Made by a program: the position numbers and the translations under genes. Shown piece by piece: positions 1-64,000 of a DNA stretch of 64,000 nt (its first letter is position 1; every line of letters starts with the position of its first letter). Below the pieces are notes generated by a model that saw only the letters and a program-made list of their open reading frames with translations, was not told the origin of the DNA and searched no databases. Origin of the DNA: an uncultured bacterium (GTDB taxonomy: Bacteria > Krumholzibacteriota > Krumholzibacteriia > JACNKJ01); contig CAVOFT010000001.1 of NCBI GenBank assembly GCA_963695095.1, positions 1,728,001 to 1,792,000 on the forward strand, given 5' to 3'.

Positions 1-720
1 CTCAATCTCTACCGCGGCAATCTCACCCAGGAGTGGGCCTACGATTTTCCCAATGCCGTCAGTGGCGATTCCGACCTCGGCTATCAGGATCGCAAGGTGC
101 GCCGCCAGGCGAGCTGGTCCGGCACCGGCCTGGTCTGCGGCCTGCAGGCCCGGCCCCTGGGCCCGGCCACGGTGTTCTCGCTGCGCTGGGACAGCGGCGC
201 CGACCTCAACGGCGATTCCCAGATCGAGACAGCCGGCGAGGCCGATCTCGAGTCGATGCAGCTCGACGGTCGCATGCCGGCCCGCTGGGCGCTCGGCGCG
301 GCGCAGCGCCTGCCGCGCGGCGCCATCGTCTCCCTGCAGTGGGAGCACGAGGCCTGGGCGAACTACGCGGCGCCGCTGGCCGTCCGCGACCTGGCCGATG
401 TCGATCGCCTCTCTCTGGGGCTCGAGTGGCTCTGGGGCGAGGCCGGTCGCGGAGCCCGCGCCCAGCGCCAGCTGCCCCTGCGGCTGGGGCTGCGCCGCGG
501 CAACTGGCCGGCGCCCGACCCGCTGACGGGCAGCGAGGTCGTCGAGACGACCTTCGCGCTCGGCAGCGGAGTGGATCTGCCGGCCGGGCGAGGCTCCCTC
601 GACCTCACGTTCTTCTGGCAGCAACTTGCCGTGGAGGGTGGCGAAGGCGAGCGCCGCTTCGGGTTCGCGCTCAGCCTGCGCACCACCGAGACCTGGTCGC
701 GGCGCACCCAGCCCTATTAG
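1..720 (+). CDS. Partial (5'-truncated) hypothetical protein, possibly an outer-membrane beta-barrel
   Basis: Frame is open from base 1 to TAG at 720 (track ORF 97..720). Alternating hydrophobic/polar strands (LSLGLEWLWG, LDLTFFWQQ, FGFALSLR); ends in an aromatic Tyr. Confidence 0.55.
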   Translation, partial: LNLYRGNLTQEWAYDFPNAVSGDSDLGYQDRKVRRQASWSGTGLVCGLQARPLGPATVFSLRWDSGADLNGDSQIETAGEADLESMQLDGRMPARWALGAAQRLPRGAIVSLQWEHEAWANYAAPLAVRDLADVDRLSLGLEWLWGEAGRGARAQRQLPLRLGLRRGNWPAPDPLTGSEVVETTFALGSGVDLPAGRGSLDLTFFWQQLAVEGGEGERRFGFALSLRTTETWSRRTQPY

Positions 721-769
721 GCGGGCGCCGCGACGACCGCCGGCTTCGCTCATGAGCCAAGGAGAGACC

Positions 770-1597
770 ATGAACCTGCGCAACCTGTTGCCCTCCGCTG
801 TCGGCGTGCTGGCGCTGGCCGTCTTCGCGCTGGCCGGCTGTCAGAGCGAGCTGGCTCAGTCGGATCTCGACGCCTTCGAGGCGCTGCCGCGCGCCGAGCG
901 GGTGCTGCGCCTGGAGCAAGAGCTGGCCAAGCACCCCGCCGATCCGCGCCTGCCGGGACTGCTGGCGAAGGCCCGCTACGAGGACTATGCCGAGCTGCCG
1001 CCTCTGGAGCGCATCGAGGCGATCAAGGCGGCGCTGCGCGCCGACCCCGAGAGCGCCATCATCTCCAAGATGCTGGGGGATGCCTACTACGACCACGCCG
1101 GCGGCGAGGGGGGCGCCAGCTACACGGATAGCGCGCTCTTTGCCTACGAGAACGCCGCGCTGAAGCAGCCCAGCTTCCTGGCCGCGGTGGGCAGCGTCGG
1201 CGCTCTCTACGACGAGAAGGAAGATTTCGAGCAGGCGATCGCCTGGTACGAGAAGGCGCTCGCCCTCTCGCCCGAGCACGTGCCGACCCTCTGCAACCTC
1301 GGCGCCGGCCACTACAACCGGGGCGAGTACGCCGTTGCCGTCGACTTCTACCGGCGGGCCCTCGCCCTCGATCCGCAGAGCCAGGATGCGCACTACAATC
1401 TCGGCGTCGCCTTCGCCGAGGCCACCATCTACCGGGAGGCGATCGTCGAGTGGCGGACGGTGGTGGCCATCGACAGCACGACCGCCGTGGCCAAGCAGGC
1501 GGCCAAGAACGCCACGCTGCTGCAAGAGGTCCTCGACGAAACCGTCTACAAGGGCGGCAGGAAGAGCCGCCGCATCAATCTCGGCGGCGACGAGTAG
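770..1597 (+). CDS. TPR-repeat lipoprotein
   Basis: GGAG RBS then ATG 770. Signal peptide with lipobox LAGC; TPR consensus repeats (AIAWYEKALALSP, NLGAGHYNRGEY, AHYNLGVAF). Confidence 0.85.
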   Translation: MNLRNLLPSAVGVLALAVFALAGCQSELAQSDLDAFEALPRAERVLRLEQELAKHPADPRLPGLLAKARYEDYAELPPLERIEAIKAALRADPESAIISKMLGDAYYDHAGGEGGASYTDSALFAYENAALKQPSFLAAVGSVGALYDEKEDFEQAIAWYEKALALSPEHVPTLCNLGAGHYNRGEYAVAVDFYRRALALDPQSQDAHYNLGVAFAEATIYREAIVEWRTVVAIDSTTAVAKQAAKNATLLQEVLDETVYKGGRKSRRINLGGDE

Positions 1598-1651
1598 GCC
1601 GGGTGGACCCGCTGTCCGCCGCGGCTCGGCAACTGTCCTTCAGGAGGAACC

Positions 1652-2716
1652 ATGAAGCGAATCGTTCATGTGCTGGGCACGGGCACCATCGGGGAGCCTC
1701 TGATCGGCCTGCTGGTGGAACACAAGCGCGAGCTGGGCTTCGACGATGTGACCTTCCACAAGCGCACGCCGACGGCCCTGGATCAGCCGAAGATCAAGGA
1801 CCTCATTCGCCGCGGCGCCGCGCTCTGCGCCGATGACGACGCGCGCGCCGGATTCGCGGCCATGGACCTGGAAGTCAGCCACAGCGCCGAATCGGCGATC
1901 GAGCGCGCCCAGGTGATCATCGACTGCACTCCCTCCGGCAACGCGATGAAGGAGAGCGTCTACAATCGCTTCGACGACGGCCGGCGGCTCTTCATCGCCC
2001 AGGGCAGCGAGTTCGGCTTCGGCAAGCCCTACGCCCGCGGCATCAACGACGACACGCTCGTGCACGGCCAGGATCACTTCATCCAGGTCGTGAGCTGCAA
2101 CACGCACAACATCTCGGCGATCATCCAGAACGTGGCCCTGGAGCCGCACGGCGAGGACAATCTCGTGCGCGGCCGCTTCCTCTGCCTGCGCCGGGCGAAC
2201 GACATCAGCCAGGCCGGCAGCTTCATTCCCGCGCCCGAGGTGGGCAAGCACGGCGACCCGCGCTTCGGCACCCATCACGCCCGCGACGCCTACCACCTCT
2301 ACAAGACCAAGGGCCTGGAGCTGGACCTGTTCTCCAGCGCGATGAAGCTGAACACGCAGTACATGCACATCATCCACTTCGCCCTCAATCTGCGCCGGCC
2401 CACCGACAAGGAGACCGTGCTCGAGCAGATCCGCGGCAACGACCGCCTCTCGCGCACGAATCAGGCCAGCGCCGGCGTGGTCTTCTCCTTCGGCCGCGAC
2501 CACGGCCACTACGGGCGCATCCTCAACCAGACGGTCTTCGCCATGCAGAGCCTGCACGTGAGCGAGGACGGCAAGGAAGTGTCCGGCTACTGCTTCACGC
2601 CCCAGGACGGCAACAGCCTGCTCAGCAGCGCGGCGGCCGCCGTCTGGCACTTCTATCCGGAGGAGACGGCGCCCCGGCTGGAGTGCCTCAAGCGCTTCTT
2701 CTTCAGCGAGGTCTGA
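1652..2716 (+). CDS. Class II (archaeal-type) glyceraldehyde-3-phosphate dehydrogenase-like NAD(P)-dependent oxidoreductase
   Basis: AGGAGG RBS; Rossmann GTGTIG; IIDCTP, AQGSE, VVSCNT catalytic-Cys motif and RRAND, all resembling class II GAPDH. Confidence 0.7.
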   Translation: MKRIVHVLGTGTIGEPLIGLLVEHKRELGFDDVTFHKRTPTALDQPKIKDLIRRGAALCADDDARAGFAAMDLEVSHSAESAIERAQVIIDCTPSGNAMKESVYNRFDDGRRLFIAQGSEFGFGKPYARGINDDTLVHGQDHFIQVVSCNTHNISAIIQNVALEPHGEDNLVRGRFLCLRRANDISQAGSFIPAPEVGKHGDPRFGTHHARDAYHLYKTKGLELDLFSSAMKLNTQYMHIIHFALNLRRPTDKETVLEQIRGNDRLSRTNQASAGVVFSFGRDHGHYGRILNQTVFAMQSLHVSEDGKEVSGYCFTPQDGNSLLSSAAAAVWHFYPEETAPRLECLKRFFFSEV

Positions 2717-2721
2717 GTCGC

Positions 2722-3594
2722 TCAGCGCTCATCGGCGACCAGGCTGTCCAGGGGCAGCGGCGTGAAGAGGGCCCGCTCCCCGCGGGGGCCCTCCGTCCAG
2801 TCCAGGCGACCGCTGGGCTTCTCCCGCTCATGCTCGAAGTAGACGAACCAGTCCTCCTCGCGCTGGCGGGCGAGGAGGCGCTCCTTCGTGTCGAGGGTCA
2901 TGAGCGGGAAGAGATCGTAGCTCATGATCCAGGCCGGCGGCAGGTGGCTGCTGGTGGGGATGAGGTCGCCGGCGTAGAAGAGCCGCCGGCCGCCGGGCAG
3001 ATCGATGAGCAGGGACTGGTGATGGGCGGTGTGGCCCGGCGTCGGCAGCAGGGTCACGCCGGGCAGGATCTCCACTTCGCCCTCGATGAGCTCGAGCTGG
3101 CCGGCCTCGGCCACGGGCAGGAAGTTGCGCGCCAGGTAGCTCGCGCGGCTGAGCGCGTGGGGCTGGATCGCGTCCTCCCACTCGCCGCGCTGCACGAAAT
3201 AGCGCGCCCGGGGGAAGCTCGGCCGGGCGCGCCCCGCCGCGTCCAGGCGCGTGTTGCCGCCGCAGTGGTCGAAGTGCAGATGCGTGTTGACGACGTGCGT
3301 GACCTGCTCCGGGGCGACGCCGCAGGCGGCCAGGGCGCCGAAGAGGTCCGTCTCGCGCTCGATGGGGAACTGGGCCAGGAAGCGGGCGTCCTCCTTGTCG
3401 CCGAGACCGCTGTCGATGAGCAGCGTGAAGTCCGCGCCGCGCACCAGGAGGCAGTTGAGCCCGAGCAGGATGCGGTTCTCGCCGTCGGCGGGCTCGCGCT
3501 GCTCCCAGAGCACGCGGGGGACGACGCCGAACATGGCCCCGCCGTCCAGGCGGAAGCGGCCGTCGCTGACGGTATCGAGGCGAAGCGCGTGCAT
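2722..3594 (-). CDS. MBL-fold metallo-hydrolase (YtnP-like)
   Basis: FRLDGGAMFGVVP N-terminus, THLHFDHCGG metal motif, TPGHT, GDLIP, FEHE. Confidence 0.9.
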   Translation of the reverse strand: MHALRLDTVSDGRFRLDGGAMFGVVPRVLWEQREPADGENRILLGLNCLLVRGADFTLLIDSGLGDKEDARFLAQFPIERETDLFGALAACGVAPEQVTHVVNTHLHFDHCGGNTRLDAAGRARPSFPRARYFVQRGEWEDAIQPHALSRASYLARNFLPVAEAGQLELIEGEVEILPGVTLLPTPGHTAHHQSLLIDLPGGRRLFYAGDLIPTSSHLPPAWIMSYDLFPLMTLDTKERLLARQREEDWFVYFEHEREKPSGRLDWTEGPRGERALFTPLPLDSLVADER

Positions 3595-3701
3595 CGGGCT
3601 CCTTGCGCGGTGGGGGCTTGCGCATAGCTTACGCAGGCGGCCGGCGGACGCAAGCTCCCAGCCCGCTGGGCGCGGGACCCGGCGTCCCGAAAGGAGCGGC
3701 C

Positions 3702-4535
3702 ATGGCGAGCGAACCCTGGACGGCGAGCCTGCACGAGCGCCTGCTGGCCGGCCTGGCCCGCGTGGGCGACTACCAGCTGGCGCAGCTGGGCAACCTCGCG
3801 CCCGCCGGCCTGCGCGAGAAGAGCGGTGCCGGCGATCTCGTCACCGCCGTCGACATCGAGAGCGAGGCGCGCCTGGCCGAACTGCTCTCGTCGCTGCTGC
3901 CGGCGGCCGGTCTGCTCGGGGAGGAGGGCCTGCGCCAGGCGGCGGCGGGCGAGCTGGTCTGGCTCGTCGATCCCCTGGACGGCACCACCAATTTCGCGCA
4001 CGAGCATCCCTTCTTCTGCATCAGCGTGGCCCTCGTGGCCGGGCGCCGGCCGCTCCTGGGGGCCGTTCATGCGCCGCGCCTGGGCGAGACCTTTCACGGC
4101 TGGGGCGGGCGCGCCTGGCTGGGCGAACGGCTGCTGGCCGCGAGCGCGCGCCGGCTGCCGCGGGAAGCCCTGTTCGCCACCGGCTTCGCCGACCGCCGCC
4201 ACGCTGCGGGCGGTGAGAACCTGGGCAACCTGGAGCGCGTGCTCTGCGCAAGTCGGGGTTTGCGCCGGGCGGGCAGCGCCGCCCTCGACCTGGCCTACAC
4301 GGCGGCCGGCCGGCTCGACGGCTTCTGGGAGATGGGCCTCAATCCCTGGGATGTCGGCGCCGGCATCTACCTCGTCCGCGCCGCAGGGGGCCGCATCAGC
4401 GATTTTCACGGCGGCGACGATGCCCTGGCCGGCGATCACATCGTGGCCAGCAACGGCCATCTCCACGAGTGGCTGCTCGCTCAGCTCGCGCTGGCGCCCG
4501 TCTTCGACCGCGCGCCGGCGCCGCTGCTCGACTAG
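3702..4535 (+). CDS. suhB: Inositol monophosphatase family protein (SuhB-like)
   Basis: AAGGAG RBS; DLVT, GEE, WLVDPLDGTTNF, RRAGSAALDL, WDVGAG motifs. Confidence 0.85.
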   Translation: MASEPWTASLHERLLAGLARVGDYQLAQLGNLAPAGLREKSGAGDLVTAVDIESEARLAELLSSLLPAAGLLGEEGLRQAAAGELVWLVDPLDGTTNFAHEHPFFCISVALVAGRRPLLGAVHAPRLGETFHGWGGRAWLGERLLAASARRLPREALFATGFADRRHAAGGENLGNLERVLCASRGLRRAGSAALDLAYTAAGRLDGFWEMGLNPWDVGAGIYLVRAAGGRISDFHGGDDALAGDHIVASNGHLHEWLLAQLALAPVFDRAPAPLLD

Positions 4536-5233
4536 GGTCCGGGGGCCGCGGGGCAAGGGTCTGTCCCGGCCCCGCGCGCCCGCGGCCGGAGGGCGACCAG
4601 GCGCAGGGCCTGACGGCGAGCGCCGGCGGGGGCCCGCAGCGGCAGTTCCCGCAGCTCGAAGTCGACGGCGAGGCGCTCCAGGCAGGGCGCGGCGACGGCG
4701 CGACCCGGCTCGGCGATGAAGGCCTGGCCATCGGCGGCCAGCGCGGCGGCAAGGAAGCGCGCCAGGGGCTCGGCGAAGGTGCGTTCGTAGAGGATGTCGG
4801 CGGCGAGCAAGGTGGCGTAGCGGACGGGCGGCGCTTCGTTCCAGTCGAGCTGGCGCACGCGCCGCGGGTCGAGTCCATTCCGGGCCAGGTTCACTCGCGC
4901 CAGGGCGCAGGCGTCGGGGTCGCGATCGGCGAGCTCGAGGTCCCAGCCCAGGCGCAGGGCGACCAGGCCGACCAGCCCGAGGCCGCAGCCCAGCTCGAGG
5001 CTGGGCCCCGGCCGGCGGGGGCCCCGCCCGGCAAGGAGCCAGGCGGCCAGGGCCAGGCTGCTCGGCCACAGCTCGGCCCAGTAGGGGATGCGCGCTTCGG
5101 CGTCCGAAGCGGTCGGGTCCTGTCGCTCGAGCAGGGCATCCACCGAGGGCGGTCTGAGGAGGGTCATGGTGCCCGGCAATCCCGGCAGTCGCAGGCGCTC
5201 TTCATGGAGGGGCAAGTCGGAAATCGGCGGCAT
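4532..5233 (-). CDS. SAM-dependent methyltransferase (Methyltransf_16, protein-lysine methyltransferase-like)
   Basis: PYWAELWPSS, LELGCGLG, AADILYE motifs. Confidence 0.8.
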   Translation of the reverse strand: MPPISDLPLHEERLRLPGLPGTMTLLRPPSVDALLERQDPTASDAEARIPYWAELWPSSLALAAWLLAGRGPRRPGPSLELGCGLGLVGLVALRLGWDLELADRDPDACALARVNLARNGLDPRRVRQLDWNEAPPVRYATLLAADILYERTFAEPLARFLAAALAADGQAFIAEPGRAVAAPCLERLAVDFELRELPLRAPAGARRQALRLVALRPRARGAGTDPCPAAPGP

Positions 5234-5381
5234 CGGCGGAGCCGGCCTTTCATGGTAAGTGCTTTAGACACCTATCGTTTGCTATAACCCGAGGGCTGTG
5301 CTTAATTATGCGCGTCCCTGGCAGCCGGGGTCCCTGCGGGTGGCTCGGTGCCGACCCGCGATCCCCAACGAGGATGGCTCC

Positions 5382-7091
5382 ATGAACGAACGCCTGCGCC
5401 GCCTGCCCCTCATCAGAGCGCTCGGCTCCCTGCAGTTGATGATCGCCCTCACCCTGATCTTCGCGCTCGCCAGCGGTGTGGCCACCTTCATCGAGTCGGC
5501 CTCCGGGACGCCTGCGGCGCGGGGGCTGGTCTACGATGCGCTCTGGTTCGAGCTGACGATCGCGCTGCTGATCGTCAACCTGACCATCCTGCTCTTCACG
5601 CACGCGCCCTACCGGCCCAGCCAGTACGGGTTCTTCCTGGTCCACCTGTCCGTGATCGTCATCCTCATCAGCGCCGGCGTCACGCGCTACTTCGGCTACG
5701 AAGGCATGATGCACATCCGCGAGGGCCAGTCCAGCAGCAGCATCCAGTCCACGCGCGAGTACATCCAGGCGAGCCTGGGCGAGGAGACGGACGGCTTCCC
5801 GGTCCAGCTCTGGCGGGCCGGGCCGAGCCGCGCGGGCGGCAAGCTCCAGCTCGGCGATCAGAACTACCGCGTGCGCGTCGTGGAGTACTGGCCGCGCTTC
5901 GCCGAAGAACTGCAGCCCGCCGAAACGGGCGCGGCGGCCCTCGGCTTCGCCGTCGCCGGCGAGCAGGGCATGCAGCGCCAGCAGCTGCGCGCGGGCGAGA
6001 GCCTGCGCGCCGGCCAGGTGCAGCTGCACTTCCTGCCCGGGGATTTCCCCCCCGCGGGCGCCGCCTCTCCGCTGGGCAGTATCCGCGCGACGCTGAGCGG
6101 TCAGAGCGTCTCCCTGCCCGTCAGCCGCGATCCCGTCCAGAGCGCCGTGATCGCCGGCTTCACCCTGAGCATCAGCGAGTTCCACCCCGACTACGCGCGC
6201 CGCAGCGAGCGGCCCGAGCCGGAGAGCCTGAGCAACCCGATGGTGCGCGTGGCCATCGTGGGGCCGGACGGTAGCCGCGGGGAGCGGGTGCTCTTCGCCT
6301 TCTTCCCCGACTTCGGCATGGACCACGCCGGCACGGCGGCCTTCAGCGAACTGGGTCTGGTCTACGAGTACGGCCAGACGCTGGAGCTCTCGGCGGCCGG
6401 CGACGTCCTGCGCGCGCGGGCGAGCTTCCCGCTCGAGGTCGTGAACATGGCGAGCGGCGCCACGGATCTCGTGCGGCCTGCGGCCGAGATCTTCTCGCCC
6501 ACGCTGATGACCCTGCATCGCGCCGGCGGCTTCTCCTTCGTGCCCACCCTGTTCATGCCGCATGCGAGCTGGCAGCCCACGCTGAGCGCGGACGAGCACG
6601 CGCCGGCCGCCGTCCGCCTGCGCGTGGCAGCTGCCGGTGGCGCGGAGGCGGAGACGATCGTCCGCGAAGGCGAGCCCGCGGCGCTCGAGCTGAGCGGGCG
6701 CGAGCTCAGCTTCAGCTACGGGCCCAAGCGCATCGAGGTGCCCTACCGCCTCCAGCTCGACGACTTCCTGCTGATCACCTATCCGGGCAGCAGCAACCCC
6801 GCCAGCTACGAGAGCCACGTGCAGCTCTTCGACGAGGCGGCCGGCATCGCCGGCCGGCCCGTGCGCATCTACATGAACCATCCGCTCACCTACCGCGGCT
6901 ACAAGCACTTCCAGTCCTCCTACGACCAGGACCACCGCGGCACCGTGCTCTCCGTCAACCATGATCCGGGCAAGTGGCCCACCTACATCGGCTACATGAT
7001 GATCGGCCTGGGCTTCCTGTTGATCCTGTTCAAGGGACTGCTGGGCCGCTTCGAGTCGCCCCGCCCCACAGCCATGAAGGAGATCCGATGA
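5382..7091 (+). CDS. ccsB: Cytochrome c biogenesis protein, ResB/CcsB-like (N-terminal half of NrfI/CcsBA type)
   Basis: Three N-terminal TM helices with ATFIES and a conserved His (VHLS); large periplasmic domain with YPGSSNPASYES, IYMNHPL, QSSYD and VNHDPG, then a C-terminal TM. Confidence 0.85.
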   Translation: MNERLRRLPLIRALGSLQLMIALTLIFALASGVATFIESASGTPAARGLVYDALWFELTIALLIVNLTILLFTHAPYRPSQYGFFLVHLSVIVILISAGVTRYFGYEGMMHIREGQSSSSIQSTREYIQASLGEETDGFPVQLWRAGPSRAGGKLQLGDQNYRVRVVEYWPRFAEELQPAETGAAALGFAVAGEQGMQRQQLRAGESLRAGQVQLHFLPGDFPPAGAASPLGSIRATLSGQSVSLPVSRDPVQSAVIAGFTLSISEFHPDYARRSERPEPESLSNPMVRVAIVGPDGSRGERVLFAFFPDFGMDHAGTAAFSELGLVYEYGQTLELSAAGDVLRARASFPLEVVNMASGATDLVRPAAEIFSPTLMTLHRAGGFSFVPTLFMPHASWQPTLSADEHAPAAVRLRVAAAGGAEAETIVREGEPAALELSGRELSFSYGPKRIEVPYRLQLDDFLLITYPGSSNPASYESHVQLFDEAAGIAGRPVRIYMNHPLTYRGYKHFQSSYDQDHRGTVLSVNHDPGKWPTYIGYMMIGLGFLLILFKGLLGRFESPRPTAMKEIR

Positions 7092-8947
7092 TCGCCCGCC
7101 GCCCCGCGCGCCTCGCGCTCGCCGCGGTCCTGGCGCTGCTGCTCGGCCAGCTCGCCGGGCCCGGCCGCCTGGCCGCCCAGTATGGTGGGGAGGAGGAGGG
7201 GAGCGCGACCGCGCCCGCCCAGGCCGAAAGCATGGGCGGTGCCGAGGCCGCCGACCCGCATGCTGGCCACGTGCACACGCCCGCGCCGCCGGCCGCGCCG
7301 ACGAAGAACTTCCTCTCGCCGGAGAGCCGCGCGGCCCTGCGCCGGCTCAGCGTCCAGGATTTCCAGGGGCGCATGAAGCCGCTGGACACGCTGAGCCGCG
7401 AGATGGTGATGAAGATCACCAAGCGCTCGCACTTCGACGGCTGGGAGCCCGTGGACCTCTACCTGAGCTGGATGCTCTCGCCGCGTTACTGGTTCGACAA
7501 GCCGGTGGTCGCTGTCCGCTTCCCGGGCCTGAAGGACCGCCTCGGCGTCGATGCCGCGACGCGGGCCGTCAGCGCGGCCAGCCTGCTGGACGCCTCGGGC
7601 CAGTATCTGCTCAGCGAGGATGTCGAAAGCGCCCTGCGCACCGCCGATCGCGAGCGCAGCAAGCTGCAGCGGCAGCTGCTCACCTTCGACGAGCGCGTCA
7701 ACCTGCTCTTCATGAACTTCCAGCGCAGCACCTTGCGCATCTATCCGGTTCCGGAAGACGCGAACCACACCTGGCTGGCCATGGACCGCCTCAGCCAGCA
7801 GCTGCGCGGAGATGCGCGCTTCGAGGAGTTCCGCCGGGCCGACCAGGCGCTGTTCTCGGCGCTCGCCGCCGGCGACGACGGCGAGATCCGGGCAGCGGCG
7901 GCCATCGTCCGCGCCCTGCAGGACAAGTACGGCGCCGCCGTCGAGGTGAAGGACCAGGCGCTGGCCGCCGAGCTCTTCCTCAATGACCGGCAGCCCTTCG
8001 TGCGGGTGATTCCCGTCTACTTCCTGGCCTGGGCCCTGCTGCTCGCGGCCTACATCCTCAGCCTGGCGCGCCGCCGCGGCGAGGGCTTTCGCCTGCGCCA
8101 CCCCCTCTACCTGATCGGGTCCCTCGCCTACTGGCTCGCCCTGCTCGCCCACGTGACTGCCTTCGTGTTGCGCTGGATCGCCTCGGGGCGGGCGCCCCTG
8201 TCCAACGGTTACGAGTCGCTGATCTGGATCAGCCTGATGGTGGGTATCGCCGGCTTCCTCTTCGAGCTCAAGGACCGCCACGCCCTGATCGCCAGCCTGG
8301 GCGCCCTGCTCACCGCGGTGGTGCTCTCGGTCTCGCTGCTGTCCACCTTCGACCCGGCAATCGGGCCGCTGGTGCCGGTGCTCGCAAGCTACTGGCTGAA
8401 CATCCACGTCACCATCATCACGAGCAGCTACGGCTTCCTCGGGCTTTCCGCCCTGGTCGCCATGAGCATCCTCGTGCTCTATCTCTTCAAGGCGCCCGGC
8501 CGCACGACCGTGCAGGGCGCCATCCAGCGGCTGCATACGATGCACTGGTACGTGATGGTGAGCGGCCTGGGCCTGCTCAGCGTGGGCACCTTGCTGGGCG
8601 GCGTCTGGGCCAACGAATCCTGGGGCCGCTACTGGGGCTGGGACGCCAAGGAGACCTGGAGCCTGGTCACGATCCTCGTCTACGCGGCGGTCACGCACAT
8701 GCGCTTCATCCGCAGCGTGAGCGGGCCCTGGCCTGTGGCGACAGCGAGCTTCCTGTCCATCGCCTCGGTGATCATGACCTACTTCGGCGTGAACTACTTC
8801 CTGACCGGCCTGCACTCCTACGCTGCGGGGGCTCCGGTCCAGCTACCCAGCTGGGTTTACGTCGCCGTCGCCCTCGCCTTGCTGCTCATCCTCGCCTCCT
8901 GGGCCGTGGATCGCCGCCGCGATTGGGGGCAGGGGAAGCCCGCGTGA
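7088..8947 (+). CDS. ccsA: Cytochrome c biogenesis protein CcsA/ResC (WWD domain) with an N-terminal periplasmic extension
   Basis: ATGA overlap with ccsB; GRMKPLDT, APLSNGYES, LNIHV, WANESWGRYWGWDAKETW, GLHSYA. Confidence 0.9.
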   Translation: MIARRPARLALAAVLALLLGQLAGPGRLAAQYGGEEEGSATAPAQAESMGGAEAADPHAGHVHTPAPPAAPTKNFLSPESRAALRRLSVQDFQGRMKPLDTLSREMVMKITKRSHFDGWEPVDLYLSWMLSPRYWFDKPVVAVRFPGLKDRLGVDAATRAVSAASLLDASGQYLLSEDVESALRTADRERSKLQRQLLTFDERVNLLFMNFQRSTLRIYPVPEDANHTWLAMDRLSQQLRGDARFEEFRRADQALFSALAAGDDGEIRAAAAIVRALQDKYGAAVEVKDQALAAELFLNDRQPFVRVIPVYFLAWALLLAAYILSLARRRGEGFRLRHPLYLIGSLAYWLALLAHVTAFVLRWIASGRAPLSNGYESLIWISLMVGIAGFLFELKDRHALIASLGALLTAVVLSVSLLSTFDPAIGPLVPVLASYWLNIHVTIITSSYGFLGLSALVAMSILVLYLFKAPGRTTVQGAIQRLHTMHWYVMVSGLGLLSVGTLLGGVWANESWGRYWGWDAKETWSLVTILVYAAVTHMRFIRSVSGPWPVATASFLSIASVIMTYFGVNYFLTGLHSYAAGAPVQLPSWVYVAVALALLLILASWAVDRRRDWGQGKPA

Positions 8948-9201
8948 GCGAGCGGCTGCGCATCACCGTCAAGCTCTTCGGTGCCTACCGCGACGCGGTG
9001 GGCGCCGAGTGCCTTGCGCGGGAAGTGAGCGCCGGCAGCACGCTGGAGGACGCCTGGCAGGCGCTCTGCGCTGACTGGCCCGATCTGGCGCCCCTGGCCG
9101 GCGCCCGCCTGGCCGCGATCAATCTCGACTACGCAGAGGGGAAGGCGCGGCTCGCCGATGGCGACGAGCTGGCCTTCTTCCCGCCGGTCTCGGGAGGCTG
9201 A
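8944..9201 (+). CDS. moaD: Molybdopterin synthase sulfur carrier subunit
   Basis: GTGA overlap with ccsA; ubiquitin-like, ends DGDELAFFPPVSGG. Confidence 0.9.
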   Translation: MSERLRITVKLFGAYRDAVGAECLAREVSAGSTLEDAWQALCADWPDLAPLAGARLAAINLDYAEGKARLADGDELAFFPPVSGG

Positions 9202-9202
9202 G

Positions 9203-9616
9203 GTGACGGAGGCCCCGCACTTTCTGATCACCAGCGAGCCCCTCGCGCTCGAACCGTTGCTGGCCGCCGTGGCCGCCCCTGAGCACGGCGCCGTCGTCGG
9301 CTTCCTCGGCGTCGTGCGCGCCGAGTCGGGGCTCGGCGCCCTCGACTACGAAGCCTATCCGGAGATGGCCGAGCGCAGCATGGCCGCGATCGCCGCCGAA
9401 CTGGCCGAGCGCCACGGGCCGCTGGCCCTGGCTGCTCATCACCGCGTCGGCCGCCTGGGCGTAGGGGAGATCTCCTTCGCCCTGGCCGTCGGCGCCGCCC
9501 ACCGGCGCGAGGCCTTCCTCGCCGCCGCCGCCTTCGTGGACCGACTCAAGGAGATCGTCCCCGTCTGGAAGACGGATCTCCCCGAGATCGCCGTGGACGA
9601 GGAGGAGCGAAGATGA
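9203..9616 (+). CDS. moaE: Molybdopterin synthase catalytic subunit
   Basis: GAVVGFLGVVR, LDYEAYPEMA, HRVGRL, HRREAF, LKEIVPVWK. Confidence 0.9.
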   Translation: MTEAPHFLITSEPLALEPLLAAVAAPEHGAVVGFLGVVRAESGLGALDYEAYPEMAERSMAAIAAELAERHGPLALAAHHRVGRLGVGEISFALAVGAAHRREAFLAAAAFVDRLKEIVPVWKTDLPEIAVDEEERR

Positions 9617-11107
9617 TGCGCATCAGCGTCGATGCGGCGGCTGCGGTCGCCGAACACGCCACGATCGTGGTTTTCGCAAAGGAGGGAGGCGGCATCGAGG
9701 CGGCCGGCCGCAGCCTGCCGGTGGCGGCGCGCGCTGCCGAGCTCCAGGCGCTCGGCGACTTCCGCGCCAAGCGCGGGGCGACCTGCCTGCATCTACGACG
9801 ACGCGCCGAGCGGCGGCCCGCGCCGCTGGCTGCTCGCGGGTCTGGGCACGGAGGCCCAGCAGGGCCCGCGCAGCTGGCGCACGGCCGCGGCCGCGGCGCA
9901 GACGGCCCTCGCCGAGCTGGGCGCCACCGAGGCCCTGCTCCTGCTCCCCGCGGGCGCGGACGCCGGCGAAGTGGCCACGGGCCTGCTGCTCTCCGGCTAC
10001 AAGTACGACCGCTACTTCAAGAACGGCGACGCCAAGGCAAAGCACCTGGAGTCCGCCCTGCTGCTGCCGGCGCCGGGCGCCGACGCGGCCGCGATCACGG
10101 CAGCCGTGGCGCGGGCGACCCGTCACGCCGCAGGAGTGGCCCTGGCCCGCGAACTGCTGAACGGCCCGGGCAACAGCGTCACGCCGGAAGCGCTCGCCGA
10201 GGCTGGGCGCGCGATCGCGGCCTTGCCCGGTGGCCGCGTGCGCTGCCAGGTGCTCGGTGAGGCCGAGCTGGCAGCCGAGAACTGCCGAGCCATCCTGGCC
10301 GTCGGCGCGGGTAGCGCCGAGGCGAGCCGCCTGATCGTCCTCGACTACAAGCCCGCCGGTCCGTCGCCGGCCAAGACCCTCGTCCTCGTCGGCAAGGGCG
10401 TCACCTTCGACAGTGGCGGCATCAGCATCAAGCCCTCCGCCGACATGCACGAGATGAAGTGGGACATGGGCGGCGCCGCCGCCGTGCTGGGTGTTTTCCG
10501 GACCCTCGCGGATACGCAGCTGCCCCTGCGCGTGATCGGCCTCGTGCCCGCCGTCGAGAACATGCCGGGCAGCCGCGCCTATCGGCCCGGGGACATCATC
10601 GTCGCCCGCAGCGGCCTGTCCATCGAGGTCAAGAACACGGACGCCGAGGGGCGCCTGATCCTGGCCGACGCCCTCGACTACGCGAAGCAGTACGACCCGG
10701 ACCTGCTCATCGACCTGGCCACGCTGACCGGCGCCTGCGTCGTCGCCCTCGCCCACGAGGCGGCCGGCCTGATGGCCAACGCCCGCGGCGAAGCCTATGC
10801 GGAAGCGCTGCGCGCGAGCGGCGAGCGCGTGGGCGAGCGGCTCTGGCCCCTGCCGCTCTGGGAAGACTACGACGAGCTGATCAAGAGCGAGGTGGCCGAC
10901 ATCTGCAACACGGGCGGCCGCCACGGCGGCGCGATCACCGCGGGCAAGTTCCTGCAGCGCTTCGCCGATCACGCGCCCTGGATCCACCTGGACATCGCCG
11001 GCACGGCCTGGACGGGAAAAGATCGGGACATCACGCCCAAGGGGGGCAACGGCTTCGGCGTAAGGCTCCTGCTCGATTTCTTGGAAAGCGGCGGCCTGGG
11101 CGGCTAG
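9613..11107 (+). CDS. pepA: Leucyl aminopeptidase (M17); apparent +1 frameshift at ~9790, probably an artefact
   Basis: VGKGVTFDSGG, MKWDMGG, NTDAEGRL, DLATLTGA, HLDIAG. N-terminus in the 9613 frame, remainder in the 9632 frame. Confidence 0.9.
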
Positions 11108-12343
11108 CTGTCGAGAGTCACGGCCGCGACGAGATCGTCCATCACGCGCGCCCGCTCGAAGCGGGGCAGCACGAAGCGCTGTCCCGCTTCGCCCATTCTG
11201 CGCGCGGCCGCGGGATCTGCGCGCAGGGCGGCGATGGCGGCGCGGAAACTCTCGAGATCTTCAGGCTCGGCGTAGAGACCGCCGCCGCTCTCCTCGAGCA
11301 GGGCGCGCGCCTCGCCCGGCACGGCCAGCAACACGGGCGGCGTAGAGGCCAGGTAGTCGAAGAGCTTGCTCGGCACGAAGCTCGCGAAGATGGGATCTCG
11401 CCTGAGGGTCACGAGCAGCAGGTCCGAGGCATTGAGGAAAGGCGCCGCCTGGTCGGTGGGCACCTGGGGATGCAGGATGACGCGCGGCGCCAGGCCCTCG
11501 GCGGCCACGCGCGCGGCCAGGTGGGCGGCGAGAGGGCCGTCGCCCAGAAAGAGGAAGGCCACGCGCTCGTCCTCGCGATAGCTGGCGGCCAGGTCGAGCG
11601 AGGAAGTCCATGCCCTGGGCGATGCCGAAGAGCCCCGCGAAGGTGACGAGGTAGGCGTCCGGCGCGATGCCCAGGCGCGCGCGCAGCGCGGGGTCCACGC
11701 GTTCGGGCCCGAAGAGCTCCCGCTGCGTGCCGTTGGGGAACCAGGCGAGCTTCGCGGCCGGCACGCCCTTCGCCTCGATCGCCGCGCCGAAGGCCCGCGT
11801 GACGACGGTGATGAAGCGCGCCCGCCGGTAGAGCCAGCGCTCCAGCGCCGCGGCGAGGCCCAGCGCTCGCGGGTTCTTCAGCTCGCCGAGGGCGACGGCC
11901 GCGTCGGGCCAGAGGTCGCGCACGTCCATGACGAAGGGCGCCCGGCGCAGGATGGCCAGCGCCGCCCCCGCGGCCGCCACCGGCAGGGGCGGGCTGGTGG
12001 CGACCACCAGGTCCACCTTGCCCAGGCGGCGGAACGCACAGAGCGTGGCCATCAGCATGTAGGAGAGGTAGAAGGCGAGCCGCGTGCGGAAGGTCTTCAC
12101 CGGGCTCGCCGCCACGCGCACGCGCAGGACGCGGAAGTCGTCGAGCTGGTCCCACTCCGTCCAGCGACCGCGGTAGCGTTCGGGGATCACGCCCTGGGGA
12201 TGATTCGGAAACTCGCAGATCACGGTGACGCGGTGGCCCGCGCGCGCGAAGGCGCGGGCCAGCTCGCGGGCGCGCGTCTGCGTGGCCCCCACCTCGGGGT
12301 GGAAGTACTGGGAGAGGACGAGGACGCCGAGTCTGCGCTTCAT
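11104..12343 (-). CDS. Glycosyltransferase family 4 (WbuB-like); frameshift at ~11600
   Basis: SQYFHPEVGA, PNHPQG, ATSPP, DVRDLWPD; PSKLFDYLA lies in the downstream frame. Confidence 0.85.
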
Positions 12344-13553
12344 GGCGCGACTCCAGCGGCTGCCTGCGCGAGCACGCCGGCGTAGATGCGCTCGAGCGCT
12401 TCGGCGTGCGGCTCCCAGCCCCAGCCCGCGGCGCGGGCGTGGGCGGCCGCGGCCAGTCGCCGGCGCAGCGCTTCGTCCCGCGCGAGGCGGAGCAGCGCCG
12501 CGGAGAGGGTGGCGACCTCGGCGTCCGCGAGCAGCAGCCCTTCGCGTTCGTGCTCGACCAGGTCGGCGATGCCCTCGTCCACGGGGGCGATGACCGGCAG
12601 GCCGGCCGCCATCGCCTCCAGGTAGACGATGCCGAAGGCCTCGCCCGCGGCGGGCAGCGCGAAGACGTCCGCCTCGCGGTAGGCTGCGGCCAGCGCGCTG
12701 CGGCCCAGGCGCGGCTCCCAGTTCGCGGCGAGGCCCAGCCGGACCGCCTGGGCGCGCAGGCGGCCGGCCTCGGGGCCCTCGCCGACCAGGGTCAGCGTGG
12801 CGGCCTCGCCGGCGGCGGCGAGCTGGGCCATCGCCGCCAGCAGGCGATCCACGTTCTTGCTCGGGACGAGGTTGGCCACGCAGAGCACGCGCAGGGGCCC
12901 GCGGCGCGGGCCGGCCGGCGCGGGCGCGAGAAGAGCTCGCGGCGATAGCCGTTCCAGAGCACATGAGCGTGGGCGGTGGCGAGGCCGGCCTCCCGCGCGC
13001 GCTCGCGCGCGAGGCCGCTGGGGAAGATGAGCGCAGCCGCGGCGCCGAAGGCTGCCGCCAGCTCGGCCCGCACGGCCGGCGACCAGCGGGCGGCCCGCAG
13101 CACGTCCGAGCCGTGACTGGTGATCAGGTAGGGCAGGCCGAGGGCCGCAGCCAGGCGGCGGGCGGCGGCCCCGTCGGGCACGCCGGCGTGGGCGTGGACG
13201 AGATCGTAGCCCTCGGCCCGCAGCGGCGCGGGATCGATGGCGGCGGCCAGGCGGCGGCCGGCGCCGGCGAAGGCCAGGCGGCGGGGCAAGAGCAGGTAGC
13301 GGGGGTGCCGGACGGACAGGCCATCCAGGTCACGAGTGGCGGGGATGGCGGCCAGGCGCTGCCAGTCGGCGCTCAGCCAGGCCAGGCCGGGCGGCGTGCG
13401 CGGAATCCCCGCGATCACCCTGAGCGCGTGCCCGCGCGCCGCCAGGGCGAGCGCCTCCTCGTGCACGAAGACGCCGTAGTGCTCGCGGCCCGGCTGCGGA
13501 TACATGTGGCTGAGGACGAGGATGCGCACGGGCGGCGAGGGTAGCACCCGCAC
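12340..13553 (-). CDS. Glycosyltransferase family 4; frameshift at ~12930 (alternative start 13529)
   Basis: ILVLSHMYP, VHAH, TSHGSDV; downstream frame has K-N-V-D and EAFGIVYLEAMAAGLPV. Confidence 0.85.
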
Positions 13554-13615
13554 CCCCGGCAGGCAAGCGAGTACCGGCGCTTGCCTCTGCCGCCGGCAGC
13601 GTCTACCCTGGGCGC

Positions 13616-14002
13616 ATGGTGATCGGCATCGGCATCGACATCGCGAGTCCGGCGCGCCTGAGGCAGGCCTGGGGCCGGCGCGGGCCGCGCCTGCTCGCGC
13701 GGCTCTTCACGGCGGCCGAGCGCGCCGACTGCGAGCGCGCCCGCGATCCCTGGCCCGCCTATGCCGCCCGCTTCGCGGCCAAGGAGGCCCTGCTCAAGGC
13801 CCTCGGCACGGGCCTGCGCCAGGGGCTCTCCTGGCAGCAGATCGAAGTGCGCCACGAGCGCAGCGGCAAGCCGCTGCTCGCGCTGAGCGGACGCGCCGCG
13901 GCCAGGGCCGCCGCCCTGGGCGCTACCCGCATCCACGTCAGCCTCAGCGATTTGCCCGAACTGTCCGCCGCGCAGGTCATCCTCGAAGGCGAGGGCAGCT
14001 GA
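13616..14002 (+). CDS. acpS: Holo-[acyl-carrier-protein] synthase
   Basis: IGIGIDI, FTAAE, AARFAAKEA, KALGTG, GKP, HVSLS. Confidence 0.92.
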   Translation: MVIGIGIDIASPARLRQAWGRRGPRLLARLFTAAERADCERARDPWPAYAARFAAKEALLKALGTGLRQGLSWQQIEVRHERSGKPLLALSGRAAARAAALGATRIHVSLSDLPELSAAQVILEGEGS

Positions 14003-14006
14003 TGCC

Positions 14007-14058
14007 TGAGCGGGGCTGCAGACTATGAATGAGCGGGGCTGCGGACTATGAATGAGCG
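14007..14058 (+). repeat. 23-bp tandem repeat (2 copies plus a partial) spanning the NYN start codon
   Basis: TGAGCGGGGCTGCAGACTATGAA (14007-14029), TGAGCGGGGCTGCGGACTATGAA (14030-14052), then TGAGCG. Confidence 0.9.
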
Positions 14059-14593
14059 CTGGGTGGACGGCTTCAACGTCATGCATCGCCTGGCCGACTG
14101 CGCCGAGCTGCTCGCGAGCGACCTCGAGGCCGCCAGGCGGCGCTTCCTCGGCCGGCTGGCGCCGCTGGTCTACGACAGCGGCGAGCGCTGGACGGTGGTC
14201 TTCGACGGGCCGCGCGCGGGGCGCGCCCGCGCGCCGGGGCCCATCGAAGTCGTCTACGCGCCGGACGCCGACGCCTGGCTCGTCGCCGCCCTCGAGCAGC
14301 ACCCGCGCCCGGCGCGGGTGACCGTGGTGAGCAGCGACGAGAAGGACATCGGCCGCCGGGCGCGCGCCCTCGGCGCCACCGTGCAGTCGGCGGCCGCCCT
14401 CGTGCGCGCCATGACGCAGGGGAGGGACGAGCCGCCGCCCGGGCCCGAAAAGCCCGAGCAGGTCAGCGCGGAGGACGTCGACTACTGGCTCGACGCCTTC
14501 GGCGGCGGCGCCTCGGGCGAACCGAAGCGCCGCTTCGACACGCTGGGCGGCGACCCGCCCCCGGATGCGGAGGAGACCCCGGAGCGCGCCTGA
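14048..14593 (+). CDS. NYN/PIN-fold ribonuclease (YacP/Rae1-like)
   Basis: VDGFN, VVFDG, DADAW, VVSSD acidic motifs; C-terminal EKP...VDYWL motif. Confidence 0.75.
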   Translation: MNERWVDGFNVMHRLADCAELLASDLEAARRRFLGRLAPLVYDSGERWTVVFDGPRAGRARAPGPIEVVYAPDADAWLVAALEQHPRPARVTVVSSDEKDIGRRARALGATVQSAAALVRAMTQGRDEPPPGPEKPEQVSAEDVDYWLDAFGGGASGEPKRRFDTLGGDPPPDAEETPERA

Positions 14594-14594
14594 G

Positions 14595-17271
14595 CTAGGG
14601 CCCTGCGTCCGCTGCGCCGCTCGCATCGAGCAGAAGGTGCAGCGTGACGTCGATGCTGTCATCCAGGCCGCGCCGCGCCAGACGCGGCTTGCCGTCCAGC
14701 ACCAGGTAGACGATGGGCGCGGGGCCCTCGGGGCCCGCGAGCGAGGCGGCCGCCGGCGGCGGCAGCACGGCGAGTTCGCCGGGGAGGCCGGCCGCTGACA
14801 GCGCCGCGCGCCAGGGCGCGGGGTCGGCCAGTGGCCCTGACACGCCACTGAGGAAGACGGGCAGGAAGGGCAAGCTGCGGGCAGTCAGGCGCGGCGCCAA
14901 ACGCCCGCAGGCCGTGATCATCCGCGCGGCCGGCTCGCCGGCCGGGAAGAGCAGACAGAGGCGATCAGCCGCCGCCGGCAGGCCGCCGGCGGCGAGGGCG
15001 GCCTCGATCGCTGCGGGCGTGGCCCCGGCGAAGGCGCTCTCACCGAGCTCCCAGCCGGGTCCCACATCCAGCGGCAGGCTGACCTGGGTGAGTGCCCCGG
15101 ACTCCACGCGGAAGCGCTTCAGTCGCCCGTAGACGCTGCCGCCGGGCACGCGATTGGCCGTGCTGAAGATGAACTCCCCCGCATCCCAGTCCTGCTCACC
15201 CAGGATGGGTTCCCACCAGGGGCTCTGGCAAGCCCCGCCCTTCAGGCGCGCCACGTTGAAGTGGCGGTAGGATTCGGCCAGCGAGTCAGGCAGCCCGCCG
15301 CGGGTCACGGTGAGCGCGAGCCGGCCGAGGGCGGGTCCCGCGTCGCCGGCGGCCGCGATGAGCGCGGCGGCCTCGGGTTCCAGCGCGCGCCACTCGCCCA
15401 GCCACAGCTCGCAGACGGCGTAGCGCAGGCGGGCCGGCCAGCCGTTGCGTCGCAAGAGGCCCACCAGGCAGACGGCGAGGTCGTCCTTCGTGCCGAGCCC
15501 AAGGGCCCAGCACTGGGCGGGATCGAGCGGGCTGCCGTGATAGCTGCCCGGCTCCACCTGCACCCGGGCGTGGAAGGTGGCGAGCAGCGCGTCCAGGCTG
15601 GACTCCAGGTCGGTCGCCAGGGGGAGGAGCGGCAGCCCACTGCGCCAGGCGGCGGCCGCCTCGCGGTCGATGCGATTGGGCAGCAGCCCCGCGCGGACGA
15701 TGCTGTCCGGCAGGGCGAGGCCGAGCGCTGCCAGCCGCCTGCGCTGGGCCTGGGCGACGGCGAGCTCGGAGGCGATGGTCTCCTCGTCGAGCTCGATGAG
15801 ATCCTTGTCATCCATCGCCTCGAGCACGGCGAGCAGATCCTCGCGGGCCGGGGAGTCCGGCGCCGCAGCCAGCAGCGCGAAGAGCAGCGAAGCGCGCGCC
15901 AGCGGCTTGTCAGCCAGAAGCGCGGCAAACCTTCCGGCCTGCCGCGCGGGCAGTGCCTCCAGGCGCGCGCTCTCTTCCGGGCGAGGCCGCGCGCAACTTG
16001 CGGCGATCGGCCTCGCGCGCCGCGATGCCGCGGGCGAGGGCGGCTTCCTCCGCTGCGCTGACGAGGTCCAGATCGCGGGCGGGCGCGCGTCGCCCTCGGG
16101 GTAGCGGAGCCAGAAGCCGGGGGCGGCCTCGAGGTCGTAGCGATCGGTCGCATTCAGCGTGACATCGAGGCGAGCGCCGCCGGCGCCGCCGACGACGCGC
16201 AGGTAGAGCGTGGAGTCGCTGCCCGCGGTCAGGGCGTACTCGCCGGGGCCGAGCACGATCTCGTCGCCGCTCGCGACCTTGGCCAGCGGGCGCAGGCTGC
16301 CGAAGTTGAGCACGTTGACGGTCAGCTCGGGCGCGCAGCTCGCCGCCAGCGCCGGGGCGAGGGCGGCGCGCAGGCGGATGGGATCGCCGTAGACGGCCGT
16401 CGAGTTGATGAGGGTCGCGCCCTGCTCGGCGCGATAGAGGGGCTCCGGCGCCGGATCGAACTCGCCGTAGGCCGCCGAGCGCACGAAGCCCGCGCGGCGC
16501 GCGGCGCCGGTGAACCAGGCGCGGTCCAGGCAGCGGTCGGGCTCGCAGCCGCCGAGATAGTGCCAGGCGCCGTCTGTCCACACCTCGACCCAGGCGTGGT
16601 TGCTGTCGGTGAAGGTCCAGTAGGGCGTGGCGCAGCTGCGCGCGGGCAGCCCCGCCGCGCGCAGCGCGCAGACGGCGAGGATGGTCTCCTCCTCGCAGCG
16701 GCCCAGCCCGCGGGCGATGGTGCCGAGGGGGCCGAGGTCGCGGCCGCTCGACGGCGTGTAGGTGGCCTGCTCGCGGCACCAGCGGTTGACGGCCAGCGCC
16801 GCGGCCTCCATCGAGGGCGCGCCGGCGATGCGCGGCGCCAGCGCACGGGCGAAGGCGGCCCGCCAGGCCTGCGCCGGCTCCTGGCTGACGCGATGCGGCA
16901 CCACGAAGCGCAGCCAGAGCGCGCGCGGCATCTGCCTCGCGCCAGGGCGACTGGCGATAGGCGGCCGCGGCGTGCTCGACGTGCTCGCGCAGGAGGGGCA
17001 GGTCCAGCGCGGCGCAGTCGGACAGCGGCAGCCAGGCGAGGATCCAGCGCGCGGCCTCGTCCTCCAGGCTGCCGGCGGGCAGGGTCTCCAGCCAGGCGGC
17101 GATGCGCTGGCCGTCGAGGTGGCGGGCCAGCGTGGCCTCGACGCGGGCGTCCAGCGCGTCGGCGGGGGCGCGGCGCGACGCGGCCGCCGCGGGCCCGGCC
17201 AGGGCGACGACGAGGGCGAGGGCGAGGCAAGCGTGAAGGCGGCGAAGCGGCGGGCGGTGCGGCGAGGCCAT
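14595..17271 (-). CDS. Secreted transglutaminase-like domain protein; frameshifts at ~16940, ~16085, ~15975
   Basis: Signal peptide (LALALVVALAGPAAA); catalytic region GRCEEE...NHAWVEVW...WHYLGGCEP; second degenerate transglutaminase-like segment. Confidence 0.75.
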
Positions 17272-17409
17272 TGGCGACCTCGCACTCGGGAATGGGGGAA
17301 TCGCGCGCGAGTCTGCGCCGCGCGTGGGCGCGGACAAGCGCTTTCGGCTCGCGCTTGGCGGCGGCGCCGCTCGCTCTGCTAGGCTGGCCCGATGCGAGAG
17401 GAGAGCCGC

Positions 17410-18187
17410 GTGAAGCTGGCGAGCTGGAACGTCAACGGCATTCGCGCCGTCCAGCGCAAGGGCGCGCTGGACTGGATCTGGAACTCGGACCTGGACGCGG
17501 TCTGCCTGCAGGAGACCAAGGCCCATCCCGAGCAGCTCGAGCCGGCGCTCACCGCGCCGCCTGGCTGGCGCGCGCAGCTGGGCCGCGGCCGAGAAGAAGG
17601 GCTACAGCGGCGTGGCCACCTATCGTGCGCGAGGGGATCGGCCGTGGCCGGCGAGCGCGCGGGCTTCGGGGTGAAGCGCTTCGACAGCGAGGGGCGCACG
17701 CTGGTCACCGACTTCGGCGCCTTTCTCCTCTACAACGTCTACTTCCCCAACGGCAAGGCCAGCGAGGAGCGCCTCGCCTACAAGATGGACTTCTACGCCG
17801 CCTTCCGGAAGCACGTGAACGCGCAGGTGAAGAGCGGCAGGCGCGTGGTGATTTGCGGCGACGTCAACACGGCCCACCGGCCCATCGATCTCGCGCGGCC
17901 CGAGGAGAACGAGAAGATCAGCGGCTTCCTGCCCGAGGAGCGCGCCTGGCTGGACGCCTTCACCAAGGACGGCTGGGTCGACACCTTTCGCGCAGTGCAG
18001 GGCGACACGCCGGACGTCTACACCTGGTGGAGCCAGCGCTCGGGCGCGCGCCTGCGCAACATCGGCTGGCGCATCGACTACTTCTTCGTGGACGCGGGGC
18101 TGCGCCCGGCCCTGCTGCGATGCCTGGATCCGGCCCGAGCTCATGGGCTCCGATCACTGCCCGCTGGGCATCGAGCTCTCGCTCTAG
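17410..18187 (+). CDS. xth: Exodeoxyribonuclease III (AP endonuclease); frameshifts at ~17578, ~17635, ~18118
   Basis: SWNVNGIRA, CLQETKA, KKGYSGVA (shifted frame), YFPNG, GDVNTAH, GWRIDY, GSDHCP (shifted frame). Confidence 0.92.
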
Positions 18188-18759
18188 CCGCTCGCCGGCA
18201 AGTCCTCCGGTCGGTTCCAGTTCCGCAGGGCAGCGGCGGGCAGGTCGATCGCCTGGTGCGGTAGATCGCCGATGAGCGCATGCAGGGCGAGGCGTCCGGC
18301 CGCGAGGGCGGCCTCGGCGGCATCCAGGCAGGCCGGATCCCAGATGGAGGGCAGGGGACAGAGCCGCCCCGCCTCGCTCGCCACCGTGAGTGGCGCCTTG
18401 CCCGCGCCGTGCGCAGCGATCAGCGTGCCGAGCGCGGCCGCATCCAAGTAGGGCAGGTCCGCGGGCAGCAGCAACAGTGCGGCGCCGCCGGCTGCGCGCA
18501 GGCCGGCGACGAGTGCGCCTAGCGGGCCCGTGCCGGGGGTCGCATCGGCCAGCTCCTGCACGCCGAACTCGGGGTAGCGACGGCCGTCGCCGCTGAGGAG
18601 GACCGCCCGCGAGGCCGCACCGGCCGCGAGCGCGATCGCGTACTCGAGGAGGCTGCCGCCAGCCGGGTGGGGGAGCAATGCCTTGTCGCGGCCCATGCGG
18701 CGACTCGCGCCGCCGCAGAGGAGGCCGGCCAGCAGCTCGCGGGGGTGGAAAGCGTCCAT
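18184..18759 (-). CDS. mobA: Molybdenum cofactor guanylyltransferase
   Basis: LCGGASRRMGRDKA, GPLGAL, PADLP, NWNRPED; last gene of the molybdoenzyme operon. Confidence 0.88.
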   Translation of the reverse strand: MDAFHPRELLAGLLCGGASRRMGRDKALLPHPAGGSLLEYAIALAAGAASRAVLLSGDGRRYPEFGVQELADATPGTGPLGALVAGLRAAGGAALLLLPADLPYLDAAALGTLIAAHGAGKAPLTVASEAGRLCPLPSIWDPACLDAAEAALAAGRLALHALIGDLPHQAIDLPAAALRNWNRPEDLPASG

Positions 18760-18801
18760 GCCCTCAGGCTAACGGGCGCGCGGACCGGCGGCAAGCGCGT
18801 G

Positions 18802-19995
18802 CTAGCAGCCGCCGCCGGGCTGCTTCTTCTTCGCGCCGCCCCCGGGGGCGGGCGCGGGCGGCGGCGCCGCCACGGGCGGAGCTGCCGCCTCGGCGCCGCT
18901 GAAGTAGGCGGCGAGCTGCCGCTGCCGCTCGGCCTCGGGGCCGAGGGCCGCCTCAGGGGGCGTGAGCACCTCGGCCTGCCAGGCGGCGGCGCCACCGCGC
19001 AGGCTGCGGTAGCGGAGCGTGCTGGGCCAGGTGGCGGGTAGCGGCGGCGCCTCGCCGGCAGCGGTGATGAGCAGCACCGTGCTGCCCGGCGCCGCGCTCG
19101 CAAGGGCAGCCGGCGGCTCGGCGTCGGCGAGCTGCACGGGCTGGGCGCCCGGAATGGCCGCCGCCTCGCGCGCGGATTCCTCCCTCAGATCGAGCAGGGT
19201 GAGCGGCGCCGCAGTCGAGCCCGCCACGAGGGTTTCGGCCAGCTCGGCGGGCGCCATGGGCTCGGCCAGCTGGGGCGGACTGGGCGGCGTCGCCACCGGC
19301 GCCGGCGCGAAGCCGGCGGCCAGGGCGACGAGGGCCAGCGATCCCATCAGCAGTAGCTTCACGCGGCGGCCGCCGGTGGGCGTGAGCGCTACGGGCGCGA
19401 AGCGCGGCGCCAGCTTGCGCTCCAGGGATTCGGCGCCGACGAAGGCCGCCGTCGCCACGGCCACGATGACGAGCGCGAGCCAGGGCGCCGGCATGCCGAG
19501 CAGGGCCGGCAGCAGCGAGCGGCCCTGGAAGCCGGCCGCGTAGAGCGCGCGCAGGGGCGCGAGCCACTCCATGCCGAAGGCGAACAGCAGCGTGCCGGCG
19601 AAGACGCCGGCCACGGCGGCGAGGCCGTCCAGGCGACCCGAGGCGAGGGAGACCACCGCCGTTCCCGGACAGAGGCCGCTCACGGCGAAGCCGATGCCCA
19701 CGAGGAAGCCGCCGATGAGCTGGCCCCAGAGGAAGGTCGGGTTGATGTAGAGCAGCTCGAGGTTCACGAGGCCGAAGGCGGCGGCCGCATAGAGGCCGAC
19801 CATGGCCACGAGCACGGCCGTGAACATCACCTTGAAGACGGTCATGTCGTAGCCGTAGAACTGCGCGGCCAGCTTGCGCGCGTTGCCGAAGCCGGCCCGC
19901 TCCAGCGCGAGGCCGAAGCCGAAGCCGAGCAGCAGGGCCGTCAGCAGGCCCACTTCCTCGCCGTAGAAGCCCTGGGCACCGAGGGGGAAGATCAT
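18802..19995 (-). CDS. YeeE/YedE sulfur-transport membrane protein fused to a rhodanese-like domain and a C-terminal KKKQPGGGC tail
   Basis: GFGLALERAGFG, VFKVMFTA, SGLCPGT; then LLDLRE..IPGA..SLRGGAAAW (rhodanese-like), a Pro/Ala linker and a terminal Cys. Confidence 0.8.
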   Translation of the reverse strand: MIFPLGAQGFYGEEVGLLTALLLGFGFGLALERAGFGNARKLAAQFYGYDMTVFKVMFTAVLVAMVGLYAAAAFGLVNLELLYINPTFLWGQLIGGFLVGIGFAVSGLCPGTAVVSLASGRLDGLAAVAGVFAGTLLFAFGMEWLAPLRALYAAGFQGRSLLPALLGMPAPWLALVIVAVATAAFVGAESLERKLAPRFAPVALTPTGGRRVKLLLMGSLALVALAAGFAPAPVATPPSPPQLAEPMAPAELAETLVAGSTAAPLTLLDLREESAREAAAIPGAQPVQLADAEPPAALASAAPGSTVLLITAAGEAPPLPATWPSTLRYRSLRGGAAAWQAEVLTPPEAALGPEAERQRQLAAYFSGAEAAAPPVAAPPPAPAPGGGAKKKQPGGGC

Positions 19996-20504
19996 AGCCA
20001 CTGCCTCCTCACGAAGAAGGCCGTCGCGTAGGCGCCGGCGAAGAAGAGCATCATGAAGACCCAGCTGCCGGCGGCCAGCGCCGCGCCGCCCGAGAGCGCC
20101 TGGCCGGAGGTGCAGCCCCTCGCCAGGCCCGCGCCCACGCCCATGACGATGCCGCCGGCGAAGGCCAGCCACAGCCGCGTCTGGACGCTCACGCGCGGTC
20201 CGCGCTCGACGGCGCCCTTGAGGCGCCCCGCGCTCAAGGCGCCGATGAAGCCGCCGAGCAGGACGCCGACCACCTCGACGACCAGCCAGTTGCGCAGGGG
20301 ATTGGCCCCATCGGCGACATAGCCGCCCAGGGCGGGGTTGGCCGCGGTCCAGGCGGGCGCGGCCTCGTGGGCGGCCAGGGCGATCACGCGCTTGGGCAGG
20401 GCGCTGGCGCCCAGCCCCTGTCCCGCGACGAGGAAGGTGGCGAGCAGGGTCAGTCCCAGCAGCAGGCCGGCCAGGTAGGGGTTCCAGTAGTTCTTCGCGT
20501 GCAT
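19992..20504 (-). CDS. YeeE/YedE sulfur-transport membrane protein
   Basis: WNPYLAG, GLGAS, GAGLARGCTSGQALSG. Confidence 0.88.
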   Translation of the reverse strand: MHAKNYWNPYLAGLLLGLTLLATFLVAGQGLGASALPKRVIALAAHEAAPAWTAANPALGGYVADGANPLRNWLVVEVVGVLLGGFIGALSAGRLKGAVERGPRVSVQTRLWLAFAGGIVMGVGAGLARGCTSGQALSGGAALAAGSWVFMMLFFAGAYATAFFVRRQWL

Positions 20505-20514
20505 GGGCTACTCC

Positions 20515-21477
20515 TTACTTGCTCGACAGCGGGCCCACCCAGCCCGCCGCCTGGCCGGCGAAGACGAGGATCCAGCGCAGGGCGAAACCGCCGGCGAGGA
20601 CGAACAGGGCCGTGGCCCGCCCCGGCGTCGCACGCCGCTTGTACTCGATGGCCTCGCCGATGAAGGGGACGACGAGCCCGAGGGCGACGACGAGGGTCCA
20701 GAAGGCCGCCGTGTAGGGGCCGCCGAAGAAGAGCCGCGCCGCCGATTGCGCCGCCAGCCCGCCCACGGCCAGGCCGAGGAGCCAGAGCGCGAGGATGCCC
20801 AGCTCGGCGCCGATGACGGCCATGTCGACGGCGCTGGCCAGGCGCCGCTCCTCGTCGCGCAGGCCGAAGAGCAGGATGAAGGCGGCGCCGCTGGAGAGCC
20901 CCGAGGCGAGGAAGAGCGGGCCCAGCAGCGGCGAGTTCCACAGCGGCCGCGCGGCGAAGGCGCCCAGCAGGATACCCGTGTAGACGGCGAGCAGGATCCC
21001 CAGGTTCATCGTCGCGAAGGCGAGGCCGCGCGCGTGGCCGGCGGCCCAGCGCGCCAGCGGCGCCAGGCGCGGCCAGCGAGCGAGGGCGCGGCGGCGCCAG
21101 GCGGCCGGGCTCTCGTTCCAGGCGAAGGCCAGCGACACCGGGTAGACGGCGATGAGGATCCAGGCGCCCCAGGACATCGGCGTCTCCGGCCGCAGGATGA
21201 AGTAGAAGCGGAAGGCGTTGAAGCGGTTGGCCAGGTCCAGCCACAGGAAGAGCATGCCGAGCGAAAGCAGGAGGGGCGCCAGCCAGGGCAGGCGCTCGAG
21301 GCTGGCCGATCGCTCGCGGGCCGGCTTCCAGAGCCGATAGGCGCCGAGCAGGACCATCAGGCCGGCCACCAGGCCGCCGAGGAACAGGTAGACCGCCACC
21401 TCGCCATGCCAGACCTGCAGGTCCGGGTCGATGAGCGGGTTGTGGCGCGTCGTCGTCATCTCCATCGCGGGCCTCAC
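20515..21477 (-). CDS. psrC: Polysulfide reductase membrane anchor (NrfD/PsrC family)
   Basis: W..AVYLFLGG, LWLDL, PMSWGAW, YTGILL, RPLWNS, LFLASGLSSG, GGFALRW. Confidence 0.88.
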   Translation of the reverse strand: MRPAMEMTTTRHNPLIDPDLQVWHGEVAVYLFLGGLVAGLMVLLGAYRLWKPARERSASLERLPWLAPLLLSLGMLFLWLDLANRFNAFRFYFILRPETPMSWGAWILIAVYPVSLAFAWNESPAAWRRRALARWPRLAPLARWAAGHARGLAFATMNLGILLAVYTGILLGAFAARPLWNSPLLGPLFLASGLSSGAAFILLFGLRDEERRLASAVDMAVIGAELGILALWLLGLAVGGLAAQSAARLFFGGPYTAAFWTLVVALGLVVPFIGEAIEYKRRATPGRATALFVLAGGFALRWILVFAGQAAGWVGPLSSK

Positions 21478-22022
21478 TTGAGGTAGTAGTGCTGCGGCTC
21501 GGTGCCGGCGTCCGGCAGCAGCACGGTCCAGGCGCGGCGGGCCAGGGCCCGGCTGATCTCGCTGTCCGGGTCATTCAGGTCGCCGAAGAGGATGCTCGTC
21601 GTCGGGCAGATCTCCTGGCAGCTCGTGGTGGTCCGGCCGCTCTCGATCCGGTGCAGGCAGAAGGTGCACTTGTCGACGGTGTGCGTGCGGGGATCCACGA
21701 AGCGGGCGCCGTAGGGACAGGCCGTGATGCAGGCCTTGCAGCCCGAGCACTTGGCGTCGTTGATCTGCACCGTGCCGCCGGGCCCGTAGTGCGAGCTGCC
21801 CGTGGGGCAGGCGCGCACGCAGGGGGCGTCGGCGCAGTGGTTGCACCGCTCCGACCTGAGCAGGGTGGCGAGGGCAGGATACACGCCGCTCGTCTCGGTG
21901 ACGATCCAGTCGCGCGTGTGGCCGGCGGCCACGCCGTTCTCCTCCTTGCAGCCGATGACGCAGGCCGCGCAGCCCACGCAGGTGAGCGTGTCCACGGCCA
22001 TGCCGTAGCGGGGACCCTTCAT
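21474..22022 (-). CDS. psrB: Polysulfide/thiosulfate reductase Fe-S subunit (4x[4Fe-4S])
   Basis: CVGCAACVIGC, CNHCADAPCVRACP, CSGCKACITACP, KCTFC...CQEICP. Confidence 0.92.
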   Translation of the reverse strand: MKGPRYGMAVDTLTCVGCAACVIGCKEENGVAAGHTRDWIVTETSGVYPALATLLRSERCNHCADAPCVRACPTGSSHYGPGGTVQINDAKCSGCKACITACPYGARFVDPRTHTVDKCTFCLHRIESGRTTTSCQEICPTTSILFGDLNDPDSEISRALARRAWTVLLPDAGTEPQHYYLK

Positions 22023-24301
22023 GCCGGCACCTCCTGATCCGCGCGCCGGGCGGCGGTCGCGGCGTGCTCGTCGCCGCCGGCCGCGCCGCTCTCGTCCCGC
22101 ACGAAGGTGACGAAGTTCACGTTCATGCCGGTGCCGCCCATGATGGGGTCGACCGCGACGCGCGTGCAGAGCTCGGCGCTGTCGATGCCGCGCCCGTAGG
22201 CGAAGCTCAGCTCCTTGGCCTGGCGGCCGTAGCCGTGGACGAGGTAGACCGCGTCGGCGCGAATGCGCTCGGTCACCCGCACGGGCGCGCTGAAGGCCGA
22301 GAGCACGCCGTCCTGGTTCTGCAGGCGCACGCGGTCGCCCATGGCCAGGCCCCAGTGGGCGGCGACGCGCGTGTTCACCCACACCTCGTTCTCGGCGAAG
22401 ACCTCCGACAGCAGGCGGTTGTTCGTGGTGCGCCCGAAGCTGTGCACGGGCGCGCGCCCGAAGAGCAGGCGGTAGTAGCCGGCGGGCGGCTCGGCGGGCG
22501 GCGTGTACACGGGCAGCGGGTCGAAGCCGGCGGCGGCCAGGGCCGTCGAGTAGAGCTCGATCTTGCCCGTCTCGGTGGGGAAGCTGGGCAGGGCGCCTTC
22601 TTCGTAGCTGAGGGGCTGCGCGGGCATGGTGATCACGCCGTCGCGCTGCAGGGCGTCGCAGTCCAGGCCGGCGGCGTGCAAGCGTGCCTGCGCGTACTCC
22701 ATGCTGTCGATCCAGGGGAAGAAATCCGCCAGGCCGAGTCGCGTCGCCAGCTCCTTGGCGATCCACCAGCCCGGCTTGCTGTCGTACATGGGCGGCACCA
22801 CTTCCTGGCGCACGGCGATGTAGGGCTCGCGATAGGGCGGGTTGTGCAGCTCGTCGCAGCGCTCGAGGTAGGTGGCCTCGGGCAGCACCACGTCGGCCAG
22901 TCCGCAGATCTCGGCGGGCAGCACGTCCACGGCGACGAGGAAGTCCAGCTTCTGGATCGCCTCGCGGGTGCGCTGGGGATCGGGCAGGGTGGTGGGCAGA
23001 TTGGAGCCGTAGACCATCCAGGCCTTGAGGTCGTAGGCCGCCAGGCCGGGAATCGTCGCGTCGCAGAGGCCCTGGGCGAGCACCTCGTCGGCAAGCGGGA
23101 TAGTCGCTGGCCAGGGGCTGATCGGCGGCGCCGCGCTCGGGCGGCCGATAGCCGGGATAGGCGTAGGCGGGCAGCTCGATCTGCGCGGGGACGATGTAGC
23201 CGCCGCGCCGGCCCCAGGCGCCCAGCAGCGCGTTCAGGATGGCGATCGCCCGACTGCGCTGCGTGTCGTCGCCGTACCAGGTGACATGGCGACCCGGATG
23301 GATGAGGGTCGCCGGCCGCGCGCCGGCGATGAGGCGGGCGGTCTCGCGGATCAGGCCCGGCTCGATGCCCGTGCGCGGGTAGGCCCACTCCGGGCTGAAG
23401 GGCGCCACGTGCGCCTCGAGCTGCTCGAAACCGTAGGCGTAGCGCTCGATGTAGTCCCGGTCGTAGAGCCCTTCCTTGATGATCACGTGCATCCAGGCGA
23501 GCAGGAGCGCGAGGTCCGTGCCCGGCTTGATGGGCAGCCAGTAGCGCGCCTTCGCGGCCGCGGTCGAGAAGCGCGGATCGACGACGATGAGATCCGCCCC
23601 GCCGCGCAGGAAGTCGGCGAAGTCCTGCACCTGGGTGTTGTGCATGTTCTCGCCCAGGTGCGAGCCGATGAGCATGAGGCAGCGAGCGTCGGCGATGTCC
23701 GTGCGCTCGGGCGATCTCGACGCCCTCGCCGAAGGTGAGGCTGAAGCCCACGTCGCGCGGCCCGCGGCACTGGGCGTAGGAGGGCGCGGCGATGTTGGGG
23801 GAGCCGTAGGCCTTGAACAGGTGCTTCATCCAGTTGCCGCCGTAGCCGTGATAGAAGAGGGCGAGCGCGCTGGCGCCGTGCTCCTGCTTGATGCGGCCGA
23901 AGTGCTCGGCCACGTCGTCCAGGGCGTCCGTCCCAGCTGACGGGCGCGAAGCGCTGCTCGCCGTTCTTGCGGAGGCGCACGAGGGGCTGCTTGAGGCGGT
24001 CCGGGTCGTAGAGCAGACCCGTGCCGCCGGCGCCCCGCGGGCAGAGCCGGCCGCGGGAGAGCGGGTGCTTCGGGTTGCCCTTGATCTTGGTGACCCGCCC
24101 GTCCTTGACGTGGGCGAGGATGCCGCACTTCCAGAAGCACAGCTCGCAGAAGCTGGCGACGACGCGGTCGCCATCGGTGCCGGGGTCGCCGACGGGATTG
24201 GCGTAGGCACCGTACCAGTCGCTGGTCAGGCCGCCCAGCAGCGCCGCGCCGCCGACACCGGCCCCGCCGATCCTGAGAAAATCGCGCCGATTCATGCTCA
24301 T
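22019..24301 (-). CDS. psrA: Polysulfide/thiosulfate reductase molybdopterin subunit with Tat signal; frameshifts at ~23930, ~23715, ~23097
   Basis: MSMNRRDFL twin-Arg signal; CELCFWKC...LCPRG FS0 cluster; SYAQC Mo-ligand region; GENMHNTQ, VDPRFS, PIKPGTD, HPGRH, DVVLPEATYLER, HSFGRT. Confidence 0.88.
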
Positions 24302-24639
24302 GCCTGGTCCTCCTGGGGCCTGGCCTCGGCGCTGTCGCTATGCAACCAGTCGCAGACGGTGGTCACGAGGGTGCCGATCACGCTGCCGCTCGCAGAGAGC
24401 GCCACCTCGCCCGAGGGGCCGCGCCGCGTGCCGGCCACCAGATCCAGCTCGCGCAGGGGCAGGATCAGCCGGGCCACGCTGGACTGCGGCCGCCCGGTGG
24501 CGGCGATCAGTTCCTTCTGGCTGGCGGGTCCCTCGGCCAGGCGGCAGGCGATCTCGAGCCGACCCGGGTGGGCGAGGGCCTTGAAGACCTGGGCGGCGCG
24601 GGCGATGTCCTCGGGCGTCCGCTTCAGCTTCGGGTCCAT
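24298..24639 (-). CDS. ArsR/SmtB-family repressor with two Cys (BigR/SqrR-like persulfide sensor)
   Basis: FKALAHPGRLEIAC (helix 2 Cys), HTH region, C-terminal TTVC; GGAGG RBS; first gene of the psr operon with ATGA overlap. Confidence 0.78.
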   Translation of the reverse strand: MDPKLKRTPEDIARAAQVFKALAHPGRLEIACRLAEGPASQKELIAATGRPQSSVARLILPLRELDLVAGTRRGPSGEVALSASGSVIGTLVTTVCDWLHSDSAEARPQEDQA

Positions 24640-24676
24640 GGAATCGCCTCCCTAGAACAGTGGTAAACAAACCCAG

Positions 24677-24719
24677 ATATCCGCATATCCGAAAATACGA
24701 GTTCCCCGGCACCTGTCAA
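24677..24719 (-). promoter_or_regulatory. Sigma70-type promoter of the arsR-psr operon with an overlapping imperfect palindromic operator
   Basis: Minus strand TTGACA (24719-24714), 16 bp, TATTTT (24697-24692). ATATCCGCATATCCGAAAAT (24677-24696) matches its reverse complement at 14/20 positions. Confidence 0.65.
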
Positions 24720-24907
24720 GCCCACCCAGGGCGCGGGGCGGCAAGGCCAGGGCTGACGCCGCAGACTGCACGGCCCCGCAAACCCGGCAACTAGTGCTTG
24801 ATTGCAAGCGATTTTGGTGCAAAGCTTTGCGGCGCTCGATGGCGACTGGTCCTGGCGTCAGCTTTGCTTGACCTTGGTCTGGCGGCCGCCTTCCCTGGAG
24901 GATACGC

Positions 24908-25954
24908 TTGCTGCTTCGCCTGCCCTCGCTGGGAGTCCTCTTCCTGTTCGTGGTCACCTTGGCCTCGGGGGCGGCCTGCGGGCCGACGGATGGCGAGGCT
25001 CCGAGCGACCCCGCGGACCCCGAGATTCCGCCCGAGCCCGCCTACGCCACGCACGTGCTAGCCTACGGCAGCGCCCTGGCGAGGCTGGATCAGGGGCAGC
25101 TCGCGCCTTTCGACCACATCATCCTGGAGGCCCAGGCCCTGGCGGAGCTGGAGCCGCGTTACCACGCGCGAGCCCTGCTCTACTTCAATCCGTGGGGGAA
25201 GAGCAGCTACAGCGACAGCCTGCGCAGCTGGCCCGAGTGGCAGCCCGCGCCGCGCGAACTCGGCCAGCCGGACATCCTGCTCAACGGGAGCGTCTACTGC
25301 TACCGGTTCGACGACGCCCACGTCGCCGCCTTCCTCGGCTGGATCGAGAGCTATCTCGCCGCGCGCGGGGGCGAGGTGGCGGGCGTCTTCCTCGATGACT
25401 TCGGCTTCGAGCGCCAGTGGTGGACGGGCGCGGCCGCCGACAAGGACTCGGTCTGGGGGCCCTACGACGGCCGTCCCGGCTGGCGCGAGGCGCCCTACGA
25501 CTGGAACCGCCAGCGCATCGCCGCCCTCGAGGCCGGGGCGCTCGCGCTCGTGCTCGAGCACTGCGGCCCCGAGGGTCTGCTCGTGGTCAACGGCGTCGCG
25601 CGCACGCTGCCGGGCGTGCGCCGCTTCGCCGAAGACGTCGGCGCGCCCAATTCCGAGGAATGGGAGCGGCTCGAGACGCCTGGCGTCGATCCCCTGCGCT
25701 ATGTCGAGGCGGGCGACTTCCTGCAGGTCAACGGCATCGGGGCCAGCGGCCTCTGGGGCGACTGGGCGAGCACGCCGGCAGGAGCGGGCGAGGCCAATCT
25801 CGCCCGGGCCTGCGCCCTGGCCCAGCGGCGGGATGCCAGCGTGGGCCTGGCCTACGGCGAGACGCCGGCAGGCGGCGGCAGCCTCTACTCGCTCTTCCTG
25901 CGCCCGGATGCGGAGGGCCAGACCTGGCCGCGCTACTTCGGCGATTCGCCCTGA
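24908..25954 (+). CDS. Putative lipoprotein with a glycoside-hydrolase-like TIM barrel
   Basis: Signal peptide with GAAC lipobox-like site; LLYFNP, YRFDD, AGVFLDD, LVVNG pattern resembling GH114/spherulin/PelA-type barrels (inference). Start uncertain (TTG). Confidence 0.5.
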   Translation: MLLRLPSLGVLFLFVVTLASGAACGPTDGEAPSDPADPEIPPEPAYATHVLAYGSALARLDQGQLAPFDHIILEAQALAELEPRYHARALLYFNPWGKSSYSDSLRSWPEWQPAPRELGQPDILLNGSVYCYRFDDAHVAAFLGWIESYLAARGGEVAGVFLDDFGFERQWWTGAAADKDSVWGPYDGRPGWREAPYDWNRQRIAALEAGALALVLEHCGPEGLLVVNGVARTLPGVRRFAEDVGAPNSEEWERLETPGVDPLRYVEAGDFLQVNGIGASGLWGDWASTPAGAGEANLARACALAQRRDASVGLAYGETPAGGGSLYSLFLRPDAEGQTWPRYFGDSP

Positions 25955-26541
25955 GCGGCCGGCCCGCCGGCGCGGCGATCGGGCAGGTAGCAGTCGCCGA
26001 GCTCGGGCGCGCCGCCGGGCAGGAGGCCGTGCCGCGCGCAGTGCTGATAGAGCAGGGCGGCGGCGCTCGAGGCCACATTGAGGCTGTTCTTGAGGCCGAG
26101 CATGGGCAGGTGCAGCACGGCGTCGGCCTGGCGCAGCAGCTCGCGATCCACCCCCAGCACCTCGTGGCCGAAGACGAAGCAGCAGCGCAGGGGCCCGTCC
26201 CAGTCCACGATGGACCGGCTCTGCGGCGTGCGCTCCACGGCGACGAGTGCGAAACCGTCCTCGCGCGCGCGACCGACGGCGTCGAAGACGCGCAGATCGT
26301 GGCTCCAGGGCACGCAGGCCGTGCTGCCGAGAGCGGTCTTCTCGAGCTTGCCGTTGGGCGGGAAGGCGCTGATCCCGACCAGATAGAGCTGCGCCAGGCG
26401 CAGGGCATCCGCCGTGCGGAAGATGTCGCCCACGTTGTAGGCGCTGCGGATGTTGTCGAGCAGCAGGGCCACGGGCGTGCGGGTGCCGCCCGGGTCGGCG
26501 GGGCGGTCCTTCCACATCGCGTGCAGGGGATCCAGGTTCAC
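25933..26541 (-). CDS. SpoU/TrmH-family RNA methyltransferase
   Basis: LDNIRSAYNVGDIFRTADA, FGHEVLGV, LPMLGLKNSLNVA. Confidence 0.9.
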   Translation of the reverse strand: MNLDPLHAMWKDRPADPGGTRTPVALLLDNIRSAYNVGDIFRTADALRLAQLYLVGISAFPPNGKLEKTALGSTACVPWSHDLRVFDAVGRAREDGFALVAVERTPQSRSIVDWDGPLRCCFVFGHEVLGVDRELLRQADAVLHLPMLGLKNSLNVASSAAALLYQHCARHGLLPGGAPELGDCYLPDRRAGGPAAQGESPK

Positions 26542-26699
26542 CCTCTCTCCTCGGCCCGGGGACGGCTCCCACTCTAGCGGCTGCCGCGCGCGGGCGCAAT
26601 CGGCGCGGCGGCGCCGCGGCTCGGCGCTTGCCGCGCCTGGGCTCGCCTGCTACACCTTCCGCGCTCGCGCCCGGCTCGGGCGCGCGAGGGAGGTTCCCC

Positions 26700-27800
26700 G
26701 TGTTCCCCGACCGATTCGCAGCACCGGCCGTCGCCGGGGCCCTCCTGGCCGGGCTCCTGCTGGCGGGCCTGCCGCGCGCGGGGGCTGCGGGCGAGTCGCC
26801 CTACTACTTCTACCACGGCCGCAGCTACGGGAGCGAGGCCATGGTCCAGCCCCTGCGCATGATCGTCAACAGCGGCTACGGCATCATGCAGCTGGACAAT
26901 CGCAGCCACGCCATCTGGGAAGTGGACTACGCGCGGGGCTGGCGCACCCTGAGCCGCAACCTCGGGCACCCCGTCACGGCCATCGAGCAGGAGGGCTGGG
27001 GCGATTTCCTGCTCAAGGAAGTGGTGCCCTTCAGCACGAACACCGCCGAAGCGCGCTACTGGCCGAACTATACCCAGCACCTGATCGGCGGCGGCATGAG
27101 CTACCGCCTGCTCCACGAGTGGTTCCGCTGGCATGCCTACCCGCGGCCCCGCCTGTGGGCGATCGGCTCGATCACCGCCTATCACGTGCTGAACGAGGTG
27201 GTGGAGCTGGACGCCTACGACGGCTACACGACGGACCCCATCGCCGACCTCTACCTCTTCGATCCGCTCAGCTGTCTGCTCTTCAGCTCCGACCGCGTGG
27301 CCAGCTTCTTCGCCGAGACCTTGCAGATGCAGGACTGGTCCTTCCAGCCCGCCTATGTCCCGCGCGACGCGACGCTGCACAACAACGGGCAGAACTTCGC
27401 CTTCAAGTACGCGCTGCCCTGGAGCGAGCGCTGGAGCCTGTTCTACCACTTCGGCACCCACGGCGAGTTCGGGCTGTCGCGGCGCAGCGCCAGCGGGCTG
27501 GCCTGGTCGGCCGGGGCCGGGCTGAAGGCCAAGGACCTGCTCGATCTGGAGGCCGGCACGCGCGCCGTCGATCTGGCCCTGGTCGGCGGCCTCTGGGTGG
27601 ATCGAGAAGGCTCCCTCCTCGCTTCGCTGATCGCCGCCGCCACCAAGGAGTACCGGCTACGCCTGAACGTCTACCCGGGCGTCTTCAAGGTGGGCTGCGT
27701 TTCGCCGAGCTTTTTTCTGGTGATGGACCAGGAAGAGCGTATCCTCGTCGGCATGGGCCTCGCCCGCCTGCCGGTGGGGGTGGGCCTGCCCCTCTACTAG
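26700..27800 (+). CDS. Secreted or outer-membrane hypothetical protein
   Basis: GGAGG RBS and GTG start; signal peptide; helical NYTQHLIGGG...NEVVE..D region followed by amphipathic beta strands; C-terminal aromatic residue. Confidence 0.6.
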   Translation: MFPDRFAAPAVAGALLAGLLLAGLPRAGAAGESPYYFYHGRSYGSEAMVQPLRMIVNSGYGIMQLDNRSHAIWEVDYARGWRTLSRNLGHPVTAIEQEGWGDFLLKEVVPFSTNTAEARYWPNYTQHLIGGGMSYRLLHEWFRWHAYPRPRLWAIGSITAYHVLNEVVELDAYDGYTTDPIADLYLFDPLSCLLFSSDRVASFFAETLQMQDWSFQPAYVPRDATLHNNGQNFAFKYALPWSERWSLFYHFGTHGEFGLSRRSASGLAWSAGAGLKAKDLLDLEAGTRAVDLALVGGLWVDREGSLLASLIAAATKEYRLRLNVYPGVFKVGCVSPSFFLVMDQEERILVGMGLARLPVGVGLPLY

Positions 27801-27849
27801 CGTCCCCGGCCCGCGCGAAGCGCGCCGGACGCTCTCCCCGAGGACGCGG

Positions 27850-30800
27850 ATGAGCCAGAGCGCGAACGGCAATCCCTGGCGCGAGCTCGAGCGCGAACTC
27901 AACCCTCGCCAGCGCGAGGCCGTCTTCAGCACGGCTGCGCATTGCCTGGTGCTGGCCGGCCCGGGCACGGGCAAGACGCGCACGCTCGTCAATCGCGCGG
28001 TCTATCTCGTCAGCGCGGCCGGCGAGGAGCCGGGGGCCATCCTGACGCTCACCTTCACGCGCAAGGCCGCGCAGGTGATGCTGGAGCGGCTCGCGCGCTA
28101 CCTCGGCGAGAGCGCGGGCGCCCTGCGCACGGGCACCTTCCACCATTTCTGCCTCGAGCTGCTGCGCGGGCAGGCCGGTCGGGGGGCGGTGCCCCGCGAC
28201 TTCAGCGTGGCGGACGAAGCGCGGCAACTGCGCGCGCTCGAGCGCGCCTGGAACCGCCTCGACTTCTCGGCCCGGCCGCCGGACGAGCGCGAGCTGCGCT
28301 TCCTGCTGGGCCGCTTCGGCGCCCATCGCGCCCAGCGCGAGCCCGGGCAGCTCAGCGCGCTGCAGCTGGAGCTCTTCGCCGAGTACCAGCGCCTCCTGCG
28401 CGATGAGCGCGCCATCGACTTCGACGACATTCTCGATCTCAGCCGGCAGCTGCTCACGGAGGACGCGGCGCTGCTGGCCGCCACGCGCGCGCGCTGGCGC
28501 CGCGTGCTCGTCGACGAGTTCCAGGACACGGATGCGCTCCAGTACCAGCTCCTGCGCCTGCTGGTGCCGGCCGCCGGCAGCAGCTTCGTCGTCGCCGACG
28601 ACCAGCAGTCCATCTACGCCTGGCGGGGCGCCGACCGCCGTAACGTCGCGCGCTACCGCGAGGATTACGCGCCGGTCGAATTGCGCCTGGAGGAGAACTA
28701 CCGCAATCGCGACGCCATCCTGGGCGGCGCGCTGGCGGTGCTGGCCGCGGGCGGCGAGCCCCCGCGCGAACTCGTCAGCCGCGCGCCCGGCACAGGCAGC
28801 CTGCGCCTGGAGGCCTTTCCCAGCGAGCGCGAGGAGGCCGACTTCCTCGCCGCGGACATCCGCCGCGCCCGCGCTCGCGAGCGGCGCCTGCGCTGGGGAG
28901 ACATCGCCATCCTCTACCCCAAGCACGCGATCGGCGAGTACCTGGAGACCCGGCTGATGGCCGAGCGCCTGCCCGTCGAGCTGGTCTCCGGCCGGGCCCT
29001 GCTCGCGCAGGAGCGCATCCGGCGCGTGGTGGCCGCCCTGCGCCTGCTCCGCCACGGCGGCGACGACGAGGCCCTGGCCACCCTGCTCGCCGGCCAGCTC
29101 GACGAGAGCGCCTATGCCCTGCTCCGGCGCGTCGCCCGTCACGCCGGCGACTCCCTGCGCGCCGGCCTCGACCGCCTGCTGCGCGGGGCGGGCCAGCTGC
29201 GCAGCTTGCGCGAGCGCTGGCAGGCCTTTCAGGCGGGTCCCGGGGCCGAAGCGGCGGACGACGCCCGCTGGCTGGCCGCCTGGCGGGCGGCCTTCCCGGC
29301 GGGCTACGAGCTCGAGGCCTACCTCGATGCGGAGGGCGCCGGCCTGGAGATCGCCGCCCCGGCCGAGATCGATGCCGGGGCGCAGCGGCGGGCCCTCCTC
29401 GCGGCCGGCGAGCGCCTCGAACAGCTCTCGCGCCTGCCCTGGCTGCTCGATGGCGTCGTGGCTCGCCTGGGCAACCTCCGCGCCGGCCAGGGGGGACGCA
29501 GCCTGAGTCAGCTCGTGCGCGAGATCCTCCTGGACTTCGTCGATCCGGACGCGGGCGCGGGCGAGCTGCCCGGTGACCCGGCCGCGGTGCCGGGGCTTGC
29601 GGCCCTGCTCGATGCGCTGCGCGAGCAGCTGCGGCGCGGGCGCCGCGTGCTCGTGGAGACGCCCGGCGCGCCGGCCGAGGCGAGCCAGCTGCTGGTGGAC
29701 CTGCTGCGCGGCGGGCTCGAGCCCTGGCACGCCCAGTGCCTCGTGGCCCGGGACGAGAAGGCAGGCTCGCCGCCCTCCGACAGCCTGCGCCTCTCGGCCG
29801 CGGGCGATCGCCTGCGCCTCACCGGTCTGCCGCAGGGTGCGCTGGAGGCCGGCGGCGCCCCGGCGGCGCTGCTCGTCTTTCGCCTCTACCAGCTGTGGCG
29901 GGGCGCCGAGCACCGGCCGCTCAAGGACTTCGTGCTCTTCGATCTCGAAACGACGGGGGTGGATCCCCAGCGCTGCGAGCTGATCGAGGTGGCGGCCATC
30001 CGCTACGAGGACGGCCGCGAGAGCGCGCACTACAGCTCGCTGCTGAGGCCGCAGGGAGCCATTCCCGCCGAGGCGACCCGGGTGCACGGCATCACGGACG
30101 CCATGGTGGCCGCCGCGCCCGCGCCCGCTCAGGCGCTGCCAGCCTTCCTCGCCTTTCTCGGCGAGCGCGATCTCGTGGCGCACAACGGCGCCAGCTTCGA
30201 CTTCCCCCTGCTGCGCCGGGTCGCGCGCGAGCAGGGCCTGGCGCCTCCGCGCAACGCCCTCTTCGACAGCCTGGCCCTGGCCCGGCGGCTCTTCCCCGGC
30301 GAGAAGAACGACCTGGGCGCCCTGATGGCCCGCTTCGGCGTCAAGGCCGCGGCGCGCCACCGGGCCCTCGAGGATTGCCGCGCGCTGGCGGCCGTCTTCG
30401 CCGAACTCCAGGCGGCGCAGCTGGCGGCGCTTCGCCGGCGAGTGGGCCGCGAGGCGCTCGCCCCCGCGGCGCTGGCCCTGCTGCTCATGGAGGGCGAGCG
30501 CTTGCAGGCGCTCGCCGCGCGCGACGCGGACAGCTACGCCCTCTTCCAGGCGGGGGTGCGCCGGCTCCTCGCCAGCGGCAGCGGCTGGCTCGACCGCCTG
30601 CTGCCCGGCGATGCCCAGGCGTCGCCCGCCGCCGCCCGCCGGGCCCTGGAGGCCGCCCTGCTCGCCGCCGCGGGGCTGGACGGCGAGGCGCCGGACCTCT
30701 TCACCGGCCTGCGCAGCGAAGAGGAGCGCTTCCTCGCCCTGGTGCCGCGCTTCGATGAGCTCTTCCTCGGCGATTCGCTGGCCGCCTTTCTCGATTTCCT

Positions 30801-31119
30801 CGCGCTCTACCAGGCGCCGGACCTGGCCGGGGGCGGCGACGCGGTGCAGCTGATGACCATCCATGCGGCGAAGGGCCTGGAGTTCGAGCGCGTCTACATC
30901 GTGGGCCTGGAGGAGAACGTGCTGCCCGGCTTCTACGCGCTGCGCTCGGGGGACCCGGAGGAGCTGGCCGAGGAGCGGCGCCTGCTCTTCGTGGCGATGA
31001 CGCGCGCGGCGAGCGCCCTCACCCTGACGCGCGTGGACAGCCGCGGCGGCTTTCGCCAGGCGCCCAGCCGCTTCCTGGCCGGCCTCGCCCCGGCGGGCAG
31101 CGAGGCGGCGGCGCCGTGA
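27850..31119 (+). CDS. UvrD/PcrA-family SF1 helicase with an inserted DEDDh 3'-5' exonuclease domain
   Basis: LNPRQ, AGPGTGKT, TFTRKAA, VDEFQD, DDQQSIYAWRGA, LEENYR, MTIHAAKGLEF, EERRLLFVAMTRA; insert with FDLETTG, HNGASFD, HRALED. Confidence 0.9.
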   Translation: MSQSANGNPWRELERELNPRQREAVFSTAAHCLVLAGPGTGKTRTLVNRAVYLVSAAGEEPGAILTLTFTRKAAQVMLERLARYLGESAGALRTGTFHHFCLELLRGQAGRGAVPRDFSVADEARQLRALERAWNRLDFSARPPDERELRFLLGRFGAHRAQREPGQLSALQLELFAEYQRLLRDERAIDFDDILDLSRQLLTEDAALLAATRARWRRVLVDEFQDTDALQYQLLRLLVPAAGSSFVVADDQQSIYAWRGADRRNVARYREDYAPVELRLEENYRNRDAILGGALAVLAAGGEPPRELVSRAPGTGSLRLEAFPSEREEADFLAADIRRARARERRLRWGDIAILYPKHAIGEYLETRLMAERLPVELVSGRALLAQERIRRVVAALRLLRHGGDDEALATLLAGQLDESAYALLRRVARHAGDSLRAGLDRLLRGAGQLRSLRERWQAFQAGPGAEAADDARWLAAWRAAFPAGYELEAYLDAEGAGLEIAAPAEIDAGAQRRALLAAGERLEQLSRLPWLLDGVVARLGNLRAGQGGRSLSQLVREILLDFVDPDAGAGELPGDPAAVPGLAALLDALREQLRRGRRVLVETPGAPAEASQLLVDLLRGGLEPWHAQCLVARDEKAGSPPSDSLRLSAAGDRLRLTGLPQGALEAGGAPAALLVFRLYQLWRGAEHRPLKDFVLFDLETTGVDPQRCELIEVAAIRYEDGRESAHYSSLLRPQGAIPAEATRVHGITDAMVAAAPAPAQALPAFLAFLGERDLVAHNGASFDFPLLRRVAREQGLAPPRNALFDSLALARRLFPGEKNDLGALMARFGVKAAARHRALEDCRALAAVFAELQAAQLAALRRRVGREALAPAALALLLMEGERLQALAARDADSYALFQAGVRRLLASGSGWLDRLLPGDAQASPAAARRALEAALLAAAGLDGEAPDLFTGLRSEEERFLALVPRFDELFLGDSLAAFLDFLALYQAPDLAGGGDAVQLMTIHAAKGLEFERVYIVGLEENVLPGFYALRSGDPEELAEERRLLFVAMTRAASALTLTRVDSRGGFRQAPSRFLAGLAPAGSEAAAP

Positions 31120-32036
31120 GCCCGCGCCGGCACTGGAGCCTGCCGCGCGGGCTGCTCCGCGCGCTGCGCGCGCTGGCCATCGCAGCGCTGGCGCTCCTCG
31201 TGCTGCGGGCCGTGGCGCTGCCGCTCGCGCGCCAGCGCCAGGCGCGGCGCGTGGAGAGCGCAACCCTCATCGCCCTGCTGCCCGCCGGCCTGGAGTCCTG
31301 GTGCCTCGAGCGTCCCGCGCTGCGGCGGGCGCCGGCCCTGCTCTGGCCCAGCCCTGAGGGTCGCCTGCGCGAGCGCGCGCTCGCCTGGGGCTTGCCGCTG
31401 GCGGCGCTGGAAGCCGACTCCCTGCTCAGGCTCACGCCCTTCGGCGGCGAGTGGCTCTGCGCGCGGCGCGCCGACGGAGCCTGGCTACTCGTCGGCGCGC
31501 GCGATCGCCTGGGCGTTGCCCAGCCGACGGTGGAGGGGGAGACGCTCAGCCTCCCGGCCAGGGGCATCAGCTTGCGCCTGGCCGGCACGCGCTTCCTCGT
31601 CGCCTCCGATCCGGCCCTGCTCGCTGCTGGGGGGCCGCGCTGGCTCGACGCCCAGCGGCCCTGGCTCGAGCGCGACGACCTGCTGCTGGGCGCGGACTGG
31701 CTGGAATTCCAGGCGGCCGGCGAGGGCGGCGCCCTGCTCGGCGCCAAGTGGCTGCGGCGCAGCCTCCTGTGCGAGGGCCTGGCCTGGGACTGCGCCGCGG
31801 GAGACGGCGACCGCCGGCTGGCCGCGCTCTGTCCGGGTCCCGCGCCGGCGCCCGTGCCGGATAGCCTCCTGGCGGCGCTGCCGCTCCTGCGCCGCAGCGG
31901 TCCCTTCGCTCCCGATGGGCGCGCGCTGCCCCTCGTGGCCAGCGGTCAGGCCGAGGCCGCGGGCCTCAGCAGCGCCGAGCGGCGCTGGCGCGCGGGGTCG
32001 GCGGCCGGCCTCGCCCGCGTGCTCAGTCTGCGCTGA
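31116..32036 (+). CDS. Hypothetical membrane-anchored protein
   Basis: GTGA overlap with the helicase stop; N-terminal hydrophobic segment; no recognisable motif. Confidence 0.5.
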   Translation: MSPRRHWSLPRGLLRALRALAIAALALLVLRAVALPLARQRQARRVESATLIALLPAGLESWCLERPALRRAPALLWPSPEGRLRERALAWGLPLAALEADSLLRLTPFGGEWLCARRADGAWLLVGARDRLGVAQPTVEGETLSLPARGISLRLAGTRFLVASDPALLAAGGPRWLDAQRPWLERDDLLLGADWLEFQAAGEGGALLGAKWLRRSLLCEGLAWDCAAGDGDRRLAALCPGPAPAPVPDSLLAALPLLRRSGPFAPDGRALPLVASGQAEAAGLSSAERRWRAGSAAGLARVLSLR

Positions 32037-32066
32037 TAAAGTCGGCGCCGCGCGGGGAAATTGCCA

Positions 32067-32095
32067 TTGACAGTGCCCAGGCTCCCGAACAGTAT
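32067..32095 (+). promoter_or_regulatory. Putative sigma70 promoter of the nuo operon
   Basis: TTGACA (32067-32072), 17 bp, CAGTAT (32090-32095), upstream of nuoA. Confidence 0.5.
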
Positions 32096-32122
32096 GTCAC
32101 GGATTGTGATGAAAGGTGCGAG

Positions 32123-32551
32123 ATGAGCCTGATCGCCGCCGCGGACAGCTTCGCCGCCGGCTCCTATCTTCCCATCGCCATCCTCATCCTGGTCGCCCTG
32201 CTCCTGTCGGGCGCCATGGTGGCGGCCAGCCGCTATGTCGGCCGGCGGCTGGACGCGCCGGGGAAGGCCACGCCCTACGAGTCGGGGATGGAGCCCAAGG
32301 GCGACGCCCGCGAGCGCTTCTCCGTGAAGTTCTACCTGGTCGCCATCCTGTTCATCCTCTTCGACATCGAGGTCGTCTTCCTCTACCCCTGGGCGGTTCA
32401 GCTCAAGCAGCTCGGCCGCTTCGGGCTCATCGAGATGGGCATCTTCCTGCTCATCCTCATGGTCGGCTACTTCTACATCCGCGGCAGCGGCGCCCTGGAC
32501 TGGGACCGCGGCGGCCTCTACGAGCGGCGGGGGCCCGATGTCGACGCCTGA
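32123..32551 (+). CDS. nuoA: NADH-quinone oxidoreductase subunit A
   Basis: PYESG, FYLVAILFILFDIEVVFLYPWA, GALDW. Confidence 0.95.
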   Translation: MSLIAAADSFAAGSYLPIAILILVALLLSGAMVAASRYVGRRLDAPGKATPYESGMEPKGDARERFSVKFYLVAILFILFDIEVVFLYPWAVQLKQLGRFGLIEMGIFLLILMVGYFYIRGSGALDWDRGGLYERRGPDVDA

Positions 32552-33038
32552 GGAGCTGGCCGCCTTCGCCGCCCAGGCCCAGCGCTGCTTCGGGGCGGCG
32601 CTGCTGGAGCTCGAGCAGGCGAGGGGCGAGCTGACCCTGCGCGTGGGGCCGGAGGACCTGCTCGCGCTCCTGACCTGGGCCCGCGATGAGGCCGAGCCGC
32701 GCCTGAGCATGCTCACGGACATCAGCGGCGTCGACGGGCTGGGCCTGGGCTGGCAGCCCCGCTTTCGCGTCAGCTACCATCTGCTCAGCCTGGCCACGGG
32801 GCTGCGCCTGCGCGTGCAGGCCGATACCGTCGCGACGGAGACGGGCTGGGCGCTGCCCACCGCCACCGGGCTCTGGCCCATGGCCGACTGGAACGAGCGC
32901 GAGGTCTGGGACCTGATGGGCATCGCCTTCACAGGGCATCCGGATCCACGGCGCATCCTGCTGCACGAGGACTATGCGCTGGGCCATCCCCTGCGCAAGG
33001 AAGTTCCCACCCGCGGCGTGGGCGACGACAACCGCTAG
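32538..33038 (+). CDS. nuoC: NADH-quinone oxidoreductase subunit C
   Basis: RFRVSYHLLS, ADWNEREVWDLMGIAFTGHPDPRRIL, GHPLRK. Confidence 0.92.
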   Translation: MSTPEELAAFAAQAQRCFGAALLELEQARGELTLRVGPEDLLALLTWARDEAEPRLSMLTDISGVDGLGLGWQPRFRVSYHLLSLATGLRLRVQADTVATETGWALPTATGLWPMADWNEREVWDLMGIAFTGHPDPRRILLHEDYALGHPLRKEVPTRGVGDDNR

Positions 33039-33112
33039 CTGCGACGCGCAGGCCGCAGGGCGCGGCCGCCCGGCCGGCGCCGGGCCGGTCTCGCGAAACG
33101 AGGAGTGAGGGC

Positions 33113-33577
33113 ATGGTCGCTGAGGCCGTCCAGCGCGAGATCGACGCCATCGTGGCGCGCTACCCGGATCCGCGTTCGGCGCTGCTGCCCATCCTGCACC
33201 TGCTGCAGCGGGAGGAGGGCTGGCTCAGCCCCGCCGCCCAGAGCTGGGCCGCCGAGCGCCTGGCGCTCAGTCCGGCGATGGTGCAGGGCGTGGTCACCTT
33301 CTACACGATGTTCAACGCCGAGCCGGTGGGCCGCCACCTGATCCAGCTCTGCCGCACCCTGAGCTGCGAGCTGCGCGGCTCGCTGGACATCCGCGCCGCC
33401 CTGAAGCAGCGCCTGGGCATCGGTCCCGGCGAGACCAGCGCCGACGGCCGCTTCACGCTGGTGGAGGTGGAGTGCCTGGGCGCCTGCGGCACGGCGCCCG
33501 CGATGATGATCGGAGAGACCTACTACGAGAATCTGACGGCCGCCGGCCTGGATGCGCTGCTGGCCGCGCATCCCTGA
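33113..33577 (+). CDS. nuoE: NADH-quinone oxidoreductase subunit E
   Basis: VVTFYTMF, CRTLSC, ECLGAC [2Fe-2S] ligands. Confidence 0.95.
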   Translation: MVAEAVQREIDAIVARYPDPRSALLPILHLLQREEGWLSPAAQSWAAERLALSPAMVQGVVTFYTMFNAEPVGRHLIQLCRTLSCELRGSLDIRAALKQRLGIGPGETSADGRFTLVEVECLGACGTAPAMMIGETYYENLTAAGLDALLAAHP

Positions 33578-33600
33578 CGAGGCCACCCGGCGAGGACGCA

Positions 33601-34880
<1,280 letters not shown>

Positions 34881-34881
<1 letters not shown>

Positions 34882-35912
34882 TGGCCGACCTCATCATCAC
34901 GGTGGCGAAGATCCTGGCCATCGTGCTCGTCGTCCTGCTCGGGGTGGCCTACATGACCCTGGCCGAGCGCAAGGTCTCGGCCTTCATCCAGTGGCGGAAG
35001 GGGCCCAACCGCGTCGGTCCCTGGGGCCTGCTGCAGCCCATCGCCGACGGCCTCAAGTTCGTCCTCAAGGAGGACTTCACGCCGCCGGGCGCGAACCGGG
35101 CGCTGCACACGCTGGCCCCCATGCTGGTGATGATGCCGGCGCTGATCACCTACGCGGTCATCCCCTTCGGCGGCACCCTGCCCATCCTGGGCCACGAGGT
35201 GCGCCTGATCGTGGCTGACTTGTCCATTGGTATCCTCTTCATTTTCGCCATCGCCAGCCTCGGCGTCTACGGCATCGCCGTGGGCGGCTGGTCGAGCAAC
35301 AACAAGTACGCCCTCCTCGGCAGCTTGCGCGCCAGCGCGCAGATGATCAGCTACGAGATCGCCTTGGGCCTGGCCGTGATCCCGGTGATCATGTTCGTCG
35401 GCTCGCTGAAGCTCACGGACATCGTCGCCCACCAGGGGGCCAATCCCTGGTTCGTCCTCAGCCAGCCGCTGAGTTGCCTGCTCTTCGTGATCGCCGCCTT
35501 CGCCGAGACCAACCGCCTGCCCTTCGACCTGCCCGAGGCGGAGTCCGAGCTGGTGGCCGGCTACCACACCGAGTACAGCTCGATGAAGTTCGCCATGTTC
35601 ATGCTCGGCGAGTACGTCAACATGATGACGGCCAGCGCGCTGATCGTGACGCTCTTCTTCGGCGGCTATCACCTACCCTGGGTAGAGGGCCTGGCCTTCT
35701 TCGGCGCCCACCCCGGCTGGCTGGCGCTGCTGCAGATCGCCACCTTCCTGGCCAAGGTCTGCGTCTGGCTCTTCATCTTCCTGTGGGTGCGCTGGTCGCT
35801 GCCGCGCTTCCGCTACGATCAGCTGATGGGTCTGGGCTGGCGCGTGCTGCTGCCCCTCGCCCTGGCCAACCTGGCCTTCTACGGTCTGTGGACCCTCAAG
35901 GACCTGCAGTAG
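34881..35912 (+). CDS. nuoH: NADH-quinone oxidoreductase subunit H
   Basis: ERKVSA..Q.RKGPNRVG, QPIADGLK, AETNRLPFDLPEAESELVAGYHTEYS, PRFRYDQLM. Confidence 0.97.
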
Positions 35913-35921
35913 GGAGGGCGC

Positions 35922-36413
35922 GTGAAAGAGCTTCTCTTCTATTTCTTCGCCGTCCTCGCCCTGGTCTCGGGGCTGCTCGTGATCACGCGGCGCAATCCGC
36001 TCACCGCTGCGCTCTACCTGGTGCTCGCCTTCTTCTCGCTGGCCGGGATCTACGTCCTGCTCGACGCCTTCTTCCTGGCCGCGGTGCAGGTGGCGGTCTA
36101 CGCGGGCGCCATCATGGTGCTCTTCCTCTTCGTGATCATGCTGCTCAATCTGGGCCCCGACGACCTGCCGCCGATCATGACCCGCAAGGTGCGCTGGGTC
36201 TACGCGGCCGCCAGCGCTCTGCTCGTAGTGGTCTTCCTGGCCCTCGATCTGGGCCGCCGGCTGCCGCCGCCGGCACCGGGGCCCGCGGGCGAGGTGGGGG
36301 CCATCGGCGAGCGCCTCTTCGGCGCCTACCTGCTGCCCTTCGAAATCACCGCCGTCCTGCTCCTGGTGGCCATCGTCGGTTCCGTGGTGCTGGCCCACCG
36401 CGAGTCCAAGTGA
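35922..36413 (+). CDS. nuoJ: NADH-quinone oxidoreductase subunit J
   Basis: QVAVYAGAIMVLFLFVIMLL, YLLPFE. Confidence 0.95.
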   Translation: MKELLFYFFAVLALVSGLLVITRRNPLTAALYLVLAFFSLAGIYVLLDAFFLAAVQVAVYAGAIMVLFLFVIMLLNLGPDDLPPIMTRKVRWVYAAASALLVVVFLALDLGRRLPPPAPGPAGEVGAIGERLFGAYLLPFEITAVLLLVAIVGSVVLAHRESK

Positions 36414-36431
36414 AGCGCTAGGAGGCGCGCC

Positions 36432-36734
36432 GTGATCGATCTCAACCATGCGCTCGTCGTCTCCTTCCTGCTCTTCGGCATCGGCGTGGCCGGCGTGCTG
36501 CTGCGCCGCAACGCGATCGTCGTCTTCATGTCCATCGAGCTGATGCTCAACGCGGTCAACCTGGCGCTCGTCACCTTCTCTCGCCTGCGCGGCGACCTCG
36601 ACGCCCAGGTGCTCTGCTTCTTCGTGATGGCGGTGGCGGCCGCGGAGGCGGCCATCGGTCTCGGCCTCGTCATCGCGCTGTTCAGGCGGCACGAGAGCAT
36701 CGACCTCGACCGGGCGACCCTGCTCAGGAGCTAG
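36432..36734 (+). CDS. nuoK: NADH-quinone oxidoreductase subunit K
   Basis: [29 protein letters not shown]. Confidence 0.95.
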
Positions 36735-36736
36735 GC

Positions 36737-38684
<1,948 letters not shown>

Positions 38685-38693
38685 GGGGGAAGG

Positions 38694-40285
<1,592 letters not shown>

Positions 40286-40291
40286 GCCACC

Positions 40292-41737
40292 GTGGACTCG
40301 AGCCTCAGCCTGGCCGCCCCCGCCATCGTGCTCGTGCTCGCGGCGATGCTCGTGCTGCTCGTCGAGCTGCCCCGGCGCCGCCGCGGCGGCGGCGAGGGCT
40401 GGCTCTCGGATGCCATTGCCCTCGCCGGCTTCGCCGTGGCGGCAGTGCTCGTCCTGCGCCAGTGGGGCGCGCCCAGCAGCCTCGGCTTCGGCGGCCGCTG
40501 GGTGCAGGATGGTCTGGCCACCTATTTCCACCTGCTCTTCCTGGGCATCGGCGCCGCCACCCAGCTGATGGCGATGCCCTACCTGCGCCGGGAGGCGCTG
40601 CCGCGGCTGGAGTTCCTCGCCCTGCTGCTCTTCGCCGTCACCGGCATGCTGCTCATGGCCGCCGCCACCGAGCTGATCACCTTCTTCCTCGCCCTGGAAC
40701 TCCTCTCGATGGCGCTCTACGTGCTGGCCGGCTACCAGCGCCGCCAGGCGCGCAGCATCGAGGCGGCGATCAAGTACTTCCTGCTCGGCGCCTTCGCCAG
40801 CGCGCTCCTGCTCATGGGCATGGCCCTGCACTGGGGGGCCACGGGCAGCCTCGCCCTGCACGCGGCCGCGCCGGTGGGCGCCGGCGCCCAGTTCAGTCCC
40901 GCCCTGGCGCGGGCCGGCTTCTGGCTCATCCTCGTCGGCTTCGCCTTCAAGGTGAGCGCCGTGCCCTTCCACTTCTGGACGGCCGATGTCTACGACGGCA
41001 GTCCGGCGCCGGTGGCCGCCCTGATGGCGACGGGCACGAAGGCGGCCGCCTTCGCCGGGCTGCTGCGCCTGCTGGGCCCGGGTCTGGCGCCGCCGCCGGC
41101 CGAGTGGGTGCCCGTGCTCTGGTGGCTGGCCGTGCTGACGATGTCGGTGGGCAACCTGATGGCCATCGTGCAGAGCAATCTCAAGCGCATGCTGGCCTTC
41201 TCCAGCGTCGCCCACGCGGGCTACCTGCTGGTGGCGGTCGTGACCGCCACGCAGGGCGCGGCGCGGGCGCTGCTCTTCTATCTGGTGGCCTACACGCTGA
41301 TGAACCTGGGCGCCTTCGCCGTGCTCAGCCTCGTCGCCCGCAAGGGCGAGGAGTACCAGTCCATCTACGACTATGCGGGCCTCGCCCGGCGGCAGCCCGC
41401 CCTCGCGATCCTGATGAGCGTCTTCCTCTTCGCCCTGGCCGGGATCCCGCCCACGGCGGGCTTCACGGGCAAGTTCGTCATCTTCGCCGAGGCGGTGCGC
41501 GCCGGTCTGCTGCCCCTGGCGATCATCGCCGTGCTCAACAGCCTGGTCTCGGTCTACTACTACCTGCGGGTCATCTACCTGATGACCATGAAGGAGGAGT
41601 GGGAGGAGACACCGGCCTTCGGCGTGCCGGCACCCGTGGCGCTGGTCCTGGCCGGCGCCCTGCTGCTCGTGCTCTGGCTGGGGCTGGCCCCCGGCCAGCT
41701 GCTGGCGGCCGCTGCCTATGCGGCGCGCGCGCTCTGA
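40292..41737 (+). CDS. nuoN: NADH-quinone oxidoreductase subunit N
   Basis: EAAIKYFLLGA, FKVSAVPFHFWTADVYDG, KRMLAFSSVAHAGY, LAGIPPTAGFTGK, YYYLR. Confidence 0.95.
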   Translation: MDSSLSLAAPAIVLVLAAMLVLLVELPRRRRGGGEGWLSDAIALAGFAVAAVLVLRQWGAPSSLGFGGRWVQDGLATYFHLLFLGIGAATQLMAMPYLRREALPRLEFLALLLFAVTGMLLMAAATELITFFLALELLSMALYVLAGYQRRQARSIEAAIKYFLLGAFASALLLMGMALHWGATGSLALHAAAPVGAGAQFSPALARAGFWLILVGFAFKVSAVPFHFWTADVYDGSPAPVAALMATGTKAAAFAGLLRLLGPGLAPPPAEWVPVLWWLAVLTMSVGNLMAIVQSNLKRMLAFSSVAHAGYLLVAVVTATQGAARALLFYLVAYTLMNLGAFAVLSLVARKGEEYQSIYDYAGLARRQPALAILMSVFLFALAGIPPTAGFTGKFVIFAEAVRAGLLPLAIIAVLNSLVSVYYYLRVIYLMTMKEEWEETPAFGVPAPVALVLAGALLLVLWLGLAPGQLLAAAAYAARAL

Positions 41738-41832
41738 GTCCGGGCTCGCTTGACCGCGTGCGCGGCCCGGGCGTAGACTCGCGCCCCCGCCCGCCCGGCC
41801 TTCCCTCGAGGACCTTCGCAAAGGATGGCTGC

Positions 41833-43680
41833 ATGCCTCGCCCCCTCCGCTTCGGCGCCGCAGCCGCCGCCCTCGCGCTTCTCCTGGCTGCGGGCGGCCC
41901 GCCGGCCTCGGCCGCGGAGCTCTTTCCGCTCGCGGAACTCAGGCCCGGACTGCGGGGCGAAGGCTTCAGCGTCTTCGCGGGGGACAGCATCAGTCGCTTC
42001 CCGGTGGAGATCGTCGATCGCATCGTCGGGCGCGCGCCCCACGAGCTGATCCTCGTGCGCTGCCTGGGCGAGCAGCTGGCGCGCGACGGCATCAGCCAGG
42101 GCATGAGCGGCAGCCCGGTCTACGTGGAGGGCCGCTGGCTGGGGGCCATCGCCTACAACTTCAGCTTCGCCAAGGAACCGCTGGCCCTGGTGACGCCGGC
42201 CGCCGCCATGCTCGCCCTGGGCGATCGGGCGCGGGGGACAGGGCCTCGCGCCGCCGGGGGCAGCCAGCGGACGCTGCCTTATCTGGCCGCGGACTGGTCG
42301 CCCGCGCTCGCGCCGCTGGCGCTGCCCGCCGCTGGTCCCCTGCCGCTGGCCGTGGGCGGACTGGCGCCGGCGGCCATGCAGCGCCTGACGGAGCGCTATC
42401 GGCCGGCCGGCCTCGAGTTCATGCCCCTGGGTGTCGCGGCCGGCACCGCCAGCTCCGGCAGCGAGGAGAGCGCGCCGGCCTTGCTTCCCGGCGCGGCCCT
42501 GGCCGTCGAGCTCCTGCGCGGGCCGATCACGACGGCGGCGCTGGGCACGCTCAGCCACGTGGAGGGCGACAAGCTCTGGGCCTTCGGCCATCCCTTCCTC
42601 GGCGAGGGTCCGAGCGAACTGCCCCTGGCCGCGGCCCACATCCACGCCGTGCTGCCCAGCCTCTTCAACTCCTTCAAGCTCGGCACGATGGGGGAGCGCG
42701 TGGGCAGCCTGCTCGTCGACGGCGAGGCGGGCATCTACGGCCAGCTCGGCCCCGGTCCCTCCCTGCTGCCCCTGCGCGTGCAGCTCAGCCGCGCGGGGGG
42801 CCGCGAGAGCGCGGCCTTCGAGCTGGTCCGCCACCGGCAGCTCACTCCCCTGCTCGCCCGCCTCGCCCTGGACGGCTGGCTGCCCGCCCATCTCGGCGAG
42901 CAGGAGCAGGGCGCCCTGGAGCTGGTCCTCGGCCTGGCGCCGGCCCGCGGCGAGCCCGCCATGCCGCCCTTGCGCCTCGAGGAGCGCTTCGCCGGCCGGG
43001 GCAGCGCGCAGGCGGCGGGAGCCTGGCTGCAATCCCTGCTGCAAGCGCTCGCGGAGAGCCCCGAGGGTCCCCTGCCGCTGGACTCCCTCAGCGTGGAACT
43101 CACCTGGCGCGGCGGCGAGGAGCCCCTGCGCCTGCATGACCTCAGCCTGCAGCGGGAGGCCGTGCGCGGCGGCGAGCCCTGGCAGCTCTGCCTCCGCCTC
43201 GCCCAGGACGGCGAACCGGGCCAGGCCGCCCCCCGCGAGTGGCGCCTGGCCTTTCCGGATCCCGCGCTCGGCCCCATCGAGCGGCTCGTCGGCGCCCTGC
43301 CGCCCGGGGACTACCGGCTGCACGTCGCCGACGGCACCAGCTTCGAGCGCTGGAACGCCGCCCGCCAGCCCGCGCTCTACACCGTCGACGACCATGCGGC
43401 GCTGCTTGCGCTGCTCGGGCGGCTGGCGAGCAGCGGCGAGTGGGTGCTCTGGCTCGAGGCCCCGGGCGAGGACCGCGTGGCGGCCGGCCGCGAGTTCAAC
43501 CTGCCTCTGCGCTATCGCGCGCTGGCGCCCGTCTCGCGCCGCGAAGCCATCCTGAGTCCCAAGGAGCCGCGGCGGATCCTGGCCCTGCAGCGCCTCGAGG
43601 TGCCGGCCGGCGCCGCCGCGGCCGGACACCTCTCGATGCCGGTCACCGTTCTGGACACCCCGCGAAGGAGCAAGCCGTGA
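41833..43680 (+). CDS. Secreted SpoIVB-type (S55) peptidase-domain protein
   Basis: Signal peptide; GISQGMSGSPVY catalytic-Ser motif; GTLS...AFGHPF; SFKLG. Confidence 0.8.
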   Translation: MPRPLRFGAAAAALALLLAAGGPPASAAELFPLAELRPGLRGEGFSVFAGDSISRFPVEIVDRIVGRAPHELILVRCLGEQLARDGISQGMSGSPVYVEGRWLGAIAYNFSFAKEPLALVTPAAAMLALGDRARGTGPRAAGGSQRTLPYLAADWSPALAPLALPAAGPLPLAVGGLAPAAMQRLTERYRPAGLEFMPLGVAAGTASSGSEESAPALLPGAALAVELLRGPITTAALGTLSHVEGDKLWAFGHPFLGEGPSELPLAAAHIHAVLPSLFNSFKLGTMGERVGSLLVDGEAGIYGQLGPGPSLLPLRVQLSRAGGRESAAFELVRHRQLTPLLARLALDGWLPAHLGEQEQGALELVLGLAPARGEPAMPPLRLEERFAGRGSAQAAGAWLQSLLQALAESPEGPLPLDSLSVELTWRGGEEPLRLHDLSLQREAVRGGEPWQLCLRLAQDGEPGQAAPREWRLAFPDPALGPIERLVGALPPGDYRLHVADGTSFERWNAARQPALYTVDDHAALLALLGRLASSGEWVLWLEAPGEDRVAAGREFNLPLRYRALAPVSRREAILSPKEPRRILALQRLEVPAGAAAAGHLSMPVTVLDTPRRSKP

Positions 43681-45779
43681 TCCTGCTGCGCGCCGCCCGA
43701 GTCGGCCTCGCCCTTCTCCTCCTGTTGCCCGCCGCCGCCGGCGCCGTGCGCACGGAGTACTATCGCTACGCCCGCATGGAGGACTACCAGGACGCCAGCT
43801 TCCGCGAACTCGTCCTGGCCGACGACGGCAGCTGGCGCCTCGGCGCGCGCTGGCAGGAACTGCTGGCCGACGAGGTCGACTACTTCTCCGAACTCGCCGA
43901 CGATGGCAAGACCCTGCTCCTGGTCGGCGGCGGCAATCCGGGCAAGCTGGTGCTCTTCGACAAGGCGGGCGGGCGCCACCGCCAGATCCACAGCGCCCCC
44001 GACGAGCTCTTCGCCTGCGCCGAGAACCTGGGTCCGGGCGAGTGGATGGCGGGCGCCGGTCCCGGCGGCACGGTCCACCGCGTCAACGCGGCGGGGGAAG
44101 TGACGACGGCGATCGCCACGGGCGAGGAGTTCGTCTGGGACCTGCTCAAGGACGGCCAGACGCTCTGGATCGCCACCGGGAGCCGCGGGGCCATCCTCAG
44201 GCACGATCTCAAGAGCGGCGCCACGGAGACCTTCGCCACCCTGCCTGACCAGAGCGTTTTCTGCCTGGCCCTGGACGGCGAGGGCCGCCTCCTCGCCGGC
44301 ACCAGCGGCGCGGGTCTGCTCTATCGCTTCGCGCGGGACGGGAAGCGCGAGCAGCTCGCGGACTTCGATGCCGAGGAAGTGCAGGCGCTCGTCGCCGAAG
44401 CGGATGGCGCCATCGTCGTGGCGGTGGCCCAGGCCGAGCCCGACTGCGAGGAGAACTGCGCGGCCGTCTACCGTCTCCAGCCAGATGGCCTGCTCGAGAA
44501 GTTGCTCGGCTCGGATTCGGCCTTCATCGGCGATCTGCTGCCGAGCCCGGCGGGCGGGCTCTGGGTGGCCGCCGGCGACCCCGGCGAACTGGACCGTCTC
44601 ACGGGCCCCTATCACGGCGAGGTGCTGGGCGTCGAGCCCGAGCGCTATTACAGCGACCTCGCTCTGGACGCCGACGGCGAGACGCTCTGGCTCCTGCAGT
44701 CCAAGCCGGCCCGGCTCCTGCGCATCGGCGGCCGCGCCGAGACGGGTACCTTGACCTCGGAGGTGCTCGACCTGAACAACCGCAGCCGGATGGGCTCGCT
44801 GTGGCTCGAGGCCGAAGTGCCGCGGGGCTGCGGCTTCACGGTGGAGGCCCGCGCCGGCCATGGCGCGGAGCCCGGCGAGGGCTGGACGGACTGGGCCTCC
44901 GGCGCGAGCGAGACGGGTGGGGCGGGTCTGGGCTACCGCTTCGCGCTGCCCACTGCGCGCTACTTCCAGTGGCGCATCCGCTTCGAGGGCGCGGGCGAGC
45001 GGAGCCCGCACCTCCATCGGGTGACGGCCAGCTTCCTGCCCCTGAACCGCGCGCCCCTGGTGGGCAATTTCAATCTGCTGCGGCCGGAGGCGGGGCCCTT
45101 CGAAGACGCCATCGACCTGGGCGGCCGCCCCTTCACGCAGGTGCTCGAGCGCGGCGTCCGCGTGCAGTACCAGCAGAAGAGCGGACCCGACCTTGCGGCG
45201 GATCCGGACCTGGCCGCCTGGCGCGGGCTGCGCGAACTGCACTGGGACTGGCTGGACCCGGACGCGGACCGCCTGCGCGGGCGCATCGACCTGCAGCGCG
45301 AGGGCGAAACGCGCTGGCAGACCCTGGTGGAGGACTGGACGAGCAACACCTACACCTGGGACACGCGCGGCCTGCCCGATGGCCGCTATCGCCTGCGCCT
45401 CGTCGTCGACGACGGCCTGGACAACGGCGCCGGCTTCGCGCGGACCAGCGAAGTGGAGAGCGAGCGCGTGCTCCTGGACAGCGAGCCGCCGGTCTGCGCG
45501 CTGGCGCTGGAGCGCCGGGAGGGGTCACTGCGCCTGCGCGGCAGCGTGGCGGATGCCGCGAGCCTGCTCACGCAGGTGCAGCTGCGCGTGGGGGAGGAGC
45601 CCTGGCGTCGCCTCACCCAGTCCGACGGCCTCATGGACCGCCAGCGCCTGGACCTGGACCTCGATCTCGACCCGGCGCCCGCGGCCGCGCAGCTCGAGCT
45701 GCGCGCCGGCGACGAGTACGGCAACTGGGGCTACTTCCGCAGTGAGCTGCCGGTGCCGCCCGCCCGGTCCGGCCGCTAG
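43677..45779 (+). CDS. Secreted beta-propeller protein with C-terminal Ig/FnIII-like domains
   Basis: GTGA overlap; signal peptide; repeated (V/L)W.L..DG..LW.ATG..G blades; [22 protein letters not shown]. Confidence 0.7.
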
Positions 45780-45781
45780 CG

Positions 45782-46876
45782 ATGGCGGGGCCTGCCGCCG
45801 GCTTCCGGCGCCTGCTTCTGCTCGCCGACGGCGCCCTGGCCAGGCCGAATGCGAAGACGGCCTTCGCCGTGCTGCGCTTCCAGCCGGAGCGAGCCGTGGC
45901 GCTGCTGGACCGCGAGACCGCCGGCTGCTCGGCCCAGGAGGTGCTGGGCTACGGGGGCGCGCTGCCCATCCTGGCCAGCGTCGCCGAGGCCCTGCCGCTG
46001 GCGCCCGACGGTCTGCTCGTCGGCGTCGCCCCGGCGGGCGGCGGCCTGCCCCCGGCCTACGTCCCCTTCTGCGTCGATGCCCTGGCCGCGGGTCTGGATC
46101 TCGCCAGCGGCCTGCATCGCTTTCTCGGTGAGGATCCCGAGTGGGCGTCGCGCGCGGCGAGCGGTGGCGCCCGCATCTGGGACCTGCGCCGACCGCCCGC
46201 AGCGCTGCGCGTGGCCACCGCGCCGCGGCCGCGGCGAGCGCGCGTGCTGCTCAGCGTGGGCAGCGACTGCAAGGTGGGCAAGATGACGGCCACCCTCCTC
46301 CTCGCCCGCGAGCTCGCAGCGCGCGGCCGGCGCGCGCGGGTGCTGGCCACGGGGCAGACCGGGCTCTTCCTCACCGGCGAGGGCATCTGCGTGGACGCCC
46401 TGCCGGCCGACTTCGTGGCCGGCGCCGTGCAGGCGGGTCTGGACGCCCTGGAGGGCGAGGCCGCGCCCGGTGCTACGCCGCCCGAGTGGCTGCTCGTCGA
46501 GGGCCAGGGTTCGCTCGCTCACCCCGCCTTCTCCGGCGTGAGCCTGGGCCTCCTCCACGGCAGCGCACCCGATGCGCTGCTGCTCTGCCATGAGGCCGGC
46601 CGGCGCCTCACCTCGCACATGGCGGACTGGCCGCTGCCGCCCCTGGCCGAAGTGCGCCGGCAGGTGGAAACCGCCGCGGCCTGGCTGAAGCCCGCTTCCG
46701 TCATCGCCGTGGCGCTGAACACGGCGGCCCTCGCCGAGAGCGCGGCGCGCGCCGCCTGCACGGAGCTCGCCGCCGAGCTCGGGCTCGCCGTCACCGATCC
46801 CCTGCGCTTCGGCGCGGCGGCCCTGGCCGACGCCCTGAGCGCCTTCCCGGGGAAGCAGAAGGAGGCTCCGGCATGA
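45782..46876 (+). CDS. DUF1611 family protein (DgcN-like D-glutamate N-acetyltransferase)
   Basis: [61 protein letters not shown]. Confidence 0.85.
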
Positions 46877-47931
46877 AGCCGCGGCTCACGATCGAGACCC
46901 TGCGCCTGACGACGCGCTATCCCTTTGTCATCGCGCGGGGCGGGGCGCAGCAGTTCGAGAATCTCGTCCTCGCGATCGAGGCCGACGGCCTCGTGGGCGA
47001 GGGCGAGGGCAGTCCCACGCACTACTATGGCGAGACGCCGGCAATCAGCCGCGCGGCGCTGGAGTTCCTGCTCGCGGAGCTGGCGGAGCCGCTGGCGGCG
47101 GCGCTCGCCACGCTGTCGCCGGAGGCCATCGCGGCCCTCATGGCCGCCGCCGATCGCCGGCTGGCCGGCAATCCGGCCGCCAAGGCCGCCCTGGACGGCG
47201 CGCTCTGGGACCTCCACGGCAAGCAGCAGGGCGCGCCCGTCTGGCGGCTGCTCGGATTCACGGAGCCCGCGCGCCTGGCCAGCTCCTTCACCATCGCCCT
47301 GGCTGAGCCCGAACTGATGCTCGCGCGGGCCGAGGAGGCGGTGGCGGCCGGCTACGGCATCCTCAAGCTCAAGGCCGGCAGCGAGCGGGACATCGAGCTG
47401 GTGGAGGCCGTCGCCGCGGCCACGGGTGCGCGCCTGCGCGTGGACGCGAACGGGAGCTGGCGCGCCGCCGATGCCCTCGCCAAGCTCGAGCGCCTGGCCA
47501 TGGCCGGCGTCGAGTTCGTCGAGCAGCCGCTGGAGCTGGACGACCTCGCCGGCTACCGCGCCCTCGTCAGTCGCGCGCCGCTGCCCATCGTGCTCGACGA
47601 GAGCGTCCACGATGCGCTGGGCCTGGAGGTCTTCGGCGAGCTGGCCGACGGCATCAACCTGAAGATCTCCAAGCTGGGCGGGATCACGCGTTCGCTCGCC
47701 CTCGCCCGCAGCGCGCGGGTCTTGAACCTCGACCTGATGATGGGCTGCATGATCGAAAGCAGTCTGGGCATTGCCCAGGCGCTGCAGCTCGCGCCTTTGC
47801 TGCGCTGGGCGGACCTGGACGGCGCGCTGCTGCTCGCCGCCGACCCCTACGCGGGCTTGACCGAGGCGGCGGGGGTCTTCACCCTGGGCGAGGAACCGGG
47901 TCTGGGCGTTCATCGGAGGGAGGCTCGCTGA
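46873..47931 (+). CDS. Dipeptide epimerase (L-Ala-D/L-Glu epimerase or DgcA-like), enolase superfamily
   Basis: [41 protein letters not shown]. Confidence 0.88.
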
Positions 47932-48446
47932 TGCGACTCAAGCAGGTGGCCGTGATCGGAGACGCGGAGGCTTCCGAAGCCGCCCTCGTCTTCGCCGAAG
48001 CGCTGGGCCGCGCCATCGGACGCCACGGCTGGGCGCTCGTCTCGGGCGGCCGGGACGGCGTGATGGGCGCGGCCAGCCGCGGCTGCCGCGCGGCGGGGGG
48101 CATCGTCGTCGGTATCCTGCCCAGCGCCGACGACAGCGCCGGCAACGAGCACTGCCAGGTGCTCCTGCCCACGGGCATGGGCTGGACGCGCAACAGTCTC
48201 ACCGCCCTGGCGGGGGACGTCGTCGTCGCCATCGGCGGCCGCGCCGGCACGCTCACCGAGATCGCCTATGCCTGGAGCTACGGCAAGCCCATCCTGGCCG
48301 CGACCGGCCTGGGCGGCTGGAGCGAGCGCCTGGCCGGCGAGGCCATCGACGACCGCCGACCCGACCGCCTGCAACCGGTGGCCACGGCGGCGGCGGCCGA
48401 GGCGGCCCTGCTGGCCCTGCTCGGCGAGGGCGAGGCCCGCGCGTGA
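47931..48446 (+). CDS. LOG/SLOG family nucleotide-binding protein (TIGR00725-like)
   Basis: GGRDGVMGAASRG, VGILP, TGMG..RN, GGRAGTLTEI. Confidence 0.85.
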   Translation: MRLKQVAVIGDAEASEAALVFAEALGRAIGRHGWALVSGGRDGVMGAASRGCRAAGGIVVGILPSADDSAGNEHCQVLLPTGMGWTRNSLTALAGDVVVAIGGRAGTLTEIAYAWSYGKPILAATGLGGWSERLAGEAIDDRRPDRLQPVATAAAAEAALLALLGEGEARA

Positions 48447-49708
48447 GGCCGCTGCCGCGCATCCGCGAATCCGGACTCCGCGAGCTGCCCAGGCGCCTCG
48501 TCTGGCTTGGCCTGGCCCTGGCGCTGGCCGAACGCCTGCTGGCCTGGCTCCTGCTCGGCGCCGGCCTGCCCACGCACGGCTTCGAATCCGGGGTGATCGC
48601 GGACAACCTGCTCGCCGGGCGCGGCTACACGATGCCCTTCTACTACTGCGACGTGCCGATCCGCTCCTTCATCCCGCCGCTCTATCCGCTGCTGATGGCG
48701 GCCGCCAAGGCGCTCAGCCCGCACTGGGTGCTCCTGCTCCAGGGCCTGCAAATCGCAGCCTCCCTGCTCAACGCCCTGCTCGCCGGCGAGATCGCGGGCC
48801 GCTGGTTCGGTCGCCGCGCGATGATCGGCAGCTTCTTCCTCGTCGCGCTCTACCCGGTCTTCGCGGTCTACTCGCTGGCCATCTTCTCGACCACGCTGAT
48901 CATGACCTGGGTGCTCGTCCTGGTGAACCTGATGGATCGCGTCGAGGCCCCGCATCCCCTGCGCATGGGCGGCCTGACCGGACTCTTCCACGGCCTGGCC
49001 ATTCTCACCTCGCCGCCGCTGGGCCTGCTCGGCCTGCTCTTCCTGTTCCGGCTCTGGCGCTTCCGGCACCCGGGGCGGCTGCGGCGCACCCTGGCCTACC
49101 TGGCGGTGCTCGCCGCCGTCTGGAGCCCCTGGGTCCTGCGCAATGCGCGCGTCCATGGCACGCTCCTGCTGACCAGCACGAACGGCGGCTTCAACTTCCT
49201 GGTCGGCAACAACCCGCATGCGGGCGGCTACACCTGGGGCGAGTTCACCCTGGAGGACAGGTTCTGGCAGGTGGTGGAGCGCGAGCGCGTGGACACGCTG
49301 CCCGAGCCGGCCCTCGAGCGCTGGTTCTACCGCCGCGCCCTGGGCTACATCGCCGCCGATCCCTGGCACTACCTGGGCTTCTTCCTGCAGAAGGTCTACT
49401 ACTTCTGGTGGTGCCGCGACGTCACGCGCTTCGGCTATCCGACGCCCTGGAGCGTCGCCTACCAGTCGCTCTACGCCTTCCTGTTGCCATTCGTTCTGCT
49501 GGGCCTGCTGCTCTGGGCCCGCCGCTGGCGCCGGCTCTTTCCGGCCTACTTCCTGTTCGCCCAGTACAGTCTGCTCTACGGGCTCTACTTCGTGCGCAGC
49601 CGCTTCCGGTGGGAGATCGAGCCCCTGCTCCTGGTGTTCGCCGTGGCCGGCTGGCTGGAGATCCTGCGCCGCTTGCGCGGCGGCGCCCGCGCAGAGGAGG
49701 AGTGGTGA
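48443..49708 (+). CDS. GT-C fold membrane glycosyltransferase (ArnT/PMT-like)
   Basis: Multi-TM; IADNLLAGRGY, PPLYP, PWVLRN, STNGGFNF..GNNP, RFR..IEP. Confidence 0.75.
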   Translation: MRPLPRIRESGLRELPRRLVWLGLALALAERLLAWLLLGAGLPTHGFESGVIADNLLAGRGYTMPFYYCDVPIRSFIPPLYPLLMAAAKALSPHWVLLLQGLQIAASLLNALLAGEIAGRWFGRRAMIGSFFLVALYPVFAVYSLAIFSTTLIMTWVLVLVNLMDRVEAPHPLRMGGLTGLFHGLAILTSPPLGLLGLLFLFRLWRFRHPGRLRRTLAYLAVLAAVWSPWVLRNARVHGTLLLTSTNGGFNFLVGNNPHAGGYTWGEFTLEDRFWQVVERERVDTLPEPALERWFYRRALGYIAADPWHYLGFFLQKVYYFWWCRDVTRFGYPTPWSVAYQSLYAFLLPFVLLGLLLWARRWRRLFPAYFLFAQYSLLYGLYFVRSRFRWEIEPLLLVFAVAGWLEILRRLRGGARAEEEW

Positions 49709-50133
49709 TCCATCCCATGCTCTGGGCCGCGCTCGCGAGCGGGCTGGCGGCCCAGCTCTACAAGGTGCTCGTCGAGAGTCTGCGCGAGCGGCGCCTGAAG
49801 CTCTACCGCTTCTTCGAAACCGGCGGCATGCCCAGCAGCCACACGGCCGTGGTGACCAGCCTCGCCGTCGGCGCCTGGCGGGTCAACGGCTTCGACTCGC
49901 CCTTGTTCGCGATCACGGCCGTCTTCAGCCTCTACTTCATCCTGGAGGCCACCGGTCTGCGCCAGGAGGTGGGCAAGCAGGCGCGGGTGCTCAACGAGAT
50001 CCTCGACGAGCTGATCGACACCCGCCATTTCGCCCGCGAGCGCACCCGCGAGCTGCTCGGCCACACCTGGAGCGAGGTGGGCTGGGGCTTCTTGCTCGGC
50101 CTGGTGGTGACCGTGCTGCTGGTCCGACCCTGA
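49705..50133 (+). CDS. Divergent PAP2 family protein (DUF212)
   Basis: AQLYK, TGGMPSSHTA, GLRQEVGKQARVLN, ELLGHT..EV. Confidence 0.9.
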   Translation: MIHPMLWAALASGLAAQLYKVLVESLRERRLKLYRFFETGGMPSSHTAVVTSLAVGAWRVNGFDSPLFAITAVFSLYFILEATGLRQEVGKQARVLNEILDELIDTRHFARERTRELLGHTWSEVGWGFLLGLVVTVLLVRP

Positions 50134-50161
50134 ACGCCGCCGATTCCCGAGCAGGAAATCC

Positions 50162-50190
50162 TTGACGGTTTTCGGACCTCGCCGCACCAT
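50162..50190 (+). promoter_or_regulatory. Putative sigma70 promoter of the ParA-CBM48 cluster
   Basis: TTGACG, 17 bp, CACCAT; a strong AGGAGGT RBS precedes ATG 50268. Confidence 0.45.
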
Positions 50191-50267
50191 CCGCAAGCGG
50201 AGACCCCGACAGCCCTGCGCGCCATCCGAGCGGGTCCTCCGGGCGCCCGGACTCAGGAGGTAATCGG

Positions 50268-51350
50268 ATGAAGGTACTGGCCGTCGTCAATCAGAAGGGG
50301 GGCTGCGGCAAGACCACCCTGGCGATCCACCTTGCCGCCGCCTGGGCCAAGGAGGGCTTCCGGGTCCTGCTCGTGGACCTCGATCCCCAGGGTCATGCCT
50401 CGCTCGGCCTCGGCGTCGAAGTCGAGAACTGCGCTCGCGGCTCCTACGATCTGCTCAGCGATCCCGCGGCGACGCTGGCCGAGATGGCCGTGCCGGTCCA
50501 GGCCCATCTCGACCTGGTGCCCGGCGGCATCATCCTCTCGGCCGCCGAGCAGGAGCTGGCCCGCCAGCCCGGACGGGAGAGCCGTCTGCGCAGCGCACTC
50601 CTGCGCCACGGGGGCGCCTACGACTGGGTCGTGGTGGATACGGCGCCTGCGGTGGGGCTGCTGACCTTCAATGCCCTGGTGGCGGCCGATGCCCTGCTCG
50701 TGCCCGTCGACAGCAGCACCTTCACCCTGCACGGCCTGCAGAAGATTCTCGAGACCCTGGAAGTGCTCGAAGAGGAAACGCGCCGCCGGCCGGCCTGCTT
50801 CGTGGCGGCCAACCAGTTCGACCCGCGCACGCTCTTCAGCCGCGAGCTCTATGCCGAGCTGGCGGCCAACAGCCGGATCCGTCTGCTCGAAACGCGCGTG
50901 CGCAGCAGCGTCCGCGTCAAGATGGCCGCCGCCGGCGGCGTGCCCGTCATGGACCTGGCGCAGCCGGGGCCCGTCCGCCTGGACTTCGAGAACCTGGCCG
51001 AGGAGCTGTGGAACCATCTCACCGAGCTCAGCCTGGAGCGGGACCGCGAACTGGAGTCCCTGCTCTTCGGCCCCCAGCTCTGCGAGGAGGGCATCCGCTT
51101 CCGCCTGCGCGCCCCCGAGGCGCGCGAGGTCTATCTCACCGGCAGCTTCAACCACTGGAATCCCGGCGGCATCCCGCTCGCGCCGCGACCCGGGGCCAGC
51201 GGCGCCTGGGAGGTCGTGCTGCCCCTGACGCCGGGCAACTACGAGTACCGCTACATCGTCGACGGCCGGTGGGTGACCGATCCCAGCCATCAGCAGACCC
51301 GCCTCAACGACCTGGGCGTGGAGAACTCGCTGCTCGTCGTCGGCGGCTAG
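50268..51350 (+). CDS. ParA/Soj-family ATPase fused to a C-terminal AMPK-beta-like glycogen-binding CBM48 domain
   Basis: NQKGGCGKTT, DLDPQGHAS, VDTAP; C-terminus VYLTGSFNHW...GNYEYRYIVDGRWVTDP...NDLGVENS. Confidence 0.9.
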   Translation: MKVLAVVNQKGGCGKTTLAIHLAAAWAKEGFRVLLVDLDPQGHASLGLGVEVENCARGSYDLLSDPAATLAEMAVPVQAHLDLVPGGIILSAAEQELARQPGRESRLRSALLRHGGAYDWVVVDTAPAVGLLTFNALVAADALLVPVDSSTFTLHGLQKILETLEVLEEETRRRPACFVAANQFDPRTLFSRELYAELAANSRIRLLETRVRSSVRVKMAAAGGVPVMDLAQPGPVRLDFENLAEELWNHLTELSLERDRELESLLFGPQLCEEGIRFRLRAPEAREVYLTGSFNHWNPGGIPLAPRPGASGAWEVVLPLTPGNYEYRYIVDGRWVTDPSHQQTRLNDLGVENSLLVVGG

Positions 51351-51366
51351 CGCGAAGGGGCGCCGC

Positions 51367-52069
51367 ATGAGGCCGGCGAGCGGAGAGCGACGCCAGAGCA
51401 ATCACATCCGCAGCATTTCCTGGCTCTTCCTGAGCGAGGGCAAGCGGCGCGCCGGCCCTGCCCCTGGCACCGCCCACTGCCTGCTGCCGCCTCGCGGGAG
51501 CGCCCGGCTCGCCCTGGTTGCTCGCCCTGGCCGTGAATCTGGGCCTCGCCGCTCGCCAGCGGGGCGAGAGCGCCTGCCTCGAGTTGCCGGCCGCCAGCCT
51601 CCCGGTGGCGGCCCGTCTTCTCGGCGCGGCGCCGGAGGCCCTCGGCCTCGACTGGCGCAGCGGCGCCGCGGCGCCCGCCTGGCTGGAGCCGCTGCCGGCG
51701 CTCTATCTCGCCTCCGCGCTGCCTACGCTGCCGCTGGGCCTGCCCGCCTGCCGCTGGCGCTTCCAGCTCGGCGAGGGGCCGCTGCCGGGGGCAAGTCCCG
51801 TCCTCGCCCTGCTGGAAGGTCCCGAAGCGCTGCTGCCGGCGGCGGCGGGCGCGCCGCTCTTCCTGCTTGGCCTGGAGTGCCTGCCGGTGCCCCGCCCCGG
51901 GGTGACGGGGATCTGGGGGCCGCTGGCTCGGCACCAGCTCCTCGATCCGCGCCGCGAAGGCACGCCTGCCCTCCGCGCGGGGGACGCAGCGGTCGCCCGC
52001 CGCTATGGCGGCTTCCTGGAAGCGCTCCGTTCCATGCCGGCGCCCAGTCGGCAGGAGCAGCCCGCATGA
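51367..52069 (+). CDS. Hypothetical protein, possibly a degenerate MinD/ParA-like partner; apparent frameshift at ~51515
   Basis: ATG 51367 frame gives MRPAS...HIRSISWLFLS; continues in the 51518 frame with LALAVNLGLAARQRG, resembling the helix after Walker A in ParA/MinD, but with no Walker A. Confidence 0.5.
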
Positions 52070-52389
52070 GCCCCGCCGCGCCCAGCCCTGCGCAGCTCCC
52101 GGCGATGGAGCCCGTGGTGGCCGTGCTCCTGCGGCGCTTCGAGCTGCAGCTCACCCAGCTCGACGCGCGCATCCGCCTCGAGGAGAGCCCCCTGCGCCGG
52201 GTCTATCGCCTCGACGATCAGGTGCTCGCCGTGCTGCATCTGCATCGGGACCTCTTCCGCCTGGAGACGGGCGGCGTACCGAGCTGGGAGGCCCGGATCC
52301 GCAGCCCGGAAGAGGCCCTGGCCGGCCTCGCCCGCGTGCTGGACCACTACTGGCGGCTCCTGGCGAGCGGCGCGCGGCGCGAAGCCTGA
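52066..52389 (+). CDS. Small hypothetical protein (107 aa)
   Basis: AGGAG RBS and ATGA overlap; compact alpha/beta pattern (LTQLDARIRLEESPLRRVY...). Confidence 0.6.
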   Translation: MSPAAPSPAQLPAMEPVVAVLLRRFELQLTQLDARIRLEESPLRRVYRLDDQVLAVLHLHRDLFRLETGGVPSWEARIRSPEEALAGLARVLDHYWRLLASGARREA

Positions 52390-52497
52390 GCCGCGCCGCG
52401 GCCGTCCCGATGCCCCTGGACTTGCCCCTGAGCTTGCGGCATCATGGCGGCCGGATTTGTCGCCACGGCCGCCAGGCCGCCAACCCCGGAGAGAGCC

Positions 52498-53943
52498 ATG
52501 AAGGACAAGGTGCTCGCGGCCATCGAGACGGCGCGCCTGCGCGGCGCCGACTACGCCGATGCCCGCTGGGTCGAGACCCGCACGGAAGAGCTGATGGTGA
52601 AGAACGGCGCCCTCGCTCTGGCCGAGCTGCGCGGCACGCAGGGGGTCGGCATCCGCGTGCTCAAGGGCGGCGCCTGGGGTTTCGCCGCCACGGATCGCCT
52701 GGAAGGCGACAGCCTCCCCGCGGCCGCTGCGCGCGCCGTTGCCCTGGCCGAAGCCAGCGCGCGGGTGATGGCCGAGCCCGTGCGCCTGGCCGCCGAGCCG
52801 GCGGTCAAGGCCAGCTGGGCGACGCCGCGCGCCATCGATCCCTTCGCGGTCGCCCGCGAGGAGAAGCTCGATCTGCTCAGCCGCGTCGAGCGGGAGCTGC
52901 ATGTCGACGAGCGGGTGAAGGTGGGCCAGGCCCAGATGCTCTTCGACCAGCAGAAGATCCTCTTCGTCTCCAGCGAGGGCGCCGAACTCGAGCAGGACCT
53001 GCTCACCAGCGGCGGCGGCCTGGTCGCCATCGCGGCGGACGGCAACACCATCGAGCGCCGCAGCTGGCCCAACTCGGCCGGCGGCATGCACCTGGGCGCG
53101 GGCTACGAGGTGATCGCCGAGTATGCGCTCGCGGACAACGCCCGCCGGGCGGCGGAAGAGGCCGTGGCCCTGCTCGGCGCCGATCCCTGCCCGGTGGGGG
53201 AGCGGGACATCCTGCTCGACTGGTCGCAGCTCGCCCTGCAGATCCACGAGTCCTGCGGGCACGCCAGCGAGCTGGACCGCGTGCTCGGCATGGAGGCCAA
53301 CTTCGCCGGCCGCAGCTTCCTGACGCCCGAGAAGCTGGGCGTGTTCACCTACGGCTCGCCGCAGGTGAACCTGGTCGCCGACAATACCCTGCCCCGGGGC
53401 CTGGCCACGCGCGGCTGGGACGATGAGGGCGTGGCGGCGCAGAAGTGGCATGTCGTCGAGAACGGGCGCTTCGCCGCCTATCTCACCAGCCGCGAGCTGG
53501 CCGCGGTGGAGAAGAACCCGCGCAGTCGCGGCTGCAATCGGGCCGAGGGCTGGAATCGCATTCCCATCATCCGCATTCCGAACCTCGGCCTGGCACCGGG
53601 CAGCTGGGAGCTGGACGATCTCATCGCCGACAGCGAAGACGGCATCTGGATGGAGACGAACCGCAGCTGGAGCATCGACCAGATGCGGCTGAATTTCCAG
53701 TTCTCCACCGAGATCGGCTGGGAGATCAAGAAGGGCAAGAAGGCGCGCATGCTGCGCGGCTGCACCTACCAGGGGCGCACGCCGGACTTCTGGGCCGCCT
53801 GCGATGCCGTCTGCAGCGAGAAGTGGTGGCGGCCCTATGGCGTCCTCAACTGCGGCAAGGGAGAGCCAGGGCAGATCGCCCGCATGACGCACGGCTCGGC
53901 CCCGGCCCGCTTCCGCAAGATCCGCGTGGGGGTGAGCGAATGA
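52498..53943 (+). CDS. tldD: TldD metalloprotease subunit
   Basis: YADAR, GIRVL..GAWGFA, HESCGH (HExxxH), ELDRV, DDEGV, NFQF, NCGKGEP. Confidence 0.92.
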   Translation: MKDKVLAAIETARLRGADYADARWVETRTEELMVKNGALALAELRGTQGVGIRVLKGGAWGFAATDRLEGDSLPAAAARAVALAEASARVMAEPVRLAAEPAVKASWATPRAIDPFAVAREEKLDLLSRVERELHVDERVKVGQAQMLFDQQKILFVSSEGAELEQDLLTSGGGLVAIAADGNTIERRSWPNSAGGMHLGAGYEVIAEYALADNARRAAEEAVALLGADPCPVGERDILLDWSQLALQIHESCGHASELDRVLGMEANFAGRSFLTPEKLGVFTYGSPQVNLVADNTLPRGLATRGWDDEGVAAQKWHVVENGRFAAYLTSRELAAVEKNPRSRGCNRAEGWNRIPIIRIPNLGLAPGSWELDDLIADSEDGIWMETNRSWSIDQMRLNFQFSTEIGWEIKKGKKARMLRGCTYQGRTPDFWAACDAVCSEKWWRPYGVLNCGKGEPGQIARMTHGSAPARFRKIRVGVSE

Positions 53944-55289
53944 TCGGCGAGCAGGAATTCCGGGCGATCCGGGAGCGGGTGCTGAAGGCCAGCCAGGCTG
54001 ACGAAGTCGAGCTCACGCTGGGCGGCGGCCGCGAGGAGCTGACGCGCTTCGGCGAGAATCGCATCACCCAGAACGTCTCCGAGGAGCGCTACGAGCTGCG
54101 GGTGCGCGCGCGCCTGGGCAAGCGGCAGGGCCTGGCCACCACCAATGACCTCTCGCCGGCGGGGCTTGCCCGCTGTGTCGAGAACGCCGAAGCCATCGCC
54201 CGCATCCAGCCCGAGAGCGAGCGGGTGATCGAGTTCCAGGCGGGCGGCGAGCGCTGCGAGGACGGCGCCTGGGCCGCCGACACCGCTGCTATCGACGCTG
54301 CCGCCCGGGCCCGCTGGGTGGAGACGGCCGTCAAGGTGGCCGCCGGCCAGGGCATCGAGCTCGGCGGCATCGCGCTGGCGAGCGAGGGCTCCATCGGCGA
54401 CTACGGCGAGATCGAGCCCTTCGCCGTGGCCAACAGCGCGGGCCTGTTCCGCTTCGGCAAGAAGACGCGCGCCGTCTTCGAGGTGAGCGCGGCCAAGGCC
54501 GACGGCGCCGGGCGCAGCCGCGTGCTGGCCAGGAGCGCGGCGGCGGTGGATCCCGCGCGCATCGCCGAGGACGCCTGCCGGCGCTGCCTGGAGAGCCGCG
54601 AGCCCGCCACGCTCGCGCCGGGGGACTACACGGTGATCTTCGAGGCCGAGGCCGCCCAGGATCTGCTCTTCTTCCTCACCTACCTTGGCTTCAACGGGCT
54701 GGCGGTGGCCGAGAAGCGCAGTCCGCTGGGCGAGCGGCTCGGCGAGCGCGTCTTCGGCGAGAACATCACGCTGCGCGAGGTGCCGTCGGATGCGAGGCTC
54801 TTCGGCCTCGGCTTCGATGCGGAGGGCGTGGATACGCAGGCGGTGACGCTCATCGACAAGGGCGTGCTCACGAGCTTCCTGCACGACCGCAGCAGCGCCC
54901 GCATCACCGGCCAGGCGGCGACGGGGCACGGCCTGCCCCAGCCGAACAACTACGGCGCCTTCATTCGCTTCCCCGTGCTCGCGGGGGGCAGGGCGACGCT
55001 GGCCGAACTCATCGCCGGCGTCGAGCACGGCGTGCTCGTCACGCGGCTCTGGTACACGAACGTCGTCGATCCCATGCGCATGATCATCACGGGGATGACC
55101 CGCGACGGCACCTTCCGCATCGAGAAGGGCAGCCTGGCCGGGCCCGTGAAGAACTTCCGCTTCAACCAGAGCCTGGTGGAGCTGTTCAACCGGGTGGAAG
55201 CGCTCGGCGCGGAGCAGGCGCTGGGCGCAATGGTGCTGCCCCACCTGCGCGTGCGGGATTTCCGCTTCAGCAGCGGCACCGATTTCTAG
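53940..55289 (+). CDS. tldE: TldE/PmbA partner subunit
   Basis: ATGA overlap; TRFGEN.ITQN, PGDYTV, FDAEG, TGHG, WYTN, TGMTRDG, PVKNFRF; no HExxxH. Confidence 0.85.
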   Translation: MIGEQEFRAIRERVLKASQADEVELTLGGGREELTRFGENRITQNVSEERYELRVRARLGKRQGLATTNDLSPAGLARCVENAEAIARIQPESERVIEFQAGGERCEDGAWAADTAAIDAAARARWVETAVKVAAGQGIELGGIALASEGSIGDYGEIEPFAVANSAGLFRFGKKTRAVFEVSAAKADGAGRSRVLARSAAAVDPARIAEDACRRCLESREPATLAPGDYTVIFEAEAAQDLLFFLTYLGFNGLAVAEKRSPLGERLGERVFGENITLREVPSDARLFGLGFDAEGVDTQAVTLIDKGVLTSFLHDRSSARITGQAATGHGLPQPNNYGAFIRFPVLAGGRATLAELIAGVEHGVLVTRLWYTNVVDPMRMIITGMTRDGTFRIEKGSLAGPVKNFRFNQSLVELFNRVEALGAEQALGAMVLPHLRVRDFRFSSGTDF

Positions 55290-55316
55290 GCTCTACCGGA
55301 AGTTCTGAGGCATCCC

Positions 55317-55350
55317 GAGGTCGCCTGGTCCCGCAGGCGACCTCTTCCGT
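55317..55350 (+). terminator. Probable terminator hairpin after tldE
   Basis: GAGGTCGCCTG-GTCCCG-CAGGCGACCTC, a perfect 11-bp stem followed by a weak T-rich tail. Confidence 0.55.
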
Positions 55351-55387
55351 CTGTCTTAACCATTTGAAAGATAAAGGATTGCATCGA

Positions 55388-55416
55388 TTGAGCCCCTTGC
55401 CGGGGCATGCTATACT
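55388..55416 (+). promoter_or_regulatory. Sigma70 promoter (extended -10) of the C25 peptidase gene
   Basis: TTGAGC, 17 bp, TATACT with TGn immediately upstream, in an AT-rich context. Confidence 0.65.
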
Positions 55417-55488
55417 TAACGCCTCTTGTCAGCGACATCACCCCTTCTGTCGCCCAGCGGACAGAAAACCACCACGCAGGAGACCCGG

Positions 55489-58400
55489 ATGTACGCTCGC
55501 CTTGCTCACCCTTTGCCTCGGCATTCCCTATCCCTGCGCCTGCTGCTCCTCACACTGCTCGTGCTCGCCAGCCTGCCCGCTGCCGCCGCTCAGATCGAGT
55601 GGACCTGGCGCGCCGAACCTGGCCTGCGCGCACTTGCAGACGGCGAGGATCTTGCCGCTCTGCTGGCTGAGCAAGCCTGGCAGACCGAGACGGCGGATCG
55701 CCCCGCCCTGCCCCTCTTCCCGCTCAGCCTGGCCATCCCCAGCGGCGAGCGCGTCGTGAGCGTTCATCTCGAAGACGTCCTGAGCGACCGCATCGCGCTG
55801 GACGCAGCGCTGCCCGCCTTCGCCGGCAGCGTGAACGAGGACGGGCTGCGCCGCGCGCTCTCGCCGCCTGCCGAGGGCGGCAGCTTCCCCGCGGACTTCC
55901 TCCATCTCTACAGCACCTTCCGCTACCGCGGCTTCGCCACGGCCGAAATCGCCCTGGCTCCTCTGCGCTACGAGGTGACGGCGGCGGGTCCCCTTCTCCA
56001 TCGCCTGCTCGCCGCCCGCGTGGTGGTGGAGACGGAGCCGGATCCCTCGGCGCTCATCCCCCTGCGCCAGCGCAGCGAGGACCTCGCGCGGGGCCAGCGC
56101 TTCCAGCAGCGCCGCGTCGCGAACAAGAACGCCGTCGCGGCCTTCGTTCCCCCCAGCGCGGTACGGCGTGACGAGGGCGTGTTCGCGCCGCGCTCCCTGC
56201 CCAGCATCGAGGGCAGCGGCGTGGACATGGTGATCGTCTGCTCGCCGCAGCACACCGCGACCTTCCAGACCCTGGCCGACTTCAAGCTCAGCCTGGGGCT
56301 GCCCACGGTGGTGCGCGACACCGACTGGATCCGCGCCAACTATCCCCAGGGCGCGGACCTGCAGGAGACGATCCGCTTCTTTCTCCAGGACGCCCTGGCC
56401 AAGTGGGGCATCCGCTTCGTGCTGCTGGCGGGCGACACCAATGACCTGCCCGTGCGCCGCATCTACTCCTACTTCAAGGATCCGCCGGAGGAGATTCCCG
56501 CCGAGCTCTACTTCGCCGACCTGGACGGCGACTGGAACGGCGACGGCGACTCGCACTTCGGCGAATCCACCTACGGCGGCACCCAGGGCGACGGCGTCGA
56601 CATGATCGCCGACGTCTTCCTCGGCCGCGTACCCGTGCGCGACGCCGCCAGCGCGCAGCTGATGGTCGACAAGATCATCGCCTACTCGAGCGCGCCGGAC
56701 CCCGACTACGCCACCAACATGAGCTTCTACGCCGAGGTGCTCTTTCCGGCGACCTGGCAGATCGGCGACCCCGTCGAGCTGATCACGCGCAACGGCGCCG
56801 ATTACGCGGAGAGCGTGAACAGCAGCTTCGTGACGCCGCAGATGGACGTGGTCCGCTTCTACGAGACGCACTGGCTGTATCCGGGCTCGGTGGCCGAGAC
56901 GCCGGCCGTGACGCTGAACGATATGAACACGCGCGCACATGTCGTGCTGCACGTCGGCCATGGCTTCCGCTACACGATGTCGATGGGCACCGGCTCGGTG
57001 GTCGCCAATGACATGCTGAACCTCACCAACGGCCTCGATCGGCTGGCCTCCATCTACGCGCTGAATTGCACGTCCTGCGCCATCGACTACAGCTGCCTCG
57101 GCGAGGCGGCGCTGCTGGCGCCGGCCGGCGGGGCCGTCTCGATGATCGGCACCATGCGCGAGGCCTTCCCCAACACCAGCGTCTACTACCAGAACTCCTA
57201 CTTCGGCTATCTCTACGGCGACAGCCTCAGCCTTGGCGAGTGCTTCACCAGGAGCCACAATGACTGGGCGCTGCTGGGCTCCGTCGAAGGCAGCCATCGC
57301 TGGACGCAGATGAGCTATCTGCTGATCGGCGATCCCTCGCTCGATGTCTGGCTGGACACGCCTCAGGCGCTGGCGGCCGCGCTCGTCGAACCCTACACGC
57401 TCACCAGCGACACCCTGAAGCTGCAGGTGAGCCGGGACGGCTCGCCGCTGGTCGGGGCCCGCGTGATCGCCAGCAAGCCGGGCGAGCATCGGGCGGAGGC
57501 GCTGAGCGACGCGGGCGGCTTCGTCGCCATTCCCTTCCGGGCGGAGTCGCTGGGGGACATCGAAGTCAGCCTGCTTCACCGCAACGATCTGCCCAGCTTC
57601 GCCCAGGTCCCGGTGACGGCGGGCAGCGGACCGCGCCTGGCTCTGGAACTGCTCAGCGTCGTCGACGACCCCAATGTCGATGCGCAGCTGGCCGGCAACG
57701 CCGATGGCCTGCTCGACGCCGGCGAGACCGTGCGCCTGGCCCTGCGCGTGCTGAACAGCGGCACGACGGCGGCGACGGCGCTCAACCTCGATCTCAGCCT
57801 GCCCGGCGGCGAGCTCAGCGTCCTCGACGGCCAGGAGGCGACCGGCCAGAGCGTGCCGGCCGGCGGTCAGCTCGACTTGCCCGCCGTCTTCCTGCTCGAG
57901 GCGCCGCAGACCCTCGCCGATCGCAGCAGCGCGCTGGTGGACATCGCGCTCAGCTACGGCGGCGGGACCGAAACGGACCAGCTCGAGCTGAGCGCCCACG
58001 CGCCGGTGCCCGGCCTGTTCACCTTCGTCATCGATGATGCAGCGGGCGACGGCGACGGCCAGCCGGACGCCGGCGAGACCTACAGCCTGATGCCCGTGTG
58101 GAAGAACTACGGCAGCACGCCGCTGGCGGGCTGGCAGGCCAGCCTGACGGCCATCGATCCGGCCGGCCAGGTGCTGGGCGGCCCCGTCGCCTTGCCGGGG
58201 CTGGGACTGCTCGAGCGCGGAGCCTCGGCGGGCATCAGCCTGCGCGAGACCAGCGTGGCCAGCCCCAACCGCTTCCAGCTCACGCTCAGCGGCCCGCTCG
58301 GGGAGGCGATCGTCGACACGATCACCGTGCGCCGGCCCACGCCCCCCGTTGGCCTGGAGCTCGATTCGAGCCAGGCCAGCACCGTCATCGACATGGCCTG

Positions 58401-60213
58401 GCTGATTCCGGCTCCGGCGCCGGCGGCCTATCTCGTCTACCGCAGCACCAGTCCCGGCGGACCCTACACGCTCGTGTCCACCGAGCCCACGCATCACGCC
58501 TACTTCCGCAACGATCAGCTGGCGGAGAGCACCACCTACTACTTCACCGTGGAGAGCGTGGACTCCTCGGGCTTCCGCAGCCCGCCCAGCGGCGAGTTCG
58601 CCTGGAGCACCAACCCGGCCATGCTCGACGGCTGGCCCCTGCAGACGAGCTTCGGCACCGCCAGCAGCCTGGTGATGGGCGACATCGACGGTGATGGCGA
58701 CAAGGAACTGGCAGCGGGCGCCGAGCTGCTCTACGCCTGGCACCACGACGGCGTCGAGATCTTCGACGGCGACGAAAACTCGGTCACCTACGGCGCGCTC
58801 AGCGCTGTCGGCGGCCAGTTCACCGCCGGCCTGGCGATGGCAGACGTCGACACGCTCTACCCGGGTCTGGAGATCATCGGCGCCTCGCGCGCGCCCAACG
58901 GCATCTACGTCTACCACGGCGACGGCACGCAGGCGCCGGGCTGGCCCAAGAGCCTGCCCAACTGGTGCTGGGCGACGCCCGCGGTGGGGGATGTCGACGG
59001 CGATGGCAGCGTGGAGATCTTCGCCGTCTGTCTGGACGGCACCCTGCGCGCCTGGAATGCCGACGGCACGCCGCAGATCGGCACGACGGGCATCTTCGCC
59101 AGCGGCCTCGGCAGCTGGTCGCGCTCGAGCCCCAGCCTCGCCAACCTGGACGGCGACGCCGATCTCGAAATCGTGCTCGGCAGTTCGGGCACAAGGAAGA
59201 TCTACGCCTTCAATCCGAACGGCAGCGCCGTGACGGGCTTCCCGGTCACCTTCACCGGCGAGATCCACTCCAGTCCCTCGCTGGGGGATCTCGACGGCGA
59301 CTACGACCTCGAGATTGTCTTCCTCTGCGAGAACGACTCGCTCTACGTGCTCAATCACAACGGCACCCGCTACCCGGGCTTCCCGGTCTACCTGGCCAGC
59401 AACGCGGCCGGGCTCGCGCCGAGTCCGGCGCTGGTCGACTTCGAGGACGATGGGCAGATGGAGATCGTGGCGGGCGGCGTGTTCGCCTACACCAGCATGA
59501 ACCTGACCGTGCTGAACAACCAGGGGCAGACCCTGCCGGGCTGGCCCAAGCACTTCGAGGAGAGCAGCGAGGCGAGCCCCGTGGTGATCGACCTCGACGG
59601 CGACGGCGAGCTGGAGATCCTGCTCGGCATGGAAACGGGCTACCTCTACGCCTTCAACGAGGACGGCAGCGACGTGGCCGGCTTCCCCATCCTCACGGAC
59701 GCCGAGCTGCGCAGCTGCCCGACGGCCGACGATCTGGATGGGGATCTCGACCTCGACATCGGACTCTACGGCTGGGACGCCTTCGTCTACGTGTGGGACA
59801 TGTCCGTCTTCTACAAGAACGGCCTGCCGCAGTGGAAGATGTTCCGCGCCAATCCGGCGCGGACGGGCCTGTTCACGCGCGAGGAGCAGATGACGCCCAG
59901 CGAGGAGCTGCCGGCGAGCGCGCCGGAAGGCCGGCTCTATGCCAATTTCCCGAACCCCTTCAACCCCAGCACGAAGATCAGCTTCGCCACGCCGGCGGGA
60001 CAGGGCAGCGTGCAGGTGACGCTCACGATCCACGACGTGCAGGGCCGCCGTCTGGCGACGCTGCAGGATGGCCTGCTGCCGCGGGGCACGATGCAGAACG
60101 CCGTCTGGGACGGCAAGGCGGAGACCGGCAAGCCCGTGGCCAGCGGCATCTACTTTGCGCGCGTGACCATGGACGACACCGTGCATGCACGCAAGATGGT
60201 GCTGCTGAAGTAG
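55489..60213 (+). CDS. Large secreted C25 (gingipain-family) cysteine peptidase with propeptide, Ig/FnIII domains, FG-GAP repeats and a FlgD/T9SS-like C-terminal domain
   Basis: AGGAG RBS; signal peptide; FVLLAGD, YFADLDGDW, FLGRVP, HVGHG (His) and LNCTS (Cys), LIGDP; 8 repeats of D(L/V)DGDG..EI; tail NFPNPFNPSTKISF...WDG...SGIYFARV...RKMVLLK. Confidence 0.88.
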   Translation: MYARLAHPLPRHSLSLRLLLLTLLVLASLPAAAAQIEWTWRAEPGLRALADGEDLAALLAEQAWQTETADRPALPLFPLSLAIPSGERVVSVHLEDVLSDRIALDAALPAFAGSVNEDGLRRALSPPAEGGSFPADFLHLYSTFRYRGFATAEIALAPLRYEVTAAGPLLHRLLAARVVVETEPDPSALIPLRQRSEDLARGQRFQQRRVANKNAVAAFVPPSAVRRDEGVFAPRSLPSIEGSGVDMVIVCSPQHTATFQTLADFKLSLGLPTVVRDTDWIRANYPQGADLQETIRFFLQDALAKWGIRFVLLAGDTNDLPVRRIYSYFKDPPEEIPAELYFADLDGDWNGDGDSHFGESTYGGTQGDGVDMIADVFLGRVPVRDAASAQLMVDKIIAYSSAPDPDYATNMSFYAEVLFPATWQIGDPVELITRNGADYAESVNSSFVTPQMDVVRFYETHWLYPGSVAETPAVTLNDMNTRAHVVLHVGHGFRYTMSMGTGSVVANDMLNLTNGLDRLASIYALNCTSCAIDYSCLGEAALLAPAGGAVSMIGTMREAFPNTSVYYQNSYFGYLYGDSLSLGECFTRSHNDWALLGSVEGSHRWTQMSYLLIGDPSLDVWLDTPQALAAALVEPYTLTSDTLKLQVSRDGSPLVGARVIASKPGEHRAEALSDAGGFVAIPFRAESLGDIEVSLLHRNDLPSFAQVPVTAGSGPRLALELLSVVDDPNVDAQLAGNADGLLDAGETVRLALRVLNSGTTAATALNLDLSLPGGELSVLDGQEATGQSVPAGGQLDLPAVFLLEAPQTLADRSSALVDIALSYGGGTETDQLELSAHAPVPGLFTFVIDDAAGDGDGQPDAGETYSLMPVWKNYGSTPLAGWQASLTAIDPAGQVLGGPVALPGLGLLERGASAGISLRETSVASPNRFQLTLSGPLGEAIVDTITVRRPTPPVGLELDSSQASTVIDMAWLIPAPAPAAYLVYRSTSPGGPYTLVSTEPTHHAYFRNDQLAESTTYYFTVESVDSSGFRSPPSGEFAWSTNPAMLDGWPLQTSFGTASSLVMGDIDGDGDKELAAGAELLYAWHHDGVEIFDGDENSVTYGALSAVGGQFTAGLAMADVDTLYPGLEIIGASRAPNGIYVYHGDGTQAPGWPKSLPNWCWATPAVGDVDGDGSVEIFAVCLDGTLRAWNADGTPQIGTTGIFASGLGSWSRSSPSLANLDGDADLEIVLGSSGTRKIYAFNPNGSAVTGFPVTFTGEIHSSPSLGDLDGDYDLEIVFLCENDSLYVLNHNGTRYPGFPVYLASNAAGLAPSPALVDFEDDGQMEIVAGGVFAYTSMNLTVLNNQGQTLPGWPKHFEESSEASPVVIDLDGDGELEILLGMETGYLYAFNEDGSDVAGFPILTDAELRSCPTADDLDGDLDLDIGLYGWDAFVYVWDMSVFYKNGLPQWKMFRANPARTGLFTREEQMTPSEELPASAPEGRLYANFPNPFNPSTKISFATPAGQGSVQVTLTIHDVQGRRLATLQDGLLPRGTMQNAVWDGKAETGKPVASGIYFARVTMDDTVHARKMVLLK
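58678..59770 (+). repeat. About 8 FG-GAP/VCBS-type Ca-binding protein repeats within the C25 gene
   Basis: GDIDGDGDKEL, ADVDTLYPGLEI, GDVDGDGSVEI, ANLDGDADLEI, GDLDGDYDLEI, VDFEDDGQMEI, IDLDGDGELEI, DDLDGDLDLDI, with intervening PGWP/TGFP motifs. Confidence 0.8.
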
Positions 60214-60230
60214 CCCCGCGCCCACCACAT

Positions 60231-60293
60231 GGCGCTCGCAGGCGTCTGCCCGCGGTCGAAACAACGACCGCGGCGCAGACGCCCGCAAGCGCC
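60231..60293. repeat. Long imperfect inverted repeat (hairpin)
   Basis: GGCGCTcGCaGGCGTCTGC-CCGCGGTCG aaacaa CGACCGCGG-c-GCAGACGCCcGCaAGCGCC. Confidence 0.75.
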
Positions 60294-60305
60294 CTCTCGC
60301 ACGCG

Positions 60306-60333
60306 AGGGGGAGCCGTCAGGCTCCCCCTTTTT
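60306..60333 (+). terminator. Rho-independent terminator
   Basis: AGGGGGAGCC-GTCA-GGCTCCCCCT followed by TTTT, between convergent genes. Confidence 0.85.
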
Positions 60334-60348
60334 CGTGCCTGCGGGCGT

Positions 60349-61842
60349 CTACTCGAGGACGCGGAAGTTGGGCGGGAAGTCGCCGGGGCGGGCCTGGCCA
60401 CCGGCCTTGAGGTAGGCCTCCAGCACATCGCGGCCGAAGACGCCCAGGCTGTCCACGCGGCTGGCGAGCTGGAGCACCGGGCCGTAGCCGTCACCGCCGC
60501 CGTACAGGAAATCCAGCGTCGCCAGCGTGTACTCGCGCTCGGGATCCAGGGGCTCGCCGCCGACGTGGATCTCCAGGGCCAGGCTGTCGGCGATCGCGTA
60601 GTCGCCGCCGGCGATCTGGCCGAAGCGATAGTCGCCGTGACCAGCGGCGAGGAAATCGAAGAGGGCGCGCAGGTCGCTGCCCTTCAGATGCAGGCGCAGG
60701 ATCTGGTTGTTGAAGGGCAGCAGCTCGAAGAGCTGGGCGCGGGTGATGGGTCCTGCGGGCAGCTGGACCCGGTAGCCGCCGCTGTTCTGGAGGCCGAGGT
60801 CGGCGCCGGCGGCCTGGCGCAGGCGATCGGCGAGGAAGATGCCGAGAGGATCCGCTGTGCTGCTCTTGGCCTCGCCGCGGAAGGCCTCGGGCAGCGCGCC
60901 GAGGGCCTGGTCCATCTCGCGATCGACGAGGACGCCTGCCTCCTCGATGAGGGCCTTGACGGTGGGATCTTCCGGCCAGGCCGCCGTGACCGGCTCGTTC
61001 CGCCAGGCGAAGTCCCAGCCGCCGTCGGGGCGGCGGAAGCACTCCATCACACCGAGATTGTAGCCATAGCAGCCGGTCTGGCAGATGGTCACCGGGCCGA
61101 TCAGCTCGGGCGCTTCGAGGAAGCTGTGACTGTGCCCGCCGATGATGAGCGGGATGTCGGGCAGCGCCGCGGCGAGAGCGCGATCGGCGTCCAGGCCGCA
61201 GTGGCTGAGCAGCACGCGCAGATCGGCCGCGGGACGGGCCGCCGCCAGCCAGTCGCCGAGCGCGCGCTCGGGCGGCAGAACGAGGAGTTCGCCGCGCGCC
61301 GCTTCGCCCACCAGCTCGGGCAGTTCGCCGGCGATGAGCCCGACGACCTCGACGCGCAGGTCTCCGGCGAGCAGCACGGCACTCTCCGGCAGGAGGGGCT
61401 CGCCGCTGGGAAAGCCCAGGTTGGCGCAGAGGGTGGGGAAGGAAGCGCCGATGCGGGCGCGCAGGAAGCTCAGGTAACCGTCGTCGAGCTCATGGTTGCC
61501 GAGGGCCATGGCATCGCAGCCCAGCCGATCCATGAGGGCGATGCCCAGACGCCCGCGATAGAAGTGATAGAAGGGCGTGCCTGCGAAGAGGTCGCCCGCG
61601 TCGAGATAGAGGAGGCGCTCCCCGTGCTCGGCCCTCAGCTCGCCGATGCGCCAGGCGAGGCGGGCGAAGCCGCCCCGCAGCGCGCCTTCGCGATCGGGAA
61701 AGCTGCGGTAGTGGGCGTGCAGGTCGTTGGTATGGACGATGACCAGATCCGGCCGCGGGTCCGCCTGGGCGGCGACGGCGGCTGCGAGCAGCAGGCAAGC
61801 GAGCCCGCAGGCGGCTCGGAAGCGGGAGGGAAGTCCGTGCAT
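60349..61842 (-). CDS. Periplasmic 5'-nucleotidase / UDP-sugar hydrolase (UshA-like)
   Basis: Signal peptide; HTNDLH, LDAGD, GNHELD, LSHCG, GGHSH, NSGGYR, LLPFNN, GGDGY. Confidence 0.9.
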   Translation of the reverse strand: MHGLPSRFRAACGLACLLLAAAVAAQADPRPDLVIVHTNDLHAHYRSFPDREGALRGGFARLAWRIGELRAEHGERLLYLDAGDLFAGTPFYHFYRGRLGIALMDRLGCDAMALGNHELDDGYLSFLRARIGASFPTLCANLGFPSGEPLLPESAVLLAGDLRVEVVGLIAGELPELVGEAARGELLVLPPERALGDWLAAARPAADLRVLLSHCGLDADRALAAALPDIPLIIGGHSHSFLEAPELIGPVTICQTGCYGYNLGVMECFRRPDGGWDFAWRNEPVTAAWPEDPTVKALIEEAGVLVDREMDQALGALPEAFRGEAKSSTADPLGIFLADRLRQAAGADLGLQNSGGYRVQLPAGPITRAQLFELLPFNNQILRLHLKGSDLRALFDFLAAGHGDYRFGQIAGGDYAIADSLALEIHVGGEPLDPEREYTLATLDFLYGGGDGYGPVLQLASRVDSLGVFGRDVLEAYLKAGGQARPGDFPPNFRVLE

Positions 61843-61914
61843 GCCGACCTCGATTGCCGTTGTGGAGGCCGGATCCAGGCCCTATGTTTGTCCCGGACCC
61901 GGCCGGGAGGCAGT

Positions 61915-63558
61915 ATGGAACCGCGCAGCGCTCGTCTCAAGGGCTTTTGCCCGCAGTCGTCCTCGTCTCTCCTCCCGCTGCTGGTCGCCCTCGGCCTTGC
62001 CGGCGCCTGCGCCCAATCGCCATCGCCGCCCGGCGACGACAACCACGTCCCGGAGGTGAACTCGCTCAACGTCGTCGGCGGCAAGCCCAACCTCGCCGCG
62101 GGAACCCTGAACGTCCAGCTGGTGGCCGTGACCGTGGATATCGATGGCGACACCCTCGCCGTGACCTGGTCGGGCCCGGGTGTTTTTCACAGCCCGCAGG
62201 TGCAGCCCGGCAGCGCGACGGTGCGCTGGAATGTGCCCCCCGGCCAGTACGGCCTCCTGGCCGTGACCTGCAGGGTCAGCGACGGCGCCGCCAGCGACAG
62301 CCTCGTCAAGGCCTTCCCGGTCGGGCGCGCCCTGACGACGGCGAACTTCGGCGACCTCGTCGGCGACGAGGTCGTCTGGAGCCCGGCCGATGCGCCCTTC
62401 TACGTGCTCCAGCAGGATGTGGACATCCCGGCCGGCGTCACCCTCAGCGTCGCCGACAGCACCCGCATCTACTGCGAGGCGGACACCCGCTTGACCATCG
62501 GCGGCAGCCTCGCAGTCGCCGGGACGGCGACGCGACAGGTCTTCTTCGCGCCAAACGCCGCCGCGACCAGCGCCCCCGGCTTCTGGAACGGGATCTACTT
62601 CGCCTCGAGCGGCGGCAGCCTGGCGCTCGACTTCTGCAACATCGACAACGCGGACGCCGGCGTGAACCTCGAGCTGGGCACCGGCCTGGGGGCCTACCTC
62701 GCCAGTTGCCGGTTTCGCTACTGCAGCGACGCGGTGAAGGTCGGCTTCGGGGAGATCAGCCTGATCGGCTGCCGGGCCGAGGGCTTCGGCCAGGGCCTCA
62801 TCGCCGATCACGCGGTGGTGACGATGGAGAACTGCACCTTCATCGACGGCACGGAGGAGTCCGTCAGCCTGCGGAGCCTCTCCAGCGGCAGCTGCGAGGG
62901 CTGCTTCTTCACCGACGTGGCGGCCCCCATCGTCAGCATCAGCGGCGGCAGCCGCATCGTCTTCCACGCGAATCGCTTCTTCGGCACGGGTCTGGCCTTT
63001 CTGGTCGGCGCCGGCTACGGCAGCACGCCGGAGCCTCTCGACGCCCGCTGCAACTTCTGGGGCGCGGGCGTGAGCGAGGCGACGATCATCGCCCGCATCG
63101 GCTATGCGGGCAGCGATCCCGCGCCGCTCATCTACACGCCCTGGCAGGCGGACCAGGGCGCCGCCTGCGGCGAGGATCCGCCCCAGCTCCTGGCGGATGT
63201 CCAGATCGTGTTCGACGCGCGGCACCCGCTCTACCCGGCGGGGGTGCCGGGCGTCGACCTGAGCGAGATGGCCCTGGACGGCTACCCGCGCCTGCTCGTC
63301 GTCGGCATCCAGCCTCAGCCGGACGGCTTCGTCCACGACTATGCCTGGTCGGCCTCGGCGGGCGGCAGTCTCTTCGTCGCGGGCCGGTCCTGGCCGGTGG
63401 GGGATCCCTATGTCGCGAGCTATCTCGGCCAGCAGGACGACGCGGCGGGCTCGGCCATCTTCTTCGTGCCGGCGGGCGCCGGCGGGGAGAGCGTCAGCGT
63501 GACGATCACGGACAGCTGGGGCCAGTCCATCGGCGGCGGCGCCAGCTTCAGTTACTAG
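61915..63558 (+). CDS. Lipoprotein with Ig-like and right-handed beta-helix domains
   Basis: GGAGG RBS; lipobox LAGAC; DIDGDTL Ig/PKD-like segment; PGFWNGIYF and repeated Cys-x-Phe coils (NCTF, GCFF, DARCNFWG). Confidence 0.7.
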   Translation: MEPRSARLKGFCPQSSSSLLPLLVALGLAGACAQSPSPPGDDNHVPEVNSLNVVGGKPNLAAGTLNVQLVAVTVDIDGDTLAVTWSGPGVFHSPQVQPGSATVRWNVPPGQYGLLAVTCRVSDGAASDSLVKAFPVGRALTTANFGDLVGDEVVWSPADAPFYVLQQDVDIPAGVTLSVADSTRIYCEADTRLTIGGSLAVAGTATRQVFFAPNAAATSAPGFWNGIYFASSGGSLALDFCNIDNADAGVNLELGTGLGAYLASCRFRYCSDAVKVGFGEISLIGCRAEGFGQGLIADHAVVTMENCTFIDGTEESVSLRSLSSGSCEGCFFTDVAAPIVSISGGSRIVFHANRFFGTGLAFLVGAGYGSTPEPLDARCNFWGAGVSEATIIARIGYAGSDPAPLIYTPWQADQGAACGEDPPQLLADVQIVFDARHPLYPAGVPGVDLSEMALDGYPRLLVVGIQPQPDGFVHDYAWSASAGGSLFVAGRSWPVGDPYVASYLGQQDDAAGSAIFFVPAGAGGESVSVTITDSWGQSIGGGASFSY

Positions 63559-63596
63559 CGATTGCCCGCAGCCCTGCCGCGTGCTAGGCTTGATCG

Positions 63597-64000
63597 ATGA
63601 AGCCCGCCGTCTACCGCCGCGTTCGCACCTGGCCGAACGCGCTCAGCGCCTTCCGTCTGGCGCTGGCGCTCTCGGCGGCGCTGCTCTTCGTGGTCTTCGG
63701 CCTCGTGCTGGCGCCGATCCTCCTGTCCGTGGTGGCCAGCCTGCTCGATGTCGTCGACGGCTGGCTGGCTCGGCGTCTGCGGCAGATCTCCCGCCTGGGC
63801 GAGCACTTGGATCCCCTCGCCGACAAGGTCCTGATCACGGTGGTCTTCGGCGCCCTCGCGCTCTTCTTGCAGGAGCTCTGGGTGACCATCCTGGTCTGCC
63901 TGCTGCTCCTGCGCGAGTGGGGGATCACCTGGTTGCGCGAGGTCGTGCAGCGCCGGCGGAACCTCACCCTGCCGGCCGGACGGATCGGCAAGTGGAAGAT
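63597..64000 (+). CDS. pgsA: CDP-alcohol phosphatidyltransferase (PgsA-like), 3'-truncated
   Basis: Not in the ORF track because it runs off the end. ATG 63597; PNALSAFR, DVVDGWLARR...SRLGEHLDPLADK, LLLREW, GKWK. Confidence 0.85.
   Translation, partial: MKPAVYRRVRTWPNALSAFRLALALSAALLFVVFGLVLAPILLSVVASLLDVVDGWLARRLRQISRLGEHLDPLADKVLITVVFGALALFLQELWVTILVCLLLLREWGITWLREVVQRRRNLTLPAGRIGKWK

Follow-up and report, generated by a model that had tools for sequence, protein, structure and literature searches.

In chromosomal ParABS systems (ParA, 8ray; Soj, 1wcv and 2bek), an ATPase with a deviant Walker A motif and two DNA-binding arginines is paired with a partner whose N-terminal peptide has hydrophobic residues around one basic residue (PMC12462528). 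The locus described here shares these traits, but it lacks ParB, a CTPase and parS; the partner is instead a dead protein of the MinD/FleN fold, and the ATPase itself bears a carbohydrate-binding module. McdA/McdB and other orphan ParA/MinD cargo systems also have an orphan ATPase of the ParA family, with a small partner of its own and a cargo other than DNA, the cargo in our case being a predicted one, and McdA structures match the ATPase of the locus at E 5e-15. In McdAB, however, the adaptor McdB carries both cargo binding and activation, whereas here the cargo-binding module sits on the ATPase; no homology was seen between McdB and the two partner proteins, here called ORF2 and ORF3. To our knowledge, no bacterial system places or shares out glycogen.

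The same gene set has been described in a computational preprint (10.64898/2026.10.19.760177; bioRxiv, 22 October 2026), which presents "ParA-CBM" as a conflict system of the branch ConB5. The architecture shared with our locus is a ParA with a C-terminal AMPK1_CBM, and a variant in the preprint adds a second, fast-evolving inactive ParA and a further small protein; both the fusion and the inactive second ParA are present here. The preprint also describes a rapidly diverging CBM, a sporadic distribution and, as the third protein, an inactive restriction-endonuclease fold. In the clade studied here, and for this clade only, neither the divergence nor the sporadic distribution was found: the CBM matches the ATPase in conservation and most genomes of the class have the gene, while fold searches with ORF3 gave non-specific alpha/beta matches only. 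Our literature search returned this preprint and no experimental paper on such a system; the statement in the preliminary description of this DNA that no system of the kind had been characterised is thus true for experiments, but not for the gene set, which the preprint already reads as immunity.

The ParA-CBM gene and its conserved residues

The window (the whole stretch of 64,000 nt that was analysed) carries at 50268-51350 on the forward strand an open reading frame of 360 aa, in which an intact Soj-type ParA is joined to an AMPK-beta-like CBM48. The ATPase domain (50268-51032, residues 1-255) contains the deviant Walker A motif KGGCGKT at residues 10-16, the DLDPQG motif, D37/D39, D124 and two basic residues, R187 and R216. 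Next come a linker (51033-51116, residues 256-283), which is the least conserved part of the protein, and the carbohydrate-binding module (51117-51350, residues 284-358 and the stop codon), in which GSFNHW and YRYIVDGRW were found. A domain search, which the preliminary description had proposed as a check, bore out this architecture: in Pfam, AAA_31 covers residues 1-171 (E 2.3e-43), AMPK1_CBM residues 284-358 (E 3.5e-13; 50.0 bits, with the cut-off at 26.8) and CBM_48 residues 267-335 (E 4.4e-11; 43.4 bits against a cut-off of 22.4). The ribosome-binding site that had been read ahead of the gene is also there, as a Shine-Dalgarno-like GGAGG (50256-50260, forward strand, read from the sequence) 7 nt 5' of the ATG. 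The gene's own promoter was not recovered: a promoter and terminator scan of the locus found none, with 0 sigma-70 sites in 49600-52600 where 0.0 would be expected, and sigma-70 may not be the host's type. The locus shows no GC anomaly.

Conservation was counted in an alignment of 119 fusion proteins. K15, D37 and D124 are kept in 119/119, K10 and R187 in 118/119 each, and position 216 is Arg in 73, Lys in 37 and Val in 6 of the sequences; the mean frequency of the top residue is 0.48 in the linker, 0.61 in the ATPase and 0.62 in the CBM. Among solved chains, the ATPase comes closest to M. xanthus ParA (8ray, E 1e-36), followed by T. thermophilus Soj (1wcv, E 2e-33), and R187 (in FDPRT) and R216 (in SVRV) align with the arginines of "DGRT" and "NVRL" in these two proteins. 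Their spacing of 29 residues is that of R189 and R218 in B. subtilis Soj, which PMC3778016 describes as basic residues for non-specific DNA binding. Alignment and conservation across the 119 sequences therefore both uphold the earlier observation that the two DNA-binding residues of Soj are retained. The same is true of the reported absence of parB from the neighbourhood: the sole ParB_N match in the genome (C1:150098-150373) lies ~1.6 Mb from the locus and adjoins a canonical ParA of 259 aa, which makes it part of a separate ParAB pair, and profile searches at the locus did not identify either downstream gene as a cognate ParB.

The CBM resembles the AMPK beta modules (CBM48; 1z0m, 1z0n, 4y0g) in its Pfam match over the cut-off, in sequence (E about 2e-9 in alignments with the beta1/beta2 modules 1z0m and 4y0g) and in its contact residues. 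When aligned with the AMPK beta1 CBM, W100, W133, L146 and N150 are identical, while K126 is replaced by Arg and T148 by Val; all six are sugar-contact positions of the AMPK module. The module differs from its AMPK counterparts in this Val and in its host protein, a bacterial ATPase and not a kinase scaffold, and its binding of glycogen is a prediction. Among the fusion proteins, W297 is kept in 118/119, W335 in 117/119 and N353 in 116/119, and position 328 is Arg in 109, His in 6 and Lys in 4; the AMPK sugar-contact residues are thus nearly invariant in the ParA-fused CBM. Mutation of W100, K126 or W133 in AMPK abolishes glycogen binding (PMC6274970).

The CBM is not evolving faster than the ATPase. 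In 104 distant sequences, the ATPase has an identity of 0.45 and the CBM one of 0.46 to the protein of the window, and in 14 close sequences the values are 0.80 and 0.75, respectively; this conservation speaks against the argument from rapid divergence made in the preprint. AMPK1_CBM-like domains are also found elsewhere in the same genome, in an Omp85-family protein and in a small lipoprotein-like protein, neither of which is able to meet glycogen, and the Pfam name alone is therefore no proof of glycogen binding. The Omp85-linked copy lacks the Asn and the copy in the small protein most of the sugar-contact residues, whereas the ParA-fused CBM retains the equivalents of all four AMPK positions compared (W100, K126 as Arg, W133 and N150).

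The two partner genes

ORF2 (51367-52069, forward strand) was delimited from a GC3 frame plot, its homologues and a contig from public sequencing runs. Its description as a MinD-like protein that lacks a Walker A motif was confirmed: the ORF2 profile matches FleN (5j1j, E 7.2e-10), a structure search with the model matches the folds of BcsQ, Soj, MinD and McdA, and no GK[ST] stands at the P-loop position in any of 20 homologues, the three GK[ST] strings that do occur in them all lying away from it. The model of an ORF2 from the same genus (pLDDT 83) matches BcsQ 6yb5 at E 1.6e-4 with a TM of 0.50. ORF2 is related in this way to the MinD-type ATPases FleN/FlhG and BcsQ, by profile to the former and by model to the latter, but it differs from them in having no Walker A motif, in bearing a ParB-like N-terminal peptide and in evolving fast; within the genus, identity is 57% for ORF2, as compared with 92% for ParA and 90% for ORF3.

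The short N-terminal motif noted earlier, HIRSISWLFLS, is present and conserved, but as assembled it is out of frame with the rest of ORF2. It lies in the frame of the ATG at 51367, while the body, placed by GC3 at 51518-52069, uses the following frame; ORF2 is thus frameshifted as assembled, at about 51445. The relatives have ORF2 in a single frame, and an independent, near-identical contig from one of the public runs (151 nt, 2 mismatches, depth 3) has one base fewer at 51445; when this base was removed by script, a single frame of 233 aa was obtained from 51367 to 52069. This one contig at depth 3 is the only bridging contig from the four public runs, and these gave no useful read cover for the remainder of ORF2 and for ORF3; no public run matched the stretch well, the best share of words being 0.15. 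Programmed frameshifting in ORF2 was also considered, and was rejected because the relatives have one frame and the contig lacks the extra base.

The peptide NHIRSISWLFLS (51400-51435, forward strand) is the most conserved stretch of the ORF2 alignment (A1), with the class consensus HIRDISHLFLS, that is, hydrophobic residues around one Arg. The pattern resembles the N-terminus of the genome's own ParB, LGKGLDAILS, and fits the ParA-binding peptide of ParB as set out in section 12 of PMC12462528. In the monomer model the peptide has a low pLDDT of 48-57. From its sequence pattern we consider it a candidate for a motif that binds and activates ParA.

The preliminary description had suggested a complex prediction with the partners. 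For the ParA(1-260) dimer with ATP, Mg and ORF2, the prediction scored 0.50, the best of 3 controls 0.29; at least 52% of the contacts were in agreement between runs, and the pLDDT of the partner was at least 65. Of 157 solved complexes 116 attained the mark of this prediction, as did 2 of 215 mismatched pairs, but only 18 of the 157 did so at scores up to 0.60, counts that hold roughly here because our own alignments and small molecules were included. The model may also remember a solved complex of the ParA-ParB type. We take the prediction as weak support for binding of ORF2 to the ParA dimer.

ORF3 (52066-52389, forward strand) is coupled to ORF2 by the ATGA overlap reported earlier (52066-52069) and encodes a protein of 107 aa with an alpha-beta5-alpha arrangement that belongs to no known family. 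Its model has a pLDDT of 85. A Foldseek search gave no match at E <= 1e-3, the best VIA Z scores of 8.7 and 8.2 (Med17C, YjbR, frataxin-like) are in the non-specific range, and no family emerged from Pfam, PDB profiles, Foldseek, the VIA-wide search or the Atlas (best 0.80). There is no nuclease among the Foldseek and VIA matches; a weak or missing match is compatible with the nuclease fold proposed in the preprint.

Distribution, descent and the link to glycogen genes

The full-length fusion was found in 32/41 genomes of the Krumholzibacteria-like class, in one copy each. ORF2 and ORF3 were both present in 20/20 of the loci first examined, as expected for the conserved neighbours that they had been supposed to be; the ORF3 profile matches in 23/41 genomes, always just downstream of the fusion, and in 0/9 of the genomes that lack it. 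The fusion tree, which left out four rows of family f6, has 8 label changes for 9 groups, the minimum possible (mean of 17.1 for shuffled labels, 0/200 shuffles as low), and families f1-f4 form one branch each. The tree follows taxonomy, and the descent of the fusion is vertical.

Beyond the class, the ParA-CBM signature is carried by at least 598 stretches of species genomes, which come from many phyla. In 38 full-length loci of other phyla, HMMs built from the class recovered ORF2 no more than 9 times and ORF3 no more than 3 times, and the ORF3 HMM found none in 9 loci of families f2 and f6; since ORF2 and ORF3 evolve fast, these low counts reflect the limited reach of the HMMs and not absence of the genes. 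A gene for a DUF212 (divergent PAP2) membrane protein (49699-50133, forward strand; PF02681, E 9.2e-38) lies upstream on the same strand in 25/29 class loci, and of the four loci where it is not seen, one (L029) offers no more than about 300 nt of upstream sequence. Outside this lineage it accompanies 4/38 full-length loci, all of them Krumholzibacteria-like, and it is probably a lineage-specific conserved neighbour and not part of the core module. The other neighbours of the locus encode TldD/PmbA, a glycosyltransferase and a dipeptide epimerase. Downstream of the locus, families f2 and f6 encode a polytopic membrane protein with no library match.

In the genome from which the window comes, glgA, two genes for GH57 and one for an alpha-glucan phosphorylase (TIGR02094) were found, while classical glgB (TIGR01515) and GlgP (PF00343) were not found at the thresholds used. 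Its glgA is split by a frameshift (C1:1991031-1992480) which, like the one at 51445, may be an error of the assembly. The preliminary description had proposed co-occurrence with glycogen genes as a check, and carriers that lack glycogen metabolism as an observation that would speak against its reading. The co-occurrence was seen for glgA, which is above cut-off in 27/32 carriers as compared with 2/9 non-carriers; in family f1, the five genomes without the fusion are also without glgA, and in two of these five the phosphorylase has an in-frame TGA. It did not extend to two of the 32 carriers (G030 and G040, both 96% complete), in which glgA, glgB, GH57, both phosphorylase families and GH13, that is, all six alpha-glucan enzyme families, were not found; most carriers do have glgA. 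Conversely, G022 (98% complete) has glycogen genes and no fusion. As the genomes are kin, only some two or three independent losses stand behind the co-occurrence. No glycogen genes stand beside the fusion in the class loci examined, and GH57 or glgB lies within the fetched flanks of only 4/80 loci of other phyla (GH57 three times, glgB once), so that across phyla the enrichment of glycogen genes near the fusion is at most weak.

A possible glycogen cargo and the alternatives

As a whole, the observation made in the preliminary description is partly confirmed and its interpretation partly supported. We suggest that the locus encodes a ParA module of the housekeeping type, passed on vertically, which has as its cargo a cytoplasmic alpha-glucan (glycogen) that is tethered to or positioned on the nucleoid, a reading to which we would give a little less than an even chance. 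An ATP-bound ParA-CBM dimer would bind the nucleoid non-specifically via the Soj-type residues R187 and R216, while its two C-terminal CBM48 modules would hold glycogen particles; because the CBM48 is on the ATPase, we propose that the ATPase itself might be an ATP-switchable tether between granule and chromosome. ORF2, which has the FleN/MinD fold but does not appear to bind nucleotide, would present its ParB-like peptide at the N-terminus to the dimer of ParA and so trigger ATP hydrolysis and release; turnover of the ATPase might then space or partition the granules, with ORF3 perhaps as a small adaptor that serves ORF2. In classical ParA systems it is the activator, and not the ATPase, that the cargo carries, and we know of no precedent for a ratchet with a cargo-binder on the ATPase; both points count against glycogen positioning. 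The carriers G030 and G040, the genome G022, the weak gene linkage, the AMPK1_CBM-like domains elsewhere in the genome and the fast evolution of ORF2 count against it as well. If it is true, ParA-type partition, known for DNA and protein bodies, would also cover a polymer of carbohydrate, with a new layout in which the cargo-binder is on the motor and a dead ATPase is the activator. That the locus represents the first dedicated nucleoid-based system for tethering and partitioning a polysaccharide storage granule, with the cargo module in ParA and a nucleotide-blind MinD-fold protein in the activating role of ParB, across many, mostly uncultured, phyla, we propose only tentatively and think somewhat doubtful.

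The same evidence from domains and residues would also fit a sensor of glycogen status, in which a Soj-like switch is informed by the CBM of whether alpha-glucan is present or how large it is and, together with ORF2 and ORF3, regulates the state of the nucleoid, replication initiation or division, as Soj does for DnaA, or the recruitment of glycogen enzymes. A cargo-binder on a switch protein fits sensing better than it fits a ratchet, and the gene is single-copy and vertically inherited; the AMPK CBM is itself a regulatory glycogen sensor (PMC6274970). The cassette nonetheless shows no output domain or regulated target, ORF2 and ORF3 belong to no DNA-binding or enzymatic family, and two carriers lack glycogen enzymes; we regard a sensor as rather unlikely. 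In another reading the CBM-like beta-sandwich would bind a partner other than glycogen (a protein or another glycan) and the module would place another cargo, such as an envelope-polysaccharide machine in a BcsQ-like manner. In its favour, the two carriers have no glycogen enzymes, ORF2 finds its best structural match in BcsQ, a component of the cellulose secretion system, the DUF212 gene and a PMT_2 glycosyltransferase gene are neighbours, as is the polytopic membrane protein of families f2 and f6, and related CBM domains occur in extracytoplasmic proteins of the same genome. Yet the ParA-fused CBM keeps the four AMPK contact positions, unlike the Omp85-linked and small-protein copies, the DUF212 linkage is limited to this lineage and PMT_2 to one family, and the BcsQ match, at a TM of 0.5, is a general one to the SIMIBI fold; we believe such a cargo to be improbable.

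We have strong doubts about the immune reading. According to this view (ConB5), infection gives rise to a carbohydrate signal that the lectin-like CBM detects, ParA then multimerises to contain the invader, and the inactive ParA and the inactive nuclease-fold protein are extra sensors; if true, a lectin of the glycogen type would be an infection sensor. The preprint (10.64898/2026.10.19.760177) describes exactly the same gene set and takes fast evolution of the ORF2 type as a signature of conflict, and ORF2 is indeed far less conserved within the genus than its two neighbours; the occurrence of the signature in many phyla and a SLOG-family gene three genes upstream, with weak PADLOC domain matches, point the same way. 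Against this, the gene is near-universal and single-copy in the class with a tree congruent with taxonomy, its flanks are conserved housekeeping genes, the sugar contacts of the CBM are nearly invariant, and loss of the module accompanies loss of glgA in two lineages. Nor is there a match to a PADLOC family, PADLOC-DB 2.0 giving 0 families for ORF2 (the L006 copy) and ORF3. Glycogen positioning and immunity predict opposite and simple outcomes, and E. coli would allow a direct test between them. The one PADLOC match of the ParA-CBM protein is to PDC-M28B (E 2.7e-4) and covers 33 residues of the P-loop.

The ParA-CBM fusion and its two partner genes

The window is rich in G+C (~72%), so that many of its long ORFs are spurious; reading frames were chosen by third-position GC. 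The ORF at 50268-51350 on the forward strand is a genuine gene, with a GC3 of 0.8-0.97 and a GGAGG placed 7 nt before the ATG, which agrees with the ribosome binding site proposed in the preliminary description. The Pfam domain search likewise bears out that a Soj-like ATPase is joined here to an AMPK-beta-like module: it returned AAA_31 (E 2.3e-43) and, at residues 284-358, AMPK1_CBM (50 bits vs a cut-off of 26.8), with CBM_48 matched as well. The solved structures nearest to the ATPase part are chromosomal ParA/Soj proteins (M. xanthus 8ray, E 1e-36; T. thermophilus 1wcv, E 2e-33), and those nearest to the tail are the carbohydrate-binding modules of AMPK beta1 and beta2. As stated earlier, no parB lies nearby; the genome's sole ParB_N match belongs to a canonical ParA-ParB pair, present separately about 1.6 Mb from the fusion.

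By GC3, the gene 3' of the fusion (ORF2) runs in the next frame, to a TGA at 52069. HIRSISWLFLS had been taken as its N-terminus; in relatives this motif and the ORF2 body do share a single frame, whereas in the window as assembled the motif lies in the frame of the ATG at 51367 and the body in another. Contigs built from four public runs included one of 151 nt (2 mismatches, depth 3) that lacks one base at 51445, and omitting that base gives one 233-aa frame from 51367 to 52069; 68 of its first 70 residues can be aligned to a same-genus copy, 49 of them identical. Outside the window, glgA (G000:C1:1991031-1992480) is also split into two adjacent pieces in different frames, covering TIGR02095 profile positions 2-174 and 184-476, and this second apparent frameshift in a two-contig assembly fits indel errors. 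Because of the base-less contig and the split glgA, we think that the ORF2 shift is an assembly error, on the basis of a single low-depth contig; a genuine mutation is a possible alternative. In the ORF2 of another genome in the genus (locus L005, contig G001:C42), ~34 residues are duplicated exactly and in tandem within the protein, which could be real or an artefact of that 430-contig assembly.

A profile of 20 ORF2 homologues matches FleN 5j1j (E 7.2e-10), and the model of a same-genus ORF2 (pLDDT 83) is matched first by BcsQ (E 1.6e-4, TM 0.50), followed by Soj, MinD and McdA. At the P-loop position, a Walker A is absent from all 20 homologues. The N-terminal 35 residues are modelled with low confidence, yet it is here that the family is conserved best, in a stretch with the consensus HIRDISHLFLS, a hydrophobic run around one arginine. 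The ParA-binding peptide of ParB is described alike in the accessible text of PMC12462528, as hydrophobic residues around one basic residue, and the stretch resembles the N-terminus of the genome's own ParB, LGKGLDAILS; a likeness this short to the ParA-binding peptide is only suggestive.

Modelling of the complex had been proposed, and was run for full-length ORF2 and a ParA(1-260) dimer carrying ATP and Mg, with custom alignments and with both proteins taken from a same-genus genome. The median score was 0.50 (best control 0.29), which the tool rates as 'weak support'. Of 157 solved complexes, 116 attained this mark, as did 2 of 215 mismatches; only 18 of the solved ones scored at or below 0.60. 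Contact agreement between runs was at least 52% and partner pLDDT at least 65, the output gave no interface, and the score may be owed in part to likeness with solved ParA-partner complexes.

The third gene, ORF3 (52066-52389), is ATGA-coupled to ORF2 and encodes 107 aa, modelled (pLDDT 85) as a helix, five strands and a helix. Foldseek returned no match at E <= 1e-3, an exhaustive structural aligner gave Z 8.7-7.3 to Med17C, YjbR, Nqo15 and frataxins, a range the tool calls non-specific, and no family was found in Pfam, PDB profile or Atlas searches.

Distribution, neighbourhood and glycogen genes

The ParA-CBM module is genuine and well conserved. In a sample of 41 genomes of the Krumholzibacteria-like class, the window's own included, 32 carry one full-length fusion gene each, with identities of 88-92% within the genus, 75-82% within the family and 38-48% beyond it. 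Both partners lie directly 3' of it in all 20 class loci fetched with the fusion search, confirming the expected three-gene neighbourhood, and HMMs of ORF2 and ORF3, trained on 17 and 15 of the loci, respectively, detected them independently in loci outside the training (3 and 6; E 1e-42 to 3e-18). The ORF3 profile is present in 23 of the 41 genomes, always on the same contig and at most about 2 kb 3' of the fusion, and in none of the nine fusion-less genomes. It was not found in the nine carriers that belong to families f2 and f6; ORF2 was detected by HMM in three of these nine, and by eye, through its N-terminal motif, in at least L025, L027, L031 and L033. In these f2 and f6 loci (L025-L033), a large polytopic membrane protein with a common 'GRD.GAG.QP' stretch lies 3' of the cassette.

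At least 598 stretches of species genomes combine the fusion with the NQKGGCGK signature; their record titles include Planctomycetota, Omnitrophota, Desulfobacterota, Myxococcota, Eisenbacteria, Rokubacteria and others. A DUF212 membrane gene precedes the fusion in 25 of 29 class loci; in the search of other phyla it was upstream only in Krumholzibacteria-like loci, and given this restriction we treat it as lineage synteny, outside the core. The window's neighbours further comprise a PMT_2 glycosyltransferase, TldD/PmbA, a stretch at 45782-48446 with DUF1611, a dipeptide-epimerase-like gene of the enolase superfamily and a SLOG cluster-4 protein of 171 aa, and a giant protein of ~1575 aa at 55486-60213 with Peptidase_C25, FG-GAP repeats and a C-terminal FlgD_ig, which is probably secreted. 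For the SLOG protein, PADLOC gives weak domain matches to PsyrA and ShosA (E 8.5e-9 and 1e-6; ~60 residues).

The anticipated co-occurrence with glycogen genes is found in part. Besides glgA, which is in two frames, the window's genome contains two GH57 genes and one alpha-glucan phosphorylase (TIGR02094); glgA exceeds its cut-off in 27 of the 32 carriers vs 2 of the 9 non-carriers, and at least one of five alpha-glucan enzyme families is present in 30 and 6, respectively. Five carriers are without such a glgA. G029 has part of the gene at the edge of a contig, a phosphorylase-GH57 cluster with a weak glycosyltransferase match occurs in both G015 and G035, and G030 and G040, both 96% complete, have no glgA, glgB, GH57, GH13 or phosphorylase of either family. 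Among non-carriers, G022 has a full glycogen gene set and G038 (64% complete) has glgA, glgB and GH57; the five fusion-less f1 genomes (G004, G005, G009, G010, G011) all lack glgA too. An in-frame TGA in the alpha-glucan phosphorylase genes of two of these (G004:C12:91778-93430; G009:C24:37857-39509) would be consistent with glycogen metabolism decaying in that genus. Since the genomes are kin, the co-occurrence comes down to two or three independent events. Physical linkage to glycogen genes is weak: of 80 loci from other phyla, only 4 have GH57 or glgB within the flanks retrieved.

Housekeeping or immunity

The module has already been described in silico under another interpretation. A preprint (10.64898/2026.10.19.760177; bioRxiv, 22 Oct 2026) defines, in its accessible part, a 'ParA-CBM' system of ParA fused to AMPK1_CBM, one variant of which also encodes two inactive proteins, a further ParA that evolves fast and one with an REase fold, a gene set identical to the window's; immunity is argued there from rapid CBM divergence and sporadic distribution. 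The earlier statement that no such system is characterised holds for experiment, literature searches having returned no experimental work on the module.

We compared 119 fusion proteins, namely the window's and those 118 of its 120 best matches that are 340-400 aa long. The CBM is conserved to the same degree as the ATPase, in mean top-residue frequency (0.62 vs 0.61) as well as in identity to the window across 104 distant sequences (0.46 vs 0.45). The positions aligned to W100, K126, W133 and N150 of AMPK beta1 hardly vary among the 119 proteins: the first is W in 118, the second is R in 109, H in 6 and K in 4, the third is W in 117 and the fourth is N in 116. AMPK mutants of W100, K126 and W133 lose glycogen binding, according to the accessible text of PMC6274970. 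Fewer sugar-contact positions are kept by two other AMPK1_CBM-like domains of the genome, in an Omp85-family protein of 542 aa whose start resembles a signal peptide (L002:358-1986, reverse strand) and a 131-aa lipoprotein-like protein (L003:1378-1773, forward strand). In a maximum-likelihood tree of 25 fusion proteins, drawn with the genome's canonical ParA as root and with four f6 rows left out, families f1-f4 form one branch each, and the 8 label changes are the minimum for 9 groups (8 taxonomic families and the outgroup); shuffled labels gave a mean of 17.1, with 0 of 200 shuffles as low as 8. PADLOC has no family for ORF2 or ORF3 and matched only 33 residues of the P-loop in the ATPase.

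Because of the CBM rate, the conserved ligand site, descent and context, these results favour a housekeeping gene over an immune one. Fast evolution of ORF2, with 57% identity in the same genus vs 92% and 90% for the adjoining genes, is the sole conflict-like trait left. The immune reading of the preprint we consider quite improbable. That the ligand or cargo is something other than glycogen seems improbable too, and a sensor of glycogen status is unlikely, if less so. Our tentative preference, held at somewhat under even confidence, is an ATP-switchable tether between glycogen and nucleoid, all of whose functional steps we infer. ATP-bound dimers would attach to the nucleoid by R187 and R216, the residues aligned with R189 and R218 of Soj, and their two CBMs would hold glycogen; the ORF2 peptide would then trigger the ATPase and release the tether, and turnover would space the granules or share them out. 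In the layout so proposed, which would differ from all known ParA systems, the motor itself carries the cargo-binder and a dead paralogue would serve as activator.
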